In this document: piece after piece, positions 1 through 64,000 of the stretch
Position numbering within the stretch: the stretch's first letter is position 1
How the letters are laid out: every line of letters starts with the position of its first letter
DNA from: Clostridia bacterium
GTDB taxonomy: Bacteria > Bacillota > Clostridia > Oscillospirales > UBA644
Direction of reading: 5' to 3'
Assembly: GCA_017440085.1 (NCBI GenBank)
Contig: JAFSHW010000038.1
Coordinates: forward strand, 8,245 to 72,244
Length of the DNA stretch: 64,000 nt
Notes under the pieces: generated by a model
Told to the model about the DNA's origin: nothing
The model's input: the letters and a program-made list of their open reading frames with translations, nothing else
Database searches by the model: none
Position numbers and translations under genes: made by a program

Positions 1-335
1 AGAGAGCCGTTACCGACAGCGAAACCTGCGTTCGCCACGCAGAAGGCAAGGACGGTATAAACAACCTTATGTCCATTTACTCCGCAGTTACGGGCAAATC
101 CTTTGAAGAAATCGAAAAGGAATTTGACGGCAGAGGCTACGGCGATTTCAAGCTCACGGTAGGCGAAAGCGTTGCGGAATGCCTTGCTCCCGTTCAGCAG
201 AAATACAACGACCTTATCTCCGATAAGGCTCAGCTTGAAGCGATTTACAAGCGCGGCGCAGAGCAGGCAGGATATATGGCTATGAAGACCTTGAGAAAGG
301 TTTACAAGAAAGTGGGACTTATTCCCAGAGCGTAA
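1..335 (+). CDS. trpS: tryptophan--tRNA ligase, C-terminal fragment (5' end outside window)
   Basis: Frame 3 is open from base 3. The translation RAVTDSETCV...GRGYGDFKLTVGESVAECLAPVQQKY matches the conserved C-terminal region of bacterial TrpRS as I recall it. Confidence 0.8.
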   Translation, partial: RAVTDSETCVRHAEGKDGINNLMSIYSAVTGKSFEEIEKEFDGRGYGDFKLTVGESVAECLAPVQQKYNDLISDKAQLEAIYKRGAEQAGYMAMKTLRKVYKKVGLIPRA

Positions 336-365
336 AATACCCATAAAACGAAAGGAAATTCAACA

Positions 366-821
366 ATGGAATCCACAGCTGAGAACAAGAAACTCCTTAC
401 GGTAAGACCGCCAAAGTTGAAAAATCTCATTTACACCGTAGTTTTCGCAATTATTTGCGGATTGTCGGTTGCCTTGCTTTGCTTTGCGGCAGGAGAAGAA
501 CCTACGACGATTTCGGAAAAAGTACTTAACTGCGCGCGTTTCATCCTTGCAACGGCAGGAACAGTTTTTTCTTTTGGAGGAGCGTTGGATAGCTTCAGAA
601 ATATCTTCGCTAAGCCCACTTTTTCAGTAAGCGAAGATGAGATTTTTATTTGCAAATACGGAAAAACGGCTCTTTCTAATCTGGAAAGCACTGAATTGAA
701 AAAGAAGGGTAATATTTTGGTTTTCAAATTCAAAGATGGCTCTTCCGCAGTTTTACGCAGCAGGATTTCGGAAGTACCCCTTGAAACGGTAGTATACGCA
801 ATTTCTTTAAGGCAGAAATAG
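366..821 (+). CDS. hypothetical membrane protein (two N-terminal TM helices plus a small soluble domain)
   Basis: 151-aa ORF with hydrophobic segments YTVVFAIICGLSVALLCFAA and FILATAGTVFSFGGAL. AGGAAA lies upstream of the ATG. No recognisable family. Confidence 0.5.
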   Translation: MESTAENKKLLTVRPPKLKNLIYTVVFAIICGLSVALLCFAAGEEPTTISEKVLNCARFILATAGTVFSFGGALDSFRNIFAKPTFSVSEDEIFICKYGKTALSNLESTELKKKGNILVFKFKDGSSAVLRSRISEVPLETVVYAISLRQK

Positions 822-945
822 AATAAATTTATTTATAGTAATGATGTTTGTGGGAAAACTTTCTTTTTTAGTGAAAAGAAAGTTTTCCCACACTAATATA
901 ATCCACATTTTCCGCATATTTTTGATTGAAGGAGAAATCATTTAT

Positions 946-1503
946 ATGCGGAACGATTTTTATTCAAAAATTTCAATAGCGGCGTTAGTTCTTGGCTTGG
1001 TGACGGGCGTTTTTTCAGGAGTTTTTTACGGCGAAGAGTACTCAGACGTTTACGGGGCTTGGCTCCCCTGCTTCTATAATTGCGAAAACCCAGAGCTGTG
1101 GGCAAAAGTATTTTTCAGCGGACCGATATTTACAATAGCAGTTTTTGTTATCGGATTTTTCATTTTGGGCTATTTATTTGTGTATCCCATTGGATTTTAT
1201 TACGCCTACACTTTTGGTTACCTTTTTGCCTCCACGGTAATTTGCTTTGGGGCATCGGAGCTGATTCACGTCATTCTGAAGCTTCCGTCTTTTGCGGCAA
1301 CCTTATGGTTGATTTGCAAGCTAACCTCGGAGGCGGTAAAATTTTCAATAACCGCTTTTTCCGGCTTGGAATATTATGAGCTGAGAGTGAAGGTTTCCCA
1401 TTACCTGCTGAAAGGTCTAAAATGCGTGGCGTTGAGTGCCTTACCTCTGGTATATGATGCCATTTTTGTGCCAAAAATCCTTAATTTATGGGATTCATTT
1501 TAA
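946..1503 (+). CDS. hypothetical polytopic membrane protein
   Basis: The ORF track runs from 841, but the ATG at 946 is preceded by GAAGGAGAA (930-938). About 5 predicted TM helices. Family not recognised. Confidence 0.5.
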   Translation: MRNDFYSKISIAALVLGLVTGVFSGVFYGEEYSDVYGAWLPCFYNCENPELWAKVFFSGPIFTIAVFVIGFFILGYLFVYPIGFYYAYTFGYLFASTVICFGASELIHVILKLPSFAATLWLICKLTSEAVKFSITAFSGLEYYELRVKVSHYLLKGLKCVALSALPLVYDAIFVPKILNLWDSF

Positions 1504-1520
1504 ACTCTTTGTAGCAAGCC

Positions 1521-1549
1521 TTGACAAGTTTCGACAGGTTTGGTATAAT
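1521..1549 (+). promoter_or_regulatory. sigma-A type promoter for the yesL-like/manA unit
   Basis: TTGACA (1521-1526), 17 nt spacer, TATAAT (1544-1549). Confidence 0.55.
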
Positions 1550-1583
1550 CATCTTGAGGACATTTTAAGGATGGTAAAAATAA

Positions 1584-2315
1584 TTGAGCTTATTCAAAAT
1601 GAATTACGATAAAGAAGGCGCAGGAGTTTCAAAAACTGAAGACAGACGCCCCGGATTCGTCAGATTTTTCTACGTTATCGGGCACAGATTTTGGCAGATA
1701 GTAGTGCTTAACGCACTTTATATTTTCGCCTGCCTGCCCATAGTAACTATCGGCCCTGCAACTGCGGGAATGACTTACGTTTTACGAAACTACTCCCAGG
1801 AAAAACACGCTGATATGTTCAGTGACTTCGTAGATAAATGCAAGGAGCATTTCAAAAAAGGAGTTTTTGCAACGGTTCTGACGGCAGTAGTGGGAGTTTT
1901 GGCTTGGTTGGCGTTCAACTTCTACACCACGGCACAAATGGGCGCAACAATGAGAGTATTAGCTCTCATCGTTGTTATATACATCTTTTATATGCTTCTG
2001 TCGGTAAATCTTTACCTTTACCCAATGATGGTTTCATTTGACCTGCCCTTTAAAAAGGTTCTGAAAAACAGCTGGATACTCGCAACCTACAAGCCTTTGC
2101 GAAACGTGGCAATGCTTCTCTTTAACGCATTGATTTTCGGTCTTTGCGTTTGGTTTTTCCCTGTATCTTTGCCCGTTTTACTGTTTTTAGCATTTACAAT
2201 CTGCAATTTATTCAACAATTTTATGATATACCCGTTGCTTGTAAAATACGTGGCAACCCCTGCGGAGGAAAAGCCCGTAAGCGATGAGGAAATTTTATTT
2301 AAAGACAGAACTTGA
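1584..2315 (+). CDS. YesL/DUF624 family membrane protein
   Basis: N-terminus ...FVRFFYVIGHRFWQIVVLNALYIFACLPIVTIGPATAGMTYVLRNY is typical of DUF624 (YesL). An alternative ATG start lies at 1599. Confidence 0.65.
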   Translation: MSLFKMNYDKEGAGVSKTEDRRPGFVRFFYVIGHRFWQIVVLNALYIFACLPIVTIGPATAGMTYVLRNYSQEKHADMFSDFVDKCKEHFKKGVFATVLTAVVGVLAWLAFNFYTTAQMGATMRVLALIVVIYIFYMLLSVNLYLYPMMVSFDLPFKKVLKNSWILATYKPLRNVAMLLFNALIFGLCVWFFPVSLPVLLFLAFTICNLFNNFMIYPLLVKYVATPAEEKPVSDEEILFKDRT

Positions 2316-2329
2316 GGGGGAAATTTAAA

Positions 2330-3262
2330 ATGAACGTTACAAGACTTGAACCTGCTTATAAAAATTACATTTGGGGCGGCACTCGCCTGAACTCCGAATA
2401 CAATAAAACCAGCCCTTACGACATAACCGCTGAAAGCTGGGAACTTTCCTGCCACGATGACGGACTTTCAATTATCGTAGACGGCGAACATAAGGGGAAA
2501 TCTCTTAAAGAAGTAATTTCCAAAAATCCCGATATTTTAGGTGAAAACGGAAAGAGCTTCGACTTTTTCCCAATTCTTATCAAGCTTATTGACGCAGCTG
2601 ACAAGCTTTCCGTTCAAGTTCACCCCGACGACAGCTATGCCCTTGCCAATGAAAACAGCTACGGCAAAACTGAAATGTGGTACGTTATGGACGCGGAAGA
2701 GGGCGCTTCATTGGTTTATGGCTTGAAAAAAGACGTTACTAAAGAAGAATTTCTTGACCTTGCAAAAAACGGAGGTCTTAACGATATTCTAAACTTCGTT
2801 CCCGTAAAAAAAGGCGATGTGTTCTTTATTCGTTCGGGAATGATTCACGCTATCGGTAAGGGAATTTTGATTGCTGAAATTCAGCAGAACAGCAATCTTA
2901 CTTACAGAGTTTACGACTACGACAGAAGAGACAAAGAAGGAAACCTTCGCCCCTTGCACACGGAAAAGGCTGCAATCGTGGCTGACCTTACGAAGATTGA
3001 AGAGGGAGGATTTGCCGACATTAAGCAAATTTCAGAAAATATAAGAAGACTCAGCGAATGCAAGTACTTCACAGTTGATGAAATCAAAGTTGATGGCAAG
3101 CACACTATTAAAAACGACGACATCTTCGTTTGCTTGACAGTTGTTTCAGGCGATGGCGAAATCGCCGGCCTTGAAGCAAAAGCAGGCACTTCAATTTTCG
3201 TTCCTTGCGGAGAAACTGCAGAAATTTGCGGAAAAATGACGGTTCTTGCTTCTTACGTATAA
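2330..3262 (+). CDS. manA: mannose-6-phosphate isomerase, class I
   Basis: Motifs YIWGG, LSVQVHPDD, GKTEMWYV and MIHAIG. ATG at 2330 is preceded by GAGGGGGA. The ORF track starts at an upstream TTG (2312). Confidence 0.85.
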   Translation: MNVTRLEPAYKNYIWGGTRLNSEYNKTSPYDITAESWELSCHDDGLSIIVDGEHKGKSLKEVISKNPDILGENGKSFDFFPILIKLIDAADKLSVQVHPDDSYALANENSYGKTEMWYVMDAEEGASLVYGLKKDVTKEEFLDLAKNGGLNDILNFVPVKKGDVFFIRSGMIHAIGKGILIAEIQQNSNLTYRVYDYDRRDKEGNLRPLHTEKAAIVADLTKIEEGGFADIKQISENIRRLSECKYFTVDEIKVDGKHTIKNDDIFVCLTVVSGDGEIAGLEAKAGTSIFVPCGETAEICGKMTVLASYV

Positions 3263-3284
3263 TAAGGAACCAAATTAAAATAAA

Positions 3285-4376
3285 ATGAAAAAACAAGCGA
3301 AAAACAAACGTGATTCAGTTTCTGTATTGGGCGGTTTGATAATTTTGGGGGCAGTTTTAGGCTGCGCGCTCATAGCAGAATACGGAACCAAAGAAGAAAT
3401 TCAAATACCGGAAATTTATTACACTCCACCGTCTCAGGCAACTATTCCAAATCTTTACGACCCTGAAAACGGCTCGGATAGTGACCCATCAGTTGATACA
3501 CTTCAGCCAGCTGACCCAAATCTCACAGATAGAAACGAAGATGGGGTAATTGACGAAGCGGATCTTTTACCAAGAGAAAAATACGATTTACCCTATCCTC
3601 AAACAGAACGCCCTGAGGACGTTAAGGCTATGATAGTTCAGCACTCCGCAAGGTCAGGCTACGAATACTTCGATAATTCAGTCTTTTTAGGCGACAGCGT
3701 AACCTTGGGTCTGAAAAATTACGCCACGAAAAAACGCCAGACGGACAGTTATTTCTTAGGTGATGCAAAGTTTATTGCCGTGGGAAGCTACAGCGTGGCT
3801 GACACATTAGTACCCCTTGAATCACCAAATTCAATTCACTCCCTTTATAATGGAGAAAGAATGCAACCGCAGGATATAATTGCTCGTATGGGCGTGAAAA
3901 AGGTATTTATTTGCCTTGGGCTTAACGACGTGGGGATTTACACTCAAAAGGAATATCTGACAAACTATTCAATTCTCATAAACAGAATCAGAAAAGAAGT
4001 TGAAGACGTACAGATTGCGATTCTTTCCGTAACGCCTCTCACTTTGGAAGGCGAAAGGAAAACTCTTTATAACGAAAGAATTGACAGATACAACAACGTT
4101 CTTGCAGCTTTTGCAAAAGAATACGGCTGTTATTTTATTGACGTCAGCCAAGTGTTGAAAAACGAAGAAGGATACCTTGCGGACGAGCTTTCAAGTGACA
4201 ATTACTGCCACCTTGAACCCACGGCTTACGATGCTTGGATTGACTATATGCTTACCCACTGCATTCCAACCCCCGAAGAGGAAGCGGCAATTGCCGACGG
4301 AAATCAGGGACCCCTCCACATTGACAAAGGAATTCCCGAAGTTGAAGGTTGGGAAGGCTCAGCGGGCGAGCCATAA
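3285..4376 (+). CDS. membrane-anchored SGNH/GDSL-family hydrolase
   Basis: N-terminal TM anchor. Block I FLGDSVT, block III GLNDVG, block V DNYCHL. Confidence 0.7.
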   Translation: MKKQAKNKRDSVSVLGGLIILGAVLGCALIAEYGTKEEIQIPEIYYTPPSQATIPNLYDPENGSDSDPSVDTLQPADPNLTDRNEDGVIDEADLLPREKYDLPYPQTERPEDVKAMIVQHSARSGYEYFDNSVFLGDSVTLGLKNYATKKRQTDSYFLGDAKFIAVGSYSVADTLVPLESPNSIHSLYNGERMQPQDIIARMGVKKVFICLGLNDVGIYTQKEYLTNYSILINRIRKEVEDVQIAILSVTPLTLEGERKTLYNERIDRYNNVLAAFAKEYGCYFIDVSQVLKNEEGYLADELSSDNYCHLEPTAYDAWIDYMLTHCIPTPEEEAAIADGNQGPLHIDKGIPEVEGWEGSAGEP

Positions 4377-4398
4377 AATTTAGAAAGGTTATGAAAAA

Positions 4399-4866
4399 AT
4401 GAAAAAGATTATTTGTTTTGTTTTGGCGGCAGTTGCTCTCCTTTGCAGCTTTACCGCTTGCGGTGGAACCACTCCAAAAGAAGTAGATATAAGCTCCGTT
4501 TATGCCGAAATTGAAAGTGCTGTTACAATCCCTGATTTCATAAAACTGACAGAAGCAGACATTGCAGATTACGTGGCTGTTGATGTGGCAGATATTAAAA
4601 ATATGATCGTTGAAATCAGCGCAGAAGCTATTTCCGCAGACCAAATAATTATTTGCGAAGCAGTTGACGCAGAGGCTGCTGAAAGAGTTGAAGCGGCGTT
4701 TGTAACTTACCTTGATACGGTGAAAAAGTCTTTTGAAAATTACCTTCCTTCCGAATACAAAAAAATGGAAGACACGGAAGTTAAGAGAAGCGGAAATTAC
4801 GTTTACTACGCCGTATCTGCTGAAGAGGATACCATAAACGGAATCTTCGATAAATATTTCAAATGA
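4399..4866 (+). CDS. lipoprotein, DUF4358-like
   Basis: Lipobox signal MKKIICFVLAAVALLCSFTAC. The size and the position next to a D,D-carboxypeptidase recall DUF4358 proteins of Clostridia. Family is from memory only. Confidence 0.55.
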   Translation: MKKIICFVLAAVALLCSFTACGGTTPKEVDISSVYAEIESAVTIPDFIKLTEADIADYVAVDVADIKNMIVEISAEAISADQIIICEAVDAEAAERVEAAFVTYLDTVKKSFENYLPSEYKKMEDTEVKRSGNYVYYAVSAEEDTINGIFDKYFK

Positions 4867-4876
4867 AAAAACGGAA

Positions 4877-4906
4877 AGAGAACTTCTCAGTAAGTTCTCT
4901 TTTTTT
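4877..4906 (+). terminator. rho-independent terminator
   Basis: Stem agagaactt / aagttctct with a 6-nt loop, followed by TTTTTT. Confidence 0.6.
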
Positions 4907-4978
4907 GCGCCTTCAGAATAGAGGAAGACCCTGCCGCATAAAATTGTATTGGGGCAACTCAATATTATTTCGGATGGG

Positions 4979-6112
4979 ATGAAAATGAAAAAACGAAGCA
5001 TAGTGGCGGCAGTTTTACTGCTGTCTGTAATTTTACCGCTTAAAACGGCAGCAGAGCCTGAAATTTCCGCAAAAAGCGGCATTGTAATAGAGCTGAACAC
5101 GGGAATAATTCTTTACTCAAAAAATTCCCAAGAAGCCTTGCCAATGGCAAGCACAACAAAAATTATGACTGCGCTTATTGCGTCAGAAATCGGTGATTTG
5201 GAAGCACAAATGACCGTTTCGGAGAAAGCCGCATCCGTTGACGGCTCACAAATGGGACTTTTGGCAGGTCAGACCTTATCTTTGGAAGACCTGCTGTATA
5301 TGATGATGCTGAAAAGTGCAAATGATGCGGCAGAGGTTATTGCGGAAAATCTTTGCGGAAGCGTGGAAAAGTTCGTAGAGCTGATGAACGAAAAGGCGCA
5401 AAAATTAGGTTGCAAAAGCACTCATTTTGAAAACGTTCACGGCTTGCCCAACGAAAACCATTACACTACGGCGGAAGAACTCGCAAAAATTGCAGCAGCC
5501 GCATTTAAAAACGTAACTGTAAGAGAAATAGTAGGCACAAAAACGAAAAAGCTCGACTACTTCAGCATAGTTTTAGAAAACTCAAACAAGCTTTTAAATT
5601 CGTACCCTTACGCCTGCGGAATGAAAACGGGATTTACGAAAGCGGCAGGAAGATGCCTTGTTTCTGCGGCAAGGAAAGATGGGATAACGCTTATTGCCGT
5701 GACTCTCAGCGCACCGGACGATTGGAACGACCACACAAAAATGCTTGACTACGGCTTTTCAAGGGTCAGCACTTACGAAGTTGTGGGAGCAGGTGAATTT
5801 TCCGCTGAAGTTCCCACATTGAACGGGGAAAAGGCGGCTCGTCTCATAAATACTCAAGGAGGCTACGGGCTTGCAGTTGACAGAACGCCATTGACTGCGG
5901 AAATAAAGGCAAATTTACCGAAAATGATTTTTGCCCCTGCCACTGCAGGAAAAACTGAAGGTTCTATTTCAATAATAGTTAACGGCAAGATTTTTCACAC
6001 CGCGCCCCTGGCAATAGCGGAAACCGTTTGCGAAAAATACTCAGAAATGAGCTTTTGGGAAATATTTTGGTACCGCTTCCGAAAAATATTCTTCTTTTAT
6101 TTAACAAGTTAA
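4979..6112 (+). CDS. D-alanyl-D-alanine carboxypeptidase (PBP5-type, S11 peptidase)
   Basis: Signal peptide. SxxK = ASTTK, SxN = SAND, KTG = KTGFT. The start could be ATG 4979 or 4985. The ORF track starts at TTG 4949. Confidence 0.85.
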   Translation: MKMKKRSIVAAVLLLSVILPLKTAAEPEISAKSGIVIELNTGIILYSKNSQEALPMASTTKIMTALIASEIGDLEAQMTVSEKAASVDGSQMGLLAGQTLSLEDLLYMMMLKSANDAAEVIAENLCGSVEKFVELMNEKAQKLGCKSTHFENVHGLPNENHYTTAEELAKIAAAAFKNVTVREIVGTKTKKLDYFSIVLENSNKLLNSYPYACGMKTGFTKAAGRCLVSAARKDGITLIAVTLSAPDDWNDHTKMLDYGFSRVSTYEVVGAGEFSAEVPTLNGEKAARLINTQGGYGLAVDRTPLTAEIKANLPKMIFAPATAGKTEGSISIIVNGKIFHTAPLAIAETVCEKYSEMSFWEIFWYRFRKIFFFYLTS

Positions 6113-6121
6113 AACCAACTA

Positions 6122-6150
6122 TTTACTTTGCGCCGCGGTTGTGGTATAAT
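6122..6150 (+). promoter_or_regulatory. sigma-A type promoter upstream of the malic enzyme gene
   Basis: TTTACT (6122-6127), 17 nt spacer, TATAAT (6145-6150) with TG-extended -10. Confidence 0.5.
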
Positions 6151-6263
6151 GGTTATAATTGCAAGTAATTGAAAAAGGACTGAAATAAATGGATTATTCT
6201 GAAGTTTCACTTCAATAGCACTCTGAATGGAAAGGTAAAATCGAAGTAATTTGCAGAGTTCCC

Positions 6264-7358
6264 TTGGAATCTAGAGACGATCTTTCATTGGCGTACACTC
6301 CGGGTGTAGCTCGCCCCTGCCTTGAAATTCAAAAGAATATAAATAAAAGCTACGAGTTGACAAGACGCTCGAATTTGGTAGCCGTAATTACCGACGGCAC
6401 GGCAGTTTTGGGCTTAGGAGACATCGGTCCGGAAGCGGGAATGCCCGTTATGGAAGGAAAATGCGCTCTTTTCAAGGCGTTTGGAGACGTGGACGCTATT
6501 CCTCTTTGCGTTAAATCGAAGGATGTTGACGAAATCGTTCGCACCATTAGTCTTATTTCGGGAAGCTTCGGCGGCATAAATTTGGAAGATATTTCAGCCC
6601 CCAGATGCTTTGAAATTGAGAAAAAGCTAAAAGAATGCTGTGATATTCCCATTTTCCACGATGACCAGCACGGCACGGCGGTGGTGGTTTTGGCGGCGAT
6701 GATAAATGCGGCAAAGGTTACGGGCAGAAAATTAGATGAAATGACAATCGTAATCAACGGCGCAGGAGCTGCAGGACAGGCAATTGCGAAACTTCTTTTG
6801 ACAGCTAACGTGGGTGACCTTATTCTCTGCGACAAAAACGGAATTATTTCTGATACTGAAATTGAGCCGGACTCCAGAAGAGCGATGGCAAGAATTACCA
6901 ATAAAACAAATAAAATAGGACTTTTGGCTGATGCACTCAAAGGGGCGGATGCGTTCATAGGCGTTTCTGCGGCAAATTTGGTAAGTGAAGAAATGGTTCG
7001 CTCAATGGCTAAAGACCCAATAATTTTCGCAATGGCTAACCCCAGCCCTGAAATTATGCCGGAAAAGGCGAAAAATGCAGGTGCAAAGGTTGTGGGAACG
7101 GGAAGAAGCGACTACCCCAATCAAATCAACAACGTTTTGGTCTTTCCCGGAATTTTCAGAGGAGCGCTTGACGTTCGTGCAGCGGACATTAACGACCAAA
7201 TGAAGCTTGCAGCAGCTTACGCCATTGCAGAATTGGTTACGGAGGACAAACTCTCCCCCGAATTTATTATTCCATCTGCGTTGGACAGCAGCGTTGTTAA
7301 AGCAGTAGCCCCTGCAGTTGCAAAAGCGGCAAGAGACAGCGGCGCGGCTAGAATATAA
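6264..7358 (+). CDS. NAD(P)-dependent malic enzyme (the uninterrupted part; the natural ATG at 6189 is separated from it by an in-frame TAG at 6216-6218)
   Basis: DLSLAYTPGVA, FHDDQHGTA and the GAGAAG Rossmann motif. The region upstream in the same frame reads MDYSEVSLQ*HSEWKGKIEVICRVPLESRDD, which is the normal malic-enzyme N-terminus. Confidence 0.85.
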   Translation: MESRDDLSLAYTPGVARPCLEIQKNINKSYELTRRSNLVAVITDGTAVLGLGDIGPEAGMPVMEGKCALFKAFGDVDAIPLCVKSKDVDEIVRTISLISGSFGGINLEDISAPRCFEIEKKLKECCDIPIFHDDQHGTAVVVLAAMINAAKVTGRKLDEMTIVINGAGAAGQAIAKLLLTANVGDLILCDKNGIISDTEIEPDSRRAMARITNKTNKIGLLADALKGADAFIGVSAANLVSEEMVRSMAKDPIIFAMANPSPEIMPEKAKNAGAKVVGTGRSDYPNQINNVLVFPGIFRGALDVRAADINDQMKLAAAYAIAELVTEDKLSPEFIIPSALDSSVVKAVAPAVAKAARDSGAARI

Positions 7359-7362
7359 TAAT

Positions 7363-7392
7363 AAACCCGACTTGAAAATCAAGTCGGGTTTT
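7363..7392. terminator. bidirectional hairpin terminator (malic enzyme side)
   Basis: Stem acccgacttga / tcaagtcgggt with a 3-nt loop, flanked by an A-run and a T-run. Confidence 0.65.
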
Positions 7393-7402
7393 ATTGATAC
7401 AA

Positions 7403-7432
7403 AAAATCCTGCGGAACAATCCGCAGGATTTT
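7403..7432. terminator. bidirectional hairpin terminator (adhesin side)
   Basis: Stem aaaatcctgcgga / tccgcaggatttt with a 4-nt loop. A-run on the plus strand gives a U-run for the minus-strand transcript. Confidence 0.65.
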
Positions 7433-7449
7433 ACGTTATTTAAGCTATA

Positions 7450-10400
7450 TTAAGCCTTTTTCTTTTTGAAAACTGCAATACTCAAGAATCCAAAGATAAA
7501 TCCAAGTGCAATCATTACGAATCCAATGCTGTCTGTGGTTCCGGGGTTCACAGGGTCATCGGGATCTTCGGGATCTTCAGGGTCAACGGGAGGATCAACG
7601 GGAACGTCGGGGATGATAGGATCATCAGGATCTTCTGGGTCTTCAGGATCATCGGGAACGTAAGGTGTGTAATTGTAAATATTCTCGAATTCCGCAACTG
7701 CCATATCAACCTGAGTGCCGTCCAATGTGACGATAGTGTTGATTCTGTTACCGCCGCCAAGGTAAACGTAAACAGTGATAGTATGTTCAACTCTGCTGTA
7801 TTCAACGTTTTCTCTGCCGCCGTTTACTTCGTACATCTTATAAATATACGTATGACCAATGTCAGACTCGCTGAACATCAAGCTGAAAGCTGCCAAACCG
7901 TCTTTGCCGGAAGTAGCTCTGTAAGTTCTGCCTTGAGTTACGTTGTAAAGCACGAATTCAAAGCCTTCGGGTCCGATTACTTCGGTGCCAACGTTCTTAA
8001 CCGTCTTATGAGCGAGAACGTTCATAACTACGGGAGAAGGAGCAGGTGTGTAGTAATTTACAAACTTAATTCCGTTTGCAGGAGCGTGATTGCTTCCCTT
8101 TGTAATTACGGGAACGCCCGCTACAAGCTGACCTGTTCCGTCGTCGGAAACATCAATGGAAACGTAATAAACACTTCTATCGTAAGTAACGCGAGCCATA
8201 GGAACGGAAGTATCTTCCATAACCACGAAGTAATAAGTCTTAGGTTCTGTGAGGGAAATATTTCCAAAGCTGAATGAACCGTTTGCGCTGTTATAAGCTG
8301 TCTTGGGAGCGATTTCGTTATTGATAGCGAAGTTACTGTCTGCTGTATAAAGCATAAATCTGAATTCGCTATTGCCGAGGATTCTGCCCCAAAGCTCTTT
8401 TACACCGCCGATAACGGTTGAGGTTGCCGTAGGCTGATACTTATTAGTAAAGTTGAGGCCTTCAACGCTCTGACCTGTGGGGCCACCGGCGCCACCGAAG
8501 TCAGTCTTTCCATTGGAATCTTCAACCCAAACGAATGCATCGATATAATCAGTATCACCACGAACGACAACTTTAATCTTGTATTCGTTGCTATCGTACA
8601 CGATGCCGTTAATTTTTTGACCTGCATACTTTTCTTTAAGAACGAAGTAGTAAGTCTGGCCTACGTCTTCCGCTGTGCAAACAAGAGTCATTCCGTATTT
8701 ACCGCCAACTTCGTTTGCAGTTGTGATAAACGCACCACCGGTTATTTCGTATTTATCGTTTGCGGGGTAAAGTTCGAACGTGAAATCTCCGGGGTTGAAC
8801 GCTTTATCAAAGAATTTCTGACCTTCGAAGTAAATGACGTATGTGCCATTGAAAGTATTGGTGAAGTCAAGACCTGAAATTGTTACGTTATCAGGGTCAA
8901 TTACAGTATAACCACTGTTGAGTGCCGCACCGTCAGAACCGAATTTCTGAACGAAAAGCTTAGCGGATGCTGTGCCGTCTTCATTATCAATAATTTCAAC
9001 GGATACGCGGTATTCATTAGTATCAGTAACTATCAAATTGTTTTGAACTGCAGCTTCTTTAATTACGTAGTAATCAATATTTCCAATGTCATCAAGGGTA
9101 ATATTGGAATAATCAAGGGAGAAGCTGTATGCACCGTTGATATTCTGAGCAGTAACAGGAGTTACGTTTTCAGTAGCATAATTGGAATCTGTCTTGTAAA
9201 GCTCAAATGTAAAGGAATTATCAGAGAAAGGAATGTTGTAAATTTTATTACCTGCGAGAGTGATTGAGATATTTCCGCTTACGGAATATTCGTTTTTAAA
9301 GTCGATACCGTTGAGCGCAATATTTTCATTTACTTTTGAAGTAAATTCGCCATCGCCAATCTTTACGGAAGCCTTTACTTTACCGTCTCCGTTATCTTCA
9401 ACCTTAACGGTAACGTGGTATTTAGTTTCATCATACGAAACGCCGCCTAAAGTTCCTGCTTCTTCTTCGATTACGTAATAATATGTATTGCCAACGTGAG
9501 TTTCATCGTAAGCAAGCTCAAATTTAAACTCGCCAAGGAACTGGTCGTTAACTGTGTAAGTTTCAACCTTGCTGTATCCGTTTTCTACTGCATTTGCAAA
9601 TGTGGAATCAGTTTCATAAAGTTTGAAGCTGAATTTACCTGCTTCCAAAACTTTGCCGATAAGAGTCTTCGTACCTGAAAGTGTTACGTTTACGTTGCCC
9701 TTAACAGTATAGGTATTTGTGAAGTCGAGATTTTCAAGCTCTGCACCTGAAACTTCGGAAGCGGTTGCTTCAATTCCACCAAATCCGTTATCTTCCACAA
9801 CAACTGTAAGAGTATAAATCTTTGAGTCGTATGTGATACCGTCTATTGCCTGCGAAGCGTTTACTTCTTTAATGGTGTATTCATAAGTTCCGATGTCATC
9901 TTTGCCGTAGTTGAAGGTGTAGCTCCAAGTGCCGTTTGCAAGAATATCTACGGTACTGAGTTTATCGTTGCCTTTGTAAATTTCTACCTTGAAGTCGCCG
10001 TCTTCGAAAGTCTTATTAAAGGACTTTTCGCCCCCAACAGTTACGGAATCAGCCGCATTTTCAGAAACAGCATAGGTATTTGTGAAGTTGAGTTTTTCAA
10101 TCTCTGCACCTGAAACTTCGGAAGCGGTTGCTGTGATACCACCCTTGCCGTCATCTTTAACTTCAACCTGAATTTTGTATTCCTTACTATCGTAAGTGAT
10201 ACCGTCTATTGTCTGACCTGCATTTTCTTCCTTAACTACATAGTAGTAAGTTTTATTTAAATCGTCTTTGGTGTAATTAAGAGCGAATGAATATTTCTTA
10301 TCAGCATCGTTCTTCACCGTTGCGGGAGTAGAACCATCTTTAATCGTGTAAGAATCATCATCAACGCTATAAAGCTGGAAAGTAAATTTATTTGCGCCAA

Positions 10401-13400
10401 AATCCTGATTGAAGGACTTTTCACCGCTGAGAATTACACTTGCCGAAGCATCGCCGCTTACTTCGTATGTATTCGTGAAGTCAAGAGCTGTTTCTGACTC
10501 AACTGTCTGACCGTTATCGGAAGTAACGGTTGCAGTTGCCTCAACGCCGCCTTCTCCGTTATCTTCGACTTTAACGGTTATCCAGTATTCAACGGAGCTG
10601 TATTTTATACCATCTTCTGTTGAACCTGCTTTTTCTTCTCTAAATACGTAGTAATAGGTTTTGCCCTCATCGGAAGGACCGTATTCAATGGAGAAGCTGT
10701 AATCGCCGTTTACATCATTTGTAATATCGTCGCGAACGAAAGTTAAATCATTGAAGTTCACGTCTGTGCTGTAAAGCTCAAACGTAAAGTCGTTTCCTTT
10801 AAAGCCTTTATTAAAGGTTTTGGTACCTGAGAAGATTACACTGTCAGAACCTGTGATTTCATAAGTATTCTGGAAATCAAGGCTTACGACCTCGTTAGTT
10901 CCGTCGGAAATGGTAACGGTCTTCTTGAGAGTTCCGTCGCCGTTATCTTCAATAATAACGGTAATATAGTATTCGTCAGAATCGTAATTGTATCCGCCTA
11001 CACCCTCGTTCTTTTCTTTAGCTACATAGTGGTAAGTGTTGATAGAATCTGCACCTGTGTAAGTAAGTTCAAATTCAAACTTACCGTCTGCTCCGTTCTT
11101 TACTGAATCAATAGCCGTTCCGCTGATTTCAAAAGCGGAATTTGCTTTGTAAAGCTCAAAAGTGAAGGGTTTATCAGTAAGAACGTTGTTAAGAGTTTTT
11201 GTACCCGGGAGAACAACGGTTACGTCGCCTAAAATGGTGTATGTATTTGCAAAGTTGAGACTTGTAATTTCGTTTGTTTCAGCAGGAGTTCCGTTATTAA
11301 CAGTTACTCTGGTTTTAATGCCGCCAACGCCGTTATCAAGAATTTCTACTTTGATTTTGTATTCATTATCATCATAGTCGTAGCCGCCTGCTCCTTCGTC
11401 AACTTCTTTAACAACATAGTAGTAGATTGAGCCTACCTTATCGGCAGAATACTGAAGTGTTTCAAATACGATTGCACCGTTAGTACCGTTGGTTTTAACC
11501 TGAAGAGCTGTTGCTCCGTCAGCAACGGTATATGTACTGTCAGTTTCGTAGAGTTCAAAAGTAAATTCCTTGCTTGAAGCAACGCTGTTAAGAGTCTTCA
11601 TACCAGAGAAATCTACAGAAGCGGAACCTGTTACCGCATAAACATTTGTGAAGTCAAGGCCGCTTGCAGAAGTTTTAGCGGAATCAATAGTAGCAACTTC
11701 AGTTGTTTCGGTAGCTACAACTGAAATAATTTCAGCAGAAATGCCGCCCAATCCATTATCAGAAACGAGAACTGTAACTTCATACTGCGCTTTATCGTAA
11801 GTGATACCGTCTATGGTTTCGCCTGCGTTAACCTCTTTAATGGTATAAACGTGCTGACCAATGTTGTTTTTGCCGTAGTTGAAGGTGTAGCTCCAAGTGC
11901 CGTTTGCAAGAATATCTACAGTATCGAATTTATCGTTGCCTTTGTAAATTTCTACCTTGAAGTCGCCGTCTTCGAACGTCTTGTTAAAGGATTTTTCGCC
12001 ACCGACAGTTACGGAATCAGCCGCATTTTCAGCAACAGCATAAGTGTTTGTGAAGTCCAAACCGCTGACAGTTATTGCAGTTTCTGTTCCGCTAACGACT
12101 ACGTTAGAATCGTTAACCGTGGCAGTAGCTTTAATTCCACCGTTCAAGTCGTCTTCTACAACCACTGTAAGAGTATATTCTTTTGAGTCGTATGTGATAC
12201 CGTTTACAGTTGTATTGGCATTCTGTTCTTTAATTGTATAAGTATGTGTGCCGAGATTCTCTTCAGTGTAGTTGAACATATAGTTCCAAATGCCGTTTGC
12301 AGAAATGTTTACAGGGGCGTTGACACCGGAAATTTCAACTTTGAAGTCACCGTCTTCAAAGGATTTATCGTAAGTCTTATTACCGCTGATTTCTACGGAA
12401 GCGTCACCGTCAACGGCATAAGTGTTAGCAAAATCAATGGAAGAAGTTGAAACATCTCCGGAAGATGTTGCTTTGTAGTATTTAACGTCAGTAGCAATAC
12501 CGCCCTCTCCGTCATCGGAAAGTGTTACGACAATGTGGTATTCAGTTCCGTCGTAAATAATACCTGCGTTAGTAGTGCCACCGTTCTTTTCTTTGATAAC
12601 GTAGTAATATTTAGTGCCGGAAGTATTCGTTACGTCAGCTTTTCCATATTCAAAAGCGAAGGAGAACTCTCCGTTAAGAGCAGAGGATGTGCTTGTCGTT
12701 TTAGGTGTTGAGCCGGAAACGTCAAAGGTTTCATCTGTCTGATAAAGGTCAAATTCAAATGCGCCGTATTCGAAAGCCTTAGGAGTACCATTATAGGTGT
12801 AAGTCTTATTGCCTTCGATTGAAACGGAAGCACTTGCATCGTCGCTGATACCGTAGATATTATGGAAAACTACGCCGTCCTGAGGAATTCCGTTAGAATC
12901 GTAAACGTGAATCGTTGCAACCAACTGCCCCAAATAGTTATCCACAACGTCAACACGAACGTGGTAAACTGATTCGTCGTACTTAATGCCTGGGATAGAA
13001 CCTTCAACTTCATCTACAATGTAATAGTAGGATCCTGCTGTAGAATAGTCAATCTGACCAAAGGTAAAGTCACCGTTTGCATCGTTAGTTGTTGATTCTT
13101 TAATGTTTTTAATTGCATAAGTGGAATCAGATTCATAAAGATTGAAAGTGAAATCACCGTTATAATCTGAAATAACCTTGCCCGTCAATTCTTTATCGCC
13201 GGGAATCTGAATGTTGGTGGGTGCTGCTGTGTAAGTGTTGACAAATGAAATGTCATCAGCATCAAGGTCTGCAGTAGCAACCAACTGACCGCCAATATCT
13301 TCAACAGTTACTATAACGTCATATTCAGCCGTAGAATAAGTGATTCCAAAGCTTGCGCCGCTGGTTTTATTTTCAGTAACGGTATATTTGTAAGTACCGG

Positions 13401-16400
13401 GCTCAGTGTAAGTTAATTCAGGGAAAGTGAACGCTGCTTTATATCCGCCATTTGCGCTTCCGTTTTCTGCTTTGTATTCATTTCCGTATTCATCTGTAAG
13501 AACGAAAGTGAATTCGTCGTTAAGAAGAACTCTGCCTGTAAGAGTCTTAGTACCGCTGATTGTGTACGTTGTTGCAACGGGAGCGTAAGTATTGTAGAAA
13601 GTAACTTCGTTACCTGCGGCATTTGCGATGCTGTAAGAAGCAGTAAGCTGACCATTAACGTCCGTTACTGTTACAATTACACGGTAAGTAGTTTTGTCGT
13701 AAGAGTAGCCTGTTTTTCCTTCGTCAACTTCTGTTATTGCATAAGCAAAAGTGCCAACAGTATCATAGCTAAAGGAAGCTTCTGTTGTGTATGTAGCATC
13801 AGTATAGAAAGTAACTTTTCCTGCTGCATTATTCGTGCCGTAAAGAACTCTGCCCGTAGCACTGAGATTGGAGTCGTATTCTGTAGCTACGAAATGGAAT
13901 TCGCCTGCTTCAAGAGCTTTACCTGTAAGATTTTTGTTTACGAAATCTATTTCAAGACTTTCACTTACGGGTTTATATTCGTTTGTAAATACGAGCTCAT
14001 TATCTGCATTCAAAAGAACATTATCGTCATTTACAACTTCAGTATAATTAACAGCCGCTTCAAGAATGATAGATGAACCATCACCGTTATCGCTAATAGT
14101 AATGTCTACTTTAACAATATCATCGCTGTAATCCATATTGGGAATAGAGCCGGATTTTTCTTTTATATAATAGGTAAAGGTCTGAGGATAAGTTGTATTT
14201 TCAACGTGATTGAAGACAAGGTCAATAAACCCTTCGCCGATTGCATCGGTAACGTCTTTATTTATAGATGCAAGTAATCCTCCAGCAGAAACAGGTGTCG
14301 TGCAAGCTTCGTCTTTATAAAGCTCAAATTCGTAGCCTGAATAATTTACTTTATCACTTCCGGAACTATTGATGAGTTCCTTTTGAATGGGAATTTCAAC
14401 AACTGCGGGAGTTTTTTCGTAAACGATATTTGTAAAGGAAACGTCAACGACCCAAGTATTGTTAACCTGTGCAAATTCTCTGCCTGAATGATCGGAATGA
14501 ACTTTTGTAATTTCAAGCTTGCCGTCCATATCCTTATCTTCAACCGTTACGGAGAATGTATGAACTGTAACGTCATAGTACATACCGTCAATGGTGTCGT
14601 CGGGTTTAACTTCTTTTATCTGATAAGAATATACGCCTGCTTTATCGTAATTTTCATTTTCAAGATTGAATTCAAAGGTTTTTTCAGTGTCATTGTAAGT
14701 TACGGTATCCGTACCTGCGTTTTCCCACGCATTTGTGGAAGCATTAAATCTTTCGATTACAAATGTAAATGAATAATTATCTTCCCAAGCAACCGGATTC
14801 TTTTCTGAATCAAGAAGATTTTTAGTACCCTTTACAATAAGATTTACAGGGTCAACCTTTCCGGGAACGTAATCATTAACTACGATTACGGAGGAAGTGT
14901 TATTTGCTCTGACCTCAACGATACCGTCTCCGGCTTCGCCATTATCAAGATAATATGCAGTAAAGCCTGCGCCGGGAGCAGATTCAACAACCGTTGCTAC
15001 TGTACCCTCGGGAAGTTCGAGAATTTGAATCTGGTCGTCATTCTTCAACGTAACGATGAACTGACCGTTTGAATCAACGTATACGGAAGAAACGGTAGAA
15101 TCTTTAGTTTGAGAAGCGTTAAAGGATTTATTTGCAACGTCTGTACCGCTGAGAGTTACAGTCATTGTAAAGGTTTTTTCTTCGGGGATTGAGAAAGAAG
15201 TTCCGAAAGGATGTGTGATTTCCTTACCGATTGTAAGGTGTCCCGTTTTTCTTTCGGAGTTTACGAAATCTATTTTAGAAATTTCGTTTGCTACAAGGAC
15301 TACTGATTCAGTTGAATCTTCTGCAACGTAATCTTTCGTTTCAATTTCAGTTACGGTAATAACCCAATTTGCAACCATATCGCCGATATAAAGAGTTTCA
15401 TCGGCTTTAAGTTCAACGGTTGCTTTTCCGCCGCTGAAAGTTACTGTTTTCGCAGTTTCCGCACCGTTTGCATCAATATGGAATGCTTCATAAGAGCCGT
15501 CAGCCGCACCCGTGATTTCAAATTCAAATGCAGTCGTGGGGGCAGCTACGCCGTCAGCCATTGTTTTTGTGATTTTAATACCTGTCTGGGGTTTTACCGT
15601 CAATTTACCGTTGTTACCAAGAGTTGCACCGACAACATAGTCGTAACCTGTGTCATTTAAGGAATGACCGGTAGCATCTACGTAAGGAACTTCAACCCAA
15701 GGAAGTGTTCCCGTTGCATTTGGCTCTTTTGAAACAATATCATATTCGCCCGTATGAACGTGAACGTAACCTGCGGGGATATACCAAGAACCGTCATCAT
15801 TCGGCTGAGCATCAGCCAAAACAGAGGAATGAATTTCGTGGTAGTGGTAAGTTACGGAATTTTCTGTATATATCGCTTTTCTGGAATAGCCTGAAGAAGG
15901 TTGGCTTCCCGTTGCGAGAGCTCCTGAAGTATTGGCATAAACCAAAGTATCTTCAGTAAAATAATATCTGTTGTTCTGTTTGGAAGGGTTAAAGTAGCTG
16001 TATGTATTTACTTTTCCGTAACCCACTGAATTGTCAACTTCGTACTGGTTGGAGTAAAAGCTTACATAACCGTCAGCCGTGTTTGCTGAAATATAATCCG
16101 CATCAACAACGTCGTTGATTGTGTATTCAGTAATTTCTTCATCAAGAGCCACTTCGTAAACCAAACGAATGGGTTTTGTTGCACCTGTAGCTTCAAGAGA
16201 TTCAACATCGCCGTTTTCATCCAAAGAAACGTTATAAGAAACAATAGGAAGAAGTGCCGCAGGAACGGCAAAAGTCATCATCTGTTCGCCTGTTGCGATA
16301 TTTTCGCGAAGTTGAACGATAATATACATCATATCTGTTTCTGAGGTTCCGTCGTCTACGCCAACCTGTCCGTAGAAGCCGTAGCATTTTACTCTGAAAG

Positions 16401-18063
16401 TAGCACCTGCGAGTTTTTCATCGGGAGTTCCGTCCCAATAGTCAAGGAAGTTACCGTTTGCATCAGCAAACCAACCGATATAGTTGGAATATTCAGTATC
16501 GCTGGTATAGCTGAGCTGACCGTCTGTATATGCGTTACCGAGAAGAGTTCTTGCAGTATCAACGTCTACGCCGATTCTGTTCTGAACTGCCCAAACAAGC
16601 TCGTCGCCTGCCGTAGTTGGGTTAGCCGCTGAACCGAAAGTTCCGTTTTCCAAACCTTCCGCAAAGGTTGCGCCTGTGTGAAGAACGCCGCCAAGGTAAA
16701 CGCCTTTGATATCGGTAACTTTCATATATTTACCAATTCTATCAACGAATGAAACGTAACCTGAAACGTCTTCACTGCTTCCAACCAAAGTTGGGTAATA
16801 TTTAGTCTGAAGCTGAATTTCAGCTACAATGTCTTCAAATGCGTCGGTAAGGGAATTTCCGCCGATTGAACTTACAGCGGCAGTATAATATCCATCAACG
16901 TAGTTTTTTGTAAGACCGTTCATTTTAGTAACGGTTACAGCAGGTCGAGGATTTCTTCCATCTGTTGCTGCTTGAACAGTAATCTCATCATCTTGGGACG
17001 CCTCATCCCACATAGTCCAGAAGTCGTTTACAGCTGTGGAAGCATTCGCTGAAGTGGGATTAAGAACGGACATTGCAAGGGCGTTATTATCAACACCGAG
17101 ACCAAGTGTATAGAAAAGAGGATCTGTGTTATATTTTGTTTTAATTTGATTTTTTGCGTAGGATAGGGTAAGCTGTGTTACAAAAGCGAGGGCCGCGCTG
17201 GGGGTAGAACCGTTACCTAAATTATACTGACCGGGGTTGGTATATGAGCTTGAACCCAAAGTGGGAGCACCGTCAGACATCAAAACTACAATAGGCTTAC
17301 GGTTTGTGGTTGCAGTATTTGAAGAGGCAGTAAGCTGCTGAATTGCAGAAAGAACACCCTTCTGGATATATGTAGCACCTACGACTTCAATTGACTGTGA
17401 AGTAGGAGCATTTCCATTGGAATTTCTAACGTCAGAGTCGATACCAACGTATTCATCGCCCCAATATTCAGTGTACGTGAGGTATTTTCCGTCACTGTCA
17501 GTAGTATATCTATCCAAAGGAAGAATAACTCTGGAAGCATTTTCATTGGTACTACTGCTGCTTGTGCCTGAATAGAGGGCTACTCCGATTCTTGAAGAGG
17601 AGTTCATTTCAAGAAGCGCCGCAATAGTTGCATTTGCAGCATCTACCAAATCCTCGGCAACGTCATTATTCCCTTGGTTATTATTCATTGAGCCTGAAAT
17701 ATCAAGAACGAGAATAGTATCCGTGGGAACGTCAGATTCGCCGACGATAGTCATATTTGAACCCATAGCAGAAAGCGCTACAAGAAAGCTATCATCTTCC
17801 ATATTGACAGTTGTATCAGGTCGATTACCAATAGTCATAACAGACTTATCTGTCCATACAGCGCCTGCGTTTTCCGTAGACAGAGTCTGACCGGACCCTA
17901 TATGGAAAAACTCCTGATAAGAACTGTAAGTTGAGGTATCCGCAGTAAGCGTGGCATTTGACTCCCCTACTGCAAAGCTAACGGCTGGAACTAAGCCCAA
18001 CGTCATTGCAGTGCTGAGAGCAAAGCTCATAAAGCGTTTTGCAAAACCCTTTTTAGATTTCAT
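7450..18063 (-). CDS. giant cell-surface adhesin: signal peptide, VWA/MIDAS domain, Cna-B-like domains, about 18 pilin-isopeptide-type modules, acidic Pro-rich stalk, C-terminal TM anchor
   Basis: ATG at 18063 is preceded by AAGGATGA. The ORF track starts at 18090. MIDAS DISGS lies at 17689-17703. Repeated modules have G-x-K...Y-Y-[IV]-x-E...F-x-N-x-Y. The C-terminus is PEDPEDPDDP...NPGTTD plus a 21-aa hydrophobic helix plus KKKKA. Confidence 0.85.
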   Translation of the reverse strand: MKSKKGFAKRFMSFALSTAMTLGLVPAVSFAVGESNATLTADTSTYSSYQEFFHIGSGQTLSTENAGAVWTDKSVMTIGNRPDTTVNMEDDSFLVALSAMGSNMTIVGESDVPTDTILVLDISGSMNNNQGNNDVAEDLVDAANATIAALLEMNSSSRIGVALYSGTSSSSTNENASRVILPLDRYTTDSDGKYLTYTEYWGDEYVGIDSDVRNSNGNAPTSQSIEVVGATYIQKGVLSAIQQLTASSNTATTNRKPIVVLMSDGAPTLGSSSYTNPGQYNLGNGSTPSAALAFVTQLTLSYAKNQIKTKYNTDPLFYTLGLGVDNNALAMSVLNPTSANASTAVNDFWTMWDEASQDDEITVQAATDGRNPRPAVTVTKMNGLTKNYVDGYYTAAVSSIGGNSLTDAFEDIVAEIQLQTKYYPTLVGSSEDVSGYVSFVDRIGKYMKVTDIKGVYLGGVLHTGATFAEGLENGTFGSAANPTTAGDELVWAVQNRIGVDVDTARTLLGNAYTDGQLSYTSDTEYSNYIGWFADANGNFLDYWDGTPDEKLAGATFRVKCYGFYGQVGVDDGTSETDMMYIIVQLRENIATGEQMMTFAVPAALLPIVSYNVSLDENGDVESLEATGATKPIRLVYEVALDEEITEYTINDVVDADYISANTADGYVSFYSNQYEVDNSVGYGKVNTYSYFNPSKQNNRYYFTEDTLVYANTSGALATGSQPSSGYSRKAIYTENSVTYHYHEIHSSVLADAQPNDDGSWYIPAGYVHVHTGEYDIVSKEPNATGTLPWVEVPYVDATGHSLNDTGYDYVVGATLGNNGKLTVKPQTGIKITKTMADGVAAPTTAFEFEITGAADGSYEAFHIDANGAETAKTVTFSGGKATVELKADETLYIGDMVANWVITVTEIETKDYVAEDSTESVVLVANEISKIDFVNSERKTGHLTIGKEITHPFGTSFSIPEEKTFTMTVTLSGTDVANKSFNASQTKDSTVSSVYVDSNGQFIVTLKNDDQIQILELPEGTVATVVESAPGAGFTAYYLDNGEAGDGIVEVRANNTSSVIVVNDYVPGKVDPVNLIVKGTKNLLDSEKNPVAWEDNYSFTFVIERFNASTNAWENAGTDTVTYNDTEKTFEFNLENENYDKAGVYSYQIKEVKPDDTIDGMYYDVTVHTFSVTVEDKDMDGKLEITKVHSDHSGREFAQVNNTWVVDVSFTNIVYEKTPAVVEIPIQKELINSSGSDKVNYSGYEFELYKDEACTTPVSAGGLLASINKDVTDAIGEGFIDLVFNHVENTTYPQTFTYYIKEKSGSIPNMDYSDDIVKVDITISDNGDGSSIILEAAVNYTEVVNDDNVLLNADNELVFTNEYKPVSESLEIDFVNKNLTGKALEAGEFHFVATEYDSNLSATGRVLYGTNNAAGKVTFYTDATYTTEASFSYDTVGTFAYAITEVDEGKTGYSYDKTTYRVIVTVTDVNGQLTASYSIANAAGNEVTFYNTYAPVATTYTISGTKTLTGRVLLNDEFTFVLTDEYGNEYKAENGSANGGYKAAFTFPELTYTEPGTYKYTVTENKTSGASFGITYSTAEYDVIVTVEDIGGQLVATADLDADDISFVNTYTAAPTNIQIPGDKELTGKVISDYNGDFTFNLYESDSTYAIKNIKESTTNDANGDFTFGQIDYSTAGSYYYIVDEVEGSIPGIKYDESVYHVRVDVVDNYLGQLVATIHVYDSNGIPQDGVVFHNIYGISDDASASVSIEGNKTYTYNGTPKAFEYGAFEFDLYQTDETFDVSGSTPKTTSTSSALNGEFSFAFEYGKADVTNTSGTKYYYVIKEKNGGTTNAGIIYDGTEYHIVVTLSDDGEGGIATDVKYYKATSSGDVSTSSIDFANTYAVDGDASVEISGNKTYDKSFEDGDFKVEISGVNAPVNISANGIWNYMFNYTEENLGTHTYTIKEQNANTTVNGITYDSKEYTLTVVVEDDLNGGIKATATVNDSNVVVSGTETAITVSGLDFTNTYAVAENAADSVTVGGEKSFNKTFEDGDFKVEIYKGNDKFDTVDILANGTWSYTFNYGKNNIGQHVYTIKEVNAGETIDGITYDKAQYEVTVLVSDNGLGGISAEIISVVATETTEVATIDSAKTSASGLDFTNVYAVTGSASVDFSGMKTLNSVASSKEFTFELYETDSTYTVADGATALQVKTNGTNGAIVFETLQYSADKVGSIYYYVVKEVDEGAGGYDYDDNEYKIKVEILDNGVGGIKTRVTVNNGTPAETNEITSLNFANTYTILGDVTVVLPGTKTLNNVLTDKPFTFELYKANSAFEISGTAIDSVKNGADGKFEFELTYTGADSINTYHYVAKEKNEGVGGYNYDSDEYYITVIIEDNGDGTLKKTVTISDGTNEVVSLDFQNTYEITGSDSVIFSGTKTFNKGFKGNDFTFELYSTDVNFNDLTFVRDDITNDVNGDYSFSIEYGPSDEGKTYYYVFREEKAGSTEDGIKYSSVEYWITVKVEDNGEGGVEATATVTSDNGQTVESETALDFTNTYEVSGDASASVILSGEKSFNQDFGANKFTFQLYSVDDDSYTIKDGSTPATVKNDADKKYSFALNYTKDDLNKTYYYVVKEENAGQTIDGITYDSKEYKIQVEVKDDGKGGITATASEVSGAEIEKLNFTNTYAVSENAADSVTVGGEKSFNKTFEDGDFKVEIYKGNDKLSTVDILANGTWSYTFNYGKDDIGTYEYTIKEVNASQAIDGITYDSKIYTLTVVVEDNGFGGIEATASEVSGAELENLDFTNTYTVKGNVNVTLSGTKTLIGKVLEAGKFSFKLYETDSTFANAVENGYSKVETYTVNDQFLGEFKFELAYDETHVGNTYYYVIEEEAGTLGGVSYDETKYHVTVKVEDNGDGKVKASVKIGDGEFTSKVNENIALNGIDFKNEYSVSGNISITLAGNKIYNIPFSDNSFTFELYKTDSNYATENVTPVTAQNINGAYSFSLDYSNITLDDIGNIDYYVIKEAAVQNNLIVTDTNEYRVSVEIIDNEDGTASAKLFVQKFGSDGAALNSGYTVIDPDNVTISGLDFTNTFNGTYVIYFEGQKFFDKAFNPGDFTFELYPANDKYEITGGAFITTANEVGGKYGMTLVCTAEDVGQTYYFVLKEKYAGQKINGIVYDSNEYKIKVVVRGDTDYIDAFVWVEDSNGKTDFGGAGGPTGQSVEGLNFTNKYQPTATSTVIGGVKELWGRILGNSEFRFMLYTADSNFAINNEIAPKTAYNSANGSFSFGNISLTEPKTYYFVVMEDTSVPMARVTYDRSVYYVSIDVSDDGTGQLVAGVPVITKGSNHAPANGIKFVNYYTPAPSPVVMNVLAHKTVKNVGTEVIGPEGFEFVLYNVTQGRTYRATSGKDGLAAFSLMFSESDIGHTYIYKMYEVNGGRENVEYSRVEHTITVYVYLGGGNRINTIVTLDGTQVDMAVAEFENIYNYTPYVPDDPEDPEDPDDPIIPDVPVDPPVDPEDPEDPDDPVNPGTTDSIGFVMIALGFIFGFLSIAVFKKKKA
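9901..10088. repeat. copy A of a 188-bp near-identical direct repeat inside the adhesin gene
   Basis: Hand alignment with 11869-12056 gives 176/188 identical. Confidence 0.85.
11869..12056. repeat. copy B of the 188-bp direct repeat (offset 1968 bp = 656 codons, in frame)
   Basis: Hand alignment with 9901-10088 gives 176/188 identical. Confidence 0.85.
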
Positions 18064-18170
18064 TTTCAAATCATCCTTTTCTATACACAATTTCGTTAAT
18101 ATACTATCAAAAAGTGCCTTCTACTTATTATAAATGGGCGCAGTCCGCCCAAGGGCACTTATACAGGGTA

Positions 18171-18199
18171 ATTATAACACCTTTATAAAGATTTTTCAA
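18171..18199 (-). promoter_or_regulatory. sigma-A type promoter of the adhesin gene
   Basis: On the minus strand: TTGAAA (18199-18194), 17 nt spacer, TATAAT (18176-18171). This leaves a leader of about 100 nt containing the hairpin AAGTGCC...GGCACTT followed by TTTT. Confidence 0.5.
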
Positions 18200-18394
18200 G
18201 TAAGTTTTCAAAAAAAACACACTTTAAAATCAAGAGTTCACATTTTTGCAAAATTCCCGAAATATCAAGCTTTTTTGAAGAAATTCTTTCCTTAAAATCA
18301 AGCAGGATTACGGAGCGATTTTAATTCATAATTAAGGAATTTTTTTCATATATTTCAATGAATAAAATACTGAAAAGAAAGAACGTGACACATT

Positions 18395-19318
18395 ATGAAC
18401 GAATTCAAACCTGAAGGAACTATGCAAAACCTTATTTACACGAAAGCTGTCTTAGACAGGGCAATGCTTTCAAAGAAAATTTTGGAGGCAAAGGTCAAGC
18501 TTTGCGATGAAAACCACAATCTTATTCTTGATTTGGGCTGTATGAAGGGATTCATTCCCAAAGAAGAAGCAGCTTTGGGAATAAAAGAGAGAACGACGAA
18601 AGACATTGCTGTAATCAGCCGAGTCAACAAAATCTGCTGCTTCACGGTAAAAGGCTACAAGCAAATAAACGGTGAAAACTTTGCAATTCTCAGCCGCACG
18701 GAAGCTCAAAAAGAAGCGCAGGAATATCTTTTCAGCCATTGCCAACCGGGAGATATAATTGACGCAAAAATCACCCATCTGGATAAATTCGGTGCTTTTG
18801 CGGATATTGGTTGCGGAATCGTAGGGCTGATAAGTATTGAAAACATCTCAGTTTCAAGGATTTCGCACTCAAAAGACAGATTTTACGTGGGGCAGAATGT
18901 GAACGTTGTCATCAAAGAAAAAGACGAAGAGAATAAGAGATTTTTTCTTTCCCACAAGGAACTTTTAGGCTCCTGGCAGGAAAACGCAGAGCTTTTTGCT
19001 CCGGGGCAGACGGTAGCAGGCTGCGTGCGCTCAGTTGAAGACTATGGAATTTTCGTGGAGCTTACCCCAAACCTTTCCGGGCTTGCGGAAACGGGTGATT
19101 ACGGAGAAATTCCAAGCGGCACGGGAGTTTCCGTTTACATAAAAAGCATCGTGCCGGAAAAAATGAAGATAAAACTTTCGATAGTTGATATTTTCAGAGA
19201 AGCGGTTCAACCACCTGAAGAATATGAATATTTCGTAAAGGGAAGCCATTTGGACAGTTTCCTTTATTCGGTACCAAACGCAAGCAGACAAACTGAGACT
19301 ATATTCAAAAAAGTATGA
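18395..19318 (+). CDS. S1 RNA-binding domain protein (at least two S1 motifs)
   Basis: GDIIDAKITHLDKFGAFADIGCGIVGLISI and GQTVAGCVRSVEDYGIFVELTPNLSGLAE are classic S1/OB motifs. Confidence 0.7.
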   Translation: MNEFKPEGTMQNLIYTKAVLDRAMLSKKILEAKVKLCDENHNLILDLGCMKGFIPKEEAALGIKERTTKDIAVISRVNKICCFTVKGYKQINGENFAILSRTEAQKEAQEYLFSHCQPGDIIDAKITHLDKFGAFADIGCGIVGLISIENISVSRISHSKDRFYVGQNVNVVIKEKDEENKRFFLSHKELLGSWQENAELFAPGQTVAGCVRSVEDYGIFVELTPNLSGLAETGDYGEIPSGTGVSVYIKSIVPEKMKIKLSIVDIFREAVQPPEEYEYFVKGSHLDSFLYSVPNASRQTETIFKKV

Positions 19319-19337
19319 TAATATTCGGCAAAAGCTC

Positions 19338-19366
19338 TTGACACTTAAAAACTTATGGTGTATAAT
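19338..19366 (+). promoter_or_regulatory. sigma-A type promoter
   Basis: TTGACA (19338-19343), 17 nt spacer, TATAAT (19361-19366). Confidence 0.55.
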
Positions 19367-19437
19367 GTAATGGGGGATTTTGCGCATTTCCCCCGAAAAC
19401 AGAAAAAAATTACGGAAAAGGAAAGGAAATCGGGAAG

Positions 19438-19998
19438 TTGAAATCTCTTAATCTTACAAAAAAATACCTTTTAGCGGAAACGGCTTTTGCGGTTTTTGAA
19501 ATTATTTTCGGATTGCTTTCGTCCTCTATGGCAATGAATCTTTTGGGGCTTTACTCAATCGTCAGCGCCTACTGTGTGGCGTCGGTGGAAATTTTCCCGA
19601 AAAATAAGGCAGCAAACGTAGGGTTTCTTGCATTGGGATTGATTTCCTTAGTAACGGCGTGGCTAGCGGCTTACAGCACTTACCTCACCATTGGATACGC
19701 AGACGTCGCAGTTAAACTTTGGGGCTTAATTCCGCCGATAATCGTGATTTTCGCAAAGCTTTGCCTGAAAATACTTTACTCTGAAGAAGAGGAAGTTACA
19801 CAAAAAGCGGAAATTTACGAAGAACTTGTGGATTACAAATTTGACTTAATTCTTGTAATTTCTGCAGTTTTAGGGATTTTTCTTACTTTCGTTTTCGATT
19901 TTTACGTTGAATATATAGTTACCGCAGGTATTGCCCTTTGTTGCGTCAGAAAACTGCTGATTGCTTCAAAAATGAGAAAAGCCGCGGCAAAGAATTGA
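19438..19998 (+). CDS. hypothetical membrane protein
   Basis: 186-aa ORF with 5-6 hydrophobic helices. TTG start with AAAGGAAAGGAAA upstream. No recognised family. Confidence 0.45.
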   Translation: MKSLNLTKKYLLAETAFAVFEIIFGLLSSSMAMNLLGLYSIVSAYCVASVEIFPKNKAANVGFLALGLISLVTAWLAAYSTYLTIGYADVAVKLWGLIPPIIVIFAKLCLKILYSEEEEVTQKAEIYEELVDYKFDLILVISAVLGIFLTFVFDFYVEYIVTAGIALCCVRKLLIASKMRKAAAKN

Positions 19999-20029
19999 TT
20001 TTTAAAATATGGGAAGTTGGTACTAAAAG

Positions 20030-21052
20030 ATGTTCGCTAAAAATATAGGTATTGACCTTGGCACAGCCTCCGTTATTATTTACGTAAGAGGCAAGGGAAT
20101 CGTTTTAAGAGAGCCTTCCGTGGTGGCAATCGACAGAACTACGGGTAAACTTCTGAAAGTAGGCGTAGAAGCCCAGGAAATGCTGGGTAGAACCCCCGAT
20201 AATATCGTGGCAATTCGCCCGTTACGTGACGGCGTTATTTCAGACTACGAAACTACGGAAAGAATGCTGAGATACTTCATCAGAAAAGTAAACGGTCGCT
20301 CACTTTTCAGACCCCACGTAGTAGTTTGCGTGCCCTCAAGAATCAACGAAGTTGAAGAAAGAGCAGTTCGTGACGCTACTCTTAACGCAGGAGCAAAAAG
20401 CGTTGAGCTTATTGAAGAGCCTATGGCGGCAGCTATCGGCGCAGGATTGGATATTACAAGGCCCAGAGGGATTATGGTTATTGACGTTGGCGGCGGAACT
20501 GCTGACGTTGCGGTGCTATCTTTGGGTGACGTTGTGGTTTCCGAAAGCGTTAAGGTTGCAGGGGATAAATTCGACGAAGCTATCGTGAAATTCGTAAGAA
20601 AAGAGTTTGGTGTTCTTATCGGAGAAAGAACTGCAGAAGATATTAAAATGAAAATCGGTTGCCTTTCCCCTCGCCCGGAAAAGATTTCACTTACCATTCG
20701 AGGCAGAGATTTGACGACAGGTTTGCCCAAAAAATTCACAATGACTTCCGACGATGCCCTTGAAGCGTTGGCTGAACCTGCAGATGTAATTGCGGAAGCG
20801 GTTCACGACGTTCTCAGCCGCACACCTCCCGAACTTATCGGAGATATTTCAACTGACGGAATTATACTCACAGGCGGCGGTTGCTTGGTTTACGGCTTTG
20901 ATAAAATGATTGCCGAAAGGGTAGGAATCAACGTTTATGTGGCAGACGACGCAGTTTCTTGCGTTGCAAGAGGTACGGGTGCCGCTTTGGACTTCGTTGG
21001 AGACTTATCGGGAACGAAAGTAAATTCACCAAAAAAGAAGCTTTGGGGCTAA
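20030..21052 (+). CDS. mreB: rod shape-determining protein MreB/Mbl
   Basis: IGIDLGTA, the actin-fold phosphate motifs DVGGGTADV and the GGG motif (LTGGGCLVYG). Typical length of 340 aa. Confidence 0.9.
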   Translation: MFAKNIGIDLGTASVIIYVRGKGIVLREPSVVAIDRTTGKLLKVGVEAQEMLGRTPDNIVAIRPLRDGVISDYETTERMLRYFIRKVNGRSLFRPHVVVCVPSRINEVEERAVRDATLNAGAKSVELIEEPMAAAIGAGLDITRPRGIMVIDVGGGTADVAVLSLGDVVVSESVKVAGDKFDEAIVKFVRKEFGVLIGERTAEDIKMKIGCLSPRPEKISLTIRGRDLTTGLPKKFTMTSDDALEALAEPADVIAEAVHDVLSRTPPELIGDISTDGIILTGGGCLVYGFDKMIAERVGINVYVADDAVSCVARGTGAALDFVGDLSGTKVNSPKKKLWG

Positions 21053-21087
21053 TAAATAAGCTTAAATTTGAATAAAAAATACATAAA

Positions 21088-21106
21088 AGCCGTTTTAACA
21101 ACGGCT
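21088..21106. terminator. hairpin between the convergent mreB and ZIP-like genes
   Basis: Stem agccgtt / aacggct with a 5-nt loop in an A/T-rich context. Confidence 0.45.
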
Positions 21107-21129
21107 CTTAATATATAAATAAAAATATT

Positions 21130-21870
21130 TTAATTAAAAAGCACCACTGCTATACCCAAAATCATACCTAAAATATTGAAAATCGGTATAAATCTGCCGT
21201 GGCAAAGGAGCTTTGATTCAAGACTCATATCTCCTGCTGTGGTATAAAGGGTCACACCGCCCGAAAAAACAAGCAATCTTAGGAATAATACCTCTGCGGA
21301 ATTACCAAGATATGAACCAAGGATTGAACCGAAAAAGAAGGGTATCGTCAGCAAAATGCAACTGATAAATCGGTAAAAACTTGACTTCCCCGAAGATTTC
21401 AGAAGGAGGAAAAACGAGGTTCCGTTGGGGAATGCCCCTATCGCGGAAGCTGCCCCCAAGCCGAAGCCCAGGCAGGAGGACAAGCCAAAGCCCGTGCCAA
21501 CGGAAAGACCTCTGATAAAGCTTTCAAAGGAAAAACTGAAGGCGCTCAGCTTCCCACTGGCGGCAAGGCGACTTTTTTCAGATAAGATTCGGTATTTATA
21601 TTTCAGCTTTTCTTGAAGAAGCATACTCACGCAAATACCCAAAATCAAGAATAAAAGCAGTTCTTCCGTACGTAAACGGGCATAAACTTCGGGAATTAAA
21701 CCTAAAATCACAACAGAAACGGTGAAGCCTGCGGAAAATTCCATTGCGAAACCCGTAACTTGGCGGCAAATGCCACCTTTTGGGATTATTGCCGAGAATA
21801 TAAATCCGCAAATAAGCGAAAAAAGCACATAAGCAGTGCAAATTAGAACGGTATTATACAAAGATAACAT
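21130..21870 (-). CDS. ZIP-like (ZupT-type) membrane permease with degenerate metal-binding motifs
   Basis: 8-TM layout and Gly-rich helices resemble the ZIP family. The positions of the usual HNxPEG motifs read ESFIRGLSVG and GAFPNGTS. Confidence 0.4.
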   Translation of the reverse strand: MLSLYNTVLICTAYVLFSLICGFIFSAIIPKGGICRQVTGFAMEFSAGFTVSVVILGLIPEVYARLRTEELLLFLILGICVSMLLQEKLKYKYRILSEKSRLAASGKLSAFSFSFESFIRGLSVGTGFGLSSCLGFGLGAASAIGAFPNGTSFFLLLKSSGKSSFYRFISCILLTIPFFFGSILGSYLGNSAEVLFLRLLVFSGGVTLYTTAGDMSLESKLLCHGRFIPIFNILGMILGIAVVLFN

Positions 21871-21909
21871 AAAAACCTCACTATATTGAAACCGAAAGGT
21901 TGACTAAAA

Positions 21910-23535
21910 ATGCAAATACTTAAAAGCGACGGCAAAGGAATCGAAGCAGCCGTTGAAGAACTTAAAAAAGGAAACGTAGTGGCAATACCCACAGAAACCG
22001 TCTACGGTTTGGCGGCAAACGCTCTTGACGGCGAAGCTGTAAAGAAAATTTTTCTGGCAAAAGGCAGACCTCAGGATAACCCCTTGATTATCCACATTTC
22101 CCAAACGGAAGATTTGAAAAAATACGCCATTCCCAACGAAATCGCCTACAAATTGGCAGAAAAATTCTGGCCGGGTCCATTAACTATGATACTGCCAAAA
22201 CTGGATTGTATCCCCACTGAAGTTTCCGCAGGATTAGATACTGTGGCAGTGAGAATGCCCAATCACCCCGTGGCAAGGGAGCTTATTAAAAAAAGCGGAG
22301 TACCCTTAGCCGCACCATCTGCAAACATCTCAGGAAAGCCAAGCCCCACATCCGCGGAACACGTTATTGACGATTTCAGCGAAAATCCTTACGTTTCTGC
22401 TGTAATTGACGGTGGAAAATGCCAATGCGGGGTGGAATCCACGGTTTTAAGCCTCTGCGGAGAGGAACCGTGCCTACTCAGACCCGGATTTATTACTGCA
22501 GATATGCTTAAAGAGGTGATTCCGAACCTGAAAATCGCAGAAGCTGTACTAAAAGAGCTTCCAAACAACGAAAAAGCTCTCTCCCCAGGACTTAAACACA
22601 AGCACTACGCACCATCTGCAAGAACCGTTTGTATTAAAGGTTTATGCGAAAATGCGGCGGAATATGTAAAAAATGACGGCAAAGACAAAAAAACCGTTAT
22701 TTGCTTTGCAGGCGAAGAGGAAAAATTCCCCCGCTGCAAAATTATTCCTTACGGACGAAGCAACGATTTTGAAGAACTTGCTGAAAATCTTTTTGACGCC
22801 CTTCGCAAGGCGGACAAGATAGAAAACGAAAAAATTTACGTCAGAATCCCAGAAATTAACGACGAGCTTGTAAACGGAATTTTACTTGCAGTTTACAATA
22901 GACTTCTCCGTGCGGCAAGCTTCACGGTGATTGATTGCGACAAGGCGGTAAATGGGCTCGTTTTGGGAATCACGGGGCAAAGCGGCGCAGGCAAGGGTAC
23001 GGTGTGCAAAGTCCTTGAAAATAAAGGATTTATTCACATTGACACCGACAAAATCTGGCACGAAATTATTGATTTCAGTGCTCCTGCGCTGGAAGAAATT
23101 TTTGGAAAAATTACCGATGAAAACGGAAAAGTTGACCGTAAAATTTTAGGAGAAAAAGCATTTTCTTCAGAAGAAAATTTAAAAATGCTCAATTCAGTTG
23201 CGCACAAAGCAATTATGGCTAAGGTTTCCGAAATTATGGACGAAAACAGATCAAGAGGGCTTTTCAACTTCGCAATCGATGGCGCGGCGCTTTTTGAAGC
23301 GGGCGCAAAGGATATTTGCGATTTTATAATAACAGTTACCGCCGACCGCAAATCACGGCTTGAAAGGGTCAAAATCAGAGATGGTATTGACGATTTAAGG
23401 GCTGAAATGCGTTTTGCAGGTCAGAAATCAGAAGATTTTTATACTGAAAATGCTGATTTTACGATTTTAAACGATGATTTAACGGCACTCCCACAGAAAA
23501 TTCAGCATATTTTAGCTAAAATAAGTAAAAAATAA
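21910..23535 (+). CDS. fusion protein: L-threonylcarbamoyladenylate synthase (Sua5/TsaC type, about aa 1-345) plus dephospho-CoA kinase (CoaE, about aa 349-541)
   Basis: N-terminal part: VAIPTETVYGLAANA, KGRPQDNPLIIH, SANISGKPS and the Sua5 C-terminal domain motif SPGLKHKHYAP. C-terminal part (from about 22954): P-loop GITGQSGAGKG, IDTD, AIDGAALFEAG, ITVTADRKSRLERVKIRDG. Confidence 0.8.
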   Translation: MQILKSDGKGIEAAVEELKKGNVVAIPTETVYGLAANALDGEAVKKIFLAKGRPQDNPLIIHISQTEDLKKYAIPNEIAYKLAEKFWPGPLTMILPKLDCIPTEVSAGLDTVAVRMPNHPVARELIKKSGVPLAAPSANISGKPSPTSAEHVIDDFSENPYVSAVIDGGKCQCGVESTVLSLCGEEPCLLRPGFITADMLKEVIPNLKIAEAVLKELPNNEKALSPGLKHKHYAPSARTVCIKGLCENAAEYVKNDGKDKKTVICFAGEEEKFPRCKIIPYGRSNDFEELAENLFDALRKADKIENEKIYVRIPEINDELVNGILLAVYNRLLRAASFTVIDCDKAVNGLVLGITGQSGAGKGTVCKVLENKGFIHIDTDKIWHEIIDFSAPALEEIFGKITDENGKVDRKILGEKAFSSEENLKMLNSVAHKAIMAKVSEIMDENRSRGLFNFAIDGAALFEAGAKDICDFIITVTADRKSRLERVKIRDGIDDLRAEMRFAGQKSEDFYTENADFTILNDDLTALPQKIQHILAKISKK

Positions 23536-23575
23536 TATTGAAAATAAATTTATAACAGTTAAGGAGATAAAAATT

Positions 23576-24922
23576 ATGAGCGAACTTATGTATTCACCCA
23601 AGAATGCTTACGAAGTACTTTCTGCCGAAGAAATCAATGAGGCTCAGGAATACTGCGAAGGCTACAAAAAATTTCTCAACAACGGCAAAACTGAAAGAGA
23701 ATGCGTAAAATACGCAATAAACCTTGCGAAAGAAAATGGTTTCGTTGAATTTATCGACGGCAAAAAGTACAACGCAGGGGATAAAGTTTATGTAAATCAG
23801 AAAAACAAATCCGCCATTTTTGCAGTAATCGGCAAAGAAAGCCCTGAAAAAGGCTTCAATATCACAGCAGGGCACATCGACTCCCCCAGACTTGATATTC
23901 GCCCCAACCCACTCTATGAAGACGGCAATATGGCGTATTTCAAGACTCACTATTACGGCGGTATTCGTAAATATCAGTGGACAGCAATTCCCCTTTCCCT
24001 TATAGGCGTTATCTGCAAAAAAGACGGAACTACGGTTGAAGTAAACATCGGCGAAGATGAAAACGACCCGGTATTTTACATCACCGACCTTCTCCCTCAC
24101 CTTGCAAAGGACGCAAAGCCCATTCACGCGGAAGATTTAAATATCGTAATCGGTTCAATTCCCGAAAACGACGAAAAAGAAGGCAAAATCAAGAACGCTA
24201 TAATGAAGCTCCTTAACGAAAAATACGGAATTAACGAATGCGATTTCCAGACCGCTGAATTGGAAGCTGTTCCTGCGGCTAAGGCTCAGGACGTGGGCTT
24301 TGACAGAAGCCTTATTGCTTCCTACGGCCACGACGACAGAATTTGCTCCTACCCTGCCCTTTCTTCACTTTTGACTTTGGACATTCCTGAAAAAACCTGT
24401 GTGGCAGTGCTTGTTGATAAAGAAGAAATCGGGAGCGCAGGCATTACAGGTATGAGAAGCGCATTCATCACAGATTTCCTTCTCGCTCTTTGCGACGGCT
24501 CCAACGCAAGAATCGCATTTAAAAATTCTGCGGCAATTTCCGCTGATGTTAGCGCAGCTTTTGACCCCACATTCGCAGGTGTTTACGAAAAGAGAAACTC
24601 CGCTTTCATCAACTGCGGACCTTCCATCTGCAAATACACCGGTCACGGCGGTAAGGCTGGAGCTTCCGATGCTTGCCCCGAATTTATCGCTAAACTTGCG
24701 GGAATTTTCGATAAAAACGAAATTCTCTACCAGTTCTGCGAATTAGGCAGAATCGACCAGGGCGGCGGCGGAACGGTTGCACAGTACATCGCTGACAGAA
24801 ACATCGAAGTTGTTGACATCGGCGTGGCTATGCTTTCAATGCACGCACCCTACGAGCTTGCTTCAAAAACCGATATTTACATGATGCACAAGCTCTGCAA
24901 GGCGTTCTACGAAAATTATTAA
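23576..24922 (+). CDS. M18-family aminopeptidase
   Basis: GHIDSPRLDIRPNP, HYYGGIRKYQW, SYGHDDR and VGVAMLSMHAP are typical of the clostridial 'aminopeptidase 1' M18 enzymes. Confidence 0.75.
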   Translation: MSELMYSPKNAYEVLSAEEINEAQEYCEGYKKFLNNGKTERECVKYAINLAKENGFVEFIDGKKYNAGDKVYVNQKNKSAIFAVIGKESPEKGFNITAGHIDSPRLDIRPNPLYEDGNMAYFKTHYYGGIRKYQWTAIPLSLIGVICKKDGTTVEVNIGEDENDPVFYITDLLPHLAKDAKPIHAEDLNIVIGSIPENDEKEGKIKNAIMKLLNEKYGINECDFQTAELEAVPAAKAQDVGFDRSLIASYGHDDRICSYPALSSLLTLDIPEKTCVAVLVDKEEIGSAGITGMRSAFITDFLLALCDGSNARIAFKNSAAISADVSAAFDPTFAGVYEKRNSAFINCGPSICKYTGHGGKAGASDACPEFIAKLAGIFDKNEILYQFCELGRIDQGGGGTVAQYIADRNIEVVDIGVAMLSMHAPYELASKTDIYMMHKLCKAFYENY

Positions 24923-24979
24923 CTTCAATAAATTCATATACCTCCCACTAAAATCAACCCTGTAAATTAAACTATTTAT

Positions 24980-24989
24980 GGGGGGGGGG
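24980..24989. repeat. G10 homopolymer tract
   Basis: Ten consecutive G read directly from the sequence. It lies 60 bp upstream of the ATG at 25050. Confidence 0.95.
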
Positions 24990-25049
24990 TAATAAGTACA
25001 GTAAAAGAAAAAATCATATAAATTGTACAAAAAGAAAGAGGTATTTATC

Positions 25050-26489
25050 ATGAAAAAAACTATCAAACGATTAGTTTCCCTTACGTTAGCGGCAATTCTT
25101 TCCGTTTCCGTATTGTCAGCATGCGCACCTGCGCCAACCCTTATGGAATTCTTGGAGCCTGAAACTACGGCTTTAAACCTTAACGGGTGGGAATGTATCC
25201 TGGGAATGTATGCACATTCAGACAACACGGGGCTTATTGTTGACTTAGAAAATCCATTTGGATATAAAGGGAATACAGATCTTGCAGATGCAGTGTTATC
25301 AAGAATTAAAAATGTTGAAAGCACCTTAAATTGTGATATAGTGCTAACACCAATTAAAACGGAAGAAACTTTGCTTATGACACAATTTCTTGCAGGAAAC
25401 ATTGGTTACCACATCCTCTACTCCTCGTCTCACGCGCTTACGAAAAAGGCAGCTCGCGCAGGTTTTTTGGAAAAGGTAAATAATTACGGGCACGTTATAG
25501 ATTTCACAAATACTGAAAAATACGGAAGTGCTGCAATTCAAGAACTAAATGCAGTAAATGGTGATATTTACGCAGTCGCTCCACTTACGTGGATTTACAA
25601 ACAACCCCGAGCTGTAGAATTGCTAATTTTTAATGACGATTTAATGTGGCAATACGCAACGCCAAACCCTGCCGAATATATTGAAAATGGAAATTGGAAC
25701 TGGGACGCGTTTGAAAATATAATTGCAAATTCTTCCTACCATAGCGAAGATAAGGATATATATTCCATTGCCGCAAGAGGTTTAGATATTGCAAAACTTC
25801 TTGCTTATGGAAACGGAGTCCGTTTTGCGTATAAAACAGAAAACGGTTACGAATACGACTATGGTTCCGAAAACATGATGGAAGCCGTAAATTTTTATTA
25901 CAAGCTCAAAAAAGAATACCCCAATAATTTCGCATTTAAAGAAGGCGACTGGGTTGATGTGTTGGAAAATTTTGCAACTATTCAAAATTCAGTATCGTGC
26001 TTAACGACCGCACAAATGCTTTACGATGAGATTTCTTTTGAAGTCAAAAATTACAGCGTATATCCTTTCCCCACGGGACCCAAGGGAGAATACGGAAGTT
26101 GGCCATCTGCGGTAGAAGGAACGGAAACTTTCTCAGTTTTCGATGCACCTGAAGCTTGCTTTGAAATCGTGGATAAAATCTGCGAACCTTTAGACGGTTA
26201 CGAAACGGAAGAAAGCAGATTCGACTACATGACAACTCAAGTTTTTTATGATATTAACGATGCAAAGTACGCACTGAATACCTATAAAAATGGAATGTAT
26301 ACATATTGGGCGTTTGAGGATTCTGCCGGTAACGGATTTGATAAACTTTGGCGCGGATTTGAAGACGGCGCTGAACTTAAACCAAAGTCCGCCACAGTAG
26401 TTCTTGACGAGCTCAAAGATATTTATGCCGGGCTCATCGAAGAATTCGTAGTTCCAAATCTGCCGATATACGATTTAATTCCGGAATAA
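25050..26489 (+). CDS. lipoprotein, probably an orphan ABC-type solute-binding-protein homologue
   Basis: ATG at 25050 is preceded by AAGAGG. Lipobox is LSVSVLSAC. Size and composition resemble family-1 extracellular solute-binding proteins. No permease gene is adjacent. Confidence 0.45.
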   Translation: MKKTIKRLVSLTLAAILSVSVLSACAPAPTLMEFLEPETTALNLNGWECILGMYAHSDNTGLIVDLENPFGYKGNTDLADAVLSRIKNVESTLNCDIVLTPIKTEETLLMTQFLAGNIGYHILYSSSHALTKKAARAGFLEKVNNYGHVIDFTNTEKYGSAAIQELNAVNGDIYAVAPLTWIYKQPRAVELLIFNDDLMWQYATPNPAEYIENGNWNWDAFENIIANSSYHSEDKDIYSIAARGLDIAKLLAYGNGVRFAYKTENGYEYDYGSENMMEAVNFYYKLKKEYPNNFAFKEGDWVDVLENFATIQNSVSCLTTAQMLYDEISFEVKNYSVYPFPTGPKGEYGSWPSAVEGTETFSVFDAPEACFEIVDKICEPLDGYETEESRFDYMTTQVFYDINDAKYALNTYKNGMYTYWAFEDSAGNGFDKLWRGFEDGAELKPKSATVVLDELKDIYAGLIEEFVVPNLPIYDLIPE

Positions 26490-26510
26490 AACAGAAAGGA
26501 CTGAGGGGAA

Positions 26511-26795
26511 ATGTTTTGCAACTGCGGTAAGCTTATGACCGATGACGGCAACGGATTCGTCTGCATTTGCGGCAAAAGGAAGACCTACGACGGCGCTGAA
26601 ATGAGCGAAGACGAAAACCTGCGCATTTCGGAAATCAAGAAAAAGTACCGCTCAAAGTACCCAAACATCAACGACCCCTTGGTCAGAGTGGTTGAACCCG
26701 TGGCTGAAAGCGAAGAATTTGACGAAACCTTCAGTGATCTGCCACCATCACAAAGAAACAAACCGAAGAAAAAGAAGTGGTTCTTCGGGAAATAA
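26511..26795 (+). CDS. small zinc-ribbon protein with basic C-terminus
   Basis: CNCG...CICG four-Cys ribbon at the N-terminus, an acidic middle, and a KPKKKKWFFGK tail. Confidence 0.5.
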   Translation: MFCNCGKLMTDDGNGFVCICGKRKTYDGAEMSEDENLRISEIKKKYRSKYPNINDPLVRVVEPVAESEEFDETFSDLPPSQRNKPKKKKWFFGK

Positions 26796-26819
26796 AATCA
26801 AATAAAAGGATGGAATTTT

Positions 26820-27377
26820 ATGAAAAAACTCCCTAAAATACTGCTGTTTTTACTTTCTGCGGTTTTCGCACTGAGTGCATTTACAGCCTGCGATGATTTT
26901 GGCGACACCCTGGGGACTCTGGGTGAAATTGCAGATCTTGCAGGGGAAGTTTTGGAAGAAATTGACGACGGTCTAACCTCTGAAACGGAGCAAGGAACTG
27001 CGCAAGACCCGAACCAAGGCGAAAAGATTGACGAAAACGGTTCCTACACATCAAAAGAGGATGTGGCACTGTATATTCACACTTACGGGAAGCTGCCGCA
27101 AAACTTCATTACCAAGTCTGAAGCTCAAAATTTGGGCTGGGAAGGCGGAGGACTTGAAGATTACGCTCCGGGGAAGTGCATCGGAGGCGACTATTTCGGA
27201 AACTACGAGGGACTTTTACCACAAAAGGACGGGCGGAAATACACGGAGTGCGACGTGGATACTTTAGGTAAAAGCTCACGAGGAGCGAAACGAATCGTCT
27301 TTTCAAACGACGGTCTGATTTACTATACTCCCGACCACTACGAAACCTTTGAACTCCTCTACGGGCAAGAACGATAA
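26820..27377 (+). CDS. barnase-family secreted ribonuclease with lipoprotein-type signal peptide and acidic linker
   Basis: The C-terminal 110 aa align by eye to barnase: YIHTYGKLPQNFITKSEAQNLGW, GGDYFGNYEGLLP, and RKYTECDV (Glu equivalent to E73), with PDHYETF (His equivalent to H102). The N-terminus ends ...LSAFTAC. Confidence 0.85.
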   Translation: MKKLPKILLFLLSAVFALSAFTACDDFGDTLGTLGEIADLAGEVLEEIDDGLTSETEQGTAQDPNQGEKIDENGSYTSKEDVALYIHTYGKLPQNFITKSEAQNLGWEGGGLEDYAPGKCIGGDYFGNYEGLLPQKDGRKYTECDVDTLGKSSRGAKRIVFSNDGLIYYTPDHYETFELLYGQER

Positions 27378-27388
27378 GGGGTTGAAAA

Positions 27389-27655
27389 ATGAAAAAAACA
27401 CTCACTATCGACTGCCGCAGATGCAAAACTAAGGAAAAAGCCCACCAATATCTTGCAAAAAAGAAAGGTTTTCCACCTTATTACGGCAAGAATTTGGATG
27501 CATTGGCAGACGTTCTTTCAAGCATTGATAAAAACACGCTCATTAAAGTGAAATACTCTAAATCTTTGGAGAAAAATATGGGCGATTACGGCAAAATAAT
27601 GCTGAAAGTCTTTACCGACGCCAAAGCAAACGGCACACAAATTGAAATTTTATAA
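27389..27655 (+). CDS. barstar (barnase inhibitor)
   Basis: FPPYYGKNLDALADVL corresponds to barstar LPEYYGENLDALWDCL (Asp35/Asp39 region). 88 aa, starting 12 nt downstream of barnase. Confidence 0.85.
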   Translation: MKKTLTIDCRRCKTKEKAHQYLAKKKGFPPYYGKNLDALADVLSSIDKNTLIKVKYSKSLEKNMGDYGKIMLKVFTDAKANGTQIEIL

Positions 27656-27722
27656 CACGAAAAGGAGAAGCAAAAAAGCTACTCCTTTCAGTTTGTCGAA
27701 AAAATTATTTATTATTTAAGGG

Positions 27723-27801
27723 ACAATCCCTCAGTCAGCAAAGCTGCCAGCTCCCTTTACACAAGGGAGCTGGATTGCCGTAGGCAAGACTGAGGGATTG
27801 T
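27723..27801. repeat. nested inverted repeat (14-bp outer stem enclosing an 11-bp hairpin)
   Basis: Outer arms acaatccctcagtc (27723-27736) and gactgagggattgt (27788-27801). Inner arms ccagctccctt (27747-27757) and aagggagctgg (27763-27773). Confidence 0.8.
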
Positions 27802-27817
27802 AAGAATAGAAACTGAT

Positions 27818-28720
27818 TCAAAATAAACTTTGCAAATGTTTAGCCTCTTTGTACTGCTTTATCCAGACCGCAGAAAAAGCGATTCCGAAAACGGAAACTG
27901 CGCACAAAAGAAACGCTGCAATAGGTGAAATATCGGAAGTTGCAGGGTTGAAATCCACGGGGATTTTTTCACCTGCAGAAACCAAGTTTGTGGAAGCCCA
28001 ATAATACGAGCCGTCTTCGTTTTCCACAAAGGTATGAGCGTAAACAGGCAGATACTTCTCAAACTTTCCGTTTTTCAAACTGTTGAAAATCTCCGAAGAA
28101 TCAGAGCTATTCTCATACAAAACATTTACGTTTTCGCCGCCGTTATAGCGGTTAATGTTGCCGTGAACCCAAAAGTTCGTCTTGTACTCTTGGCTGTAAA
28201 GGGCGTAAGAAACGTAGATGCGGACACCGTTTTCCGTTTCTTCCGTTTTAATCACGTTTTTATACACGCGGCAACCATTGTCACCGCCGCCGAAATGTGA
28301 ATTGATATAAATATATTCGTCGGTTGTCTCTTGGTAGAAAAGAGTTTTGCTGCTACCGTCGGAAATCTCGGGTCTGCCGCCGAAAAGAGAATCAAAACTG
28401 CCTTCTCCGAAAAGCTTTTCGCAAGCGGCAACGACTTCACTTTTGGCAATTCGCTGTACGTCGGGGTTATCTTCGGGGAGAGGATTTTCGTGCTCAACGT
28501 TTTCCAATTTTCCACTGCCAAGAAGCTCATCAAAAAGAATATCGTGGACATTGCGGAACAAAGAAACGTACTTTAAGTTTTCAACCGTAACGTCAGTGCC
28601 AACGTACGCGCCCTCTGGAACTTGCTCAAGCAGTTCCTCTGAGGAAACGGCTGCGAACGAGCAAAGGAAACAGGAAATCAAAAACAAAGCCGTTAATAAA
28701 ATTGATAAAGATTTTTTCAT
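27818..28720 (-). CDS. hypothetical secreted protein with C-terminal NPATSD motif, TM helix and basic tail
   Basis: N-terminal signal peptide. C-terminus is NPATSD-ISPIAAFLLCAVSVFGIAFSAVWI-KQYKEAKHLQSLF. Confidence 0.6.
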   Translation of the reverse strand: MKKSLSILLTALFLISCFLCSFAAVSSEELLEQVPEGAYVGTDVTVENLKYVSLFRNVHDILFDELLGSGKLENVEHENPLPEDNPDVQRIAKSEVVAACEKLFGEGSFDSLFGGRPEISDGSSKTLFYQETTDEYIYINSHFGGGDNGCRVYKNVIKTEETENGVRIYVSYALYSQEYKTNFWVHGNINRYNGGENVNVLYENSSDSSEIFNSLKNGKFEKYLPVYAHTFVENEDGSYYWASTNLVSAGEKIPVDFNPATSDISPIAAFLLCAVSVFGIAFSAVWIKQYKEAKHLQSLF

Positions 28721-28746
28721 AAAATCAAGCCTTTATTATAATTTAG

Positions 28747-29868
28747 TTAATCTGCAAGGAAATCATTTCTACCCAGAATATTTATGTATTCGGGGTCATA
28801 GTAATCATTGTAGGTTGCCCAAAGTGAACCGTCGGATTTTTGGACGAGAATAATAAATCTTGAACCGCAAATATAGGTAAAATCAAACACGTCGGCGAAT
28901 TTCTCAGCCTGCTTGATTGCATATTGATATGGGAAAGGCTCGTTGCCGATTTCATAGGGTGGTTCATTGAGGTCATTAGACACTTCAAGTTCGGGATATT
29001 CGCCGAAAATCAACTTGCCGTCAGCGGTAAGAGCTACGGGGAGTTTAAGTTCCGTACTTCCGCTATCAATTATGTCAATCATTACGACATTTTCCGGTGA
29101 AAATTCCGTACCGAAAGAAACTACAGAACCGTCATTTTTTAACCCTATAACAACGTTTTTGCAAACAGCAATATCTGCAATATCCGTCCATCGTTCGATT
29201 TCAGGGAAAACATCTTCAAGTTTTTCAAATTTAAGATTATAAAAGCTGATTGTCCCATCAGAATTAAGCCCTATCCATACGACAGTTTTATCATCCACCC
29301 ATAGACGAGTTGTTTTTACAGCATCTAATTCACGCATTTCCCCATATTGAAAATAAGCTTTTCCATTTTCGGTATATAAAATCTCACGCATTTCCCAGTC
29401 AGTTTCAATGTTAATCACTTTAGAAGTTTTTGAAATATCCTCAAAATCAAACACAACATACGGATGGTCTATGACTTGATAAAGATCAATAACACTTCCG
29501 TCCTCGCAGAAAACGAATCTTGAATTAGCAACATAAGACGCGTTTTCTATGGTTTCAGAAAATCTAAACACCGTACCGTTAGAATAATTCTTTTGCATTT
29601 CTATAACTTTACCGTCTATTACGGTGTATTCAGAATCCAGATATCTTTGTGTCTTGATTTGAAGCTCTTGTTTCGTGCCTTCAGTTTCAAAGGGTTCATC
29701 TTCAACCGGAGTTTGAATATCATCGGGAGTTTCATCACCCTTATCCTCTACGGGTAAATCGGGAGTATTTGGTTCATTTGGAGTTTCCGATGGGATATTT
29801 GAATTGCATGCGCTTAAAATTAACAATAATGAAATAGCTAAGATGAAAAGGGATTTGAGTTTTTTCAT
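28747..29868 (-). CDS. lipoprotein with RCC1-like beta-propeller repeats
   Basis: Lipobox LILSAC. Recurring motifs IGLNSDGTISF, IGLKNDGSVVSFG, ALTADGKLIFG and VQKSDGSLWAT. Confidence 0.5.
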   Translation of the reverse strand: MKKLKSLFILAISLLLILSACNSNIPSETPNEPNTPDLPVEDKGDETPDDIQTPVEDEPFETEGTKQELQIKTQRYLDSEYTVIDGKVIEMQKNYSNGTVFRFSETIENASYVANSRFVFCEDGSVIDLYQVIDHPYVVFDFEDISKTSKVINIETDWEMREILYTENGKAYFQYGEMRELDAVKTTRLWVDDKTVVWIGLNSDGTISFYNLKFEKLEDVFPEIERWTDIADIAVCKNVVIGLKNDGSVVSFGTEFSPENVVMIDIIDSGSTELKLPVALTADGKLIFGEYPELEVSNDLNEPPYEIGNEPFPYQYAIKQAEKFADVFDFTYICGSRFIILVQKSDGSLWATYNDYYDPEYINILGRNDFLAD

Positions 29869-29891
29869 TGGATTACCACCTTTCTATGAAT

Positions 29892-29920
29892 ATTATACTA
29901 TATTTCACAATTATTGTCAA
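29892..29920 (-). promoter_or_regulatory. sigma-A type promoter of the RCC1-like lipoprotein gene
   Basis: On the minus strand: TTGACA (29920-29915), 17 nt spacer, TATAAT (29897-29892). Confidence 0.55.
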
Positions 29921-29934
29921 CCAACTAAAGTTTA

Positions 29935-29976
29935 CAAAAAAGACCGAGACGGGTTGCAAAAATCCGTTTCGATCTT
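29935..29976 (-). terminator. rho-independent terminator of the two-component operon
   Basis: On the minus strand the stem AAGATCGAAACGG / CCGTCTCGGTCTT pairs at 12 of 13 positions, counting a G-U pair, and is followed by TTTTTT. Confidence 0.6.
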
Positions 29977-29988
29977 ATTTTTATGGAA

Positions 29989-31350
29989 TTATTTAATGGG
30001 CAAGAAAATATCAAACACAGCGCCTGATTCTCCGCCAGTCTTATTCCTTGCGTTCACTGCGCCGCCGTGGCTGACGACTACAGCTTTTGCGATTGAAAGC
30101 CCCAAGCCGTGCTTGCCTTTTTTGCCCTTGTAGAAGCGGTCAAAAAGGTGGGGCAAGTCGTCGTTATGAATGCCCGGTCCGTCGTCGGAAACTGTGAAGC
30201 AAACCCCCTTGGCTACGGGGCGAACCTCCACAACAACCTCGCTCTTTGCAAAGCGCAGGCAGTTTGAGATAATATTCGTCAACGCTACGCAGAAATTATC
30301 CACGTCACAGCGTACGTTCATTTCTGCAATATCACCCTTTGAAATAGTGATATTTCCCGAAACGGCAATACCCTGAACTCTGTCAATAGCCTCGTCAACT
30401 ATCTGCAATGTGGAAGCGTCTTCCACCACTATTGAATTTGCAGAAGTCTCCATTTTGGTAAGATACATAATATCTTCAATAATTTTTTCAAGGCGTGAAG
30501 TCTGGTCAAGAATCTCCGTGCAGATTTCTTCAGTATTTTCAAAAACACCGTCGCGCATACCCTCGGTATAGCCTCTGATTGACATAAGCGGCGTTCTCAA
30601 TTCGTGGGAAGCGTTTTGCAGGAAGATTTTTTGGCTGAGGTCGTATTCTTCCAAGCTCTTGGTCATTGCATCGAAGGCGTCCGCAAGTTCTCCAACCTCG
30701 TCGTCAGAATCAATTTTAATATTACAGTTGTAATTACGTTTTGCAAGCATATTCGCCTTCGCTTTCAGCTTTTTCAAGTTTAAGGTCAAAGTGCTTGAAA
30801 AAATCAGCGCAATACAAACAGTAAATAAAGCGGCAATCAGAACTGCCATTAAGTACAAAGAAAAAAGGGAACGGTCTATCCCGTATCTATCCACCTGCAT
30901 ATACAAAACGAGAGCCGTTCTATCCCCCGTATCCAAGGAATAAATATGGCGGACGTACAAGGCGTAGTCTCCCGTTACGTGCTTCAAGGCGTGAGCACCC
31001 TCAGTTCCGATTTTGGAACGGACCGCTGTCTGAAAATCCGATAAGGAAATAGACATTGAAGAGGAGTGGAAGCCAACGTCATAATTATCGTTAAGATACG
31101 CGGCAAAGGAGTAATCCTTTACGTTAAGCTCATTGAATATTTCCTTCACTCTCTGGGTTGCGAGAGGGCTGATATTTCTTGAAGTCAAGGTTTCAACCAG
31201 CTCTTCCGCATATTCCTGAAGCTGCTTATTTCCCTCGTTGATTATATACCCTGATGAGAAAAGAGAAATAAAGGTAATGGAAATGCCCGCCATCATAAAA
31301 ATGACGGCGGCATATGATAATATCAGCTTAAAGGTAATACTGCGTTTCAT
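29989..31350 (-). CDS. sensor histidine kinase (two TM segments, HAMP, HisKA, HATPase_c)
   Basis: H-box ASHELRTPL, N-box IISNCLRFA, G-boxes DDGPGI and GLGLSIA. Confidence 0.85.
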   Translation of the reverse strand: MKRSITFKLILSYAAVIFMMAGISITFISLFSSGYIINEGNKQLQEYAEELVETLTSRNISPLATQRVKEIFNELNVKDYSFAAYLNDNYDVGFHSSSMSISLSDFQTAVRSKIGTEGAHALKHVTGDYALYVRHIYSLDTGDRTALVLYMQVDRYGIDRSLFSLYLMAVLIAALFTVCIALIFSSTLTLNLKKLKAKANMLAKRNYNCNIKIDSDDEVGELADAFDAMTKSLEEYDLSQKIFLQNASHELRTPLMSIRGYTEGMRDGVFENTEEICTEILDQTSRLEKIIEDIMYLTKMETSANSIVVEDASTLQIVDEAIDRVQGIAVSGNITISKGDIAEMNVRCDVDNFCVALTNIISNCLRFAKSEVVVEVRPVAKGVCFTVSDDGPGIHNDDLPHLFDRFYKGKKGKHGLGLSIAKAVVVSHGGAVNARNKTGGESGAVFDIFLPIK

Positions 31351-31353
31351 AAA

Positions 31354-32070
31354 TTATTCCTTAGCAGGCTCAGAGGGGTCAGTAACCTTATATCCGTAGC
31401 CCCAAACGGTTTCGATTTTGAAATCCGTTGCGGCAGCGTCAAGCTTTTTGCGGATTCGCTTAACAAGGTCGTCCACAGCGCGGGTATCTCCGATATATTG
31501 GTAATCCCAAATATTTGTGAGAAGCTGGCTTCTGGTGAAAACTCTGTTTTTATTTGAAACCATAAAGAAAATGAAATCGTATTCCATTGCGGTAAGGTTG
31601 ATTTCCTCTTCCACTTCACCGCAAACCTTAACAACTCGGCGCTCTATGGGGAAAATTTTAATATCACGGCAGGAGTAAGTGTTTGCATTCTTATCGCCCT
31701 GCATACCGTCGATTCTGCGGAAAACGGCTTTAACTCTTGCAACCATTTCCCTGGGGGAGAAGGGCTTTGGAATATAATCGTCTGCACCCATTTCAATACC
31801 CAAAATTCTGTCAAGCTCCTCGTCACGGGCAGAAACGATAATAATAGGCACGTTTGCCTTTTTTCGAACCTCGTTACAAAGCTCGAAGCCGGACATTCCG
31901 GGCATCATAATATCAATAACCAACATATCGGGCATAGCGGCGTTGAACCCTGCAAGGGCGTCTTCACCGTTTTCAAATTCAGAAACCGTATAACCCTCTT
32001 TTTCAAGGTAGGAACGAATTATCTGACGTATGTTTTTTTCGTCGTCAACTACGTAAATTGTTTTTGGCAT
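31354..32070 (-). CDS. OmpR/PhoB-family response regulator
   Basis: Receiver domain (VVDDE, DIMMPGMSG, SARDE) and winged-helix C-terminus (ETVWGYGYK). Confidence 0.9.
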   Translation of the reverse strand: MPKTIYVVDDEKNIRQIIRSYLEKEGYTVSEFENGEDALAGFNAAMPDMLVIDIMMPGMSGFELCNEVRKKANVPIIIVSARDEELDRILGIEMGADDYIPKPFSPREMVARVKAVFRRIDGMQGDKNANTYSCRDIKIFPIERRVVKVCGEVEEEINLTAMEYDFIFFMVSNKNRVFTRSQLLTNIWDYQYIGDTRAVDDLVKRIRKKLDAAATDFKIETVWGYGYKVTDPSEPAKE

Positions 32071-32446
32071 TTAACATCTTTCCTTTCATTCATCAGATTC
32101 TCACCTTATATATTTTTATTATACACTTTAATTGTATCACAATTTTGTGCAAAAAACACAAGTTTTATAAAATCAGGTCTTTACGGTACAATGATAACAT
32201 ATTTAAAGGAATTTTGCAATGGGGAAAACGTGTTTTTGCAAAAAATTTATAATCGCAAAAAACAAATAAGAAAAAACTCCCACAAATCTGCCACAGAACG
32301 GACCTTGATATTCGGGAATTTTAGGTTATAATATATTCGTAAATTGATTTGGACATAATCATTAGCCAACACCTATTGAAAAACTCCTTTATCATATTTT
32401 CAAACTACTATCTCCCCTCTAAATTTTTTTCTAATCATTTTGAAAA

Positions 32447-32469
32447 GCCCGAACTGATATAGTTCGGGC
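32447..32469 (-). terminator. rho-independent terminator of the HMGL-GntR-DUF6054 operon
   Basis: Stem gcccgaact / agttcgggc with a 5-nt loop. The minus strand is followed by TTTTCAAAA. Confidence 0.6.
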
Positions 32470-32498
32470 CTCCTCCTTTTATGGGAATATAATTTTTT

Positions 32499-32538
32499 GC
32501 GGGGGACCTTATTTTCACGTAAAAATAAGGTCCCCCGC
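32499..32538. repeat. perfect 17-bp inverted repeat with a 6-nt loop
   Basis: Arms gcgggggaccttatttt and aaaataaggtcccccgc. Confidence 0.85.
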
Positions 32539-32578
32539 ACCCCCTCCAACAAAACCGTATTGGGTATATGTTGAATTT

Positions 32579-32905
32579 TTATAATAACTCTCTTAATTTA
32601 TCAAGAAATGCCTCTTCACCGAAAGTATTTATTTTCAAAAAGATTGCTTGGCTGCCACCGGAAGTAATTGCAGAAAGATGAATAGGACCATCGCCACTTT
32701 GAAAAAGTGTAACGCTTAAACTGACCCTGTTTCCGCCCATATAACTGTATCGCTCAAAAACTCTGACGCTGCACCTTGCTCCGTTACTGCGAAAATCACT
32801 GGAGTCTTCAAGTGAAGCGGAAACGCTGCCGTTTACTATTCCGTCTTCGATTCTATTAAGTATTTGGCTGAAATTGCCGTTGAGAGTTGTTTCTAATTTA
32901 GCCAT
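32579..32905 (-). CDS. small conserved hypothetical protein (DUF6054-like, from memory)
   Basis: 108-aa soluble ORF starting 9 nt after the GntR gene. The family name is recalled, not verified. Confidence 0.45.
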   Translation of the reverse strand: MAKLETTLNGNFSQILNRIEDGIVNGSVSASLEDSSDFRSNGARCSVRVFERYSYMGGNRVSLSVTLFQSGDGPIHLSAITSGGSQAIFLKINTFGEEAFLDKLRELL

Positions 32906-32913
32906 ATTTTCAC

Positions 32914-33570
32914 CTACTTTTTAACTTTAAGTAAGCTCTGCCTTGCCTTTACGATATGGTTCTGAGCTTCTTTTTCAGCCTTTTCACCATCGTGAGCAGC
33001 AATTGCTTCGAATATTCTGCGGTGCTCCTCAACTGCGGCAACGGCTCTACCCTCGGACTGAATGGAAAGACCTCGCGCAAGCTGAATATTATTGTGGAGC
33101 TGAGAAAGTATCTGCCTTAAAGTTCTGCTTCCACCTGCGGCATAAACTGCTTCGTGAAAGGTGGAATCAAGCCCCTTAACTCTGTCGGAATCACCTTTTG
33201 AGGCGTAAAATTCCTGAAGCTCCAAAATATCGCGAAGCTTTTCAATAGCCTCATCAGAAATATTTTCAGCAGCCCAACCGGCAGCAAGACCTTCTATATG
33301 AATGCGAATGGTATAAATATCGTCAACGTCCTTTTCGGAAATGCCGACGACTTCTGCGCCTCTGTTGGGGAAGGTTTTCACCAATCCCTCAAGCTCCAAT
33401 TGGCGAAGGGCTTCCCTTACGGGAGTTCGGCTAACCTCCAGCATAGTGGAAAGACCTTGTTCCGTAAGGGCTTCTCCGGGCAAAAATTCGCCGCTGAGAA
33501 TGGCTTTTTCCAAAACCTTAAATACCTTTGCGGTAAGAGAGCCTTGCTGAGTTTTATCTATTTTTTCCAT
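32914..33570 (-). CDS. GntR-family transcriptional regulator, FadR/FCD subfamily
   Basis: wHTH LSTMLEVSRTPVREALRQLELEGLV, plus an all-helical FCD-type C-terminal domain (HEAVYAA, EEHRRIFEAI). Confidence 0.85.
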   Translation of the reverse strand: MEKIDKTQQGSLTAKVFKVLEKAILSGEFLPGEALTEQGLSTMLEVSRTPVREALRQLELEGLVKTFPNRGAEVVGISEKDVDDIYTIRIHIEGLAAGWAAENISDEAIEKLRDILELQEFYASKGDSDRVKGLDSTFHEAVYAAGGSRTLRQILSQLHNNIQLARGLSIQSEGRAVAAVEEHRRIFEAIAAHDGEKAEKEAQNHIVKARQSLLKVKK

Positions 33571-33572
33571 AA

Positions 33573-34946
33573 TTAGTCCTCAAGCAATTCGGGCATATAA
33601 GTTTTTACAAGGTAAAGCATCTCGTCGTCGCTGATAACCGTCTGTCTGCCGTCAACGTACTGAGAATCAATCCATTCCTTCATTTTGAGGATTCTTTCGT
33701 CCTTTTTATCAACCCAGCATTCAACGGGGAGATTAAAGTGGTTGTTTATCCAAAAAGCCACAGCCGCAAGGCCTGAAACGTTATTGATAGATACGTTTGC
33801 AGGGCGGTTGAGGATTTTATTGGTATCGAAAATATTGTAAATTTCCTCGTCCTTGAGAAGTCCGTCTGCGTGGATTCCTGCTCTGGTTACGTTGAAATTC
33901 TGACCTACGAAAGGTGTCATAGGTGGAATTTCATAGCCCAATTCGTTTTTATAGTAGTCTGCAAGCTCTGTAATTACAGTGGTATCCATTCCTGCAGTGG
34001 TTCCTTTAAGTGAAGCGTATTGCATAACCATAGCTTCAAGGGGAATATTACCAGTTCTTTCGCCTATGCCGAAAAGTGAGCAGTTAACTGCACTTGCGCC
34101 GAAAAGCCAAGCAGTAGAAGCATTTGCAACTGCCATATAAAAGTCGTTGTGTCCGTGCCATTCAAGCATCTCTGACGGAACGTCGGAATATTTCTGCAAA
34201 CCGTAAATAAGACCTGCAACGCTTCGTGGGAGAGCAACTGCGGTGTAAGGAACGCCGTAGCCCATAGTATCGCAAACTCTGATTTTTATGGGAACGCCCG
34301 TTCTTTCGCTCATTGCCATAAGCTCGTTTACGAAAGGAACTACGAAGCCGAAGAAATCGGCTCTTGTAATATCTTCAAAATGACATCTTGGACGAAGACC
34401 TGCTTCAATGGCATCTGCAACTACTGAAAGGTAGTGAGTCATTGCCTGCACACGTGTCATTTTAAGCTTGTTAAAAATGTGGTAGTCAGAACAGCTTACC
34501 AAAATACCCGTTTCTTTAATTCCAATGTCTTTTACAAGCTGGAAGTCACTTTTTGAGGCGCGAATCCAAGTTGTGATTTCAGGGAACTTGTAGCCTTTTT
34601 CCATACATTTATAAAGAGCGTCTCTGTCCTTCTGGCTATATACGAAAAATTCCGTCTGGCGAATTATACCGTTAGGTCCGCCCAGCTGATGAAGCTTATC
34701 ATAAATATAAGTCATCTGCTCAACGGTATATGGAGCGCGGGACTGCTGACCGTCACGGAAAGTGGTGTCTGTAATCCAAATTTCTTCAGGCATATTCATA
34801 GGCACACGGCGGTGGTTGAAGGAAATTTTGGGAACTTCCGTATAAGGGTAAAGGTCTCTGTAAAGATTTGGCTCGGCAACATCCTGCACTCTGTATTTAT
34901 AGGTTTCTTCTTCGAGAAGATTTGTTTTCTTGTTAATTTCAAGCAT
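33573..34946 (-). CDS. HMGL-like / LeuA-NifV family 2-oxoacid:acyl-CoA condensing enzyme; possibly Re-citrate synthase type
   Basis: ITDTTFRDGQQ and HGHNDFYMAVANAS (the TIM-barrel metal site) with no LeuA C-terminal regulatory domain. ATG at 34946 is preceded by GGAGAA. The ORF track starts at 35015. Confidence 0.6.
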   Translation of the reverse strand: MLEINKKTNLLEEETYKYRVQDVAEPNLYRDLYPYTEVPKISFNHRRVPMNMPEEIWITDTTFRDGQQSRAPYTVEQMTYIYDKLHQLGGPNGIIRQTEFFVYSQKDRDALYKCMEKGYKFPEITTWIRASKSDFQLVKDIGIKETGILVSCSDYHIFNKLKMTRVQAMTHYLSVVADAIEAGLRPRCHFEDITRADFFGFVVPFVNELMAMSERTGVPIKIRVCDTMGYGVPYTAVALPRSVAGLIYGLQKYSDVPSEMLEWHGHNDFYMAVANASTAWLFGASAVNCSLFGIGERTGNIPLEAMVMQYASLKGTTAGMDTTVITELADYYKNELGYEIPPMTPFVGQNFNVTRAGIHADGLLKDEEIYNIFDTNKILNRPANVSINNVSGLAAVAFWINNHFNLPVECWVDKKDERILKMKEWIDSQYVDGRQTVISDDEMLYLVKTYMPELLED

Positions 34947-34984
34947 TTCGATTCTCCTATCTTCAATCATTGAAAGATTGTATG

Positions 34985-34996
34985 ATTGTATACAAT
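34985..34996. promoter_or_regulatory. candidate GntR operator: perfect 12-bp palindrome ATTGTATACAAT
   Basis: Read directly from the sequence. It lies about 40 bp upstream of the operon start codon and fits the FadR-subfamily t.GT-n-AC.a pattern. It is preceded by the direct repeat gattgtat-gattgtat. Confidence 0.5.
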
Positions 34997-35095
34997 TTCT
35001 GATATTATAATACATTACTGAGGTAAAGTCAAGGGGTAAATAGGGGCTTTTTGGTGAACTTTTAAATTAAGAAGTTCAATGCAAAGTTTGATTTC

Positions 35096-35124
35096 TTGAC
35101 AATGCGAGTATTTTATGGTATACT
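35096..35124 (+). promoter_or_regulatory. sigma-A type promoter
   Basis: TTGACA (35096-35101), 17 nt spacer, TATACT (35119-35124). Confidence 0.55.
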
Positions 35125-35166
35125 TTAAAAGCAAACCATAAAATTTTATTTAAGGGGTTTATCTTT

Positions 35167-36807
35167 ATGAAAAATTTCATTGCAATAGTTCTTATACTTG
35201 CGGCAATTACGGTGATTTTAACAGCGTGTGGCAGTAGCACAAATATTAAGCTACCAAAATTTGCAGACGAACGAGGCTATTATTATTTCCCAAAGCCGGA
35301 AGAACCTGATTTCCTCTATACAATAGACAGATGGCAGCTTTCCAACCACGAAAGAATTCTTCTTGCTTCTATGCAGGGAATTACTGCCAAAGATAAACCT
35401 TGCATTTACGTTATGGAAAACGAAAACTACAAGCTATGGCTTGATGAAATGGTTAAAAACAACGGCATAAAAACTCAAGAGGAAAACGACGTTTACGCCC
35501 TGCTTAAAAAGGTTTCCGATTCAATAAAAGGCTATATTCTCTATGATTTGGCAGATAACACTTCATTGAACGTGGCAACCTCTTTGGCAGGAATAAACAG
35601 AGCGATTCTCGTTGATTACCATATTGAAGATACTATCAAAGAAATGGGCTTCAAATGCATTATGGACGTAAGAGGCCTCGACGACCAATGGCTTTACGAT
35701 AATTACGCAGACAAATTCGGTCAAGGTGAAAATCTCCTTAACAACACCATTATTCTTGAGCAGAGAGCCCTTGAAAACGACGACAGAAACTTCCTGCTCC
35801 GAGACTATGCTATATTCTGCAATATGGCTTGCTTCTACCAGAGCGACTCCCCGCTGAAAGACGCTTTTCTTGATAAACTTGAAGATAACAGCATTATTTT
35901 AGGCTGGGGCGACGGCGACAAGGTTACGGAAAGTGACCTTGGTTCAAGCTCAGCACGCCAAGGAGTTATGCAGGTAGCAAGCGACTGGCAGGCAAACCTT
36001 TCAGTTCTTTCAGCCCTTAAACCCAAAGAAGAAATAATCAAGCAAAAAACAAACACAAACCCCGAAACTCTGGAAACAGAAAACGTTCACTACGTTACTT
36101 TTATCTGGACAGACGGTGATAATATTCAATGGACCTCCGGCAGCTTTGCCAAGCACAACTCATATTGGGCTTCTGAATCAAGGGGCGAATGCAATATGGG
36201 CTGGGGCATAAATAATATGCTTTACGAAGCAGCACCTTCCACTATGGAATATTTCTACGAAACTGCCGCAAATAACGAAAACGGAAAGGACTACTTCGTA
36301 GTAGGACCTCATTTCGGGTACTCCACAGAATTTAAAGATACTCTTACGTCCTGGACCATTGATTTAAACGAGCTTATGGGAAAAACGGATTTAAAATACG
36401 TTCAGGTTATTGAGCTTGACACAATGAACGTCTTCCCCGAAGCCTTTGACGAATACACGGAGCACGATAATATTCACGGCCTTTTTTACCTTGATTATGA
36501 AAAATATAATAAAGAAGAAGGCAAAATAGTTTGGTCCAACGGTAAGCCCGTAGTTTCCGCAAAATACGCAATTTGGGACCCAAACCAAATGGAAAATGCA
36601 ACCCCTGAAGATTGCCTTGAAAAGCTGAATAACGCACCCGTTGATATTACTTCAGCAGATGGCTACACCTTCGTTACCATTCACGCTTGGAGTGGCTACA
36701 CAATGGACGACATAAGCAATATGATCGCAAAGCTTGACGCCCACGTGAAGGTGGTAACTCCCGATGAGTTTATGCAGCAGATAATTAAAAACGTAAAACA
36801 CGATTAA
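35167..36807 (+). CDS. secreted lipoprotein, possibly a GxGYxYP-family putative glycoside hydrolase
   Basis: Lipobox ILTAC. LLASMQGITAKDKPCIYV and NVATSLAGINRAILVD resemble conserved N-terminal blocks of that family as I recall them. Confidence 0.4.
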   Translation: MKNFIAIVLILAAITVILTACGSSTNIKLPKFADERGYYYFPKPEEPDFLYTIDRWQLSNHERILLASMQGITAKDKPCIYVMENENYKLWLDEMVKNNGIKTQEENDVYALLKKVSDSIKGYILYDLADNTSLNVATSLAGINRAILVDYHIEDTIKEMGFKCIMDVRGLDDQWLYDNYADKFGQGENLLNNTIILEQRALENDDRNFLLRDYAIFCNMACFYQSDSPLKDAFLDKLEDNSIILGWGDGDKVTESDLGSSSARQGVMQVASDWQANLSVLSALKPKEEIIKQKTNTNPETLETENVHYVTFIWTDGDNIQWTSGSFAKHNSYWASESRGECNMGWGINNMLYEAAPSTMEYFYETAANNENGKDYFVVGPHFGYSTEFKDTLTSWTIDLNELMGKTDLKYVQVIELDTMNVFPEAFDEYTEHDNIHGLFYLDYEKYNKEEGKIVWSNGKPVVSAKYAIWDPNQMENATPEDCLEKLNNAPVDITSADGYTFVTIHAWSGYTMDDISNMIAKLDAHVKVVTPDEFMQQIIKNVKHD

Positions 36808-36810
36808 AAT

Positions 36811-36832
36811 AAGCCCCCTTGATTGGGGGCTT
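36811..36832 (+). terminator. rho-independent terminator
   Basis: Stem aagccccc / gggggctt with a 6-nt loop. Confidence 0.55.
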
Positions 36833-36871
36833 AAAAATTTCCGCAAAATTTATTTTTCAGCGCAAAAAGAC

Positions 36872-36900
36872 TTGACATTACCACCGCAATATGGTACAAT
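36872..36900 (+). promoter_or_regulatory. sigma-A type promoter
   Basis: TTGACA (36872-36877), 17 nt spacer, TACAAT (36895-36900). Confidence 0.55.
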
Positions 36901-36938
36901 TTAATAAAGTAAAATCATCGAAAAAGGATTGGTGAAAA

Positions 36939-38438
36939 ATGGCATTTGAAAATATTTTCCTTGAAGGGCTTCCCGATTACGAGGGCGGCGTTATCACAGA
37001 AGCAACGAAGGTAGGCCCCGGTCTGAGAGACGACAGAAAACCTGAAAAGTTGGAGCCTATTTTTAACGTAGGCGAAGAGTACACAGAAGATGAATTTAAG
37101 GAAAAGCTTAAAAATAACAGAGGTCATTGGGAAGTTTCCAAGATTGGGCTTTCCGGCCGACATTACCTTGGAAGAAGATGGGTAAGAGTTCGTTGGAACG
37201 AGGGCAAAATAACTGAGGTTGAATACCTTGACCCCGAACCAACTGAAAAAGAAGACAAGGCTTCCTGGATAAGAGTTGTCAAGGAAACTTCTGCGGAAGA
37301 ATTTAACGCTTACGTAAAGAAGCTTGTTGACCTTGGATTTGAAATCATTTACGAAAATCAGATTGAAAACAACCTTTTCCGCGAGCTTGTGAAAGGCGAA
37401 AAGCACGTTTACGCTTACTATATGGCGAATACGAAAACTGCACGAATCGTTGACGACAAAACAAGCATAAAATTGCCCGATTTCGGCTACGAATACGAAG
37501 CTAAGGAAGGCGAAAAAACGGAAATTTACCAGTACGGGCTTCGTTACGGCCATATGCAAAACGGACTTTCCTGCGACTGCGGTATGCTTTACATCGTAAA
37601 ATTGGCTGATAACTCACTTTTCATAGTTGACGGCGGAGAATACGAACAGAGCACGGACCAGGTTATTGAGCACGTTATGGACCTTTTCCATAAAATCACA
37701 AAAACTAAAAAAGGCGAAAAAATCCGCATTGCAGCGTATTACGTTACCCACGCCCACGACGACCATATGGATCTTTTCAGCAAGCTTATTAAGGTTTACC
37801 ACGAAGAACTTCAACTTGAAAGAGTTGTTTACAACTTCCCCTCTGATTGGCATTACCACCTTATGCCTCAGACTTACATTATGATCGACAGAATCTTGAA
37901 ATACTACCCTGACGTGAAGTATTTGCAGGCTCATACAGGGCAGAAATTCTCTCTTGCCAACACAGAATTTGAAGTCCTCCAGACCCTTGAAGACGGCTTG
38001 TTTGAACCCGGAATGAGGTGCGCAGAAAACAGATTCGGCGGCTTTAACGATACGTCTCTCGTTCTCAGACTCCATTTTGACGGCAAAAAATTCGACTTTT
38101 TGGGAGATATTGACGATGACGCGGAGCAGGTAATTCTTTCACATTACTCAAAAGAATACCTTAAAACCGATATGGTTCAGGTGGCACATCATTTGATAAA
38201 TAATTTGCAATATCTTTACGACGTATTGCAGCCCACCATAGCACTTATTCCCCAGCACTCAAACGATAGAACAAGGGAAAACCACCCTGCGATTAAACCG
38301 ATTAGACGCCACGTAAAAGAGGAAGATATTTATTTTGCTCACGATGGAACCGACGGCTTCAGAGTTGAAAACGGCGAAATAGTTCACTTCTTCCACACCG
38401 ATATGGTTGGCGGCGAATATGACGGCTCCGATACTTAA
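36939..38438 (+). CDS. MBL-fold metallo-hydrolase with an uncharacterised N-terminal domain of about 200 aa
   Basis: HxHxDH motif THAHDDHMD and a later VAHH motif. Confidence 0.6.
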   Translation: MAFENIFLEGLPDYEGGVITEATKVGPGLRDDRKPEKLEPIFNVGEEYTEDEFKEKLKNNRGHWEVSKIGLSGRHYLGRRWVRVRWNEGKITEVEYLDPEPTEKEDKASWIRVVKETSAEEFNAYVKKLVDLGFEIIYENQIENNLFRELVKGEKHVYAYYMANTKTARIVDDKTSIKLPDFGYEYEAKEGEKTEIYQYGLRYGHMQNGLSCDCGMLYIVKLADNSLFIVDGGEYEQSTDQVIEHVMDLFHKITKTKKGEKIRIAAYYVTHAHDDHMDLFSKLIKVYHEELQLERVVYNFPSDWHYHLMPQTYIMIDRILKYYPDVKYLQAHTGQKFSLANTEFEVLQTLEDGLFEPGMRCAENRFGGFNDTSLVLRLHFDGKKFDFLGDIDDDAEQVILSHYSKEYLKTDMVQVAHHLINNLQYLYDVLQPTIALIPQHSNDRTRENHPAIKPIRRHVKEEDIYFAHDGTDGFRVENGEIVHFFHTDMVGGEYDGSDT

Positions 38439-38455
38439 TTTAAGATAATTTTTAA

Positions 38456-38499
38456 GAGAAAACCTTTTTCTTTTCGTGTGGAAAGAAAAAGGTTTTCTC
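38456..38499. terminator. bidirectional terminator, 18-bp stem
   Basis: Arms gagaaaacctttttcttt and aaagaaaaaggttttctc, located between convergent genes. Confidence 0.65.
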
Positions 38500-38515
38500 C
38501 GTATTAAATATAATT

Positions 38516-39580
38516 TTACAGTTTTTTATCAACTGCGGTAATTCCGCTTCGCATAACGATAAAGCGAATAAACGGTGTGCAAAGCACAAAGGATTTGACC
38601 CTCTTAAAGCGAAGCTTCAGCTTCAAAAAGCGGATTTTTTTCTTATATTGAGGCAAAATATTTTCATCGGGAGTGAAAATTTTGCCTAACTCAAAGCCGC
38701 TTTTCAAGGCGCTGCTGATGCCTTCGAGAGAGCTGGGGCTGATAAGTCCTGCAGCCTCGCCGATTAAGTAAATTTTCTTATTTTTAGCACCCAAAAGGAA
38801 TTTCTGCTGATTTTTCCCGAAAACCACGTTGCAAGCTTCCGTTGCCAAAGGTTCGCCAAAAGTTACACCAATTTTTTTCAAAGCTTCTTTTTCAGTCTCG
38901 AATCTTTTGCGGGAATCTGCTTTAGGATAAGCTCCTCCAAGAGCAATTTTATCCCCCTTTGTGAAAATCCACGCATAAGAATCGGAAACGGAGTTATCAA
39001 AAATGCAGGAAAAGGCATTAAAATTCTCGTGGCCCTCGCATTCAGCGGCAAAAAACCACTGCTGAATGGCAATATACATATCTTTTCTGCCATTTTCACG
39101 GGAAAATGTTCTGCGAATTACAGAATTTGCACCATCACCACCGATAATACTTTTGCAAAGGAGAAACTTCTCCCCCATTTCATCAAAATATTTTACGCGG
39201 AAATTTTCCCCGTCTTTTTCAAAGCCGGTGCAGGTGCCGCAGTAGGAATCAAATTTCCCTTGCGTTACGGAAATGAGCCATCGGTCAAATTTTTCTCGGT
39301 CCACGTTTACGTAATTTCGCGGATAGTAGCGAGTGAATCCGCCGCGAAGATCAACGGTGCGAATTACCTTAATTTTCGGGGTCTCCTTCACGGTTTCGGG
39401 AACTTGAAGCCCCATTTTATCCAAGTATTTTACCGCTGTGGGCGACAAAAGCCCCCCGCAAACCTTGCGGGAAGCTTTTTTATTTAATAATGCAATTTTG
39501 TACGAATCGGAAACGCCGCAAAGGAACGCCGCGCTTGCAGGTCCTGCGCCAATTACGACGGCATCATAAATTTTTTCCAT
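38516..39580 (-). CDS. FAD-dependent oxidoreductase (geranylgeranyl-reductase-like)
   Basis: YDAVVIGAGPASAA dinucleotide-binding motif and GGDGANS. The start overlaps the purN stop by 17 nt. Confidence 0.65.
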   Translation of the reverse strand: MEKIYDAVVIGAGPASAAFLCGVSDSYKIALLNKKASRKVCGGLLSPTAVKYLDKMGLQVPETVKETPKIKVIRTVDLRGGFTRYYPRNYVNVDREKFDRWLISVTQGKFDSYCGTCTGFEKDGENFRVKYFDEMGEKFLLCKSIIGGDGANSVIRRTFSRENGRKDMYIAIQQWFFAAECEGHENFNAFSCIFDNSVSDSYAWIFTKGDKIALGGAYPKADSRKRFETEKEALKKIGVTFGEPLATEACNVVFGKNQQKFLLGAKNKKIYLIGEAAGLISPSSLEGISSALKSGFELGKIFTPDENILPQYKKKIRFLKLKLRFKRVKSFVLCTPFIRFIVMRSGITAVDKKL

Positions 39581-40178
39581 TCATTATTTCCTCGGAGACT
39601 TTTTCAACAGCCTGTGGAAGAATTATCCATTCGCAATTTTCCATAACTCTGCGCTGGAGAATTTCGGGCGTGTCGCCATCAAGGATTTCAACTGCTTTTT
39701 GGGCGATTATTCTGCCGCCGTCAACCACTTCGGAAACGAAATGTACGGTAGCGCCCGTGACTTTTACGCCGTATTCAAGAGCTTTTTCGTGAACGGTAAG
39801 TCCAAAAAAGCCTTCGCCGCAGAAAGAGGGAATAAGTGAGGGGTGAACGTTGATTATCCTTTCCGGATAAGCGGAAACAACCTCGTCTGAAAGAATTGTA
39901 AGGAAGCCTGCCAAAACGATGAGCTCCGTACCGTTTTCTTTAAGAACTTCAAGAAGTTCCCTGCCGTAACCAACGATATCTTTGCCGTATTTCGCCCTTG
40001 GAACTACAGCAGTAGCCACACCCGCCTTTTCAGCCCTTTCAAGAGCCTTCACATCGGGTTTATCGGATATTACCAATGAAATTTCACCGCTGTGGAGAAT
40101 GCCTGCCTGCTGGGCGTCAAGAAGCGCCTGAAGATTGGTTCCTCCTCCGGATACGAGAACAGTAATTTTCGTTTTCAT
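39564..40178 (-). CDS. purN: phosphoribosylglycinamide formyltransferase
   Basis: VLVSGGGTNLQAL and INVHPSLIPSF motifs. 204 aa. Confidence 0.9.
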   Translation of the reverse strand: MKTKITVLVSGGGTNLQALLDAQQAGILHSGEISLVISDKPDVKALERAEKAGVATAVVPRAKYGKDIVGYGRELLEVLKENGTELIVLAGFLTILSDEVVSAYPERIINVHPSLIPSFCGEGFFGLTVHEKALEYGVKVTGATVHFVSEVVDGGRIIAQKAVEILDGDTPEILQRRVMENCEWIILPQAVEKVSEEIMNGKNL

Positions 40179-41221
40179 TATTTTATGATAACTTCCTTGT
40201 CACCTTCTACAATTTCGCCGAGAAGGAATGCATTTTCTCCTACAGATTTAATAGCTTCGATAGCTTTGTCTGCATCTTCAGCCTTAACAACGCAAGCCAT
40301 ACCAACACCCATATTGAAAGTGTTAAACATATCTCTTTCGGGAATGTTGCCAACCTTCTGAAGCACGGAGAAGATTGCGGGTCTTTCGAAATCCTTCTTG
40401 CAAACAACAGAAGCACCGTCGGGAAGCATTCTGGGAAGGTTTTCGTAGAAGCCGCCGCCTGTGATATGGGAAATAGCCTTAACTTCAACAGCGGAAGTGA
40501 GAGCCGCAATAGCTTTTACGTAAATTTTAGTGGGAACGATGAGAGCTTCACCGAGAGTTGTGCCAAGCTCGTCGTATTTAGTCATAAGATTATCATAAGC
40601 GTTTTCGGAATTAAGGTCAAAAACCTTACGAACGAGGGAGAAGCCGTTGGAATGAACGCCTGAAGAAGAAATGCCGATAACAACGTCACCTTTTGCAACC
40701 TTTGAACCATCGATAACCTTTGCCTTATCAACCATACCAACTGTGAAGCCTGCAAGGTCATATTCATCTTCAGGGTAGAAGCCCGGCATTTCAGCAGTTT
40801 CGCCGCCGATAAGAGCCGCGCCTGCCTGACGGCAACCTTCAGCAACACCACTTACGATAGAAGCGATTTTTTCGGGAATAAGCTTGCCTGTTGCAATATA
40901 GTCAAGGAAGAAAAGGGGCTTTGCGCCGCAGCAAAGAACGTCATTAACACACATTGCAACGCAGTCGATACCAACTGTATCGTGTTTATCAAGAAGGAAC
41001 ACAAGCTTAAGCTTCGTACCAACGCCGTCAGTGCCGGAAACGAGAACGGGTTCGCTCATACCTGCCATATTGGGCATAAAGAGTCCGCCGAAACCGCCGA
41101 TGTCCTGGAGAACGCCTTCGTTATAAGTGCTTTTAACGTGCTGTTTCATCAATTCAACGCTTTTGTAACCGGCTGTAACGTCAACGCCGGCGCTTTTGTA
41201 GCTGTCGCTGTAACTTTTCAT
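40178..41221 (-). CDS. purM: phosphoribosylformylglycinamidine cyclo-ligase (AIR synthetase)
   Basis: SGTDGVGTKL, DCVAMCVNDV and HITGGGF motifs. Confidence 0.9.
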   Translation of the reverse strand: MKSYSDSYKSAGVDVTAGYKSVELMKQHVKSTYNEGVLQDIGGFGGLFMPNMAGMSEPVLVSGTDGVGTKLKLVFLLDKHDTVGIDCVAMCVNDVLCCGAKPLFFLDYIATGKLIPEKIASIVSGVAEGCRQAGAALIGGETAEMPGFYPEDEYDLAGFTVGMVDKAKVIDGSKVAKGDVVIGISSSGVHSNGFSLVRKVFDLNSENAYDNLMTKYDELGTTLGEALIVPTKIYVKAIAALTSAVEVKAISHITGGGFYENLPRMLPDGASVVCKKDFERPAIFSVLQKVGNIPERDMFNTFNMGVGMACVVKAEDADKAIEAIKSVGENAFLLGEIVEGDKEVIIK

Positions 41222-41234
41222 ATCCTGTATCTCC

Positions 41235-42665
41235 TCAATTTTCTTTTATTTTCTGTTGATATTTATTTTCTTCTTGGTTCGTGGGGATTTCCACGGGATA
41301 TTTGCCTGTGAAGCAACCTGCGCAAAGACCTAAATCGCAACCCTTTGCAATGTTGAACACGGAGTCAACGTCAAGGAAGCAAAGTGAATCTGCGCCAATC
41401 TGTTTGCAGATTTCTTCAACAGTATATTTGCAAGCAATCAGATTTTCTTTGGATTCAATATCTGTGCCGAAATAGCAGGGATTGATAAATGGCGGAGAAG
41501 AAATTCGCATATGAATTTCTTTAGCACCTGCTTCGCGGAGAAGCTTAATTGTGTTTGCAGTGGTGGTGCCTCTTACGATAGAGTCGTCAACCACAACTAC
41601 CCTCTTGCCCTCAACGGCAGATTTGAGAATATTCAACTTGATTTTAACGGAACGTTCCCTCTGAGCCTGAGTTGACTGAATAAAGGTTCTGCCTATATAT
41701 CTGTTTTTGATAAAGCCTACGCCGTAAGGAATTCCGCTTTCAAGAGCGTAACCCAAAGCAGCGTCAAGACCTGAGTCGGGAACACCGCAAACTATATCAG
41801 CGTCAACGGGATAAGCTTTTGCAAGATGTCTGCCTGCTTCCTGCCTTGCCAAGTGAACGGAGGCACCGTCTATGATTGAATCGGGTCTTGCTGTGTAAAT
41901 ATATTCAAAGCAACAAAGACCGCATTTTGATTTATCTATACTATCATCTTTGATTTCCGTAATGCCTTCGTTGGAAACGACGATGATCTCACCGGGTTCA
42001 ACGTCTCTTATAAATTCTGCACCGAGAGTATCGAATGCACAGCTTTCTGAAGCAAAAACCGTGCTTTCGCCAATCTTGCCCATACAAAGGGGTCTGATAG
42101 CGTGAGGGTCTCTTGCGGCAATAAGCTTGCTGGGGCTCATCAAAACGATGGAATAAGCACCCTTAAGCCTTTTCATAACGTTTTTCAAAGCAGCTTCAAT
42201 TGAACCGCTTCCGATTCTTTCTCTTGCAAGGAGATAGAGCATAATTTCCGCATCGTTGGAGGTTTGGAAAATAGCGCCTGTGCTTTCAAGTTCGCTTCTT
42301 AATTCTGAAGCGTTTACCAAAGTGCCGTTATACGCCAAAGCCAAAGTTCCTTTTATGTATTTTGAAACCAAGGGCTGTGCGTTTTCACGGTTTGCAGATT
42401 TTGAAGTAGCGTAGCGGCAATGACCTACGGCGATGTGTCCGCCCTCAAGGTGGTTCATCACCACGGGGTTGAACACGTCGGGAACAAGTCCCAAATCTTT
42501 ATAGGAAACGATTACGCCTTTATCGTTTACTGCGATACCGCAGCTTTCCTGACCTCTGTGCTGGAGTGCAAAAAGAGCAAGGTAGGTTTCCTCTGCAACC
42601 TTAATTTCAGGGTTCTTGGAAAAAATTCCAAAGACACCACATTCTTCGTGGATTTCGTCAAACAT
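41235..42665 (-). CDS. purF: amidophosphoribosyltransferase
   Basis: N-terminal nucleophile CGVFGI, PRTase motif VVVVDDSIVRGTT, and the Fe-S ligand region PPFINPCYFG. Confidence 0.9.
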   Translation of the reverse strand: MFDEIHEECGVFGIFSKNPEIKVAEETYLALFALQHRGQESCGIAVNDKGVIVSYKDLGLVPDVFNPVVMNHLEGGHIAVGHCRYATSKSANRENAQPLVSKYIKGTLALAYNGTLVNASELRSELESTGAIFQTSNDAEIMLYLLARERIGSGSIEAALKNVMKRLKGAYSIVLMSPSKLIAARDPHAIRPLCMGKIGESTVFASESCAFDTLGAEFIRDVEPGEIIVVSNEGITEIKDDSIDKSKCGLCCFEYIYTARPDSIIDGASVHLARQEAGRHLAKAYPVDADIVCGVPDSGLDAALGYALESGIPYGVGFIKNRYIGRTFIQSTQAQRERSVKIKLNILKSAVEGKRVVVVDDSIVRGTTTANTIKLLREAGAKEIHMRISSPPFINPCYFGTDIESKENLIACKYTVEEICKQIGADSLCFLDVDSVFNIAKGCDLGLCAGCFTGKYPVEIPTNQEENKYQQKIKEN

Positions 42666-42742
42666 TTATTTTAAGTCCCCATTCTACCGATTAACGGCAT
42701 AAAATTTAGTGGAATCCATATGGGGTTCCATATAAGCAAAAT

Positions 42743-43231
42743 TTAGATAAGATCGTTGATTTTGGAATCCTTTTCAAGGATTTCCTTTTCCATATCTTCT
42801 TTATATTTAGCAAGCTTTTGGCTGAGTTCCGGTTCGCTGAGAGCAAGCATCTGAACTGCAAGAAGTGCGGCGTTTGCGCTACCGTCAATAGCAACGGTGG
42901 CAACTGGAATACCCTTGGGCATCTGAACCGTGGAAAGAAGGCTGTCAAGCCCGTCCATAGTGGAGCTCTTTACCGGGATTCCGATAACGGGAAGAACTGT
43001 GTTCGCAGCCATTACACCTGCAAGGTGAGCAGCTTTTCCTGCAGCACAAATAAGGCAACCGAAACCGTTTGCAGCGGCGTTTTTAGCAAAAGCCTCAGAG
43101 GCTTTGGGAGTTCTGTGAGCAGAATAAATGTGAGCTTCAAACTCTACGCCGAATTTTCTAAGTATATCAAAAGCAGGTTTAATTACGGGCAAGTCACTAT
43201 CGCTACCCATTATAATTGCAACTTTTTTCAT
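42743..43231 (-). CDS. purE: 5-(carboxyamino)imidazole ribonucleotide mutase
   Basis: VAIIMGSDSDL and AHRTP motifs. ATG at 43231 is preceded by GGAAAGGA. The ORF track starts at 43285. Confidence 0.9.
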   Translation of the reverse strand: MKKVAIIMGSDSDLPVIKPAFDILRKFGVEFEAHIYSAHRTPKASEAFAKNAAANGFGCLICAAGKAAHLAGVMAANTVLPVIGIPVKSSTMDGLDSLLSTVQMPKGIPVATVAIDGSANAALLAVQMLALSEPELSQKLAKYKEDMEKEILEKDSKINDLI

Positions 43232-43330
43232 TTCTTTAGTCCTTTCCGTTTCGCACCGCAAAAGCGGTTTCTTTAAAAATCGCAAAGATGCTGCAGTCGG
43301 TAGTACGGCGCAACATCTTAACTACAATTT

Positions 43331-43359
43331 ATTATATAATATTCTACGAATCTTTTCAA
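43331..43359 (-). promoter_or_regulatory. sigma-A type promoter of the pur cluster
   Basis: On the minus strand: TTGAAA (43359-43354), 17 nt spacer, TATAAT (43336-43331). The leader of about 100 nt has the hairpin AAGATGTTGCG/TGCAGCATCTT (43285-43319) followed 4 nt later by a T-run. Confidence 0.55.
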
Positions 43360-43407
43360 TAGGTAAAGTGGTAAATTAACATTTTTTTCGCTTTTTACAT
43401 CTTTTCG

Positions 43408-44022
43408 TTACGTTCTGCGGCGAATTTCTGAGGAAATTTCTACAACTTCCGTTCTGCCGTACCATTGTTCTTCCAATGTTTGAGCTATGGCAGGGAACTT
43501 TTCCGCAGGCATTTCCACGTAAAGGGTAACCTTATCTGAAAAATCTCTGTCAAAAGGCTCCAATTCTTCCAAACGAAAAAGTCTTTCCATACTGCTGTGC
43601 AAATCGTAGCCGTAAGTGACGGAAATTGTTTTGTATTCGATGACGTCAGTCTTACCCGCTTCTTCAACAGCGCCTGCCGCACCCTTGGAGTAAGCGCGAA
43701 CCAATCCACCTGCCCCAAGAAGGATTCCTCCGAAATACCTGGTAACGGTGCAAACTACATCTGCAACTCCGTTGGTATCCAAAACGTGGAGAATCGGCAT
43801 TCCCGCAGTGCCTTGAGGTTCACCGTCGTCGGAAGCTCTTCTTTGAGTTCCGCCGCAAACGGAATACGCCCAACAAACGTGGGTTGCATCAGGGTGAGCG
43901 TTACGAACGGATTGAACCTTTTCCATAGCCTCGTCTACGGTTTTGGCGTAGAACACCTGACCGATAAAAACCGACTTCTTTTCCGTAAACTCAAATATTG
44001 AATCCTTTTTAACCGTAATCAT
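43408..44022 (-). CDS. yigZ: YigZ/IMPACT-family protein
   Basis: FEFTEKKSVFIGQV, HVCWAY and RYFGGILLGAGGLVRAY are hallmarks of UPF0029/YigZ. Confidence 0.8.
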   Translation of the reverse strand: MITVKKDSIFEFTEKKSVFIGQVFYAKTVDEAMEKVQSVRNAHPDATHVCWAYSVCGGTQRRASDDGEPQGTAGMPILHVLDTNGVADVVCTVTRYFGGILLGAGGLVRAYSKGAAGAVEEAGKTDVIEYKTISVTYGYDLHSSMERLFRLEELEPFDRDFSDKVTLYVEMPAEKFPAIAQTLEEQWYGRTEVVEISSEIRRRT

Positions 44023-44084
44023 AATTACTCCTATTTGGAAATATTGGAGGGTTCCGTGATGAACCCAAAGATTTTAAAACCACA

Positions 44085-44107
44085 GGTCGGCGGAAAAACC
44101 GCCGACC
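44085..44107 (-). terminator. rho-independent terminator ending the 12-kb ABC locus
   Basis: Stem ggtcggcgg / ccgccgacc with a 5-nt loop. A T-rich tract follows on the minus strand. Confidence 0.6.
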
Positions 44108-44132
44108 CATTGTTGTAAATTTATTACTAAAA

Positions 44133-45125
44133 TTAACCAACAAGACCGCTTCGTTCGATACCTTGCACGAAATATCTCTGTGCAAAAAGGAAAACGATAA
44201 GAAGAGGAGCGATCATCAGCAAAGAGCCTGTATCAAGAAGAGTCTGCTGCTGAAGAACATCTTCTACACCCTTAACAACGTTAAAGAGCGTATTTGAGAG
44301 AATCGTCATATTAGGCATAAGCATGCTGTTGTAGGTTGTATCCGTCCACTGCCAAGTGAAGGAGAAGAGGAATACTGTAATCATCATATTGAATGCGTTA
44401 GGAAGCATAATCAATACGAAAGTTTTGAAAGGACCTGCACCGTCAATATAAGCGGACTGCTCGAGTTCCTTAGGCATACCTCTGAAGAACTGTCTCATCA
44501 AGTAGATGTAAAGACCGTTTTTCAGACCAAGACCTGTAGCAGACATAATAGCCAAGGGCCAAAGTGTGTTAACAAGGTCAAGACCGCCGAAGAAGTATCT
44601 GAATGTGCTGTAAAGAGGAAGCATAATCGTCTGAGGTGGAATAATAAGAGACACGATAACGATTACGAAGAGAAGATTGCTGCCTTTGAATTTAAATCTT
44701 GCGAAACCGTAACCTGCAAGACAGCTTACGATAAGCTGGAAGATTGATACGACAAGCGACAACCAAATAGAGTTAATCAAAGCCGTCCAGTAATCCATAT
44801 TCATTACAGCTCTCTGAATGAAGTATGTTGAACCCTCACGAGGGAAAAACATAACCGTTTTGTCGGTAAGGTCGTTTGTAGACATAAAGGAAACGATGAT
44901 TTTAACCACGAAGGGGTAAAGAATCATAAAGCTGATACCGATGATGAGAACTGCTCTTACGATTGCCCAGCAAAATCTGCCGAAACCTGCAAGGGTAAGG
45001 TTCTTTCTCTTCCATCTATCCCAGTCAATTCCTTCAAATTTCTTAGGAGCTAATTTTTCAAGAAGCTTTTCAATAAAGTTTCTGTTATCTACGTGGACTT
45101 CGGACTCAAAATTTATCTGTTTCAT
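44133..45125 (-). CDS. carbohydrate ABC transporter permease (MalG-type), second pair
   Basis: 6-TM layout. EAA loop EQSAYIDGAGPFKTFVLIMLP. Confidence 0.8.
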   Translation of the reverse strand: MKQINFESEVHVDNRNFIEKLLEKLAPKKFEGIDWDRWKRKNLTLAGFGRFCWAIVRAVLIIGISFMILYPFVVKIIVSFMSTNDLTDKTVMFFPREGSTYFIQRAVMNMDYWTALINSIWLSLVVSIFQLIVSCLAGYGFARFKFKGSNLLFVIVIVSLIIPPQTIMLPLYSTFRYFFGGLDLVNTLWPLAIMSATGLGLKNGLYIYLMRQFFRGMPKELEQSAYIDGAGPFKTFVLIMLPNAFNMMITVFLFSFTWQWTDTTYNSMLMPNMTILSNTLFNVVKGVEDVLQQQTLLDTGSLLMIAPLLIVFLFAQRYFVQGIERSGLVG

Positions 45126-45139
45126 TTAAACTTTCCTCC

Positions 45140-46084
45140 TTAATCCTGGTAAATAACCATTCTGTTAATAATCAAGAATACAACTCCGACGAATACCAAT
45201 ACTACAGCCGTGTAAACCCAAGAAAGCGATGACGCTACGGCGTAGGTACTTGGGCTAGCCAATCTTTGCGCGATGAATTTTACCGCAAGGTTATCAGCTT
45301 TAAGGAACTGGTCGATAACTGTATAAATCGCATTAACGAGAATGAGGGGGCTGACGTAGGGGAAGGAAATTTTCCAGAAAACTTCCCAACCCGTTGCGCC
45401 TTCAACCTGTGCTGCTTCGTACATACTTGTGGAAATACCCTGAAGACCGGAAAGGAATACCAACATCTGAACACCGGAAGAGGTTATGATGGAGTAAAGA
45501 CTTTCGATGGCTGTAAGCACGATATTTGCAAGGTCTGCATTGTTAAGAGTCTGAAGAATCAGATTTGCGAATGATGCGTAGTTAAAGATGTTTGACGCAC
45601 CGGAAGCGGAACCGATTTCCATTTTTTCCGCAGACTGATAAACGTCCATCATAGAGCTCATATTTTCTACTTCTGCGATAATACCTGTGGAGATAATAAC
45701 GGGAACGAAGAAGATAACACGGGCAGCAGTCTTACCAAGGAAGTTCTGGTTAAGAATGTTAGCCATAAAGAATGCGAAAATAAGAATAATGGGAATCTGA
45801 ATGATAATACCTGAGGTGGATTCGATAACCGTTCTCAAAAAGTTTTCTCCGCCGAACAAAGCTTCGTAGTAGTTTTGCCAGCCGGCAAAGGTTGTTTTAA
45901 AGCCTTCGCTCGTAACTTCGATACTACTGAATGAATATTTGAGAGACTGAATAACAGCGGGAAGATAAATGCAAGCAAAACCTATGATGATAGGGAGAAC
46001 GAATATGTAGCCGTAAAGATTTTGTTTTCTTTCAAGAGAAAATCTTTGTCTCTTAGGCATTTTTTCAATTGTTACTTTACTCAT
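45140..46084 (-). CDS. sugar ABC transporter permease (MalF-type), second pair
   Basis: EAA loop YEAAQVEGATGWEVFWKISFP. There is a 4-nt ATGA overlap with the upstream gene. Confidence 0.8.
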   Translation of the reverse strand: MSKVTIEKMPKRQRFSLERKQNLYGYIFVLPIIIGFACIYLPAVIQSLKYSFSSIEVTSEGFKTTFAGWQNYYEALFGGENFLRTVIESTSGIIIQIPIILIFAFFMANILNQNFLGKTAARVIFFVPVIISTGIIAEVENMSSMMDVYQSAEKMEIGSASGASNIFNYASFANLILQTLNNADLANIVLTAIESLYSIITSSGVQMLVFLSGLQGISTSMYEAAQVEGATGWEVFWKISFPYVSPLILVNAIYTVIDQFLKADNLAVKFIAQRLASPSTYAVASSLSWVYTAVVLVFVGVVFLIINRMVIYQD

Positions 46085-48993
46085 TTTACATTCACCTCCA
46101 CATAACCTTTGGCAGATACTTGTGTACCGTCTTCAAGTTCCACGTCGAAATCGTTGTAGTTAACGATGAACTTAACGGAATTACCGTAAGTTGTAGCGTA
46201 AACTCCGCCAATATCAACCTTTTCAACGGAACCTACGTGGTAAGCTTCTAAGATCTCGTGGTTTGTAATGGGTTTGTTTGCCACTTTATTCATAAGATCG
46301 GAAACTTCTGCGTAGAGAGTAGCTGCTGTTTCAAGTGAGTTCTTATAGTTTACGGAATACCAATCCTGGAATACGTAATCAGTATTGCTGAGGATTCCGT
46401 TATCTGCACCCATCCAACGGAAGTATACGCCGCTACCTGTTTCAAGAAGCTGGAGAACTGCAGTTTCGTAGTCGCCGGACTTATTGAGAGGTTCGCTTGC
46501 GTAGTCTACGTAACCGTGAAGAACCATCTGAATGAAGGGGATTGCTTCTGTTGTAGACATATATTGGCTGGAGCCAACGGGAACGTTAAGAAGGTGGGTT
46601 GCATATTTCCAGGTATAGTCGTTACCTGTTTCAAAAATCATATCATAGCCGTCGAAAGTTTCGATAGCGCTGATGTGATGGTCAAGAGCCTGAGTACGGT
46701 TGATAATTCTACCGATTTTGTAGTTAGTATCAATAACTGAACCGATACCGCTGAGAGAAACCTGCTTGTTAGAAACAAGTTCTTCAAGGTCAGCCTTGAA
46801 GCCTGCTGCCATATCGGGAATCTTATCTGCAGAAACTACAGTCAGGTCAAAACCTGATTTCCAAGTTTCGCCTGTGGAGTAAAGTCTGCCGAGATTCTGA
46901 GCAACTGTCATATCAAGACGTCTTGCAGCATCCTGAGAGAAATTCATAGAGTCAAAAGCTTTATCTTTTACAACGTAAATGAGATTAGCGTCAGGATAGA
47001 AGCTGATTTCTTTACTCTGGAGGTATTCAGCAGCATCTTTGAGCTCTGAAGCGGAACCGAGAGCTGATACAAAGTCGACTTTATCGTAAATTGTATTGTA
47101 GTAGCCTTCGTTTGCCCAATAGAGGTATCTGAAATTGATATTTTCTACGCCTTTTTCAAGGAGAGCATCGGCGATTTCCTTAATCTGATTGTAAGTTGTA
47201 AGAGCTACAACGTGGTCTACGGGAATACCAACAACGGATTCTGTCTTATTGATAGCTCCGAGAAGGTCTACGTAGAAGGGAACTTCGGAATCAGACTTAA
47301 CAGTAGCGGGAAGAGCTTCTTTTTCGATGAGGTAATCTCTGTAGAAGTTAGCATAGTCAGCGTGTGTCCAGTCGCCTTCGTTGAAGAAGTAATCAACTGT
47401 GAATACTGCAATGTTTTCTTCTTTGGAAAGTACAGCACCGGAGCTGGAAGTACTGCTTGAAGAAGAACCGCCTATTTCAGTAGAAGAGGTTCCCTGACCG
47501 CCTGAATAAGTAAGGTAGCTTCTTTCAGAGTAAACGAAATCGTAGTTGATAGAAGTACCGGGGTTGTTGGAGGTATTGGAAGGTCTTGCAGTCGCGAAAG
47601 CCTGAGAGCCGCCGTTGGAAAGAATTGCAACCATACCACCCAATGAAGAACGGTCAAATGAAAGGAAAGGAGTTACAACCTGCTCTACGGGAGATTCCTG
47701 AACAGAAAGCTGGAAGGAGTCATCCAAGCCGTATACACGAGCTGTGAATGCGTCAGTTGTAAGGTTTCCTTTAGCGGGCATTATAGCGCCGGAACCGTCG
47801 GGAATGATAACGTAAGGTGTGATGTTATACATCTTGTTCGCCGTACCCGTAACCTTTTCGCCCTGTTCACCAACCATAACAGAACCGAAAGCTCTGTAAA
47901 GAGTAATCTTATAAAGCTTCTGTTTTTCGGGGGCAAGGATAAGATTTGAGTCAACAGTTACGCTGAGACCTTCTTCTGTAAGAGTAAGGTCAACGGGAAT
48001 TGTGTACAAAACTGCTCTGGAGGGACCGCTGTATTCAACTGCGTCCATTTCCTTTTTAAGCATCTCAGGAGTAAATCCTGCTGCTTCCATAGCTTCTTTA
48101 ACAAGAGTTTTCTGACGGTTGTTAAGATTTCTTGATATTCGCATGGGGAACATCTGAATTGTAGGATAGTCCTTAGCGTAACGCTCAATTTCTTCGAGCT
48201 CAAGCTCGTCAGGTTGTGTTTCTTTATAACAAACACCCAAGTTGGAGATGTGCTTTGCGCCACCGTCAACTTTTTCAAGACGACCGATTACCCAATCCCA
48301 AGTATCTATTGTAAGAACGGGAGGAACGAGGTCTGCATTTGCGTCGTTACCGATTGTGTAAATTACACGAATCGTATCATCATCCATCTTAACGATTTTC
48401 AATCTATTGACGTTGATACAATGATCCATTGCGTTAAATTCATAACGCTTGTTTGCAATATCGTAAGCTTCAACCGCAATGGGAGAAACTATGGGGTCAG
48501 TAACGTCTTCTTTAGCATTACCGTAGTTTGTGAATGCACTGGAAGTATCTGCAGGGTTAGAGTGGTAGATATTACCGGTTCTCTTATCCAAAACTGCGAT
48601 AGCACTCATATTTTCTTCGCCCTCTTCACGCATAAGGGTCATATAAAGTGAGTAATTATCGTTATCAAGGAGAAGAACCATATCGTCAAGACCCATTCTG
48701 AGACCGTTCATTACGGAACCCTGAGGACCGACTTCCTTATCTTTGTAGTCTTCGTGGACTACCCATTCGTGAGTAGTTTTAACGACTTCAAAGCCGTCTT
48801 CAATTACGGTAGTTTCCGTTGTAACATTTTCGGCAAGCATTTCACCGTCGCCGATAAGGCTGAGAATGTGAGCTTCTCTTTCTTCGTCTGTAATATTACT
48901 TGATTTATTATCCGTAGCTTTGCAGGAAGAGAAAGAAATGAGTGACGTGAGCATAATAGAAAGCAGCAGCACGTAAGAAATTATTTTTTTCAT
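46081..48993 (-). CDS. large (about 970 aa) extracytoplasmic lipoprotein of unknown function (DUF5696-like, from memory)
   Basis: ATG at 48993 gives MKKIISYVLLLSIMLTSLISFSSC (lipobox), and AGGAGG lies 12 nt upstream. The ORF track starts at 49017. No catalytic motif recognised by eye. Confidence 0.5.
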   Translation of the reverse strand: MKKIISYVLLLSIMLTSLISFSSCKATDNKSSNITDEEREAHILSLIGDGEMLAENVTTETTVIEDGFEVVKTTHEWVVHEDYKDKEVGPQGSVMNGLRMGLDDMVLLLDNDNYSLYMTLMREEGEENMSAIAVLDKRTGNIYHSNPADTSSAFTNYGNAKEDVTDPIVSPIAVEAYDIANKRYEFNAMDHCINVNRLKIVKMDDDTIRVIYTIGNDANADLVPPVLTIDTWDWVIGRLEKVDGGAKHISNLGVCYKETQPDELELEEIERYAKDYPTIQMFPMRISRNLNNRQKTLVKEAMEAAGFTPEMLKKEMDAVEYSGPSRAVLYTIPVDLTLTEEGLSVTVDSNLILAPEKQKLYKITLYRAFGSVMVGEQGEKVTGTANKMYNITPYVIIPDGSGAIMPAKGNLTTDAFTARVYGLDDSFQLSVQESPVEQVVTPFLSFDRSSLGGMVAILSNGGSQAFATARPSNTSNNPGTSINYDFVYSERSYLTYSGGQGTSSTEIGGSSSSSTSSSGAVLSKEENIAVFTVDYFFNEGDWTHADYANFYRDYLIEKEALPATVKSDSEVPFYVDLLGAINKTESVVGIPVDHVVALTTYNQIKEIADALLEKGVENINFRYLYWANEGYYNTIYDKVDFVSALGSASELKDAAEYLQSKEISFYPDANLIYVVKDKAFDSMNFSQDAARRLDMTVAQNLGRLYSTGETWKSGFDLTVVSADKIPDMAAGFKADLEELVSNKQVSLSGIGSVIDTNYKIGRIINRTQALDHHISAIETFDGYDMIFETGNDYTWKYATHLLNVPVGSSQYMSTTEAIPFIQMVLHGYVDYASEPLNKSGDYETAVLQLLETGSGVYFRWMGADNGILSNTDYVFQDWYSVNYKNSLETAATLYAEVSDLMNKVANKPITNHEILEAYHVGSVEKVDIGGVYATTYGNSVKFIVNYNDFDVELEDGTQVSAKGYVEVNVK

Positions 48994-49009
48994 TTTAAAC
49001 CACGGCCTC

Positions 49010-49693
49010 CTATTCATTAAGTCTGAAGCTTATTTCCGTATACAAGGATGAGATAAAACCAACAACCTGTGATACAAGGTAGAAAACAAGCACTGCAATA
49101 AAGATAATTACCAAAATACCTACAATTGAAAGAATTGCGGTAGCGATAGCTTTTGAAACTGAATACTGGTGTGTAACCATCATTCCGAGGAACACCATAC
49201 CGTAGCACCAAACAAAGCTGAAGCCAACTATGAATACGTAAATGCTTTCTTCTTCCAATGATACGAAGTTACTGATAGGTACCAAGAGGAAGTTGCAGAT
49301 AGTCATTGGCAACGTTGCAAAAGCTGTTGCGCAGAAGATGTCTTTAAGGCTTCCGTCACCGTCCATAAGAGAGGTGAAGCACCAGTTTGCGATGGTGAAC
49401 AAAAGGAATGGAGCTACTGCTTTGAAGACTTCCATAAATACGTTCAAATAGAGCTGTTCGCCGGTACTTTCAGTAAACAAGTAACCAGTGAGCTGTCTCT
49501 TAACGATGGAAGAAAATGCAAGCATAACCAAGAGGAAGATTGAACCGGAAACAGTTCTTCTTTTAGGGTCGTTTTTCAAATCGAAAAATCCGTCAATGGG
49601 GTGAGCAAGAATGTAAAAAGCGTATTTAAGACGTTTAAACATTTCTACTGTGCCCGCGCCGAATTTTTTAAGGCCGGAACTTATTGACTTCAT
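49010..49693 (-). CDS. Yip1-domain integral membrane protein
   Basis: HPIDGFFDLK followed by five TM helices. The start overlaps the stop of the NHL gene by 1 nt (TAATG). Confidence 0.6.
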   Translation of the reverse strand: MKSISSGLKKFGAGTVEMFKRLKYAFYILAHPIDGFFDLKNDPKRRTVSGSIFLLVMLAFSSIVKRQLTGYLFTESTGEQLYLNVFMEVFKAVAPFLLFTIANWCFTSLMDGDGSLKDIFCATAFATLPMTICNFLLVPISNFVSLEEESIYVFIVGFSFVWCYGMVFLGMMVTHQYSVSKAIATAILSIVGILVIIFIAVLVFYLVSQVVGFISSLYTEISFRLNE

Positions 49694-51321
49694 TATTTAG
49701 CACCCCTTTCACCATTCTTCTTTTTCTTGACTTTGGAAACTACGTAGAGAGCAACTATGCCAACCACTACTACGCCGATACCTGCAACGATGAAACCAAA
49801 GTTTTCGCTGAGGCTATCTTTTCTGAGTTCTTTGAAGGTCTTGGAATAGTAGGTTTTTTCGTTTGAATATTTGAAATATTCAAGAGCCTGTTCGTAACCT
49901 TCAAGGTCGGATTCTGCCATAGAAATTCTCATCTGAGCTTTTCCCAAGCCTGTGTATGCAATGTAGAGGTTAGAGTTGTAGTCAAGTACCTTCTGCCATT
50001 CTACGAGAGCTTCTTCATATCTGCCGTTTGCACTTGCGCTTGTGGCTTTATTAATTGTCCTTGCGTATTCCGTAATTTTGTAAACTGTGATAGTATCGTT
50101 ACCTGTATCGGAAACCACAATATCTTCACCGAAGAGGGCGATGGAAGCGGCTGTTTTAATACGGCCGAACTGGTTAGAGGAAGCGCCGCCTGCGATGTAG
50201 AGGAGGTTACCGTCTATATCGTAAGTGAAGAATCTACCCGTTTTAGCATCAAGGATTGAGTATCTGCCGGAATTTTCTTCAACTGCTACGTCAACCATCT
50301 GTGGAGGATTGAACATTGTAACTTCAAGGTCACCGATAGGTGAATACATACCGTTTCTTCTGAGAACGTCAGTACCGGAAGGACTGAGTTTCTGAACGGG
50401 AGCACCTGCACCGGAAACGCCTGTCGCGCCGTCGTCTGTAGTAACGTAATTTGATACCATAGCTTCAGCGTCAATTGTTGCAATAGTTGAATAAATGAAG
50501 CCTTTGCTGTCAATACAAATATTAGAGAATTCAGTAGGAACGTTTCTGATAAGAGTCTTTTTCTGTTCTTCGGAAGCGATAAGTCTCCAGAACCATTCGG
50601 TAGCATCGAAAGAAACTGCAGGTGCACCGAAGAAAGTACGGAATTCGCCGTCAGAAGAAATTTCAAGGAGACCTCTGTTTACGGAGTATGCAACTACCTG
50701 CATAGCGCCTGTTCTGTCAACTGTAAGTTTCAAGGGTTTGAAAACGTAGTTGTCAAGAACTGAGGGGCTGATTCCCTGGTAAACGTTGTATACAAGACCG
50801 TCTTCATCACAAATTACGATTCTGCGGTTTTCCGTATCGCAAACGTAAATCATACCGTCATTTGTAACAAAAATACCTTCAGGTTTATTTAAGATATTTT
50901 TGTTAAGGGTAGCAACGATGGGATCTGCCTTAGGGTCTCCGTTACCGTCGATTACCCATTGGTAAAGTTCGGGAATTTTATATTCCGCGGAATCTTTAAG
51001 ATTTTTAACTGTTTTGAGAAGATTGTAGTCTTCATCAAGAATAAGGATTTGGCTGTTGCCCTTATCAACTACATAGATTTTACCGTTTCTTGCGAAAAGG
51101 TCAACGGGTTCAAAGTTGTTCAAAATGCCGAAATCATCTTTTGAAAAAACCTTTTCCGCTTTGTAAGCTACGGGAGCCTTAACAGAAGCACCGTAATAGT
51201 CATATATGTAGTTATCTGTGATTTCGGTATTCATAGGAAGGGCAAAAGAGGTCACAGCTGTGGAAGCAAGCATAACGACGAGCATTACCAAGCAAAGCAA
51301 TGATTTAACGTGATTTTTCAT
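49693..51321 (-). CDS. NHL-repeat beta-propeller protein with TPR-like segment and C-terminal TM anchor
   Basis: Signal peptide. NHL-like blades (PEGIFVTNDGMIYVCDTENRRIVICDEDG; NGKIYVVDKGNSQILILD; DIVVSDTGNDTITVY). TPR-like RYEEALVEWQKVLDYNSN. TM helix plus a KKKK tail. Confidence 0.7.
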   Translation of the reverse strand: MKNHVKSLLCLVMLVVMLASTAVTSFALPMNTEITDNYIYDYYGASVKAPVAYKAEKVFSKDDFGILNNFEPVDLFARNGKIYVVDKGNSQILILDEDYNLLKTVKNLKDSAEYKIPELYQWVIDGNGDPKADPIVATLNKNILNKPEGIFVTNDGMIYVCDTENRRIVICDEDGLVYNVYQGISPSVLDNYVFKPLKLTVDRTGAMQVVAYSVNRGLLEISSDGEFRTFFGAPAVSFDATEWFWRLIASEEQKKTLIRNVPTEFSNICIDSKGFIYSTIATIDAEAMVSNYVTTDDGATGVSGAGAPVQKLSPSGTDVLRRNGMYSPIGDLEVTMFNPPQMVDVAVEENSGRYSILDAKTGRFFTYDIDGNLLYIAGGASSNQFGRIKTAASIALFGEDIVVSDTGNDTITVYKITEYARTINKATSASANGRYEEALVEWQKVLDYNSNLYIAYTGLGKAQMRISMAESDLEGYEQALEYFKYSNEKTYYSKTFKELRKDSLSENFGFIVAGIGVVVVGIVALYVVSKVKKKKNGERGAK

Positions 51322-51339
51322 CTCATTCTGCTCCTTTCT

Positions 51340-52314
51340 TTAGTCTTTCATACCGGATGTAGCCATTGTTTCGAGAATGTTACTCTGTGTAATAAGGAAG
51401 GTTATTACAGGAACAATCATCATTACTACTGAAATTGCCATCGAAACGCCCTGACGAGCAATACCTGCGGCAGCAATCTGGCCAAGTGCGTAGTTAAGAG
51501 TTTTAAGTTCTTCTCTGTAAATATAAATCGTGGAGCCCATATTCCAATATTCCTGAACTGCGAAAACGATAAGTGTCATCCACGCGGGTTTCAAGTTAGG
51601 CATAACGATCTGGAAGAAGAGTCTGAATTCGCCTGTACCGTCGATTCGAGCAGCTTCAAGAACTGCATCGGGGAACTGGTCTACGAAGTTTTTAACGAGG
51701 TAAACTGCCATTGAAGAACCGATAGCAGGAACGAGAACAGACCAGTAAGTATCAATCCAACCGAAAGCAGCCATCGTCATATAGTTAGCGATACCTGCTG
51801 CAGGGGCTGCAAACATAAGTGAGAATGAGATAACACTCATAATCATATTCTTACCGGGGAACTGTCTCTTTGAAAGGGGGTACGAAGCCATCGTACCGAA
51901 GATAACTCTCAAGGTTGTACCAACGGCTGTGATAAATACCGTATTAAACAAGTATTTAGACATAGGAACCAAGGAGTTCGACATAATGTTAATCAAGTCA
52001 ACATAGTTCTTTCCTGTGGGATTCTGAACTATCAAGGTTGGGGGGAATAGGAACAACTCATACAAAGGTTTGAGTGAGTTACTGATAGCGAAGATAAGGG
52101 GGAATGCCATGAACACACCGCCTATGAGGAGGAACAGGAACATAAACAAGTCGCCGCCGAAGCTTCTGTTAACTCTTGACTTAAAGAGTTTCTTTTTCTT
52201 ATAGTGAATTTCTCGTCCTTCAGCGTCGTACTTTGGTCTTTTCTTAAATATACCGACCATTTCCTGCTCTTGAGCAACGCCGTCAACGATTATAACGTTT
52301 TTCTTTTTAGCCAT
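51340..52314 (-). CDS. carbohydrate ABC transporter permease (MalG-type), first pair
   Basis: EAA loop LEAARIDGTGEFRLFFQIVMP. AGGAGGGG RBS. Confidence 0.8.
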   Translation of the reverse strand: MAKKKNVIIVDGVAQEQEMVGIFKKRPKYDAEGREIHYKKKKLFKSRVNRSFGGDLFMFLFLLIGGVFMAFPLIFAISNSLKPLYELFLFPPTLIVQNPTGKNYVDLINIMSNSLVPMSKYLFNTVFITAVGTTLRVIFGTMASYPLSKRQFPGKNMIMSVISFSLMFAAPAAGIANYMTMAAFGWIDTYWSVLVPAIGSSMAVYLVKNFVDQFPDAVLEAARIDGTGEFRLFFQIVMPNLKPAWMTLIVFAVQEYWNMGSTIYIYREELKTLNYALGQIAAAGIARQGVSMAISVVMMIVPVITFLITQSNILETMATSGMKD

Positions 52315-52328
52315 AAATTATCCCCTCC

Positions 52329-53252
52329 TTACTTACCAATTCTGCCAAGCACGAACTGGAATACTTTATTGGCGGAAATAGAGATTACGAAGAGAATCGT
52401 AGCAATCGCGCAGGCATAACCCATTTCAAAACGAGTGCCGCCGTAGTCATCCAAGTGGTGCATAATTGTGTGAAGTGCGTAGCCGTTTGTGGGGAAACCG
52501 AAAACAGCTGTGATAACTGAACCGATACCAAAAGAACCGGAAACGTTAAGAACCGCACCGAAGAGCAACTGACCTCTCATTGAAGGGAGAGTGATGAAGT
52601 AAAGCTCCTGCCATCTGTTCTTAATACCGTCAACAGCGCCTGCTTCGTAAAGTGTGCGGTCAACAGTCTGAAGACCTGCGATAAACGTAAGGAACGTGGT
52701 ACCGAGAGCCTGCCAAAGAACGATGAATACGCAAACTACGAACATCCAAGTTTCATCAGTAAGCCAAATGATAGGTTCGGAGATGATACCGAGGTTCAAA
52801 AGAGCACCGTTGATGTAGCCGTAGCTGTCGCCGGAGAACATAAGCTGCCAAACGTAAGCGAAACCGCCTGAAAGTGAGGGAGCGTAGAAAAGAAGTGTCA
52901 AGAAAGCACGTGGCTTCGGTGGTACTTCGTTAATGAGCCAAGCGAATCCGAAACACATAATATAGGAAAGAGGACCTGTAATAAGTGCCAAAATAAACGT
53001 ATTCTGCAAAGCCAAGGAGAAAATGTCGTCGTTAAGGAACAACTTCTGGTAGTTTGCTATCCCAACAAAGTCAGGGAATTCAAGCATATTAAAGTTTGTA
53101 AGACTGATAAACAAAGACGTAAATACGGGAAGGATTGTAAATATAGTAAACACTACAAGGAACGGACCAAGGAATACTACAACGTCCAAGTTTTCGAATC
53201 TTTTTGAGCTTTTGATTTTATTGACTTTCATTGTGTCATTTTTACTTTTCAT
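52329..53252 (-). CDS. sugar ABC transporter permease (MalF-type), first pair
   Basis: EAA loop YEAGAVDGIKNRWQELYFITLP. GGAGGAGGGG RBS. Confidence 0.8.
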   Translation of the reverse strand: MKSKNDTMKVNKIKSSKRFENLDVVVFLGPFLVVFTIFTILPVFTSLFISLTNFNMLEFPDFVGIANYQKLFLNDDIFSLALQNTFILALITGPLSYIMCFGFAWLINEVPPKPRAFLTLLFYAPSLSGGFAYVWQLMFSGDSYGYINGALLNLGIISEPIIWLTDETWMFVVCVFIVLWQALGTTFLTFIAGLQTVDRTLYEAGAVDGIKNRWQELYFITLPSMRGQLLFGAVLNVSGSFGIGSVITAVFGFPTNGYALHTIMHHLDDYGGTRFEMGYACAIATILFVISISANKVFQFVLGRIGK

Positions 53253-53272
53253 TATTTATTCCCCTCCTCCGA

Positions 53273-56158
53273 TTAGTCTGTGATGTAAGGAAGTCCAAGT
53301 TCTGCACGCTTGTATTCAAGTTCGTCGTTGATTGCGGAGATGTAGTCGAGAATTGTTTCACGAACATCCTTGTTGTCAACAACAACGTCGTTGAATGCGA
53401 AAGTCTGGTAACGTGTTACCTGATAGCTTCCGATATACTGCGGGTAACCAACAGCAACGTCAAGCTGAGCGAGGAGAGCTTCAAGTTCTGTTGCTTTCCA
53501 AGGCATTGCTGACATAGCTTCGATGTTAGCAGTGTTGTAACGAGCTGCAGTACCAAGAATAGATTCGATTTCTTTACCGAATTCAATCTGAGCGTCTGCA
53601 CCTGTCCACCATTTCAAGAATTCCCAAGCAGAATCGGGATCTTTAGCTCCGGACATCATTACGCTTCCTACGTAGTTAGCAATAACAGTGTTGTCGATAG
53701 TTCCATCTTCTTTTTCAACACCGGGAATGGTTGTGAAGGACCAGAGACCTTTAATTTCAGGAGCAAATACGGAAATCTGGTTGTAGAATTCGTAACCCTG
53801 AACACCGATAGGCATTTCGTTAAATCTGAAACGGTTGGCGAAGTTAAAGGAAATAGGAATCTTATAGCTTGTGTACAAGTCTGTATGCTGGATAAAGGTC
53901 TGAATTGAAAGCTCGTCGTCCAAGTTAACCTGAGAACCGCCGTTCTTATAGAGAGTACCGCCGTTCTGGTAAAGGAGAGTCAGGTAATCCGGTGGAGCAA
54001 AGTCCATATACTGCTTCTGGAGAGTAGCAATAATGTCGTAAGCTTCATCCCACGTTTTGGGAAGTTCAAGACCAAGGTCTGTCATAGTATCTTCGCGGTA
54101 GAAGAGAACGCTGTATGTAACAGTTTCGGGAAGGGCATAGTAGTGAGTGCCTTCTTCGCCGCCCCAATCTACGAATACTGATTCAAAAGCGGATTTGTGG
54201 AAGGATTTCTGAACTTCTTTGAAATCGCTGAATGTATCGAGAGGATAGAGAGCATTACGAGCTGCGTAGTTAACGATGTTTTCAACAGTAAGGTTCATTG
54301 CAACGTCAGGGCCAACGCCTGCAAGAACTGAAGGAAGAAGTGATGCTGCCGGAACGAGCTGAAGGTCAACGTCGATTTCATAATCAGGAATAAAGCTTCT
54401 GTCTACGATCTGTCTGAGGATCTGAGCCTGGTCGCGGGCACTTGTCATCCATACTGTAGTCTTCTTATCGTAAGAAACTTCTTTTACAGCAGAGATAGCG
54501 TTAACGTCGGTAAAGAAGGATGAGAAGAACATTGAAACCTGATGGCCCAAGTTAGCAAAGAATCCTTTTTCAGCCTTGGGAGTTGCAAAGTCTGGTTCAG
54601 CCACGAGAATGTAGTCCATTTCAAGGGGCTGTTCTCTTGCTGTGATTACCCAAGAACCCAAAGTACCGATGTTATTTTTAAATGTAGCATAATATGTAGC
54701 TATCTTTTCGGGGTCTTCGTGCATCTTATAAAGATGTTCGATGATTGTGTAAAGCTGAGCTGTCTGAGAACCTGTCTCGCCGAGGAGGTTGAGAAGCTCT
54801 GTATATATTTTGGTAAGGGTGTCAGCCTGTGCTTTAAGGTCCGCAATAACTTCGGGGATTTCGTTTTCAAAATCGTAGTCACGATACTGGTCGGGAGTCT
54901 GACCCATAAGCATTACAAACTTACGGTTGTCTATATTCAACTTTTCAATAACTGCTTCAACAGCATTGATAATATCAGACATATCGCCAAGAACTGCTTT
55001 AACTCTGAGAGTGTTTACACCTGCATTAAAATGGAAGAGTACGGGTTCGTTGTATTCGTCCATAGGTGTAACCATCTGCCAGTCAGAATCATAGTTGAAG
55101 CGAACGTTGGATGCTACTTCGTAGGGAAGTTCGCCGTTAACGGAAAATTCACGGCTGGAGAATGCACCACTGTTTACATTCTGTCTTGCACGGATAATAA
55201 GTTTATAGTAACCGTCTGCAGGAACATCTACTTCGTATTCAACCCACTGACCTGCCGTCTTCCAAGTAGCGGTACCGTTGGTACTGCCGAGGATGTTTAT
55301 TTTTGTAACACCTGCGGAAGCGGGGCTAGTAGCAGCGGAAGCCTTATCGGTACCGCCGAACAATGTGGAGTCTGATTTTGCAGAAGGACGTTCAGCTTCG
55401 ACTTGAGCAATAAGCTGGTCGCCGCCGAAGTTCATACCATCATATTCAGAGTATTCAGAACTACCGGAGAGCCACATTGCGGAAATAGCAAGAGGTTCTC
55501 TTACAGACTGAATTGTGATTGTGTTTTCACCCTTCTTCAAATAGAACTGAAGAGCGCCGGAATAGCTACCGGTTGAATCCTGGAAGAAAGCATCTTCAAT
55601 CCAAACGGGTTCTTCAATCTGAGAAGGTCTGATCTGGTTGCCTGAAGCGTCTTCGGTAAAATAGTTCTCTATATCTGAACGATCGACTACGTTATCAACG
55701 TAACGACGGTCCAAAGAAGCAGCGTTTGCTTCTGTATAGGGAACTTCACCGTTAACGTAAATAGCTCTTTCAATAGCAGCACCTTTACCCTCAATGGGAT
55801 AATAGTCTGCGTAGATTGAATAGAGACCTTCACTGGGAACATTAACTGTGTAAGTTACGGAGCTCGCCTCTGTTGTAATAAGGCAGTTAGCAACGCCGTC
55901 AACGGTACCTGTGGTAACGTCGGCAGTAGCGTCGGTATAACCGTGAATATCGATTTCAACCTTATCTTTAGCTGTAGTAGCTCTGAGGTAAGTTTGTAAA
56001 TATTCACCGTAAGAACCTTCCTTATAAACAGGAACGAAAGCGGTTAACGCGGATTCTTCCGTAATAGATGACATCGCTGAAAAACCTACGGCAAACAACT
56101 GAATAATCATTGCCACCATAAGTATAACAGCCGTACATTTACTCTTGCGAATCTGCAC
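53273..56158 (-). CDS. 961-aa extracellular solute-binding protein with two N-terminal CBM-like beta-sandwich modules and an uncleaved-looking signal anchor
   Basis: GTG start with GGAAGGTG RBS. Paired modules: YTVNVPSEGLYSIYADYYPIEGKGAAIERAIYVNGEVPY and EYEVDVPADGYYKLIIRARQNVNSGAFSSREFSVNGELPY. The C-terminal roughly 450 aa resemble a family-1 SBP. Confidence 0.7.
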   Translation of the reverse strand: MQIRKSKCTAVILMVAMIIQLFAVGFSAMSSITEESALTAFVPVYKEGSYGEYLQTYLRATTAKDKVEIDIHGYTDATADVTTGTVDGVANCLITTEASSVTYTVNVPSEGLYSIYADYYPIEGKGAAIERAIYVNGEVPYTEANAASLDRRYVDNVVDRSDIENYFTEDASGNQIRPSQIEEPVWIEDAFFQDSTGSYSGALQFYLKKGENTITIQSVREPLAISAMWLSGSSEYSEYDGMNFGGDQLIAQVEAERPSAKSDSTLFGGTDKASAATSPASAGVTKINILGSTNGTATWKTAGQWVEYEVDVPADGYYKLIIRARQNVNSGAFSSREFSVNGELPYEVASNVRFNYDSDWQMVTPMDEYNEPVLFHFNAGVNTLRVKAVLGDMSDIINAVEAVIEKLNIDNRKFVMLMGQTPDQYRDYDFENEIPEVIADLKAQADTLTKIYTELLNLLGETGSQTAQLYTIIEHLYKMHEDPEKIATYYATFKNNIGTLGSWVITAREQPLEMDYILVAEPDFATPKAEKGFFANLGHQVSMFFSSFFTDVNAISAVKEVSYDKKTTVWMTSARDQAQILRQIVDRSFIPDYEIDVDLQLVPAASLLPSVLAGVGPDVAMNLTVENIVNYAARNALYPLDTFSDFKEVQKSFHKSAFESVFVDWGGEEGTHYYALPETVTYSVLFYREDTMTDLGLELPKTWDEAYDIIATLQKQYMDFAPPDYLTLLYQNGGTLYKNGGSQVNLDDELSIQTFIQHTDLYTSYKIPISFNFANRFRFNEMPIGVQGYEFYNQISVFAPEIKGLWSFTTIPGVEKEDGTIDNTVIANYVGSVMMSGAKDPDSAWEFLKWWTGADAQIEFGKEIESILGTAARYNTANIEAMSAMPWKATELEALLAQLDVAVGYPQYIGSYQVTRYQTFAFNDVVVDNKDVRETILDYISAINDELEYKRAELGLPYITD

Positions 56159-56257
56159 TTGTGAACACCTTCCTTAAATAAAAAGTCTAAACTGTATTCC
56201 CCTTTTCAGGGGGCAAAAAGAGCGCAACACAAAGGAAAGTTCGGTTGCCTCTTATAT

Positions 56258-56286
56258 ATTATAATACTTTTCCACTCAAATGTCAA
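56258..56286 (-). promoter_or_regulatory. sigma-A type promoter of the ABC locus
   Basis: On the minus strand: TTGACA (56286-56281), 17 nt spacer, TATAAT (56263-56258). Leader of about 100 nt. Confidence 0.55.
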
Positions 56287-56587
56287 GCAGAAGTTCTATT
56301 TTTTCCGAATTTAAAATGTCACACTTTTTGAGTATTTTGGGCAGTTTAACCAAAAAATTATTCACAAACAACATAAAATTCTAAGCTTTTCCACATCAAA
56401 AATGAAGAAGTGTTATGCATACCTTACAAAACCATTTCCATATATGGACTTCGAGACCATTTTTGGCGAGATTTTGGCTATATATAGTATCACTACTATG
56501 TTTTTGACAAAAGAGTGTTGTGCAAATCTACCAAAGTTTCGCGCTTTTTTAATTATGCGCAATTCAAATGGTATTTTTTACACTTTT

Positions 56588-57964
56588 TCAACATTTATCT
56601 CCGTATTTTTCGGTAATAAGCTCTGCCGCAAGGTAAATATTTCCGCATCCGAGAGTGATAAAAAGGTCTCCGGGCTGAGCCATTTCCTTGACTCTTTGTG
56701 CAATATGCTCAAAATCCGGCTGATATTCCCCGTTTGGAAGCAATTCAACCAAATCCTCTGCAAAGACGTTATATTCATCGTTGGTTTCACGTGCGGCGTA
56801 AATGGGAGAAACAATTACGTGGTCAACCTGAGAAAGGACTTGAGCAAATTCATTCATAAGCATTTTCGTTCTGGAGAAGGTATGGGGCTGATGAATCGCA
56901 ATCACTCGCTTGAAGCCCAACTCCCTTGCAGTTTTAAAGGTCACGTCATATGCGTCGGGGTGATGTGCGTAATCATCTGCAATTACGGCACCGTTCACGG
57001 TGCAATGATATTCAAATCTGCGCTTAGTTCCTGCAAAATCGTGAAGTCCTTTGCTTACAGCTTCGGGGGAAACCCCCAATGCTATTGCAGCTGCGGCGGC
57101 AGCCAATGCGTTTTTCACGTTATGAGCGCCGGGAACGGAAAGGGAAACGGTGCAAAATTTTTCACCTTCGTACATAATTGTAAAATTGTACAATCCGTTT
57201 ACCGAAGAAATGTCATAAGCTGTTACCGAACCTTTTACAATTCCAAATGAAACTTTTTTACCCTGGAAATCGTCTATCATTTTGAGAGAGTTTTCACACT
57301 CGGAGTTGTAGACCACAGTGCCACCTTCTTTGGTGTTACGCAAATACTTTTTAAAGGAACCGATAAGATTATCGAGAGTTTTGAAGTATTCCATATGGTC
57401 TTTGGAAATATTCAGAATGACGGAAACGAAAGGTCTGAAGTTAAGGAATGAATCCTTATATTCACAGCTTTCAAAAACGCAGAATTTTTCTTCTTTACCT
57501 ATTATATAGGAAGAATTCAGCTGTTTTACGCTTCCGCCGATGATTGCGCTGTAATCGAAACCGCTTGCGGCAAGGATTGAAGCAATCATACCTGAAGTTG
57601 TTGTTTTGCCGTGTGTGCCTGCGATTCCAACGGGGAAATCATATCCGTCAAGAATCATACCGAGAAGCTCAGCCCTTCTGTGGACGGGAATTCCCGCCTG
57701 CAAAGCGTAAGCAATTTCGGAGTTTGATTCGGAAACAGCATCTGTTCTGATTATAACTTGAGGGTTTTCGTTTTTCACGTTATCCTCAGAATGCCCGATA
57801 TAAACTTTTATGCCAAGGGATTCAAGGTGCGCCGTGGTAGCAGAGCTCTGCATATCAGAGCCGCTTACGGAATAGCCCCTGTTAAAGAGAATTTCGGCAA
57901 GACTGCTCATAGAAGAGCCTCCGATTCCTGCCAGATAAACTTTTTTTACACCGTCAAGAGTCAC
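56588..57964 (-). CDS. murC: UDP-N-acetylmuramate--L-alanine ligase
   Basis: GIGGSSMSSLAE, GTHGKTTTSGM and the Mur ligase C-terminal domain. 458 aa. Confidence 0.9.
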   Translation of the reverse strand: MTLDGVKKVYLAGIGGSSMSSLAEILFNRGYSVSGSDMQSSATTAHLESLGIKVYIGHSEDNVKNENPQVIIRTDAVSESNSEIAYALQAGIPVHRRAELLGMILDGYDFPVGIAGTHGKTTTSGMIASILAASGFDYSAIIGGSVKQLNSSYIIGKEEKFCVFESCEYKDSFLNFRPFVSVILNISKDHMEYFKTLDNLIGSFKKYLRNTKEGGTVVYNSECENSLKMIDDFQGKKVSFGIVKGSVTAYDISSVNGLYNFTIMYEGEKFCTVSLSVPGAHNVKNALAAAAAAIALGVSPEAVSKGLHDFAGTKRRFEYHCTVNGAVIADDYAHHPDAYDVTFKTARELGFKRVIAIHQPHTFSRTKMLMNEFAQVLSQVDHVIVSPIYAARETNDEYNVFAEDLVELLPNGEYQPDFEHIAQRVKEMAQPGDLFITLGCGNIYLAAELITEKYGDKC

Positions 57965-58168
57965 GGTAAAAACTCCTTTTCAATTAAATTCACAGCGAAG
58001 ACAGGTCTTCACCGCATCTTTGGTTTCCGATATTAGTGTATGTTAAACAAGCTCGGAATATTTGACCTTATAATTAACATAATATCCTTATGGAATATTT
58101 ACAGTCTGTCTTGGACCTGGGAAATTTCATTCAACTCAAAATTTTACTTCTATGGAGGAAATCAACAA

Positions 58169-58438
58169 ATGGAAATTACAAACGTCAATGTCAGAAAACT
58201 TTGCAACGAAGTGAGAATGAAAGCAATATGCTCCGTCACTTTCGACGATATGCTGGTAATTCACGATATTAAAGTTATAGAAAGCGATGAAAAAATTTTC
58301 GTTGCTATGCCCAGCAGAAAGAACAAGTTGGGGCAGTATACCGATATAGCCCACCCCATAACTGCGGAATTGAGAACGAAGCTTGAGCAAGAGGTCCTTG
58401 GCGCGTACCGCCAAGCCATTGAAGAAACTGCAGAGTAA
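58169..58438 (+). CDS. spoVG: septation/sporulation regulator SpoVG
   Basis: MEITNVNVRKL...AICSVTFDDMLVIHDIKVIE...FVAMPSRK...DIAHPI. ATG at 58169 is preceded by GGAGGA. The ORF track starts at 58040. Confidence 0.9.
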   Translation: MEITNVNVRKLCNEVRMKAICSVTFDDMLVIHDIKVIESDEKIFVAMPSRKNKLGQYTDIAHPITAELRTKLEQEVLGAYRQAIEETAE

Positions 58439-58480
58439 AACTAAGGGAAGACAGTTGAAAAACTGTCTTCTTTTTATATT

Positions 58481-59074
58481 CTATCTGCCATCAAAAACGT
58501 CGAGTTTTTTTGTAGAAACGTAAAATACCAAAGCAAACGCAACGTTAAGGGGAATTGCAATGAAATATGCGCTGAACGGAAGCTGAACAAATTGGAAAAC
58601 AACGAAAGCCGCCGCAAAAATCAAATAAAGCACAAAAAATACAGTATAAGTTACCGACCAACCTCTGTGGCGAATCTTATCAGCTTCAGACATCATTGCA
58701 AGGCTGAAAAATGCCATAAACACCATAGTTACGGCGTAAATCAGCAAATCAACGTAGTTCAGGCCAAGAGTAAGAAGTCCTGCAAAAAGAGCAAAAACCT
58801 TTGAATCTATCCCATCCACAAAAGCATCGAAAACGATTCTGATTTGAGAAATAAACGTCAGCACGCTCACCACAAGCATTCCCACGGCAATGGACTGAGA
58901 TTCTCTCATCCAACGGCTTTTTTTATCAATTTTTTCATAAGCCAAGCAAAGAATCAAGTAGCCCGCAAAGTCGGGAAGAAGGTCAAGGGTAATCATTGCC
59001 CCCTCGGCAGAGCTGTAATAGCTGAAACCGAAATTAAAAAGAATACAAATAAGACCAAGAAAAACCAGAGCCAT
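58481..59074 (-). CDS. hypothetical polytopic membrane protein
   Basis: 197-aa ORF with about 6 TM helices. No family recognised. Confidence 0.45.
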   Translation of the reverse strand: MALVFLGLICILFNFGFSYYSSAEGAMITLDLLPDFAGYLILCLAYEKIDKKSRWMRESQSIAVGMLVVSVLTFISQIRIVFDAFVDGIDSKVFALFAGLLTLGLNYVDLLIYAVTMVFMAFFSLAMMSEADKIRHRGWSVTYTVFFVLYLIFAAAFVVFQFVQLPFSAYFIAIPLNVAFALVFYVSTKKLDVFDGR

Positions 59075-59104
59075 AATAATTTCCTTTCTTCTGAGTATTT
59101 TAAA

Positions 59105-60085
59105 TTACAAACGGTTAACCTCGTTGAGGATTCGCATACATTTTGCGCCCTCTTCGGGAGAAACCCAAAAGGCTTCGGGGTCGTGGATTTTACTGTAAAA
59201 ATCAGAGATGAGCAGCGTATGGCTGTCGCCCCAATAAGCTTTTTCTCCAGTGGCGACCCTATCGTTTTCAACTGTTTCAACAGAGCCGTCAGCATAATTT
59301 ATTTTAAGTGAATCGCAAAGAGTGAAAACAGCCTTTTCCGTTATGATTTCAAGGAAAATGGGTGAATCCTTCACGTATCCCACCGTGGCGAAGAAAATTC
59401 CTCTTGAGCCATTGGCAAAATCAAGGGCAATTTCAGCCGTGTCTTCAACGTCGTTAATATGCTTAAAGCGATGGTTTACAGCAGTTCCTTCAACTTTCAC
59501 CACATCACCCATAACCCATTGCATAAGGTCCAGAGTATGTATTGATTGATTTATAAGCACGCCGCCGCCCTCAGTTGCCATTTTGCCGCGCCAGCCGCTT
59601 TCCGCGTAGTAAGCATCGTCTCGGCTCCAGGTAACAAAAGCTCTCGCGCCGTAGATTTTGCCGTATTTACCGGAAGAAATTTTCGTCTTCAAAGCCTGCG
59701 AAGTTTTATTATATCTGTTTTGGAAGCAAACGCAAACTTTTGCAGAACTGTTTTTTGCGATTTCACAAAGTTTAAGGGCTTTTTCGTAAGTTTCCGCAGA
59801 AGGCTTTTCCAAAACCACGTTGATATTTCGTTTGAGGCACTCTGCCGCCATTTCAAAATGAAGATAGTGGGGAGTGCAGACGTGAACCACCGTGGGCTTG
59901 ACCTCGTCAAGCATTTTAACGTAATCAAAATATGCTTTACAACCGAATTTTTCAGCGGCAGCAATAGCTTTTTCTTTTTTAATATCACAAACTGCGGCAA
60001 GGACCGTTTTTTCTTTCAGCGCTTCAACCGCTTCAGAATGTCGGGCAAAAATTGCGCCACAACCGATAATACAAGTTTTTTCCAT
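59105..60085 (-). CDS. Gfo/Idh/MocA-family oxidoreductase
   Basis: N-terminal Rossmann fold IIGCGAIF...EKP motif (VVLEKP). ATG at 60085 is preceded by AGGAG. Confidence 0.7.
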   Translation of the reverse strand: MEKTCIIGCGAIFARHSEAVEALKEKTVLAAVCDIKKEKAIAAAEKFGCKAYFDYVKMLDEVKPTVVHVCTPHYLHFEMAAECLKRNINVVLEKPSAETYEKALKLCEIAKNSSAKVCVCFQNRYNKTSQALKTKISSGKYGKIYGARAFVTWSRDDAYYAESGWRGKMATEGGGVLINQSIHTLDLMQWVMGDVVKVEGTAVNHRFKHINDVEDTAEIALDFANGSRGIFFATVGYVKDSPIFLEIITEKAVFTLCDSLKINYADGSVETVENDRVATGEKAYWGDSHTLLISDFYSKIHDPEAFWVSPEEGAKCMRILNEVNRL

Positions 60086-60096
60086 TAAACCAACTC

Positions 60097-61119
60097 CTAA
60101 CACGATTTGGTTATTTTTACGAATCTGAAGCTCTCGTCTAAAAAGGGAACTTCGGATATTTTTATCTTAACGCCGTATTTTTCTTCAAGATGCAGAATAT
60201 TACACCGCTTCTGTCCGTTCATTTTTGAGATGCAGCCTTTTTCCACTTCAAAAATAAGATTTTGTCCAAAATTCCCGTGGGAAAGCTGCTTTTCAGCCTC
60301 TTTCAGATATAAGCGGGAAATAACCATTTCACCAAGCGCAGGGTGGAAGCCTCCGCCCAGAACGGAATCGGACTGAACCAAATCAGAAGAATGAAGCCCT
60401 ATACGGAGTATTTTTATACCCTTTTCAATGAAGATTTCTGCCATTTCAGCGGCACGAAAAACAGCCTCGTCAACGGTTAAAGGCTCATACTCCCCCGCTT
60501 GCATCATATCCGCAAGGCAGGTATCTTTCACAACAACGCAGGGGTAAATTCGCACCGCATCAGGCTCAAGTGCCGCCGCAGATTTGGCAGTAAAGAGAGT
60601 TTTTTCCAAAGAATCGCCTGGCAGTCCAGTCATAAGCTGAAGAACAAGAGAAAAACCGTATTTTTTTATGAGCCGAGAAGCTTTTTCTATGGCTTCCGCC
60701 CTGTGACCACGTTTGGAAAGTTCAAGGACATCGTCGCAAAAGCTCTGTGCTCCCAACTCCACGGCAGTAACGCCGTACTCCCGCAAAATATCCAGAATAT
60801 TTTCGTCGATATAGTCAGGCCTTGTGGAAAGGCGGATTCCCGTGATTTTAGGATTTTCTTCCATTACCCTTTTTGCGGCGCTTAAATATCTGCGCATTTC
60901 ACTTTCGCCGATACCCGTAAAGCTTCCACCGAAAAAGGCTATATCTGCGGAAGTGAATTTTTCGTCAAGCTCCCCTGCCGCCTTGGAAAGAAAGCCGTAA
61001 ACGTCAGCAATAACCTCTGCCGTGCCCGAAATACGCCGCTGGTTGCAAAAAACGCAATCGTTAGGGCAAGCAAGATGGGGCACAAAAACGGGGATATTCG
61101 CGTGAAGAGCCTTCGCCAT
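60097..61119 (-). CDS. radical SAM protein (ELP3/YhcC-like, typically found next to rnc in Clostridia)
   Basis: CPNDCVFC CxxxCxxC cluster motif near the N-terminus. Confidence 0.7.
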   Translation of the reverse strand: MAKALHANIPVFVPHLACPNDCVFCNQRRISGTAEVIADVYGFLSKAAGELDEKFTSADIAFFGGSFTGIGESEMRRYLSAAKRVMEENPKITGIRLSTRPDYIDENILDILREYGVTAVELGAQSFCDDVLELSKRGHRAEAIEKASRLIKKYGFSLVLQLMTGLPGDSLEKTLFTAKSAAALEPDAVRIYPCVVVKDTCLADMMQAGEYEPLTVDEAVFRAAEMAEIFIEKGIKILRIGLHSSDLVQSDSVLGGGFHPALGEMVISRLYLKEAEKQLSHGNFGQNLIFEVEKGCISKMNGQKRCNILHLEEKYGVKIKISEVPFLDESFRFVKITKSC

Positions 61120-61835
61120 TAAAGCTCAACTCCCATAGAGAGAAGTGCTTCCCTTGCGGCGGACTGCTCTGCCGCTTTTTTGGAATGACCGCTTGCTGTA
61201 GCCATTACGTTGGAATTTATTTTCACCGAGCAAAGGAAAATTTTATCGTGAGCAGGGCCTTGCTCGTCTACGATTTCGTAAGCAAGCTTATCCCCTCGAT
61301 TTTTCTGTACTATCTCCTGCAAAAGGGTCTTATAATCTTTGAACCCTGCAGAAGAGGTCTTCATCGCGGCAAAACGCTCTTTGATAAATGGTAAAATGAA
61401 GGCTTTTGCTTTGTTCAAGCCGCCATCAAGGTAAATTGCGCCCAACACAGCTTCAACAGCATCAGCCAATGTGGAGGGGCGGACCCTGCCGTCTTGAGCT
61501 TCGCCTTTGCCAAAAAGCAAAAAGCTGCCAAGGTCAAGCTGTTTTGCAAATTCGTAAAGTGATTCTTCGCAAACCAAAGCAGCTCGAGTTTTCGTCAAAC
61601 TGCCCTCGTCTTCCCTTACGGTCTTGTAAAGCAGCTCGCCCGTAATAAGCGAAAGGACGGAGTCCCCCAAAAATTCCAAACGCTCGTTTGAAACCACAAT
61701 TCCCTTGTGCTCGTTTTGGTAAGAAGAGTGGGTAATGGCGTCGAAAGCCAGCTGTCTGTCGTCAAATCTATAATCAATGCGCTCCTCCAAGAGCGTTATT
61801 TTGCGTTCCGCTTCGTTAAGAACGCTTTCCATCAT
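61119..61835 (-). CDS. rnc: ribonuclease III
   Basis: NERLEFLGDSVL signature plus a C-terminal dsRBD (GPAHDKIF...GHSKKAAEQSAA). Confidence 0.9.
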   Translation of the reverse strand: MMESVLNEAERKITLLEERIDYRFDDRQLAFDAITHSSYQNEHKGIVVSNERLEFLGDSVLSLITGELLYKTVREDEGSLTKTRAALVCEESLYEFAKQLDLGSFLLFGKGEAQDGRVRPSTLADAVEAVLGAIYLDGGLNKAKAFILPFIKERFAAMKTSSAGFKDYKTLLQEIVQKNRGDKLAYEIVDEQGPAHDKIFLCSVKINSNVMATASGHSKKAAEQSAAREALLSMGVEL

Positions 61836-61853
61836 ATCTATTTCAATCCTTTC

Positions 61854-62087
61854 TCAGCAATTTTCCACGTATTTGCAAAGGTCGCCTACTGTGGAGAGTT
61901 TTTTCATTTCCTCTTCATCGGGAAGAATATCAAATTCCTCTTCGAGAATCATAGAGATTTCAACAACGTCAAACTCGTCCGCATTCAAATCCTCGTAAAG
62001 ATCCGTTTCGGGAGTGATGTCGGAAGAGGGTACGTCAAAAATCTCTTCAAGAATTTGAGTTATTTTAAAAAGAATTTCAAGATTCAT
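61854..62087 (-). CDS. acyl-carrier-protein homologue lacking the phosphopantetheine-attachment serine
   Basis: ACP-like 77 aa in the syntenic position upstream of rnc. The motif reads DLNADEFDVVE where ACPs have D-L-G-x-D-S-L-D-x-V-E. The codon is GAG, checked on the DNA. Confidence 0.65.
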   Translation of the reverse strand: MNLEILFKITQILEEIFDVPSSDITPETDLYEDLNADEFDVVEISMILEEEFDILPDEEEMKKLSTVGDLCKYVENC

Positions 62088-62163
62088 ACGTAAACAAACC
62101 TGCCTTTATATTTATAGTTAATTTTTCGTATTTGCGTTGCGAAAAATACTCTCGGTTGTATTC

Positions 62164-62192
62164 AGTATAACACACGCTTCTCCGTTTGTCAA
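62164..62192 (-). promoter_or_regulatory. sigma-A type promoter of the ACP-like/rnc unit
   Basis: On the minus strand: TTGACA (62192-62187), 17 nt spacer, TATACT (62169-62164) with TG extension. Confidence 0.55.
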
Positions 62193-62254
62193 CAGCTTTT
62201 CCTTCCCCCAGCCACCACCTGCATTTGCAGGGCGGTCTCGGCGGTTGGGGGGAG

Positions 62255-62330
62255 TTATTTCGTCAACTCCTGATACATTTTCATAAGTTCCGCCACGCAC
62301 TCGGATTCGGAATTGAGTTTGCGCTAAAAG
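62255..62330 (-). pseudogene. relic 3' end of an MmeI-like DNA methyltransferase gene (last ~22 codons plus stop)
   Basis: The minus-strand translation F*RKLNSESECVAELMKMYQELTK* parallels the live gene end FWGKLNSEAECVSELIKMYQELTK* at 63242-63313. By hand alignment, 52/66 nt are identical. Confidence 0.8.
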
Positions 62331-62345
62331 CAATAACAGAAAAAA

Positions 62346-63218
62346 TTATTCTTTAAAAAAAGATTCTCCACATAACCCTAAATACTCTATTGGATCCATT
62401 GAATATTTCCAAATATTATTGCAAATAGAATACAAATGACATATGAAAGCTTTTATGTACTCAGGATAATCTATTTGTGAATTATAATTTGAATTCAACA
62501 GTAATGTTTCATTATTAGATATAACATATATTGGATAAGGAAAAACTTTTTTTTCACTTAAATCCCCATTTTCTTTTTCAAACTTCTGTTTAAAATCAAC
62601 AGATGCCTTTGAAAAATCAAGGCAGTATGCAAACACTCCATCCTTCAAGCTCAATATAACACTATGCCAATACTTTGGGTTTATATCTCCATATATTTCA
62701 TTTAAAGAAAGATCTTTAAATTGAAAATCCAACTTATTACATACTAAAAATGATCCTATAGTATTGTCTGTCTCATTCTTACTTACCTGTTCAGGAGCCC
62801 CAACATTTCGCTCTTCCAAAATTGTTTTTTTATTCTCAGCCATTTTTCGAAGGGCCTTTATAAACTCTTTTCTACTCATAGTTGATTTTATTTCACCTAT
62901 CATTTGCACAGATTCTGCAGGGAACATTTGAGCAGTATTTGAAGAAATCAGAGTAGGGATGTTTGCATCATAAACAATTACATCACATTGCGTTGTATGC
63001 TTATTATTTTGCGTTATAATGAAACCATCAGCTATACCAAATTTTTTAGGCAAAACAGTACGTAACAATTCTTTAAAAGCTCTTTCTCGATATTGTCCAT
63101 ACTCACCCATATGAAAGATTTTGCTATCATCTCTATAGATATCGCCTGCATCGTCATAGCACTGTAAAAAACTATTAATTTTCTCATCAAGTAATGTTTT
63201 ATAAATATCAGAAGCCAT
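62346..63218 (-). CDS. PD-(D/E)xK-type nuclease-fold protein (DUF6602-like, from memory)
   Basis: The motif order E(45)...D79 (QCDVIVYD)...E109-I-K111 (IGEIKS) fits the PD-(D/E)xK core. The gene is visibly AT-rich. It starts 23 nt after the methyltransferase stop. Confidence 0.55.
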   Translation of the reverse strand: MASDIYKTLLDEKINSFLQCYDDAGDIYRDDSKIFHMGEYGQYRERAFKELLRTVLPKKFGIADGFIITQNNKHTTQCDVIVYDANIPTLISSNTAQMFPAESVQMIGEIKSTMSRKEFIKALRKMAENKKTILEERNVGAPEQVSKNETDNTIGSFLVCNKLDFQFKDLSLNEIYGDINPKYWHSVILSLKDGVFAYCLDFSKASVDFKQKFEKENGDLSEKKVFPYPIYVISNNETLLLNSNYNSQIDYPEYIKAFICHLYSICNNIWKYSMDPIEYLGLCGESFFKE

Positions 63219-63241
63219 AAATTCACCTTTTCCTTTATTTT

Positions 63242-64000
63242 TTATTTAGTTAATTCCTGATACATCTTAATAAGTTCCGAAACACATTCCGCCTCCGAAT
63301 TAAGTTTACCCCAAAAGCCGTAAGCTTCCATAACTGCCTTATCGTTAAGCTGATGTGCCTTGCGAAGTTCGGGAGGCATGGTCAGTTCATCGTAAAGGTC
63401 AGCAAGTGAGCTGTCGGGATATAAAGCCCTTGCGTCAAGAATAGCCTGCGCAGTCCTTTCAATCTTTAGTTTCTGTGCTTCCGTAGGCGTAGGCCATGGG
63501 AAATTATTGTAAACAATATTAATTGAATACTGATAACTTGGTCCATAATATCCACAAGTGGCACGCATCCACGCCATGTGAACATTTGACGTTAACATTC
63601 CAAATTCATAGAGGGTAGCATTTTCAACAATACGAAGTTTATTTCCAACAACAATTTCAGGTGTCATAAAATCTATCGGTATGTATTTTCTATTACCTGA
63701 TGAAACTTCAGGTAGAGCAATATAGTTTGTCTCGGGTTGCTGATTTTCATCAAACAACATTGGAGTTTCAGCCTTTTTCCTAGTTGCTGCTTTAGAACTG
63801 TTCAGACGAAAATTTCTAACGGCTTCAATTCTTTCCATTATATATTTATTCTTACGTATATTTGAAATATTGGCACCCACTAACCACAAACAATATCTTG
63901 GCTTTCTATCTATAAAATCTTTTCCCATCATAAATTTACGAAACAAATTTTTAGTTTCAGGATATCGACTTATAAAATCCAAATATTCAGCTTCGGTATA
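63242..64000 (-). CDS. MmeI-family (type IIL-like) DNA methyltransferase / RM enzyme, C-terminal ~250 aa only (5' part outside window)
   Basis: The frame is open to base 64000. RYCLWL, NRKYIPIDF, HMAWMRATCG, IVYNNFPWP and SLADLYDELTMPPELRKAHQLNDKAVMEAY match the TRD/C-terminal blocks of MmeI-like enzymes as I recall them. Confidence 0.6.
   Translation of the reverse strand, partial: YTEAEYLDFISRYPETKNLFRKFMMGKDFIDRKPRYCLWLVGANISNIRKNKYIMERIEAVRNFRLNSSKAATRKKAETPMLFDENQQPETNYIALPEVSSGNRKYIPIDFMTPEIVVGNKLRIVENATLYEFGMLTSNVHMAWMRATCGYYGPSYQYSINIVYNNFPWPTPTEAQKLKIERTAQAILDARALYPDSSLADLYDELTMPPELRKAHQLNDKAVMEAYGFWGKLNSEAECVSELIKMYQELTK

Follow-up and report, generated by a model that had tools for sequence, protein, structure and literature searches.

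The last codons of a predicted MmeI-family restriction-modification gene occur twice in the 64-kb stretch of clostridial DNA that we analyzed (hereafter, the window): once at the end of the gene itself and once, as a relic, beyond an adjoining nuclease-like gene. The most probable explanation, to which we give about three chances in four, is that the relic is the original 3' end of an allele like that encoding P0004 (locus L032), displaced by a cassette of ~987 nt that recombined in 61 nt before the stop codon. The gene end is duplicated, its second copy has the sequence of a different allele, the insertion is precise to the nucleotide, base composition switches at its borders, and the same layout recurs in other lineages. 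From these observations we infer the recombination route and a relic with no function beyond portable homology.

A duplicated gene end at the plsX-acpP locus

Every base of the window agrees with contig L001 (window position = 68152 - L001 position), on which the gene order is plsX, a 928-aa MmeI-family gene, a 290-aa DUF6602 gene starting 23 nt after it, the relic, a hairpin, a promoter, acpP, rnc, and further genes. All window features given below lie on the minus strand. The window ends inside the MmeI-family gene; the part that it includes (positions 63242 to 64000) is the 3' part, recognized by Pfam and PADLOC and encoding the recognition and C-terminal domains (Pfam MmeI_TRD, 3e-54; MmeI_C, 1.9e-24), and the start would fall at window-equivalent position 66028. 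The full gene (L001 2124 to 4910) has all six MmeI/Eco57I domains in Pfam, namely, MmeI_N, MmeI_hel, MmeI_Mtase, Eco57I, MmeI_TRD, and MmeI_C. Its 928-aa product gives a full-length match to a Type IIG REase-MTase in PADLOC (1138 bits) and carries an NPPF motif at residue 501. By domain architecture, it is a predicted MmeI-family Type IIL/IIG restriction-modification enzyme. Such enzymes are defined as single polypeptides with an N-terminal nuclease, a helical spacer, a gamma-class N6-adenine methyltransferase (NPPF/Y), and recognition and C-terminal domains, all of which can be recognized here.

This gene lies on a 3.95-kb island (L001 2088 to 6037) between plsX and acpP. In alignment with L016, a species whose site is empty, homology breaks off at L001 2087 and starts again at L001 6038, which places the right edge of the island at window position 62115. 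Since plsX and acpP are only 17 to 27 nt apart in the three closest species recovered (L016 to L018, uncultured Oscillospiraceae/Eubacteriales with 84 to 89% amino acid identity in rnc), the whole restriction-modification island appears to be itself an insertion between these two genes. We could not decide whether the island is ancestral and was lost in those three species or was transferred between species. At its right end, upstream of acpP, lies an outward-facing putative promoter of the sigma-70 type (62164 to 62192; TTGACA, a 17-nt spacer with TG, and TATACT; 11/12 consensus positions), which is conserved in L118 and L019. The flanking genes have a GC content of 44 to 47%.

The live end of the MmeI-family gene occupies positions 63242 to 63307, and the second copy occupies positions 62255 to 62320. 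The two match at 52 of 66 nt, and the peptides that they encode, KLNSEAECVSELIKMYQELTK for the live end and KLNSESECVAELMKMYQELTK for the relic, share 18 of 21 residues; an in-frame TAG precedes the relic. As a whole, the repeat is 82 nt long, with an ungapped identity of 63/84, and on both sides of it identity falls sharply to 5 to 10 matches per 30-nt flanking window, i.e., to background. The initial annotation had described a second, degenerate copy of the last ~22 codons, and every sequence detail that it gave was reproduced. The similarity also held up in a statistical alignment: the local alignment score of 44 (z = 22) compares with a mean of 11.1, a standard deviation of 1.5, and a maximum of 19 in 2,000 shuffles. 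The relic is likewise recovered by an HMM match (E = 1.3e-7), and no third copy of the tail occurs within the 64-kb window.

Within the relic (62255 to 62336), positions 62255 to 62315 correspond to what would be the displaced original tail, with its own TAA stop codon, and positions 62316 to 62336 are a degenerate upstream part containing the in-frame TAG. The G/C-rich imperfect hairpin reported to follow this stop codon was found as well, at ~62202 to 62254. The putative live replacement tail, comprising the last 20 codons and the stop codon, spans positions 63242 to 63302. Every independently assembled contig that reaches the locus (L001 to L015, from different samples) shows this arrangement; therefore, the duplication is not an assembly artifact. 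An apparent split of the DUF6602 gene in L014 proved to be a run of scaffold Ns and not a mutation.

Allelic origin of the relic and anatomy of the insertion

A protein search with the full enzyme recovered six alleles (P0004, P0005, P0007, P0008, P0010, and P0011) that are 87 to 96% identical to it over residues 1 to 520 and only 37 to 45% identical in the recognition-domain segment (residues 521 to 800). The tails of P0004 (L032) and P0005 (L033) are exactly the relic peptide. At the DNA level, positions 62255 to 62315 match the live tail of L032 at 58 of 61 nt; in alignments, the relic is 96.9% identical to that tail, 93% identical to the tail plus hairpin of L033, and 95% identical to the relic plus hairpin of L034, as against only ~77 to 79% for the live tail of its own gene. 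The first 1.5 kb of the window gene is 96.5% identical to L032 and 82 to 84% identical to the alleles at the same plsX-acpP locus in L118 and L121. Given these two matches to L032, both the relic and the gene's 5' part go back to a single L032-like allele. The tail type of the live gene is otherwise found only in P0008 (L118) among the 120 homologs listed.

These identities bear on two simpler explanations. A tandem duplication of the 3' end within this gene, followed by decay of the additional copy where it stood, would agree with two direct copies ~1 kb apart and with the in-frame stop just before the downstream one. Yet the relic is 95 to 97% identical to the live tails of other alleles, the GC contents of the two copies differ (32.8% for the live tail, 42.6% for the relic), and 10 of the 13 codons that differ between them do so synonymously, which indicates that the tails diverged as working alleles and did not decay in place; thus, this scenario is scarcely credible. 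Alternatively, the relic could be what is left of a second, tandem MmeI-like gene that was almost wholly deleted. MmeI-like C-terminal fragments can occur near MmeI genes, as a second one does in L102, but in the window the 5' part and the relic derive from the same L032-like allele and, joined at AAACT, rebuild its end exactly, so that we regard this explanation as highly improbable.

P0004, P0005, and P0007 occupy another chromosomal locus in related metagenome-assembled genomes, where a deaminase gene, a Mur-ligase-like gene, the MmeI gene, and variable genes are followed by a melibiase gene where the contig is long enough. Both L032 and L033 have a single tail, and in L033 it runs directly into a perfect 29-bp hairpin, an arrangement that probably represents the undisturbed state. 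The relic peptide at the end of P0004 and P0005, and the hairpin directly behind it in L033, agree with the suggestion that an ancestral methyltransferase gene ended at the relic. By this reasoning, the pre-insertion allele at plsX-acpP would end ...GGTAAACTCAATTCC... directly at the hairpin. The initial annotation had further proposed looking for strains in which the gene ends at the relic with no nuclease gene. Exact look-ups of the ACP and DUF6602 proteins returned no cassette-free conspecific strain, all contigs having the same arrangement, and the intact state was met in L033, at another locus; hence, the insertion is deduced from alleles at another locus in other genomes. The exact relic tail ATGAAAATGTATCAGGAGYTGACGAAATA had no match in a metagenome scan of a collection that evidently lacks these samples.

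Comparison with L032 along the gene locates the borders of the exchanged segments. Identity is 90 to 100% up to L001 3624 to 3637 and then drops to ~50% across the recognition domain (L001 3637 to 4626), an AT-rich, apparently swapped patch that covers window positions 63526 to 64000, continues to ~64515, and has a GC content of 33.7% (GC3, 22.7%). The left breakpoint of this patch is identical in every allele pair compared. It is followed by a resident-type stretch of the C-terminal domain (63303 to 63525; L001 4627 to 4849), which ends ...GGGGTAAACT, matches L032 at 203/224 nt (90.6%), and has a GC content of 45.3%. In the last 61 nt of the live gene, identity to L032 falls to 46/61 (75%; Fisher P = 0.004 versus the 90.6% just upstream). 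The relic mirrors this pattern, with 58/61 identities (95%) to L032 after AAACT and 14/22 (64%) before it (P = 0.0008). In that upstream part, the relic is closer to the live gene of the window (16/21) than to L032.

Between these junctions lies the putative inserted cassette (62316 to 63302, ~987 nt; GC, 29.9%), in which the replacement ("type B") tail is followed by a spacer, by the DUF6602 gene, and by a right end of 28 nt whose last part is a degenerate target repeat, TTATTGCTTTTAGCGCAAACT. The insertion point, ...GGTAAACT|CAATTCC..., lies exactly 61 nt before the stop codon of the L032-like gene. Both flanks of the cassette are L032-like and, when joined, restore the L032 3' end with zero bases lost or gained. 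In gene order, GC content is 46.9% in the 5' part, 33.7% in the recognition domain, 45.3% in the C-terminal domain stretch, 29.9% in the cassette and its DUF6602 gene, and 42.6% in the relic, so that the switches in composition agree with the identity breakpoints. A foreign segment carrying an allelic 3' end together with the nuclease gene had been proposed, and a block of 29.9% GC between L032-like flanks at 45.3 and 42.6% is what we find. With 223 nt of resident-like sequence between them, the foreign DNA appears to form two separate AT-rich patches, one being the recognition domain and the other the tail plus the nuclease gene. The DUF6602 gene is the only complete open reading frame (ORF) of the cassette, in which Pfam and PADLOC detected no integrase or transposase domain.

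The hairpin behind the original stop codon (62202 to 62254; -30.2 kcal/mol, z = -3.9) is a degenerate version of the perfect 29-bp hairpin of L033 and L034 (CCAACCGCCGAGACCGCCCTGCA...TGCAGGGCGGTCTCGGCGGTTGG; -63.7 kcal/mol). Its left arm and loop are identical to the latter at 35/35 nt; its right arm is different, weaker, and L118-like, and half of the stability is lost. The hairpin had been taken for the original terminator: its position after the original stop codon is confirmed, but it has no U-tract, and a terminator role is not supported. Rfam returned nothing credible for the relic and hairpin, the one match (SCARNA7) being due to chance and far below threshold. A dispersed, REP-like hairpin was ruled out, given that the window has one copy of the element and that, in the loci fetched, it was met nowhere but behind MmeI tails.

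Cargo, recurrence, and possible routes of exchange

The accessory gene (62346 to 63218) encodes a 290-aa protein that matches Pfam DUF6602 (1.2e-24) and the PADLOC profiles PD_DExK (1.8e-30) and NucC (4.7e-18). Residues E45, D79, E109, and K111 are invariant, the last three of them across 14 homologs. Its AlphaFold model (pLDDT, 84.7; pTM, 0.85) retrieves NucC structures 6uxf, 6p7p, and 6q1h in Foldseek, with E values of 7e-13 to 4e-12 and TM scores of 0.59 to 0.71 over ~289 aligned columns. The protein is thus predicted, on the basis of this model, to be a full-length NucC-like PD-(D/E)xK nuclease, which refines the original assignment as a PD-(D/E)xK gene. It resembles both NucC, an effector of CBASS and type III CRISPR systems, and "Damona," a DUF6602 single-gene anti-phage system reported from Vibrio integron cassettes (bioRxiv 10.1101/2024.07.02.601686), in its DUF6602 domain, E/D/ExK residues, and NucC-like fold. 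It differs in that it is only 13 to 16% identical to NucC and has no cyclase or Cas10 partner nearby, no cyclase (CD-NTase) or Cas10 gene being called in the loci examined. We regard the gene as a candidate Damona-type defense gene. Its best homologs are 44 to 46% identical, none of them adjoins an MmeI gene, and the donor of the cassette was not found. These homologs adjoin rlmD-like genes whose ends are not duplicated; hence, the tail duplication is a property of the MmeI locus and not of the DUF6602 gene.

Three further lineages show the same order of live tail, accessory gene, and relic tail, each time with a different accessory gene, in keeping with the suggestion that the methyltransferase gene served as the homology arm. 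L034 to L037 (P0007) carry a 215-aa ORF, a 61-nt relic, and the perfect hairpin (z = 18). In L118 to L120 and L019 (P0008), at the same plsX-acpP locus as in the window, a 153-aa ORF is followed by a relic without a stop codon and, in L118, by a hairpin (z = 13); the L118 relic has lost its stop codon and has two changed residues. L044, a distant relative with 67% N-terminal identity, has a 153-aa ORF; its relic measures 125 nt and contains an in-frame TAG (z = 57). No hairpin was noted after the L044 relic. Four close alleles extend far enough downstream to be judged; three of these carry a relic, and one is intact. At 63 to 71% identity, a relic is present in 1 of 56 assessable metagenomic loci (L044 only), and it is absent at two further loci, L127 and L128.

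The accessory ORFs of L034, L118, L019, and L126 belong to no Pfam or NCBIfam family; weak matches only were obtained for the L034 ORF, in PADLOC, and for the L044 ORF, to SseB. Other alleles have different genes immediately downstream, which suggests that the position behind the MmeI-family gene is a hot spot for variable cargo. The immediate downstream gene is an ORF of at least 263 aa in L126 and a 440-aa ORF in L128. In L032, we take the first 31 residues of the downstream ORF to resemble the N terminus of a Y1 transposase, on which Pfam is silent.

The left edge of the relic falls at AAACT|C in the window, AACT|C in L034, and |TCAATTC in L118, a spread of at most 4 nt for three unrelated accessory genes; the L044 junction lies at -125, as against -61 in the window. 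Random illegitimate joining would not predict edges within 4 nt of each other in the window, L034, and L118. The shared edge may reflect either common ancestry of a relic module spread by recombination or a preferred insertion point.

A preferred insertion point would be expected if the gene end, around GGTAAACT|C, and the hairpin together formed an att-like site at which promoterless cassettes are docked site-specifically by a host or trans-acting recombinase or nuclease, in the manner of integrons, Xer-exploiting elements, or elements that target tRNA ends. Besides the clustering of left edges across three unrelated genes, this explanation would account for the nucleotide precision of the insertion relative to L032 and for the fact that longer identical runs (8 and 11 nt) elsewhere in both tails were not used as the crossover point. 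Nevertheless, the loci examined contain no recombinase, integrase, or transposase in or beside the cassettes; the right ends of the cassettes have no common motif beyond AACT; the junction of L044 is at -125 and not at -61; and the window and L118 share the plsX-acpP locus and may thus descend from one ancestral junction. We consider site-specific docking improbable. In what we take to be the Bacillus dif consensus, only the XerD-like half is matched by the junction, and weakly; on that assumption, a dif/Xer site was rejected.

A donor segment comprising the recognition domain, C-terminal domain, tail, and DUF6602 gene could also have been anchored by homology in the methyltransferase region alone, with its far end joined illegitimately inside the resident tail. 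According to work cited in PMC5361080, homology-facilitated illegitimate recombination is established in transformable bacteria. Two features point this way, namely, the sharp common left breakpoint at the border of the methyltransferase and recognition domains and the whole 3' 1.3 kb of L034, which differs from L033 even though the 5' 1.5 kb is 98.6% identical. For the window, in contrast, we find one-sided anchoring rather unlikely: a host-like segment of 223 nt, 90.6% L032-like, separates its two AT-rich patches, and the 21-nt target copy at the right end of the cassette (16/21 to the live gene) suggests homology at both ends. This explanation fits L034 better than it fits the window.

In the preferred reading, a displaced original tail, the starting allele would have ended with the last 20 codons, the stop codon, and the following hairpin of an L032-like gene. 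An AT-rich cassette with four parts (a 61-nt replacement tail, a 23-nt spacer, the NucC-like DUF6602 gene, and a short degenerate target repeat) would then have recombined in at the junction described above. Its tail would have kept the reading frame open, 18 of 21 residues being identical, and the old tail, moved downstream, would no longer be translated. The outcome would be a reciprocal hybrid, the live copy being resident and then cassette and the relic being cassette type and then resident. Such a pattern is the classical product of a single, Campbell-type crossover, here possibly between the gene end and a circular cassette with ~80 nt of gene-end homology. Alternatively, a double crossover may have occurred with a donor locus already arranged as tail, gene, and relic, in which case the left arm would be the C-terminal domain and the right arm the relic plus hairpin. 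The two routes fit the data equally well and cannot be separated because the cassette donor was not found.

The recognition domain would have been swapped at its border with the methyltransferase domain, either in an event of its own or within the same import, as a discontinuous tract; the patch itself is an ordinary allelic recognition-domain substitution. The C-terminal domain stretch, being 90.6% and not 96.5% L032-like, could itself be donor DNA. As recombination between the live tail and the relic could delete the cassette and yield the "undisturbed" state, the direction of change is not strictly provable. Given the 75% identity between the direct repeats, spontaneous loss of the cargo should be rare.

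The relic could instead be a selected functional element, either as a small ORF or regulatory RNA or as a component of a terminator or insulator that serves acpP. Its conservation would agree with this: the relic plus hairpin is 93 to 97% identical among the window, L032, L033, and L034, and the relic part shared by the window and L118 is ~83% identical (counted by eye) within a 158-nt stretch that is 76% identical overall. A hairpin and a promoter also follow it. However, its 22 codons are not preceded by a start codon, the L118 copy has lost its stop and changed two residues, Rfam gives no credible match, and the hairpin of the window retains half of its stability. Moreover, the coding 5' part is equally similar, with windows of 98 to 99%, and thus the high identity of the relic to other alleles reflects recent exchange and not constraint. 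A selected function is therefore very unlikely; most likely, the relic is a functionless recombination scar still usable as a homology arm. Its role is likely passive: beyond the cargo, it leaves a stretch of ~100 nt that is homologous to other alleles.

Comparison with known systems

The locus shows, at nucleotide resolution, how an accessory gene with a predicted defense role can be added behind a restriction-modification gene without inactivating its host gene: incoming DNA would supply a substitute gene end and leave the old end as a scar that is still homologous to other alleles. The scar, with different cargo, is found at two chromosomal loci in co-resident gut Clostridia and in one distant relative. 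Type IIL genes would thus seem to be built in a modular way at three positions: recognition domain, tail, and the cargo behind it. Tail relics could accordingly serve as handles in searches for new accessory or defense genes and in the dating of exchange events. The practical value lies mainly in the comparative genomics of defense islands. More tentatively, and as an idea that we think unlikely to hold, the last ~60 nt of MmeI-family genes plus the hairpin might be a reusable docking site at which single-gene defense cassettes are loaded, exchanged, and possibly excised as small circles without a dedicated integrase. If so, accessory immunity genes would have in the restriction-modification gene a platform that carries them across loci and species. 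A literature search of incomplete coverage returned no published account of a tail relic in the MmeI family.

Integrative elements that give rise to tRNA and tmRNA islands target the 3' ends of genes and restore the gene with their own copy. In the window, likewise, a replacement 3' end is supplied, and a direct repeat beyond the cargo represents the displaced original end; in contrast to those elements, there is no integrase, the repeats are diverged alleles and not an identical core, and only one gene is carried as cargo.

"Domain movement" in Type IIG and Type I/III systems was reportedly described by Furuta in 2011 and 2014. Allelic recognition-domain substitution is documented for Type IIG genes (PMC2853133). 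The recognition-domain patch shares with it a sharp, recurrent breakpoint and an amino acid identity of 37 to 45% as opposed to 87 to 96% upstream. Yet a domain swap alone leaves no relic, as the comparison of L032 with L033 illustrates; the relic would stem from the extra insertion of tail plus cargo.

Insertion with long target duplication is said to have been reported by Nobusato in 2000. It has since been described at restriction-modification loci (Furuta 2010, PMC2853133). Common to those cases and ours are direct repeats of more than 30 bp that are single copy in the uninserted allele and an AT-rich insert without a mobility gene at a restriction-modification locus. The published inserts are themselves restriction-modification systems, with R and M homologs, and their repeats are nearly identical (e.g., 44/46). 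Here, the insert lies within the restriction-modification gene and holds only a tail fragment and the DUF6602 gene, with no R and M pair, and the repeats are allelic versions, 75 to 79% identical, in a reciprocal hybrid pattern.

Jackson reportedly recognized C-terminal displacement in Rhs/CDI loci in 2009. It is described for Rhs/CDI and T6SS loci, in the latter as sequential displacement of effector modules (Kirchberger 2017, PMC5361080). As in those systems, alleles at the MmeI locus are conserved in their 5' part and vary in their 3' part. A linked cargo gene accompanies the incoming 3' end, the previous end is found downstream in a form that is not expressed, and conserved sequence would be the homology anchor. 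Several differences are nonetheless apparent. The gene is a restriction-modification enzyme and not a toxin, and it is followed by one relic and not an array. What has been displaced is no more than the final 20 codons of a conserved tail, as opposed to a whole toxin tip with its immunity gene, and in place of an immunity gene the cargo consists of a nuclease gene that stands alone. Nor does the relic qualify as an orphan module: it comprises 20 codons and a stop, lacks a start codon, and has no gene associated with it. Overall, the closest analogs of the window appear to be the C-terminal displacement of Rhs and T6SS loci together with insertion with long target duplication.

Distribution of the restriction-modification island and variation among strains

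The restriction-modification island, which extends from window position 62115 to beyond 64000 (2088-6037 of L001, a contig that matches the window base for base), is entirely absent from the three closest species, where plsX and acpP are spaced 17-27 nt apart. It occupies the identical site in L118, L121, and L126, which are more distant than the three species with an empty site. The closest allele to the island's MmeI-family gene (96.5%) is found at a different locus and in other genomes. This distribution may reflect loss of the island or its transfer between species.

Conspecific contigs differ by 3-7 SNPs, all located inside L001 3093-3407; none falls in the recognition domain, the cassette inserted before the relic (most likely the displaced original 3' end of the MmeI-family gene), or the relic itself. 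In one strain, a nonsense SNP at position 1737 of L002/L012 (L001 3093, outside the window) breaks the restriction-modification gene into 323 and 601 aa.

Right end of the island at the plsX/acpP locus

The island's right end carries a predicted outward-facing promoter (window 62164-62192, minus strand). The promoter is near consensus (11/12), with TTGACA and TATACT separated by 17 nt that include a TG, and is kept in L118 and L019, contigs of a sister lineage. This promoter probably restores acpP-rnc transcription after the island split acpP from plsX. Between it and acpP, the sister lineage carries a 104- to 112-aa ORF without a family match (L118 9675-9989; L019 99-437); the window lacks this ORF, which is replaced by about 45 nt of unrelated sequence. 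Another allele at the plsX locus, P0011 (959 aa; L121 6001-8880), has 91% N-terminal identity and a divergent C-terminal domain. Its end is 31 residues longer, with no recognizable conserved tail, and the contig stops 67 nt past the gene.

DUF6602 homologs and the other MmeI locus

The nearest homologs of the DUF6602 nuclease (44-46% identity) are encoded on two unrelated contigs (L122 6001-6915; L123 6001-6894), in both cases directly 3' of an rlmD/TrmA-like U5-methyltransferase gene, a site that may be another preferred position for DUF6602 genes.

At the second chromosomal locus, which harbors sister MmeI alleles, a unit of 32 nt (consensus GTACGGGTTTTGGGGTTAAGGTACAAAGTAA) is tandemly repeated, in 2.7 copies, directly 3' of the hairpin (L033 8841-8925; L034 about 9570-9640); this repeat is not present in the window. 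The end of a further contig from this locus (L036 9446-9639) shows the relic and a perfect hairpin, followed by the window's own relic in reverse-complement orientation, most likely because the assembler passed through the palindrome and fused two co-resident organisms. In L032, an ORF (8772-8866; MNDLPKRKQIRLKDYDYSQKGYYFVTVCTHN) begins 15 nt past the MmeI stop codon. A Pfam search with its first 31 aa returned no match; the peptide resembles the N terminus of IS200/RAYT-type Y1 transposases.

Follow-up and report, generated by a model that had tools for sequence, protein, structure and literature searches.

The locus analyzed here raises the question whether a small, AT-rich nuclease gene located directly behind a gene for an MmeI-like methyltransferase encodes a detached part of a split restriction-modification (RM) system or an independent defense effector that rides with the methyltransferase; both readings were put forward in the original prediction made from the window (the whole analyzed stretch of DNA, 64,000 nucleotides). 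NucC is the textbook example of a restriction-like nuclease that is activated when a cyclic-nucleotide alarm sounds, and the protein encoded in the window turns out to be a close structural match to it in a modeled fold. The answer supported by the evidence assembled below is that we are most likely dealing with a typical representative of the single-gene phage-defense cassettes, a class described only recently, located behind what appears to be a complete restriction enzyme gene.

The nuclease gene

The nuclease open reading frame (ORF) starts with ATG and differs sharply in composition from its surroundings: its GC content is 0.299 (GC3 0.22), compared with 0.472 for plsX, 0.469 for rnc and 0.419 for the whole window, and the flanks of the gene are in the range of 0.42–0.47 vs 0.30 within it. 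No promoter-like or terminator-like site was found on the minus strand between the MmeI-like gene and the nuclease gene and, judging from the spacing, the latter is probably co-transcribed with the former from the MmeI promoter. Among 21 aligned homologues, there is little or no variation at the catalytic positions E45, D79, E109 and K111; in the 240-sequence family alignment, E45, D79, E102, E109, K111 and S112 are 98–100% conserved. The features of the locus are collected in Table 1.

Table 1. Features of the nuclease locus (coordinates in the window)
Feature	Coordinates	Strand	Evidence or comment
rnc, after the acpP-like gene	61119-61835	-	
acpP-like gene, right-hand flank of the island	61854..62087	-	
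Predicted strong sigma-70-type promoter, directed into acpP-rnc	62164..62192	-	TTGACA, 17 nt, TATACT + TG, 11/12 matches
GC-rich hairpin directly 3' of the remnant stop	62203..62254	-	no U-tract
Dead MmeI-like 3'-end copy	62255..62336	-	77% identical to copy A, TGG -> TAG
DUF6602-family nuclease gene, predicted NucC-fold PD-(D/E)xK, 290 aa	62346..63218	-	ORF, Pfam, PADLOC, structure
Nuclease catalytic K111 codon	62886-62888	-	
Nuclease catalytic E109 codon	62892-62894	-	
Nuclease catalytic D79 codon	62982-62984	-	
Nuclease catalytic E45 codon	63084-63086	-	
23-nt spacer with Shine-Dalgarno AAGGTGA	63219..63241	-	MmeI-like TAA to nuclease ATG
Live 3' end of the MmeI-like gene, repeat copy A	63242..63323	-	last 26 codons + stop
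MmeI-like type IIG/IIL RM gene, 3' part (TRD, MmeI_C)	63242..64000	-	Pfam MmeI_TRD + MmeI_C, PADLOC type IIG REase-MTase

Family assignment and predicted fold

The Pfam family DUF6602 (PF20247) matches residues 30–129 of the nuclease over positions 3–101 of the 104 in the profile (86.6 bits against a cut-off of 27, E 1.2e-24). Three PADLOC models match the N-terminal 100 residues, namely PD_DExK (labeled “CAS-associated”; E 1.8e-30), NucC (E 4.7e-18) and the CBASS NucC-type effector (E 2.7e-17), and a search of NCBIfam yielded no meaningful match. The phmmer search against the PDB sequences returned only NucC chains (7ZGV, 6UXF, 6P7O, 6P7P and 6Q1H, E 2e-8 to 6e-5), with alignments covering residues 33–131. 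A profile-profile comparison of the family alignment with true NucC, represented by four genes recovered from Pseudomonadales genomes, gave a probability of 98% for the stretch from residue 32 to residue 134 only, which corresponds to NucC residues 25–129. One of these true NucC genes (L132) lies directly behind a gene for a TRIP13-like AAA+ protein, the arrangement that a type III CBASS operon should have.

The similarity extends farther in structure than in sequence. An AlphaFold2 monomer model of the nuclease, built with the 21 homologues (mean pLDDT 85, pTM 0.86), begins with a long helix (residues 4–28), and the top 14 matches of this model in a Foldseek search of the PDB are all NucC chains (E 9e-13 to 4e-10; target TM 0.64–0.74), aligned over about 290 columns, that is, the full length of the protein. 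The first match other than NucC is BbvCI (E 2e-3), and weak matches to Bse634I and Cfr10I were obtained as well. The nuclease residues E45, D79, E109 and K111 align with E39, D73, E104 and K106 of NucC; the latter three form the active site of E. coli NucC (Lau et al., bioRxiv 10.1101/694703). Because the whole chain superposes on NucC, the C-terminal half is assigned to the rest of the NucC fold. Sequence and model together mark the 290-aa protein as a DUF6602 member with an intact catalytic center and the full NucC fold, in which a restriction-endonuclease-like PD-(D/E)xK core is combined with the embellishments of NucC. The longer relatives of the nuclease (350–480 aa) contain no informative additional Pfam domain. 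One of them shows an FKBP_C domain, probably through a gene-call fusion.

Most of what the original prediction had read from the nucleotide sequence stands. The gene is indeed AT-rich, it follows the methyltransferase stop after 23 nt (a gap that holds GGTGA), and the expected co-transcription agrees with this short gap and with the lack of a terminator-like site in it. The D79...E109xK111 motif lies at codons 62886–62984, where it had been placed, and the ordered E...D...ExK signature is not a chance pattern given the DUF6602 and PD_DExK scores and its invariance in relatives. The assignments to the PD-(D/E)xK nuclease fold and to DUF6602 were confirmed by Pfam and, for the fold, by PADLOC and by the structure prediction that had been proposed as a check. 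Neither of the two outcomes that it had named as refuting came about, given that a nuclease fold was predicted and that the homologues have defense genes nearby (see below). The part that did not hold is the “uncharacterized C-terminal half”, which is not a separate domain given that the NucC fold covers the entire protein.

The upstream gene and the split-RM question

The MmeI-like ORF runs to the end of the contig that carries the window (C31) and is cut after 512 codons because this contig ends 781 nt past the window; the part on C31 encompasses the MmeI_Mtase domain (with the NPPF motif), the target recognition domain (TRD) and the C-terminal domain. The missing start was located with the PADLOC type IIG model at the end of another contig, C29 (profile positions 3–218), where the gene begins 40 nt after plsX and encodes a complete Pfam MmeI_N domain (positions 2–181 of 181) along with the beginning of the helical spacer. 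In this piece, D65, E76 and K78 align with D70, E80 and K82 of MmeI (5HR4), which are the catalytic residues of that enzyme (Morgan et al. 2009, PMC2731913). The two contigs can be joined because plsX, acpP and rnc are contiguous in ten relatives (all 10 of the same-genus genomes compared, in which the site is empty and plsX and acpP are separated by about 30 nt). All five Pfam MmeI domains are found in order over the two contig ends, with about 190 codons falling in the gap between C29 and C31. We infer that the upstream gene encodes a complete MmeI-type enzyme, its integrity being extrapolated over this contig gap, which interrupts the ORF.

The presence of the MmeI N-terminal nuclease domain on C29, with the D-E-K triad intact, led us to reject a split RM arrangement. 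The gene pair is not conserved either. No MmeI-like gene was detected by tblastn near nuclease homologues at any of 80 GTDB loci or on the few other homologue-bearing contigs, none lies beside the closest metagenomic homologues of the nuclease and, reciprocally, none of 29 MmeI-like genes from the same order is followed by such a nuclease within 1.5 kb downstream. Given the lack of an MmeI-like neighbor at all 80 loci, the pairing of the two genes appears to result from cassette insertion rather than to represent a conserved two-gene system. Of the two options in the original prediction, then, the split RM arrangement is not borne out, because the upstream enzyme retains its own nuclease motif, the intactness of which had been singled out for checking, and adjacency is not conserved; the independent defense effector riding with the methyltransferase gains support from the complete MmeI-like gene and from the defense-rich neighborhoods of the homologues described below.

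These observations bear directly on the possibility that the MmeI-like system uses the nuclease as a detached cleavage subunit or as an additional restriction endonuclease, while its methyltransferase protects the host DNA. Co-transcription across the 23-nt gap, which has no terminator, is probable, NucC-fold enzymes are related to type II restriction enzymes (compare the weak Foldseek matches above), and the MmeI 3' end that seems to have been carried by the incoming cassette (see below) would place the donor nuclease behind an MmeI-like gene as well. Nevertheless, we consider this explanation highly improbable: the MmeI-like enzyme owns a complete nuclease domain, the partnership is absent from the 80 homologous loci, from the closest metagenomic homologues and from the 1.5 kb downstream of the 29 MmeI-like genes, and the only families of DNA methyltransferases listed among the 86 genes adjacent to family members are EcoRI_methylase and DUF1156, with one member each.

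Acquisition of the nuclease and the island between plsX and acpP

The nuclease gene is bracketed by the two copies of an 82-nt direct repeat, which are 77% identical and separated by 987 nt; one of them is the live 3' end of the MmeI-like gene, whereas the other, which begins 10 nt past the nuclease stop codon, is a dead copy of that end. The live end reads YGFWGKLNSEAECVSELIKMYQELTK followed by the stop; the dead copy reads YCF, a stop, RKLNSESECVAELMKMYQELTK and a second stop. The ends of related MmeI-like genes are closer to the dead copy than to the live one. This evidence from the dead copy indicates that a foreign MmeI 3' end entered together with the nuclease, stranding the resident end. 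On the strength of the repeats, the nuclease is best described as acquired in a cassette of about 1 kb behind an MmeI-type gene, with the 82-nt remnant as the displaced original end. A second remnant of an MmeI end was found neither within 1.5 kb downstream of the 29 same-order MmeI-like genes nor at 5 further loci. Orphan MmeI_C fragments were seen in two genomes, and directly behind one MmeI-like gene there are Hachiman genes (HamA and helicase).

In the reconstructed gene order, the MmeI-like gene and the nuclease gene make up an island that separates plsX from acpP and measures about 4 kb. The hairpin directly behind the stop codon of the remnant (about -37 kcal/mol when a stretch of 101 nt is folded, z -2.9) probably formed the end of the MmeI unit originally. 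The near-consensus promoter predicted at the edge of the island, between this hairpin and the acpP-like gene, would restore the expression of acpP and rnc, which directly follow plsX in the relatives. A homologue of the nuclease, and a distant one, is present in only 1 of 15 same-genus genomes; the nuclease is an accessory gene.

Signal pocket and cyclases

In E. coli NucC, the cyclic nucleotide cA3 (cyclic tri-AMP) is contacted by R53, Y81, T226 and V227, and H136 and Y141 latch the gate loop (Lau et al., bioRxiv 10.1101/694703). In the 240 family sequences, the column equivalent to R53 is position 59 (K59 in the nuclease), which is R in 25% and otherwise N, K, D or S, and the column equivalent to Y81 is position 87 (I87 in the nuclease), occupied by T, S, A or I. 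The equivalent of T226, placed by hand alignment from the order of helices, falls at about M274 and is variable. The family varies most, insertions and deletions included, in the stretch that corresponds to the gate loop of NucC (residues 137–154), where model confidence is lowest as well; the latch residues are not alignable because the profile similarity ends at residue 134. The C-terminal half has conserved residues of its own, namely F157, L158, C160, Y176, H185, N186, L189, S190, Y198, F258 and Y279.

A census of cyclases gave a compatible picture. No cyclase was found among the neighbors at the 80 family loci, and neither a SMODS-type CD-NTase nor a Cas10 palm domain was found in the genome of the window itself (a metagenome-assembled genome, MAG, of 0.76 Mb, 62% complete). 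Among the carrier genomes, many of which are incomplete MAGs, 9 of 40 encode a SMODS protein, about 6 of 41 contain a full-length match to the Cas10 palm (the remaining Cas10 matches are partial and GGDEF-like), and 27 of 40 have neither; where the contigs permit comparison, the SMODS and Cas10 genes are far from the family gene. Since many of the carrier genomes are incomplete MAGs, the absence of a cyclase is not proof. The nuclease thus lacks the cA3 contacts of NucC and a linked cyclase. Signaling through cA3 was rejected on the combination of pocket residues and this census.

Still, Y176, H185, N186, Y198, F258 and Y279 could line a remodeled ligand pocket, in which case the protein may not be independent of a signal. 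A tentative and, on balance, unlikely extension of this idea is that the DUF6602 subfamily of about 290 aa retains the oligomeric allosteric architecture of NucC, with the pocket rebuilt from these six invariant C-terminal residues, and senses a different ligand, a phage-derived or host signal. If true, this would amount to a sensor and an effector in one protein that needs no cyclase and spreads as a one-gene cassette.

The same data can be turned to the alternative of a genuine NucC-type effector, one that responds to cA3 or to a comparable cyclic oligonucleotide from an unlinked CBASS or type III CRISPR system. The NucC fold over the full length and the matches to the PADLOC NucC and CBASS-effector models speak for it, and a cyclase could be missed in a genome that is 62% complete. 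We nevertheless regard it as very unlikely, given the lack of conservation of the R53 and Y81 equivalents in 240 relatives, the end of the profile similarity to NucC at residue 134 with a variable gate-loop stretch beyond it, the 27 of 40 carriers without either type of cyclase, the consistent lack of adjacency where cyclases do exist, and the failure to find one in the genome of the window.

Distribution and genomic neighborhoods of the family

The family is large. A search with the family profile retrieved 281, 1,417 and 5,599 cluster representatives at E ≤ 1e-30, 1e-10 and 1e-3, respectively, and 127 plasmid records contain a member, always annotated solely as “DUF6602 domain-containing protein”. 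A phage origin was considered and rejected, with only two weak phage matches and no structural match in BFVD.

The neighborhoods lack a conserved partner. All-against-all clustering of the three neighbors on each side at 80 loci, with genes called by a simple longest-ORF rule, revealed no family that prevails; even the largest cluster, made up of AlbA_2/HATPase_c_4/HTH proteins, is found at only 7 of the 80 loci. The Pfam assignments of 86 adjacent genes on the same strand are scattered and include AbiH, a type I R subunit, EcoRI methylase, GmrSD_N, AbiJ, DUF4062, TOTE primase, HNH and YbcO. Proximity to defense genes, which the original prediction had suggested should be checked, was observed: 146 PADLOC families (E ≤ 1e-10; the counts refer to matched families, not to proteins) were matched within 2.5 kb of the family genes, compared with 20 for equally many genes at distances above 5 kb, and those nearby include PDC-S01, AbiLi, AriA, HmaB, REase_I and HEC-06.

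Traces of mobility recur across the family. Diverged direct repeats (96–350 nt, 77–92% identical) bracket the gene at four loci (L019, L052, L060 and L079). In comparison with control genes, the enrichment of such repeats is weak statistically (5 of 73 vs 10 of 379, p 0.08), because whole integron arrays raise the control count. Integron-type arrays of attC-like repeats that bracket every ORF are present at L029 (Flavobacterium) and L048; at L037, an attC-like array was seen on the flank-repeat control alone. Among the testable DUF6602 genes of Vibrionaceae, about 8 of 28 are bracketed by repeats of about 120 nt. One of these genes (L157), located between 121-nt repeats, encodes a protein of the same subfamily as the nuclease, 290 aa long and 33% identical to it over residues 1–200. 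Judging from these repeat arrays, family members occur as apparent integron cassettes in Bacteroidota and Vibrionaceae.

A function has been demonstrated for one such cassette. Damona, a single DUF6602 gene in the chromosomal integron of V. cholerae, has anti-phage activity (Darracq et al., bioRxiv 10.1101/2024.07.02.601686), and according to the same paper the profiles that match its product include Cas PD_DExK and a CBASS endonuclease; a later preprint calls Damona poorly understood. The PADLOC version used here (v2.0.0) predates Damona.

Interpretation

Taken together, we consider it fairly probable, although well short of certain, that the gene encodes a stand-alone DUF6602 endonuclease with the NucC fold, a defense effector of the Damona kind that was acquired as a cassette, responds to a trigger other than cA3 and works independently of the MmeI-like enzyme. 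By analogy with Damona, the nuclease would protect against phages acting by itself, and it appears to be functionally independent of the restriction enzyme with which it is probably co-transcribed. The incoming cassette of about 1 kb brought the nuclease together with a replacement MmeI 3' end, pushing the old end downstream. The NucC-fold nuclease would be held inactive until an infection cue distinct from cA3 appears, could then be activated, perhaps by trimer-to-hexamer assembly such as NucC uses, and would cut DNA. The MmeI-like enzyme and the nuclease would accordingly be two independent layers of defense, not one split enzyme.

Apart from an RM partnership and activation by an unlinked cyclase, both weighed above, two other explanations have to be compared with a Damona-like defense effector. 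The nuclease gene could be chiefly a selfish mobile element whose product, in the manner of free-standing homing endonucleases, promotes its own spread by cutting alleles that lack it, with defense secondary or absent. The diverged direct repeats here and at the four loci listed above, the patchy distribution among same-genus genomes, the tight insertion behind unrelated genes and the very low GC3 are all compatible with such a lifestyle, but NucC-type enzymes are nearly sequence-unspecific, integron capture through attC sites accounts for part of the mobility with no role for the nuclease, phage resistance has been shown experimentally for a DUF6602 cassette, and the excess of flanking repeats is weak, so we rate this explanation as unlikely. 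Somewhat less plausible still, and to our mind quite unlikely, is a modification-dependent (type IV-like) restriction nuclease acting alone against modified phage DNA. A stand-alone nuclease without a methyltransferase partner, found in defense neighborhoods and on plasmids, fits this description; however, no modification-reading domain was recognized, the NucC fold accounts for the whole protein, and such an enzyme would have to tolerate the m6A introduced by its presumably co-transcribed neighbor.

The implications extend beyond this locus. A large group of relatives possesses the NucC fold with neither the contacts for the alarm molecule nor the enzyme that makes it, and travels as single-gene cassettes. 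A small protein with clear catalytic residues is a simple test case for how such a nuclease is kept harmless and how it is triggered. The locus illustrates the stacking of defense genes, with a cassette apparently spliced onto the tail of a restriction gene in an island equipped with a predicted promoter from which the downstream essential genes can be expressed. Where annotation is concerned, the analysis corrects a tempting misreading, because this is not a split RM system.

Comparison with known systems

The nuclease and NucC (PDB 6P7O, 6P7P, 6Q1H, 6UXF and 7ZGV) have the whole-chain fold in common, along with an HPGxxGxxxE helix and a long helix at the N-terminus, the element through which NucC hexamers pack; the spacing of the active site is nearly the same (D-x29-ExK in the nuclease vs ID-x30-EAK in NucC). 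The nuclease is about 50 aa longer than NucC, and its family has no conserved equivalents of R53 and Y81. Its gene has no cyclase, HORMA/TRIP13 pair or Cas10 next to it, whereas the true NucC genes recovered here, such as L132, are found in operons of that kind.

Read over the two contig ends, the upstream gene shows the domain order of the type IIG/IIL enzymes of the MmeI family (PDB 5HR4), from the N-terminal nuclease and the helical spacer through the gamma-class m6A methyltransferase (NPPF) to the TRD and the C-terminal domain; it differs from other members in that its 3' end seems to have been replaced by the incoming cassette. The presumed exchange resembles the C-terminal displacement in Rhs/CDI systems and homology-facilitated illegitimate recombination, in which likewise a new end arrives with a passenger gene and the old end is orphaned downstream. 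In contrast to Rhs/CDI, the displaced piece here consists of 26 codons for a conserved helical tail rather than a variable toxin domain, and the passenger is a nuclease rather than an immunity gene.

The nearest functional counterpart is Damona. By its published description, Damona resembles the nuclease in being a single gene, in belonging to DUF6602 and in matching the PD_DExK and CBASS small-endonuclease profiles, and its integron setting is common to the family members from Vibrionaceae and Bacteroidota. The copy in the window, unlike Damona, resides outside an integron, in a Clostridia-type MAG, behind an MmeI-like gene.

Genomic context of the MmeI-like gene and the nuclease

The MmeI-like restriction-modification gene and the nuclease, which belongs to the NucC-fold DUF6602 family, together make up a roughly 4-kb island inserted between the host genes plsX and acpP; in 10 relatives from the same genus, plsX-acpP-rnc is uninterrupted, and plsX and acpP are about 30 nt apart. 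At the distal end of the island, there is a near-consensus promoter (62164-62192) that would restore the expression of acpP-rnc. In acyl carrier proteins, the phosphopantetheine site is D-S-L; in the product of the flanking acpP-like gene, Glu takes the place of Ser at this position, and the Pfam PP-binding match persists despite this replacement (E 8e-10).

The GC content of the MmeI-like gene is uneven: it is 0.49-0.57 around the methyltransferase motifs, falls to 0.27-0.37 elsewhere in the methyltransferase domain and throughout the TRD, and is 0.43-0.50 in MmeI_C. The N-terminal part, located on contig C29, has a host-like GC3 of 0.49. This mosaic may reflect a TRD swap or merely unequal constraint along the gene.

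In this taxonomic order, the region 3' of MmeI-like genes appears to be a place where other defense genes land: at one locus, the stop of the MmeI-like gene overlaps the start of the Hachiman genes (HamA and a DEAD/ResIII helicase) behind it. Two orphan fragments, each comprising the end of the TRD and MmeI_C, without a gene body upstream, show 71-76% identity to the window's copy, whereas all full-length homologs are at or below 61%; one of these fragments follows a 1112-aa T5orf172/ResIII protein, and the other one adjoins a Fic gene.

Features of the island and of the loci compared with it
Feature	Location	Remark
MmeI-like gene and nuclease island	window 62088-64000 and end of G000 contig C29 (L089 1461-2192)	between plsX and acpP
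MmeI-like gene with mosaic composition	L002 3487-5025 (window 63242 to contig end)	
acpP-like gene	window 61854-62087	product contains ...NADEFDVVE...
MmeI-like gene, HamA, DEAD/ResIII helicase (Hachiman)	L129 (G310:C89) 1276-5530	
Orphan C-terminal MmeI-like fragments	L127 (G098:C12) 5657-6060; L126 (G275:C19) 4375-5052	
AlbA_2/HATPase_c_4/HTH neighbor	L016 6437-7948; also L055, L073, L018, L032, L065, L079	
Cassette-like arrays	L029 4000-12000 (Flavobacterium sp.); L048; L037	Bacteroidota genomes

Neighborhoods of the nuclease homologs

Three of the closest homologs of the nuclease (~44% identity), at loci L003, L009 and L186 on contigs of the Acutalibacteraceae/Oscillospiraceae type, are each located some 60-70 nt behind a tRNA/rRNA uracil-5-methyltransferase-like gene, a placement that may stem from a single old insertion passed down in related species. 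At 7 of the 80 loci with nuclease homologs, the nuclease gene adjoins one for a protein of about 450-540 aa that combines Schlafen AlbA_2, HATPase_c_4 and a winged-helix HTH; in three cases, this gene shares the strand of the nuclease gene and immediately precedes it, 14-52 nt away. The protein may act as an optional partner that senses or regulates.

At three loci in Bacteroidota, the NucC-fold gene is one member of an array of short ORFs, all on the same strand, and imperfect repeats, about 130 nt long and terminating in ...AACGTTR..., surround each ORF. These arrays look like integron-type attC cassette arrays, with the NucC-fold gene as one of their cassettes.
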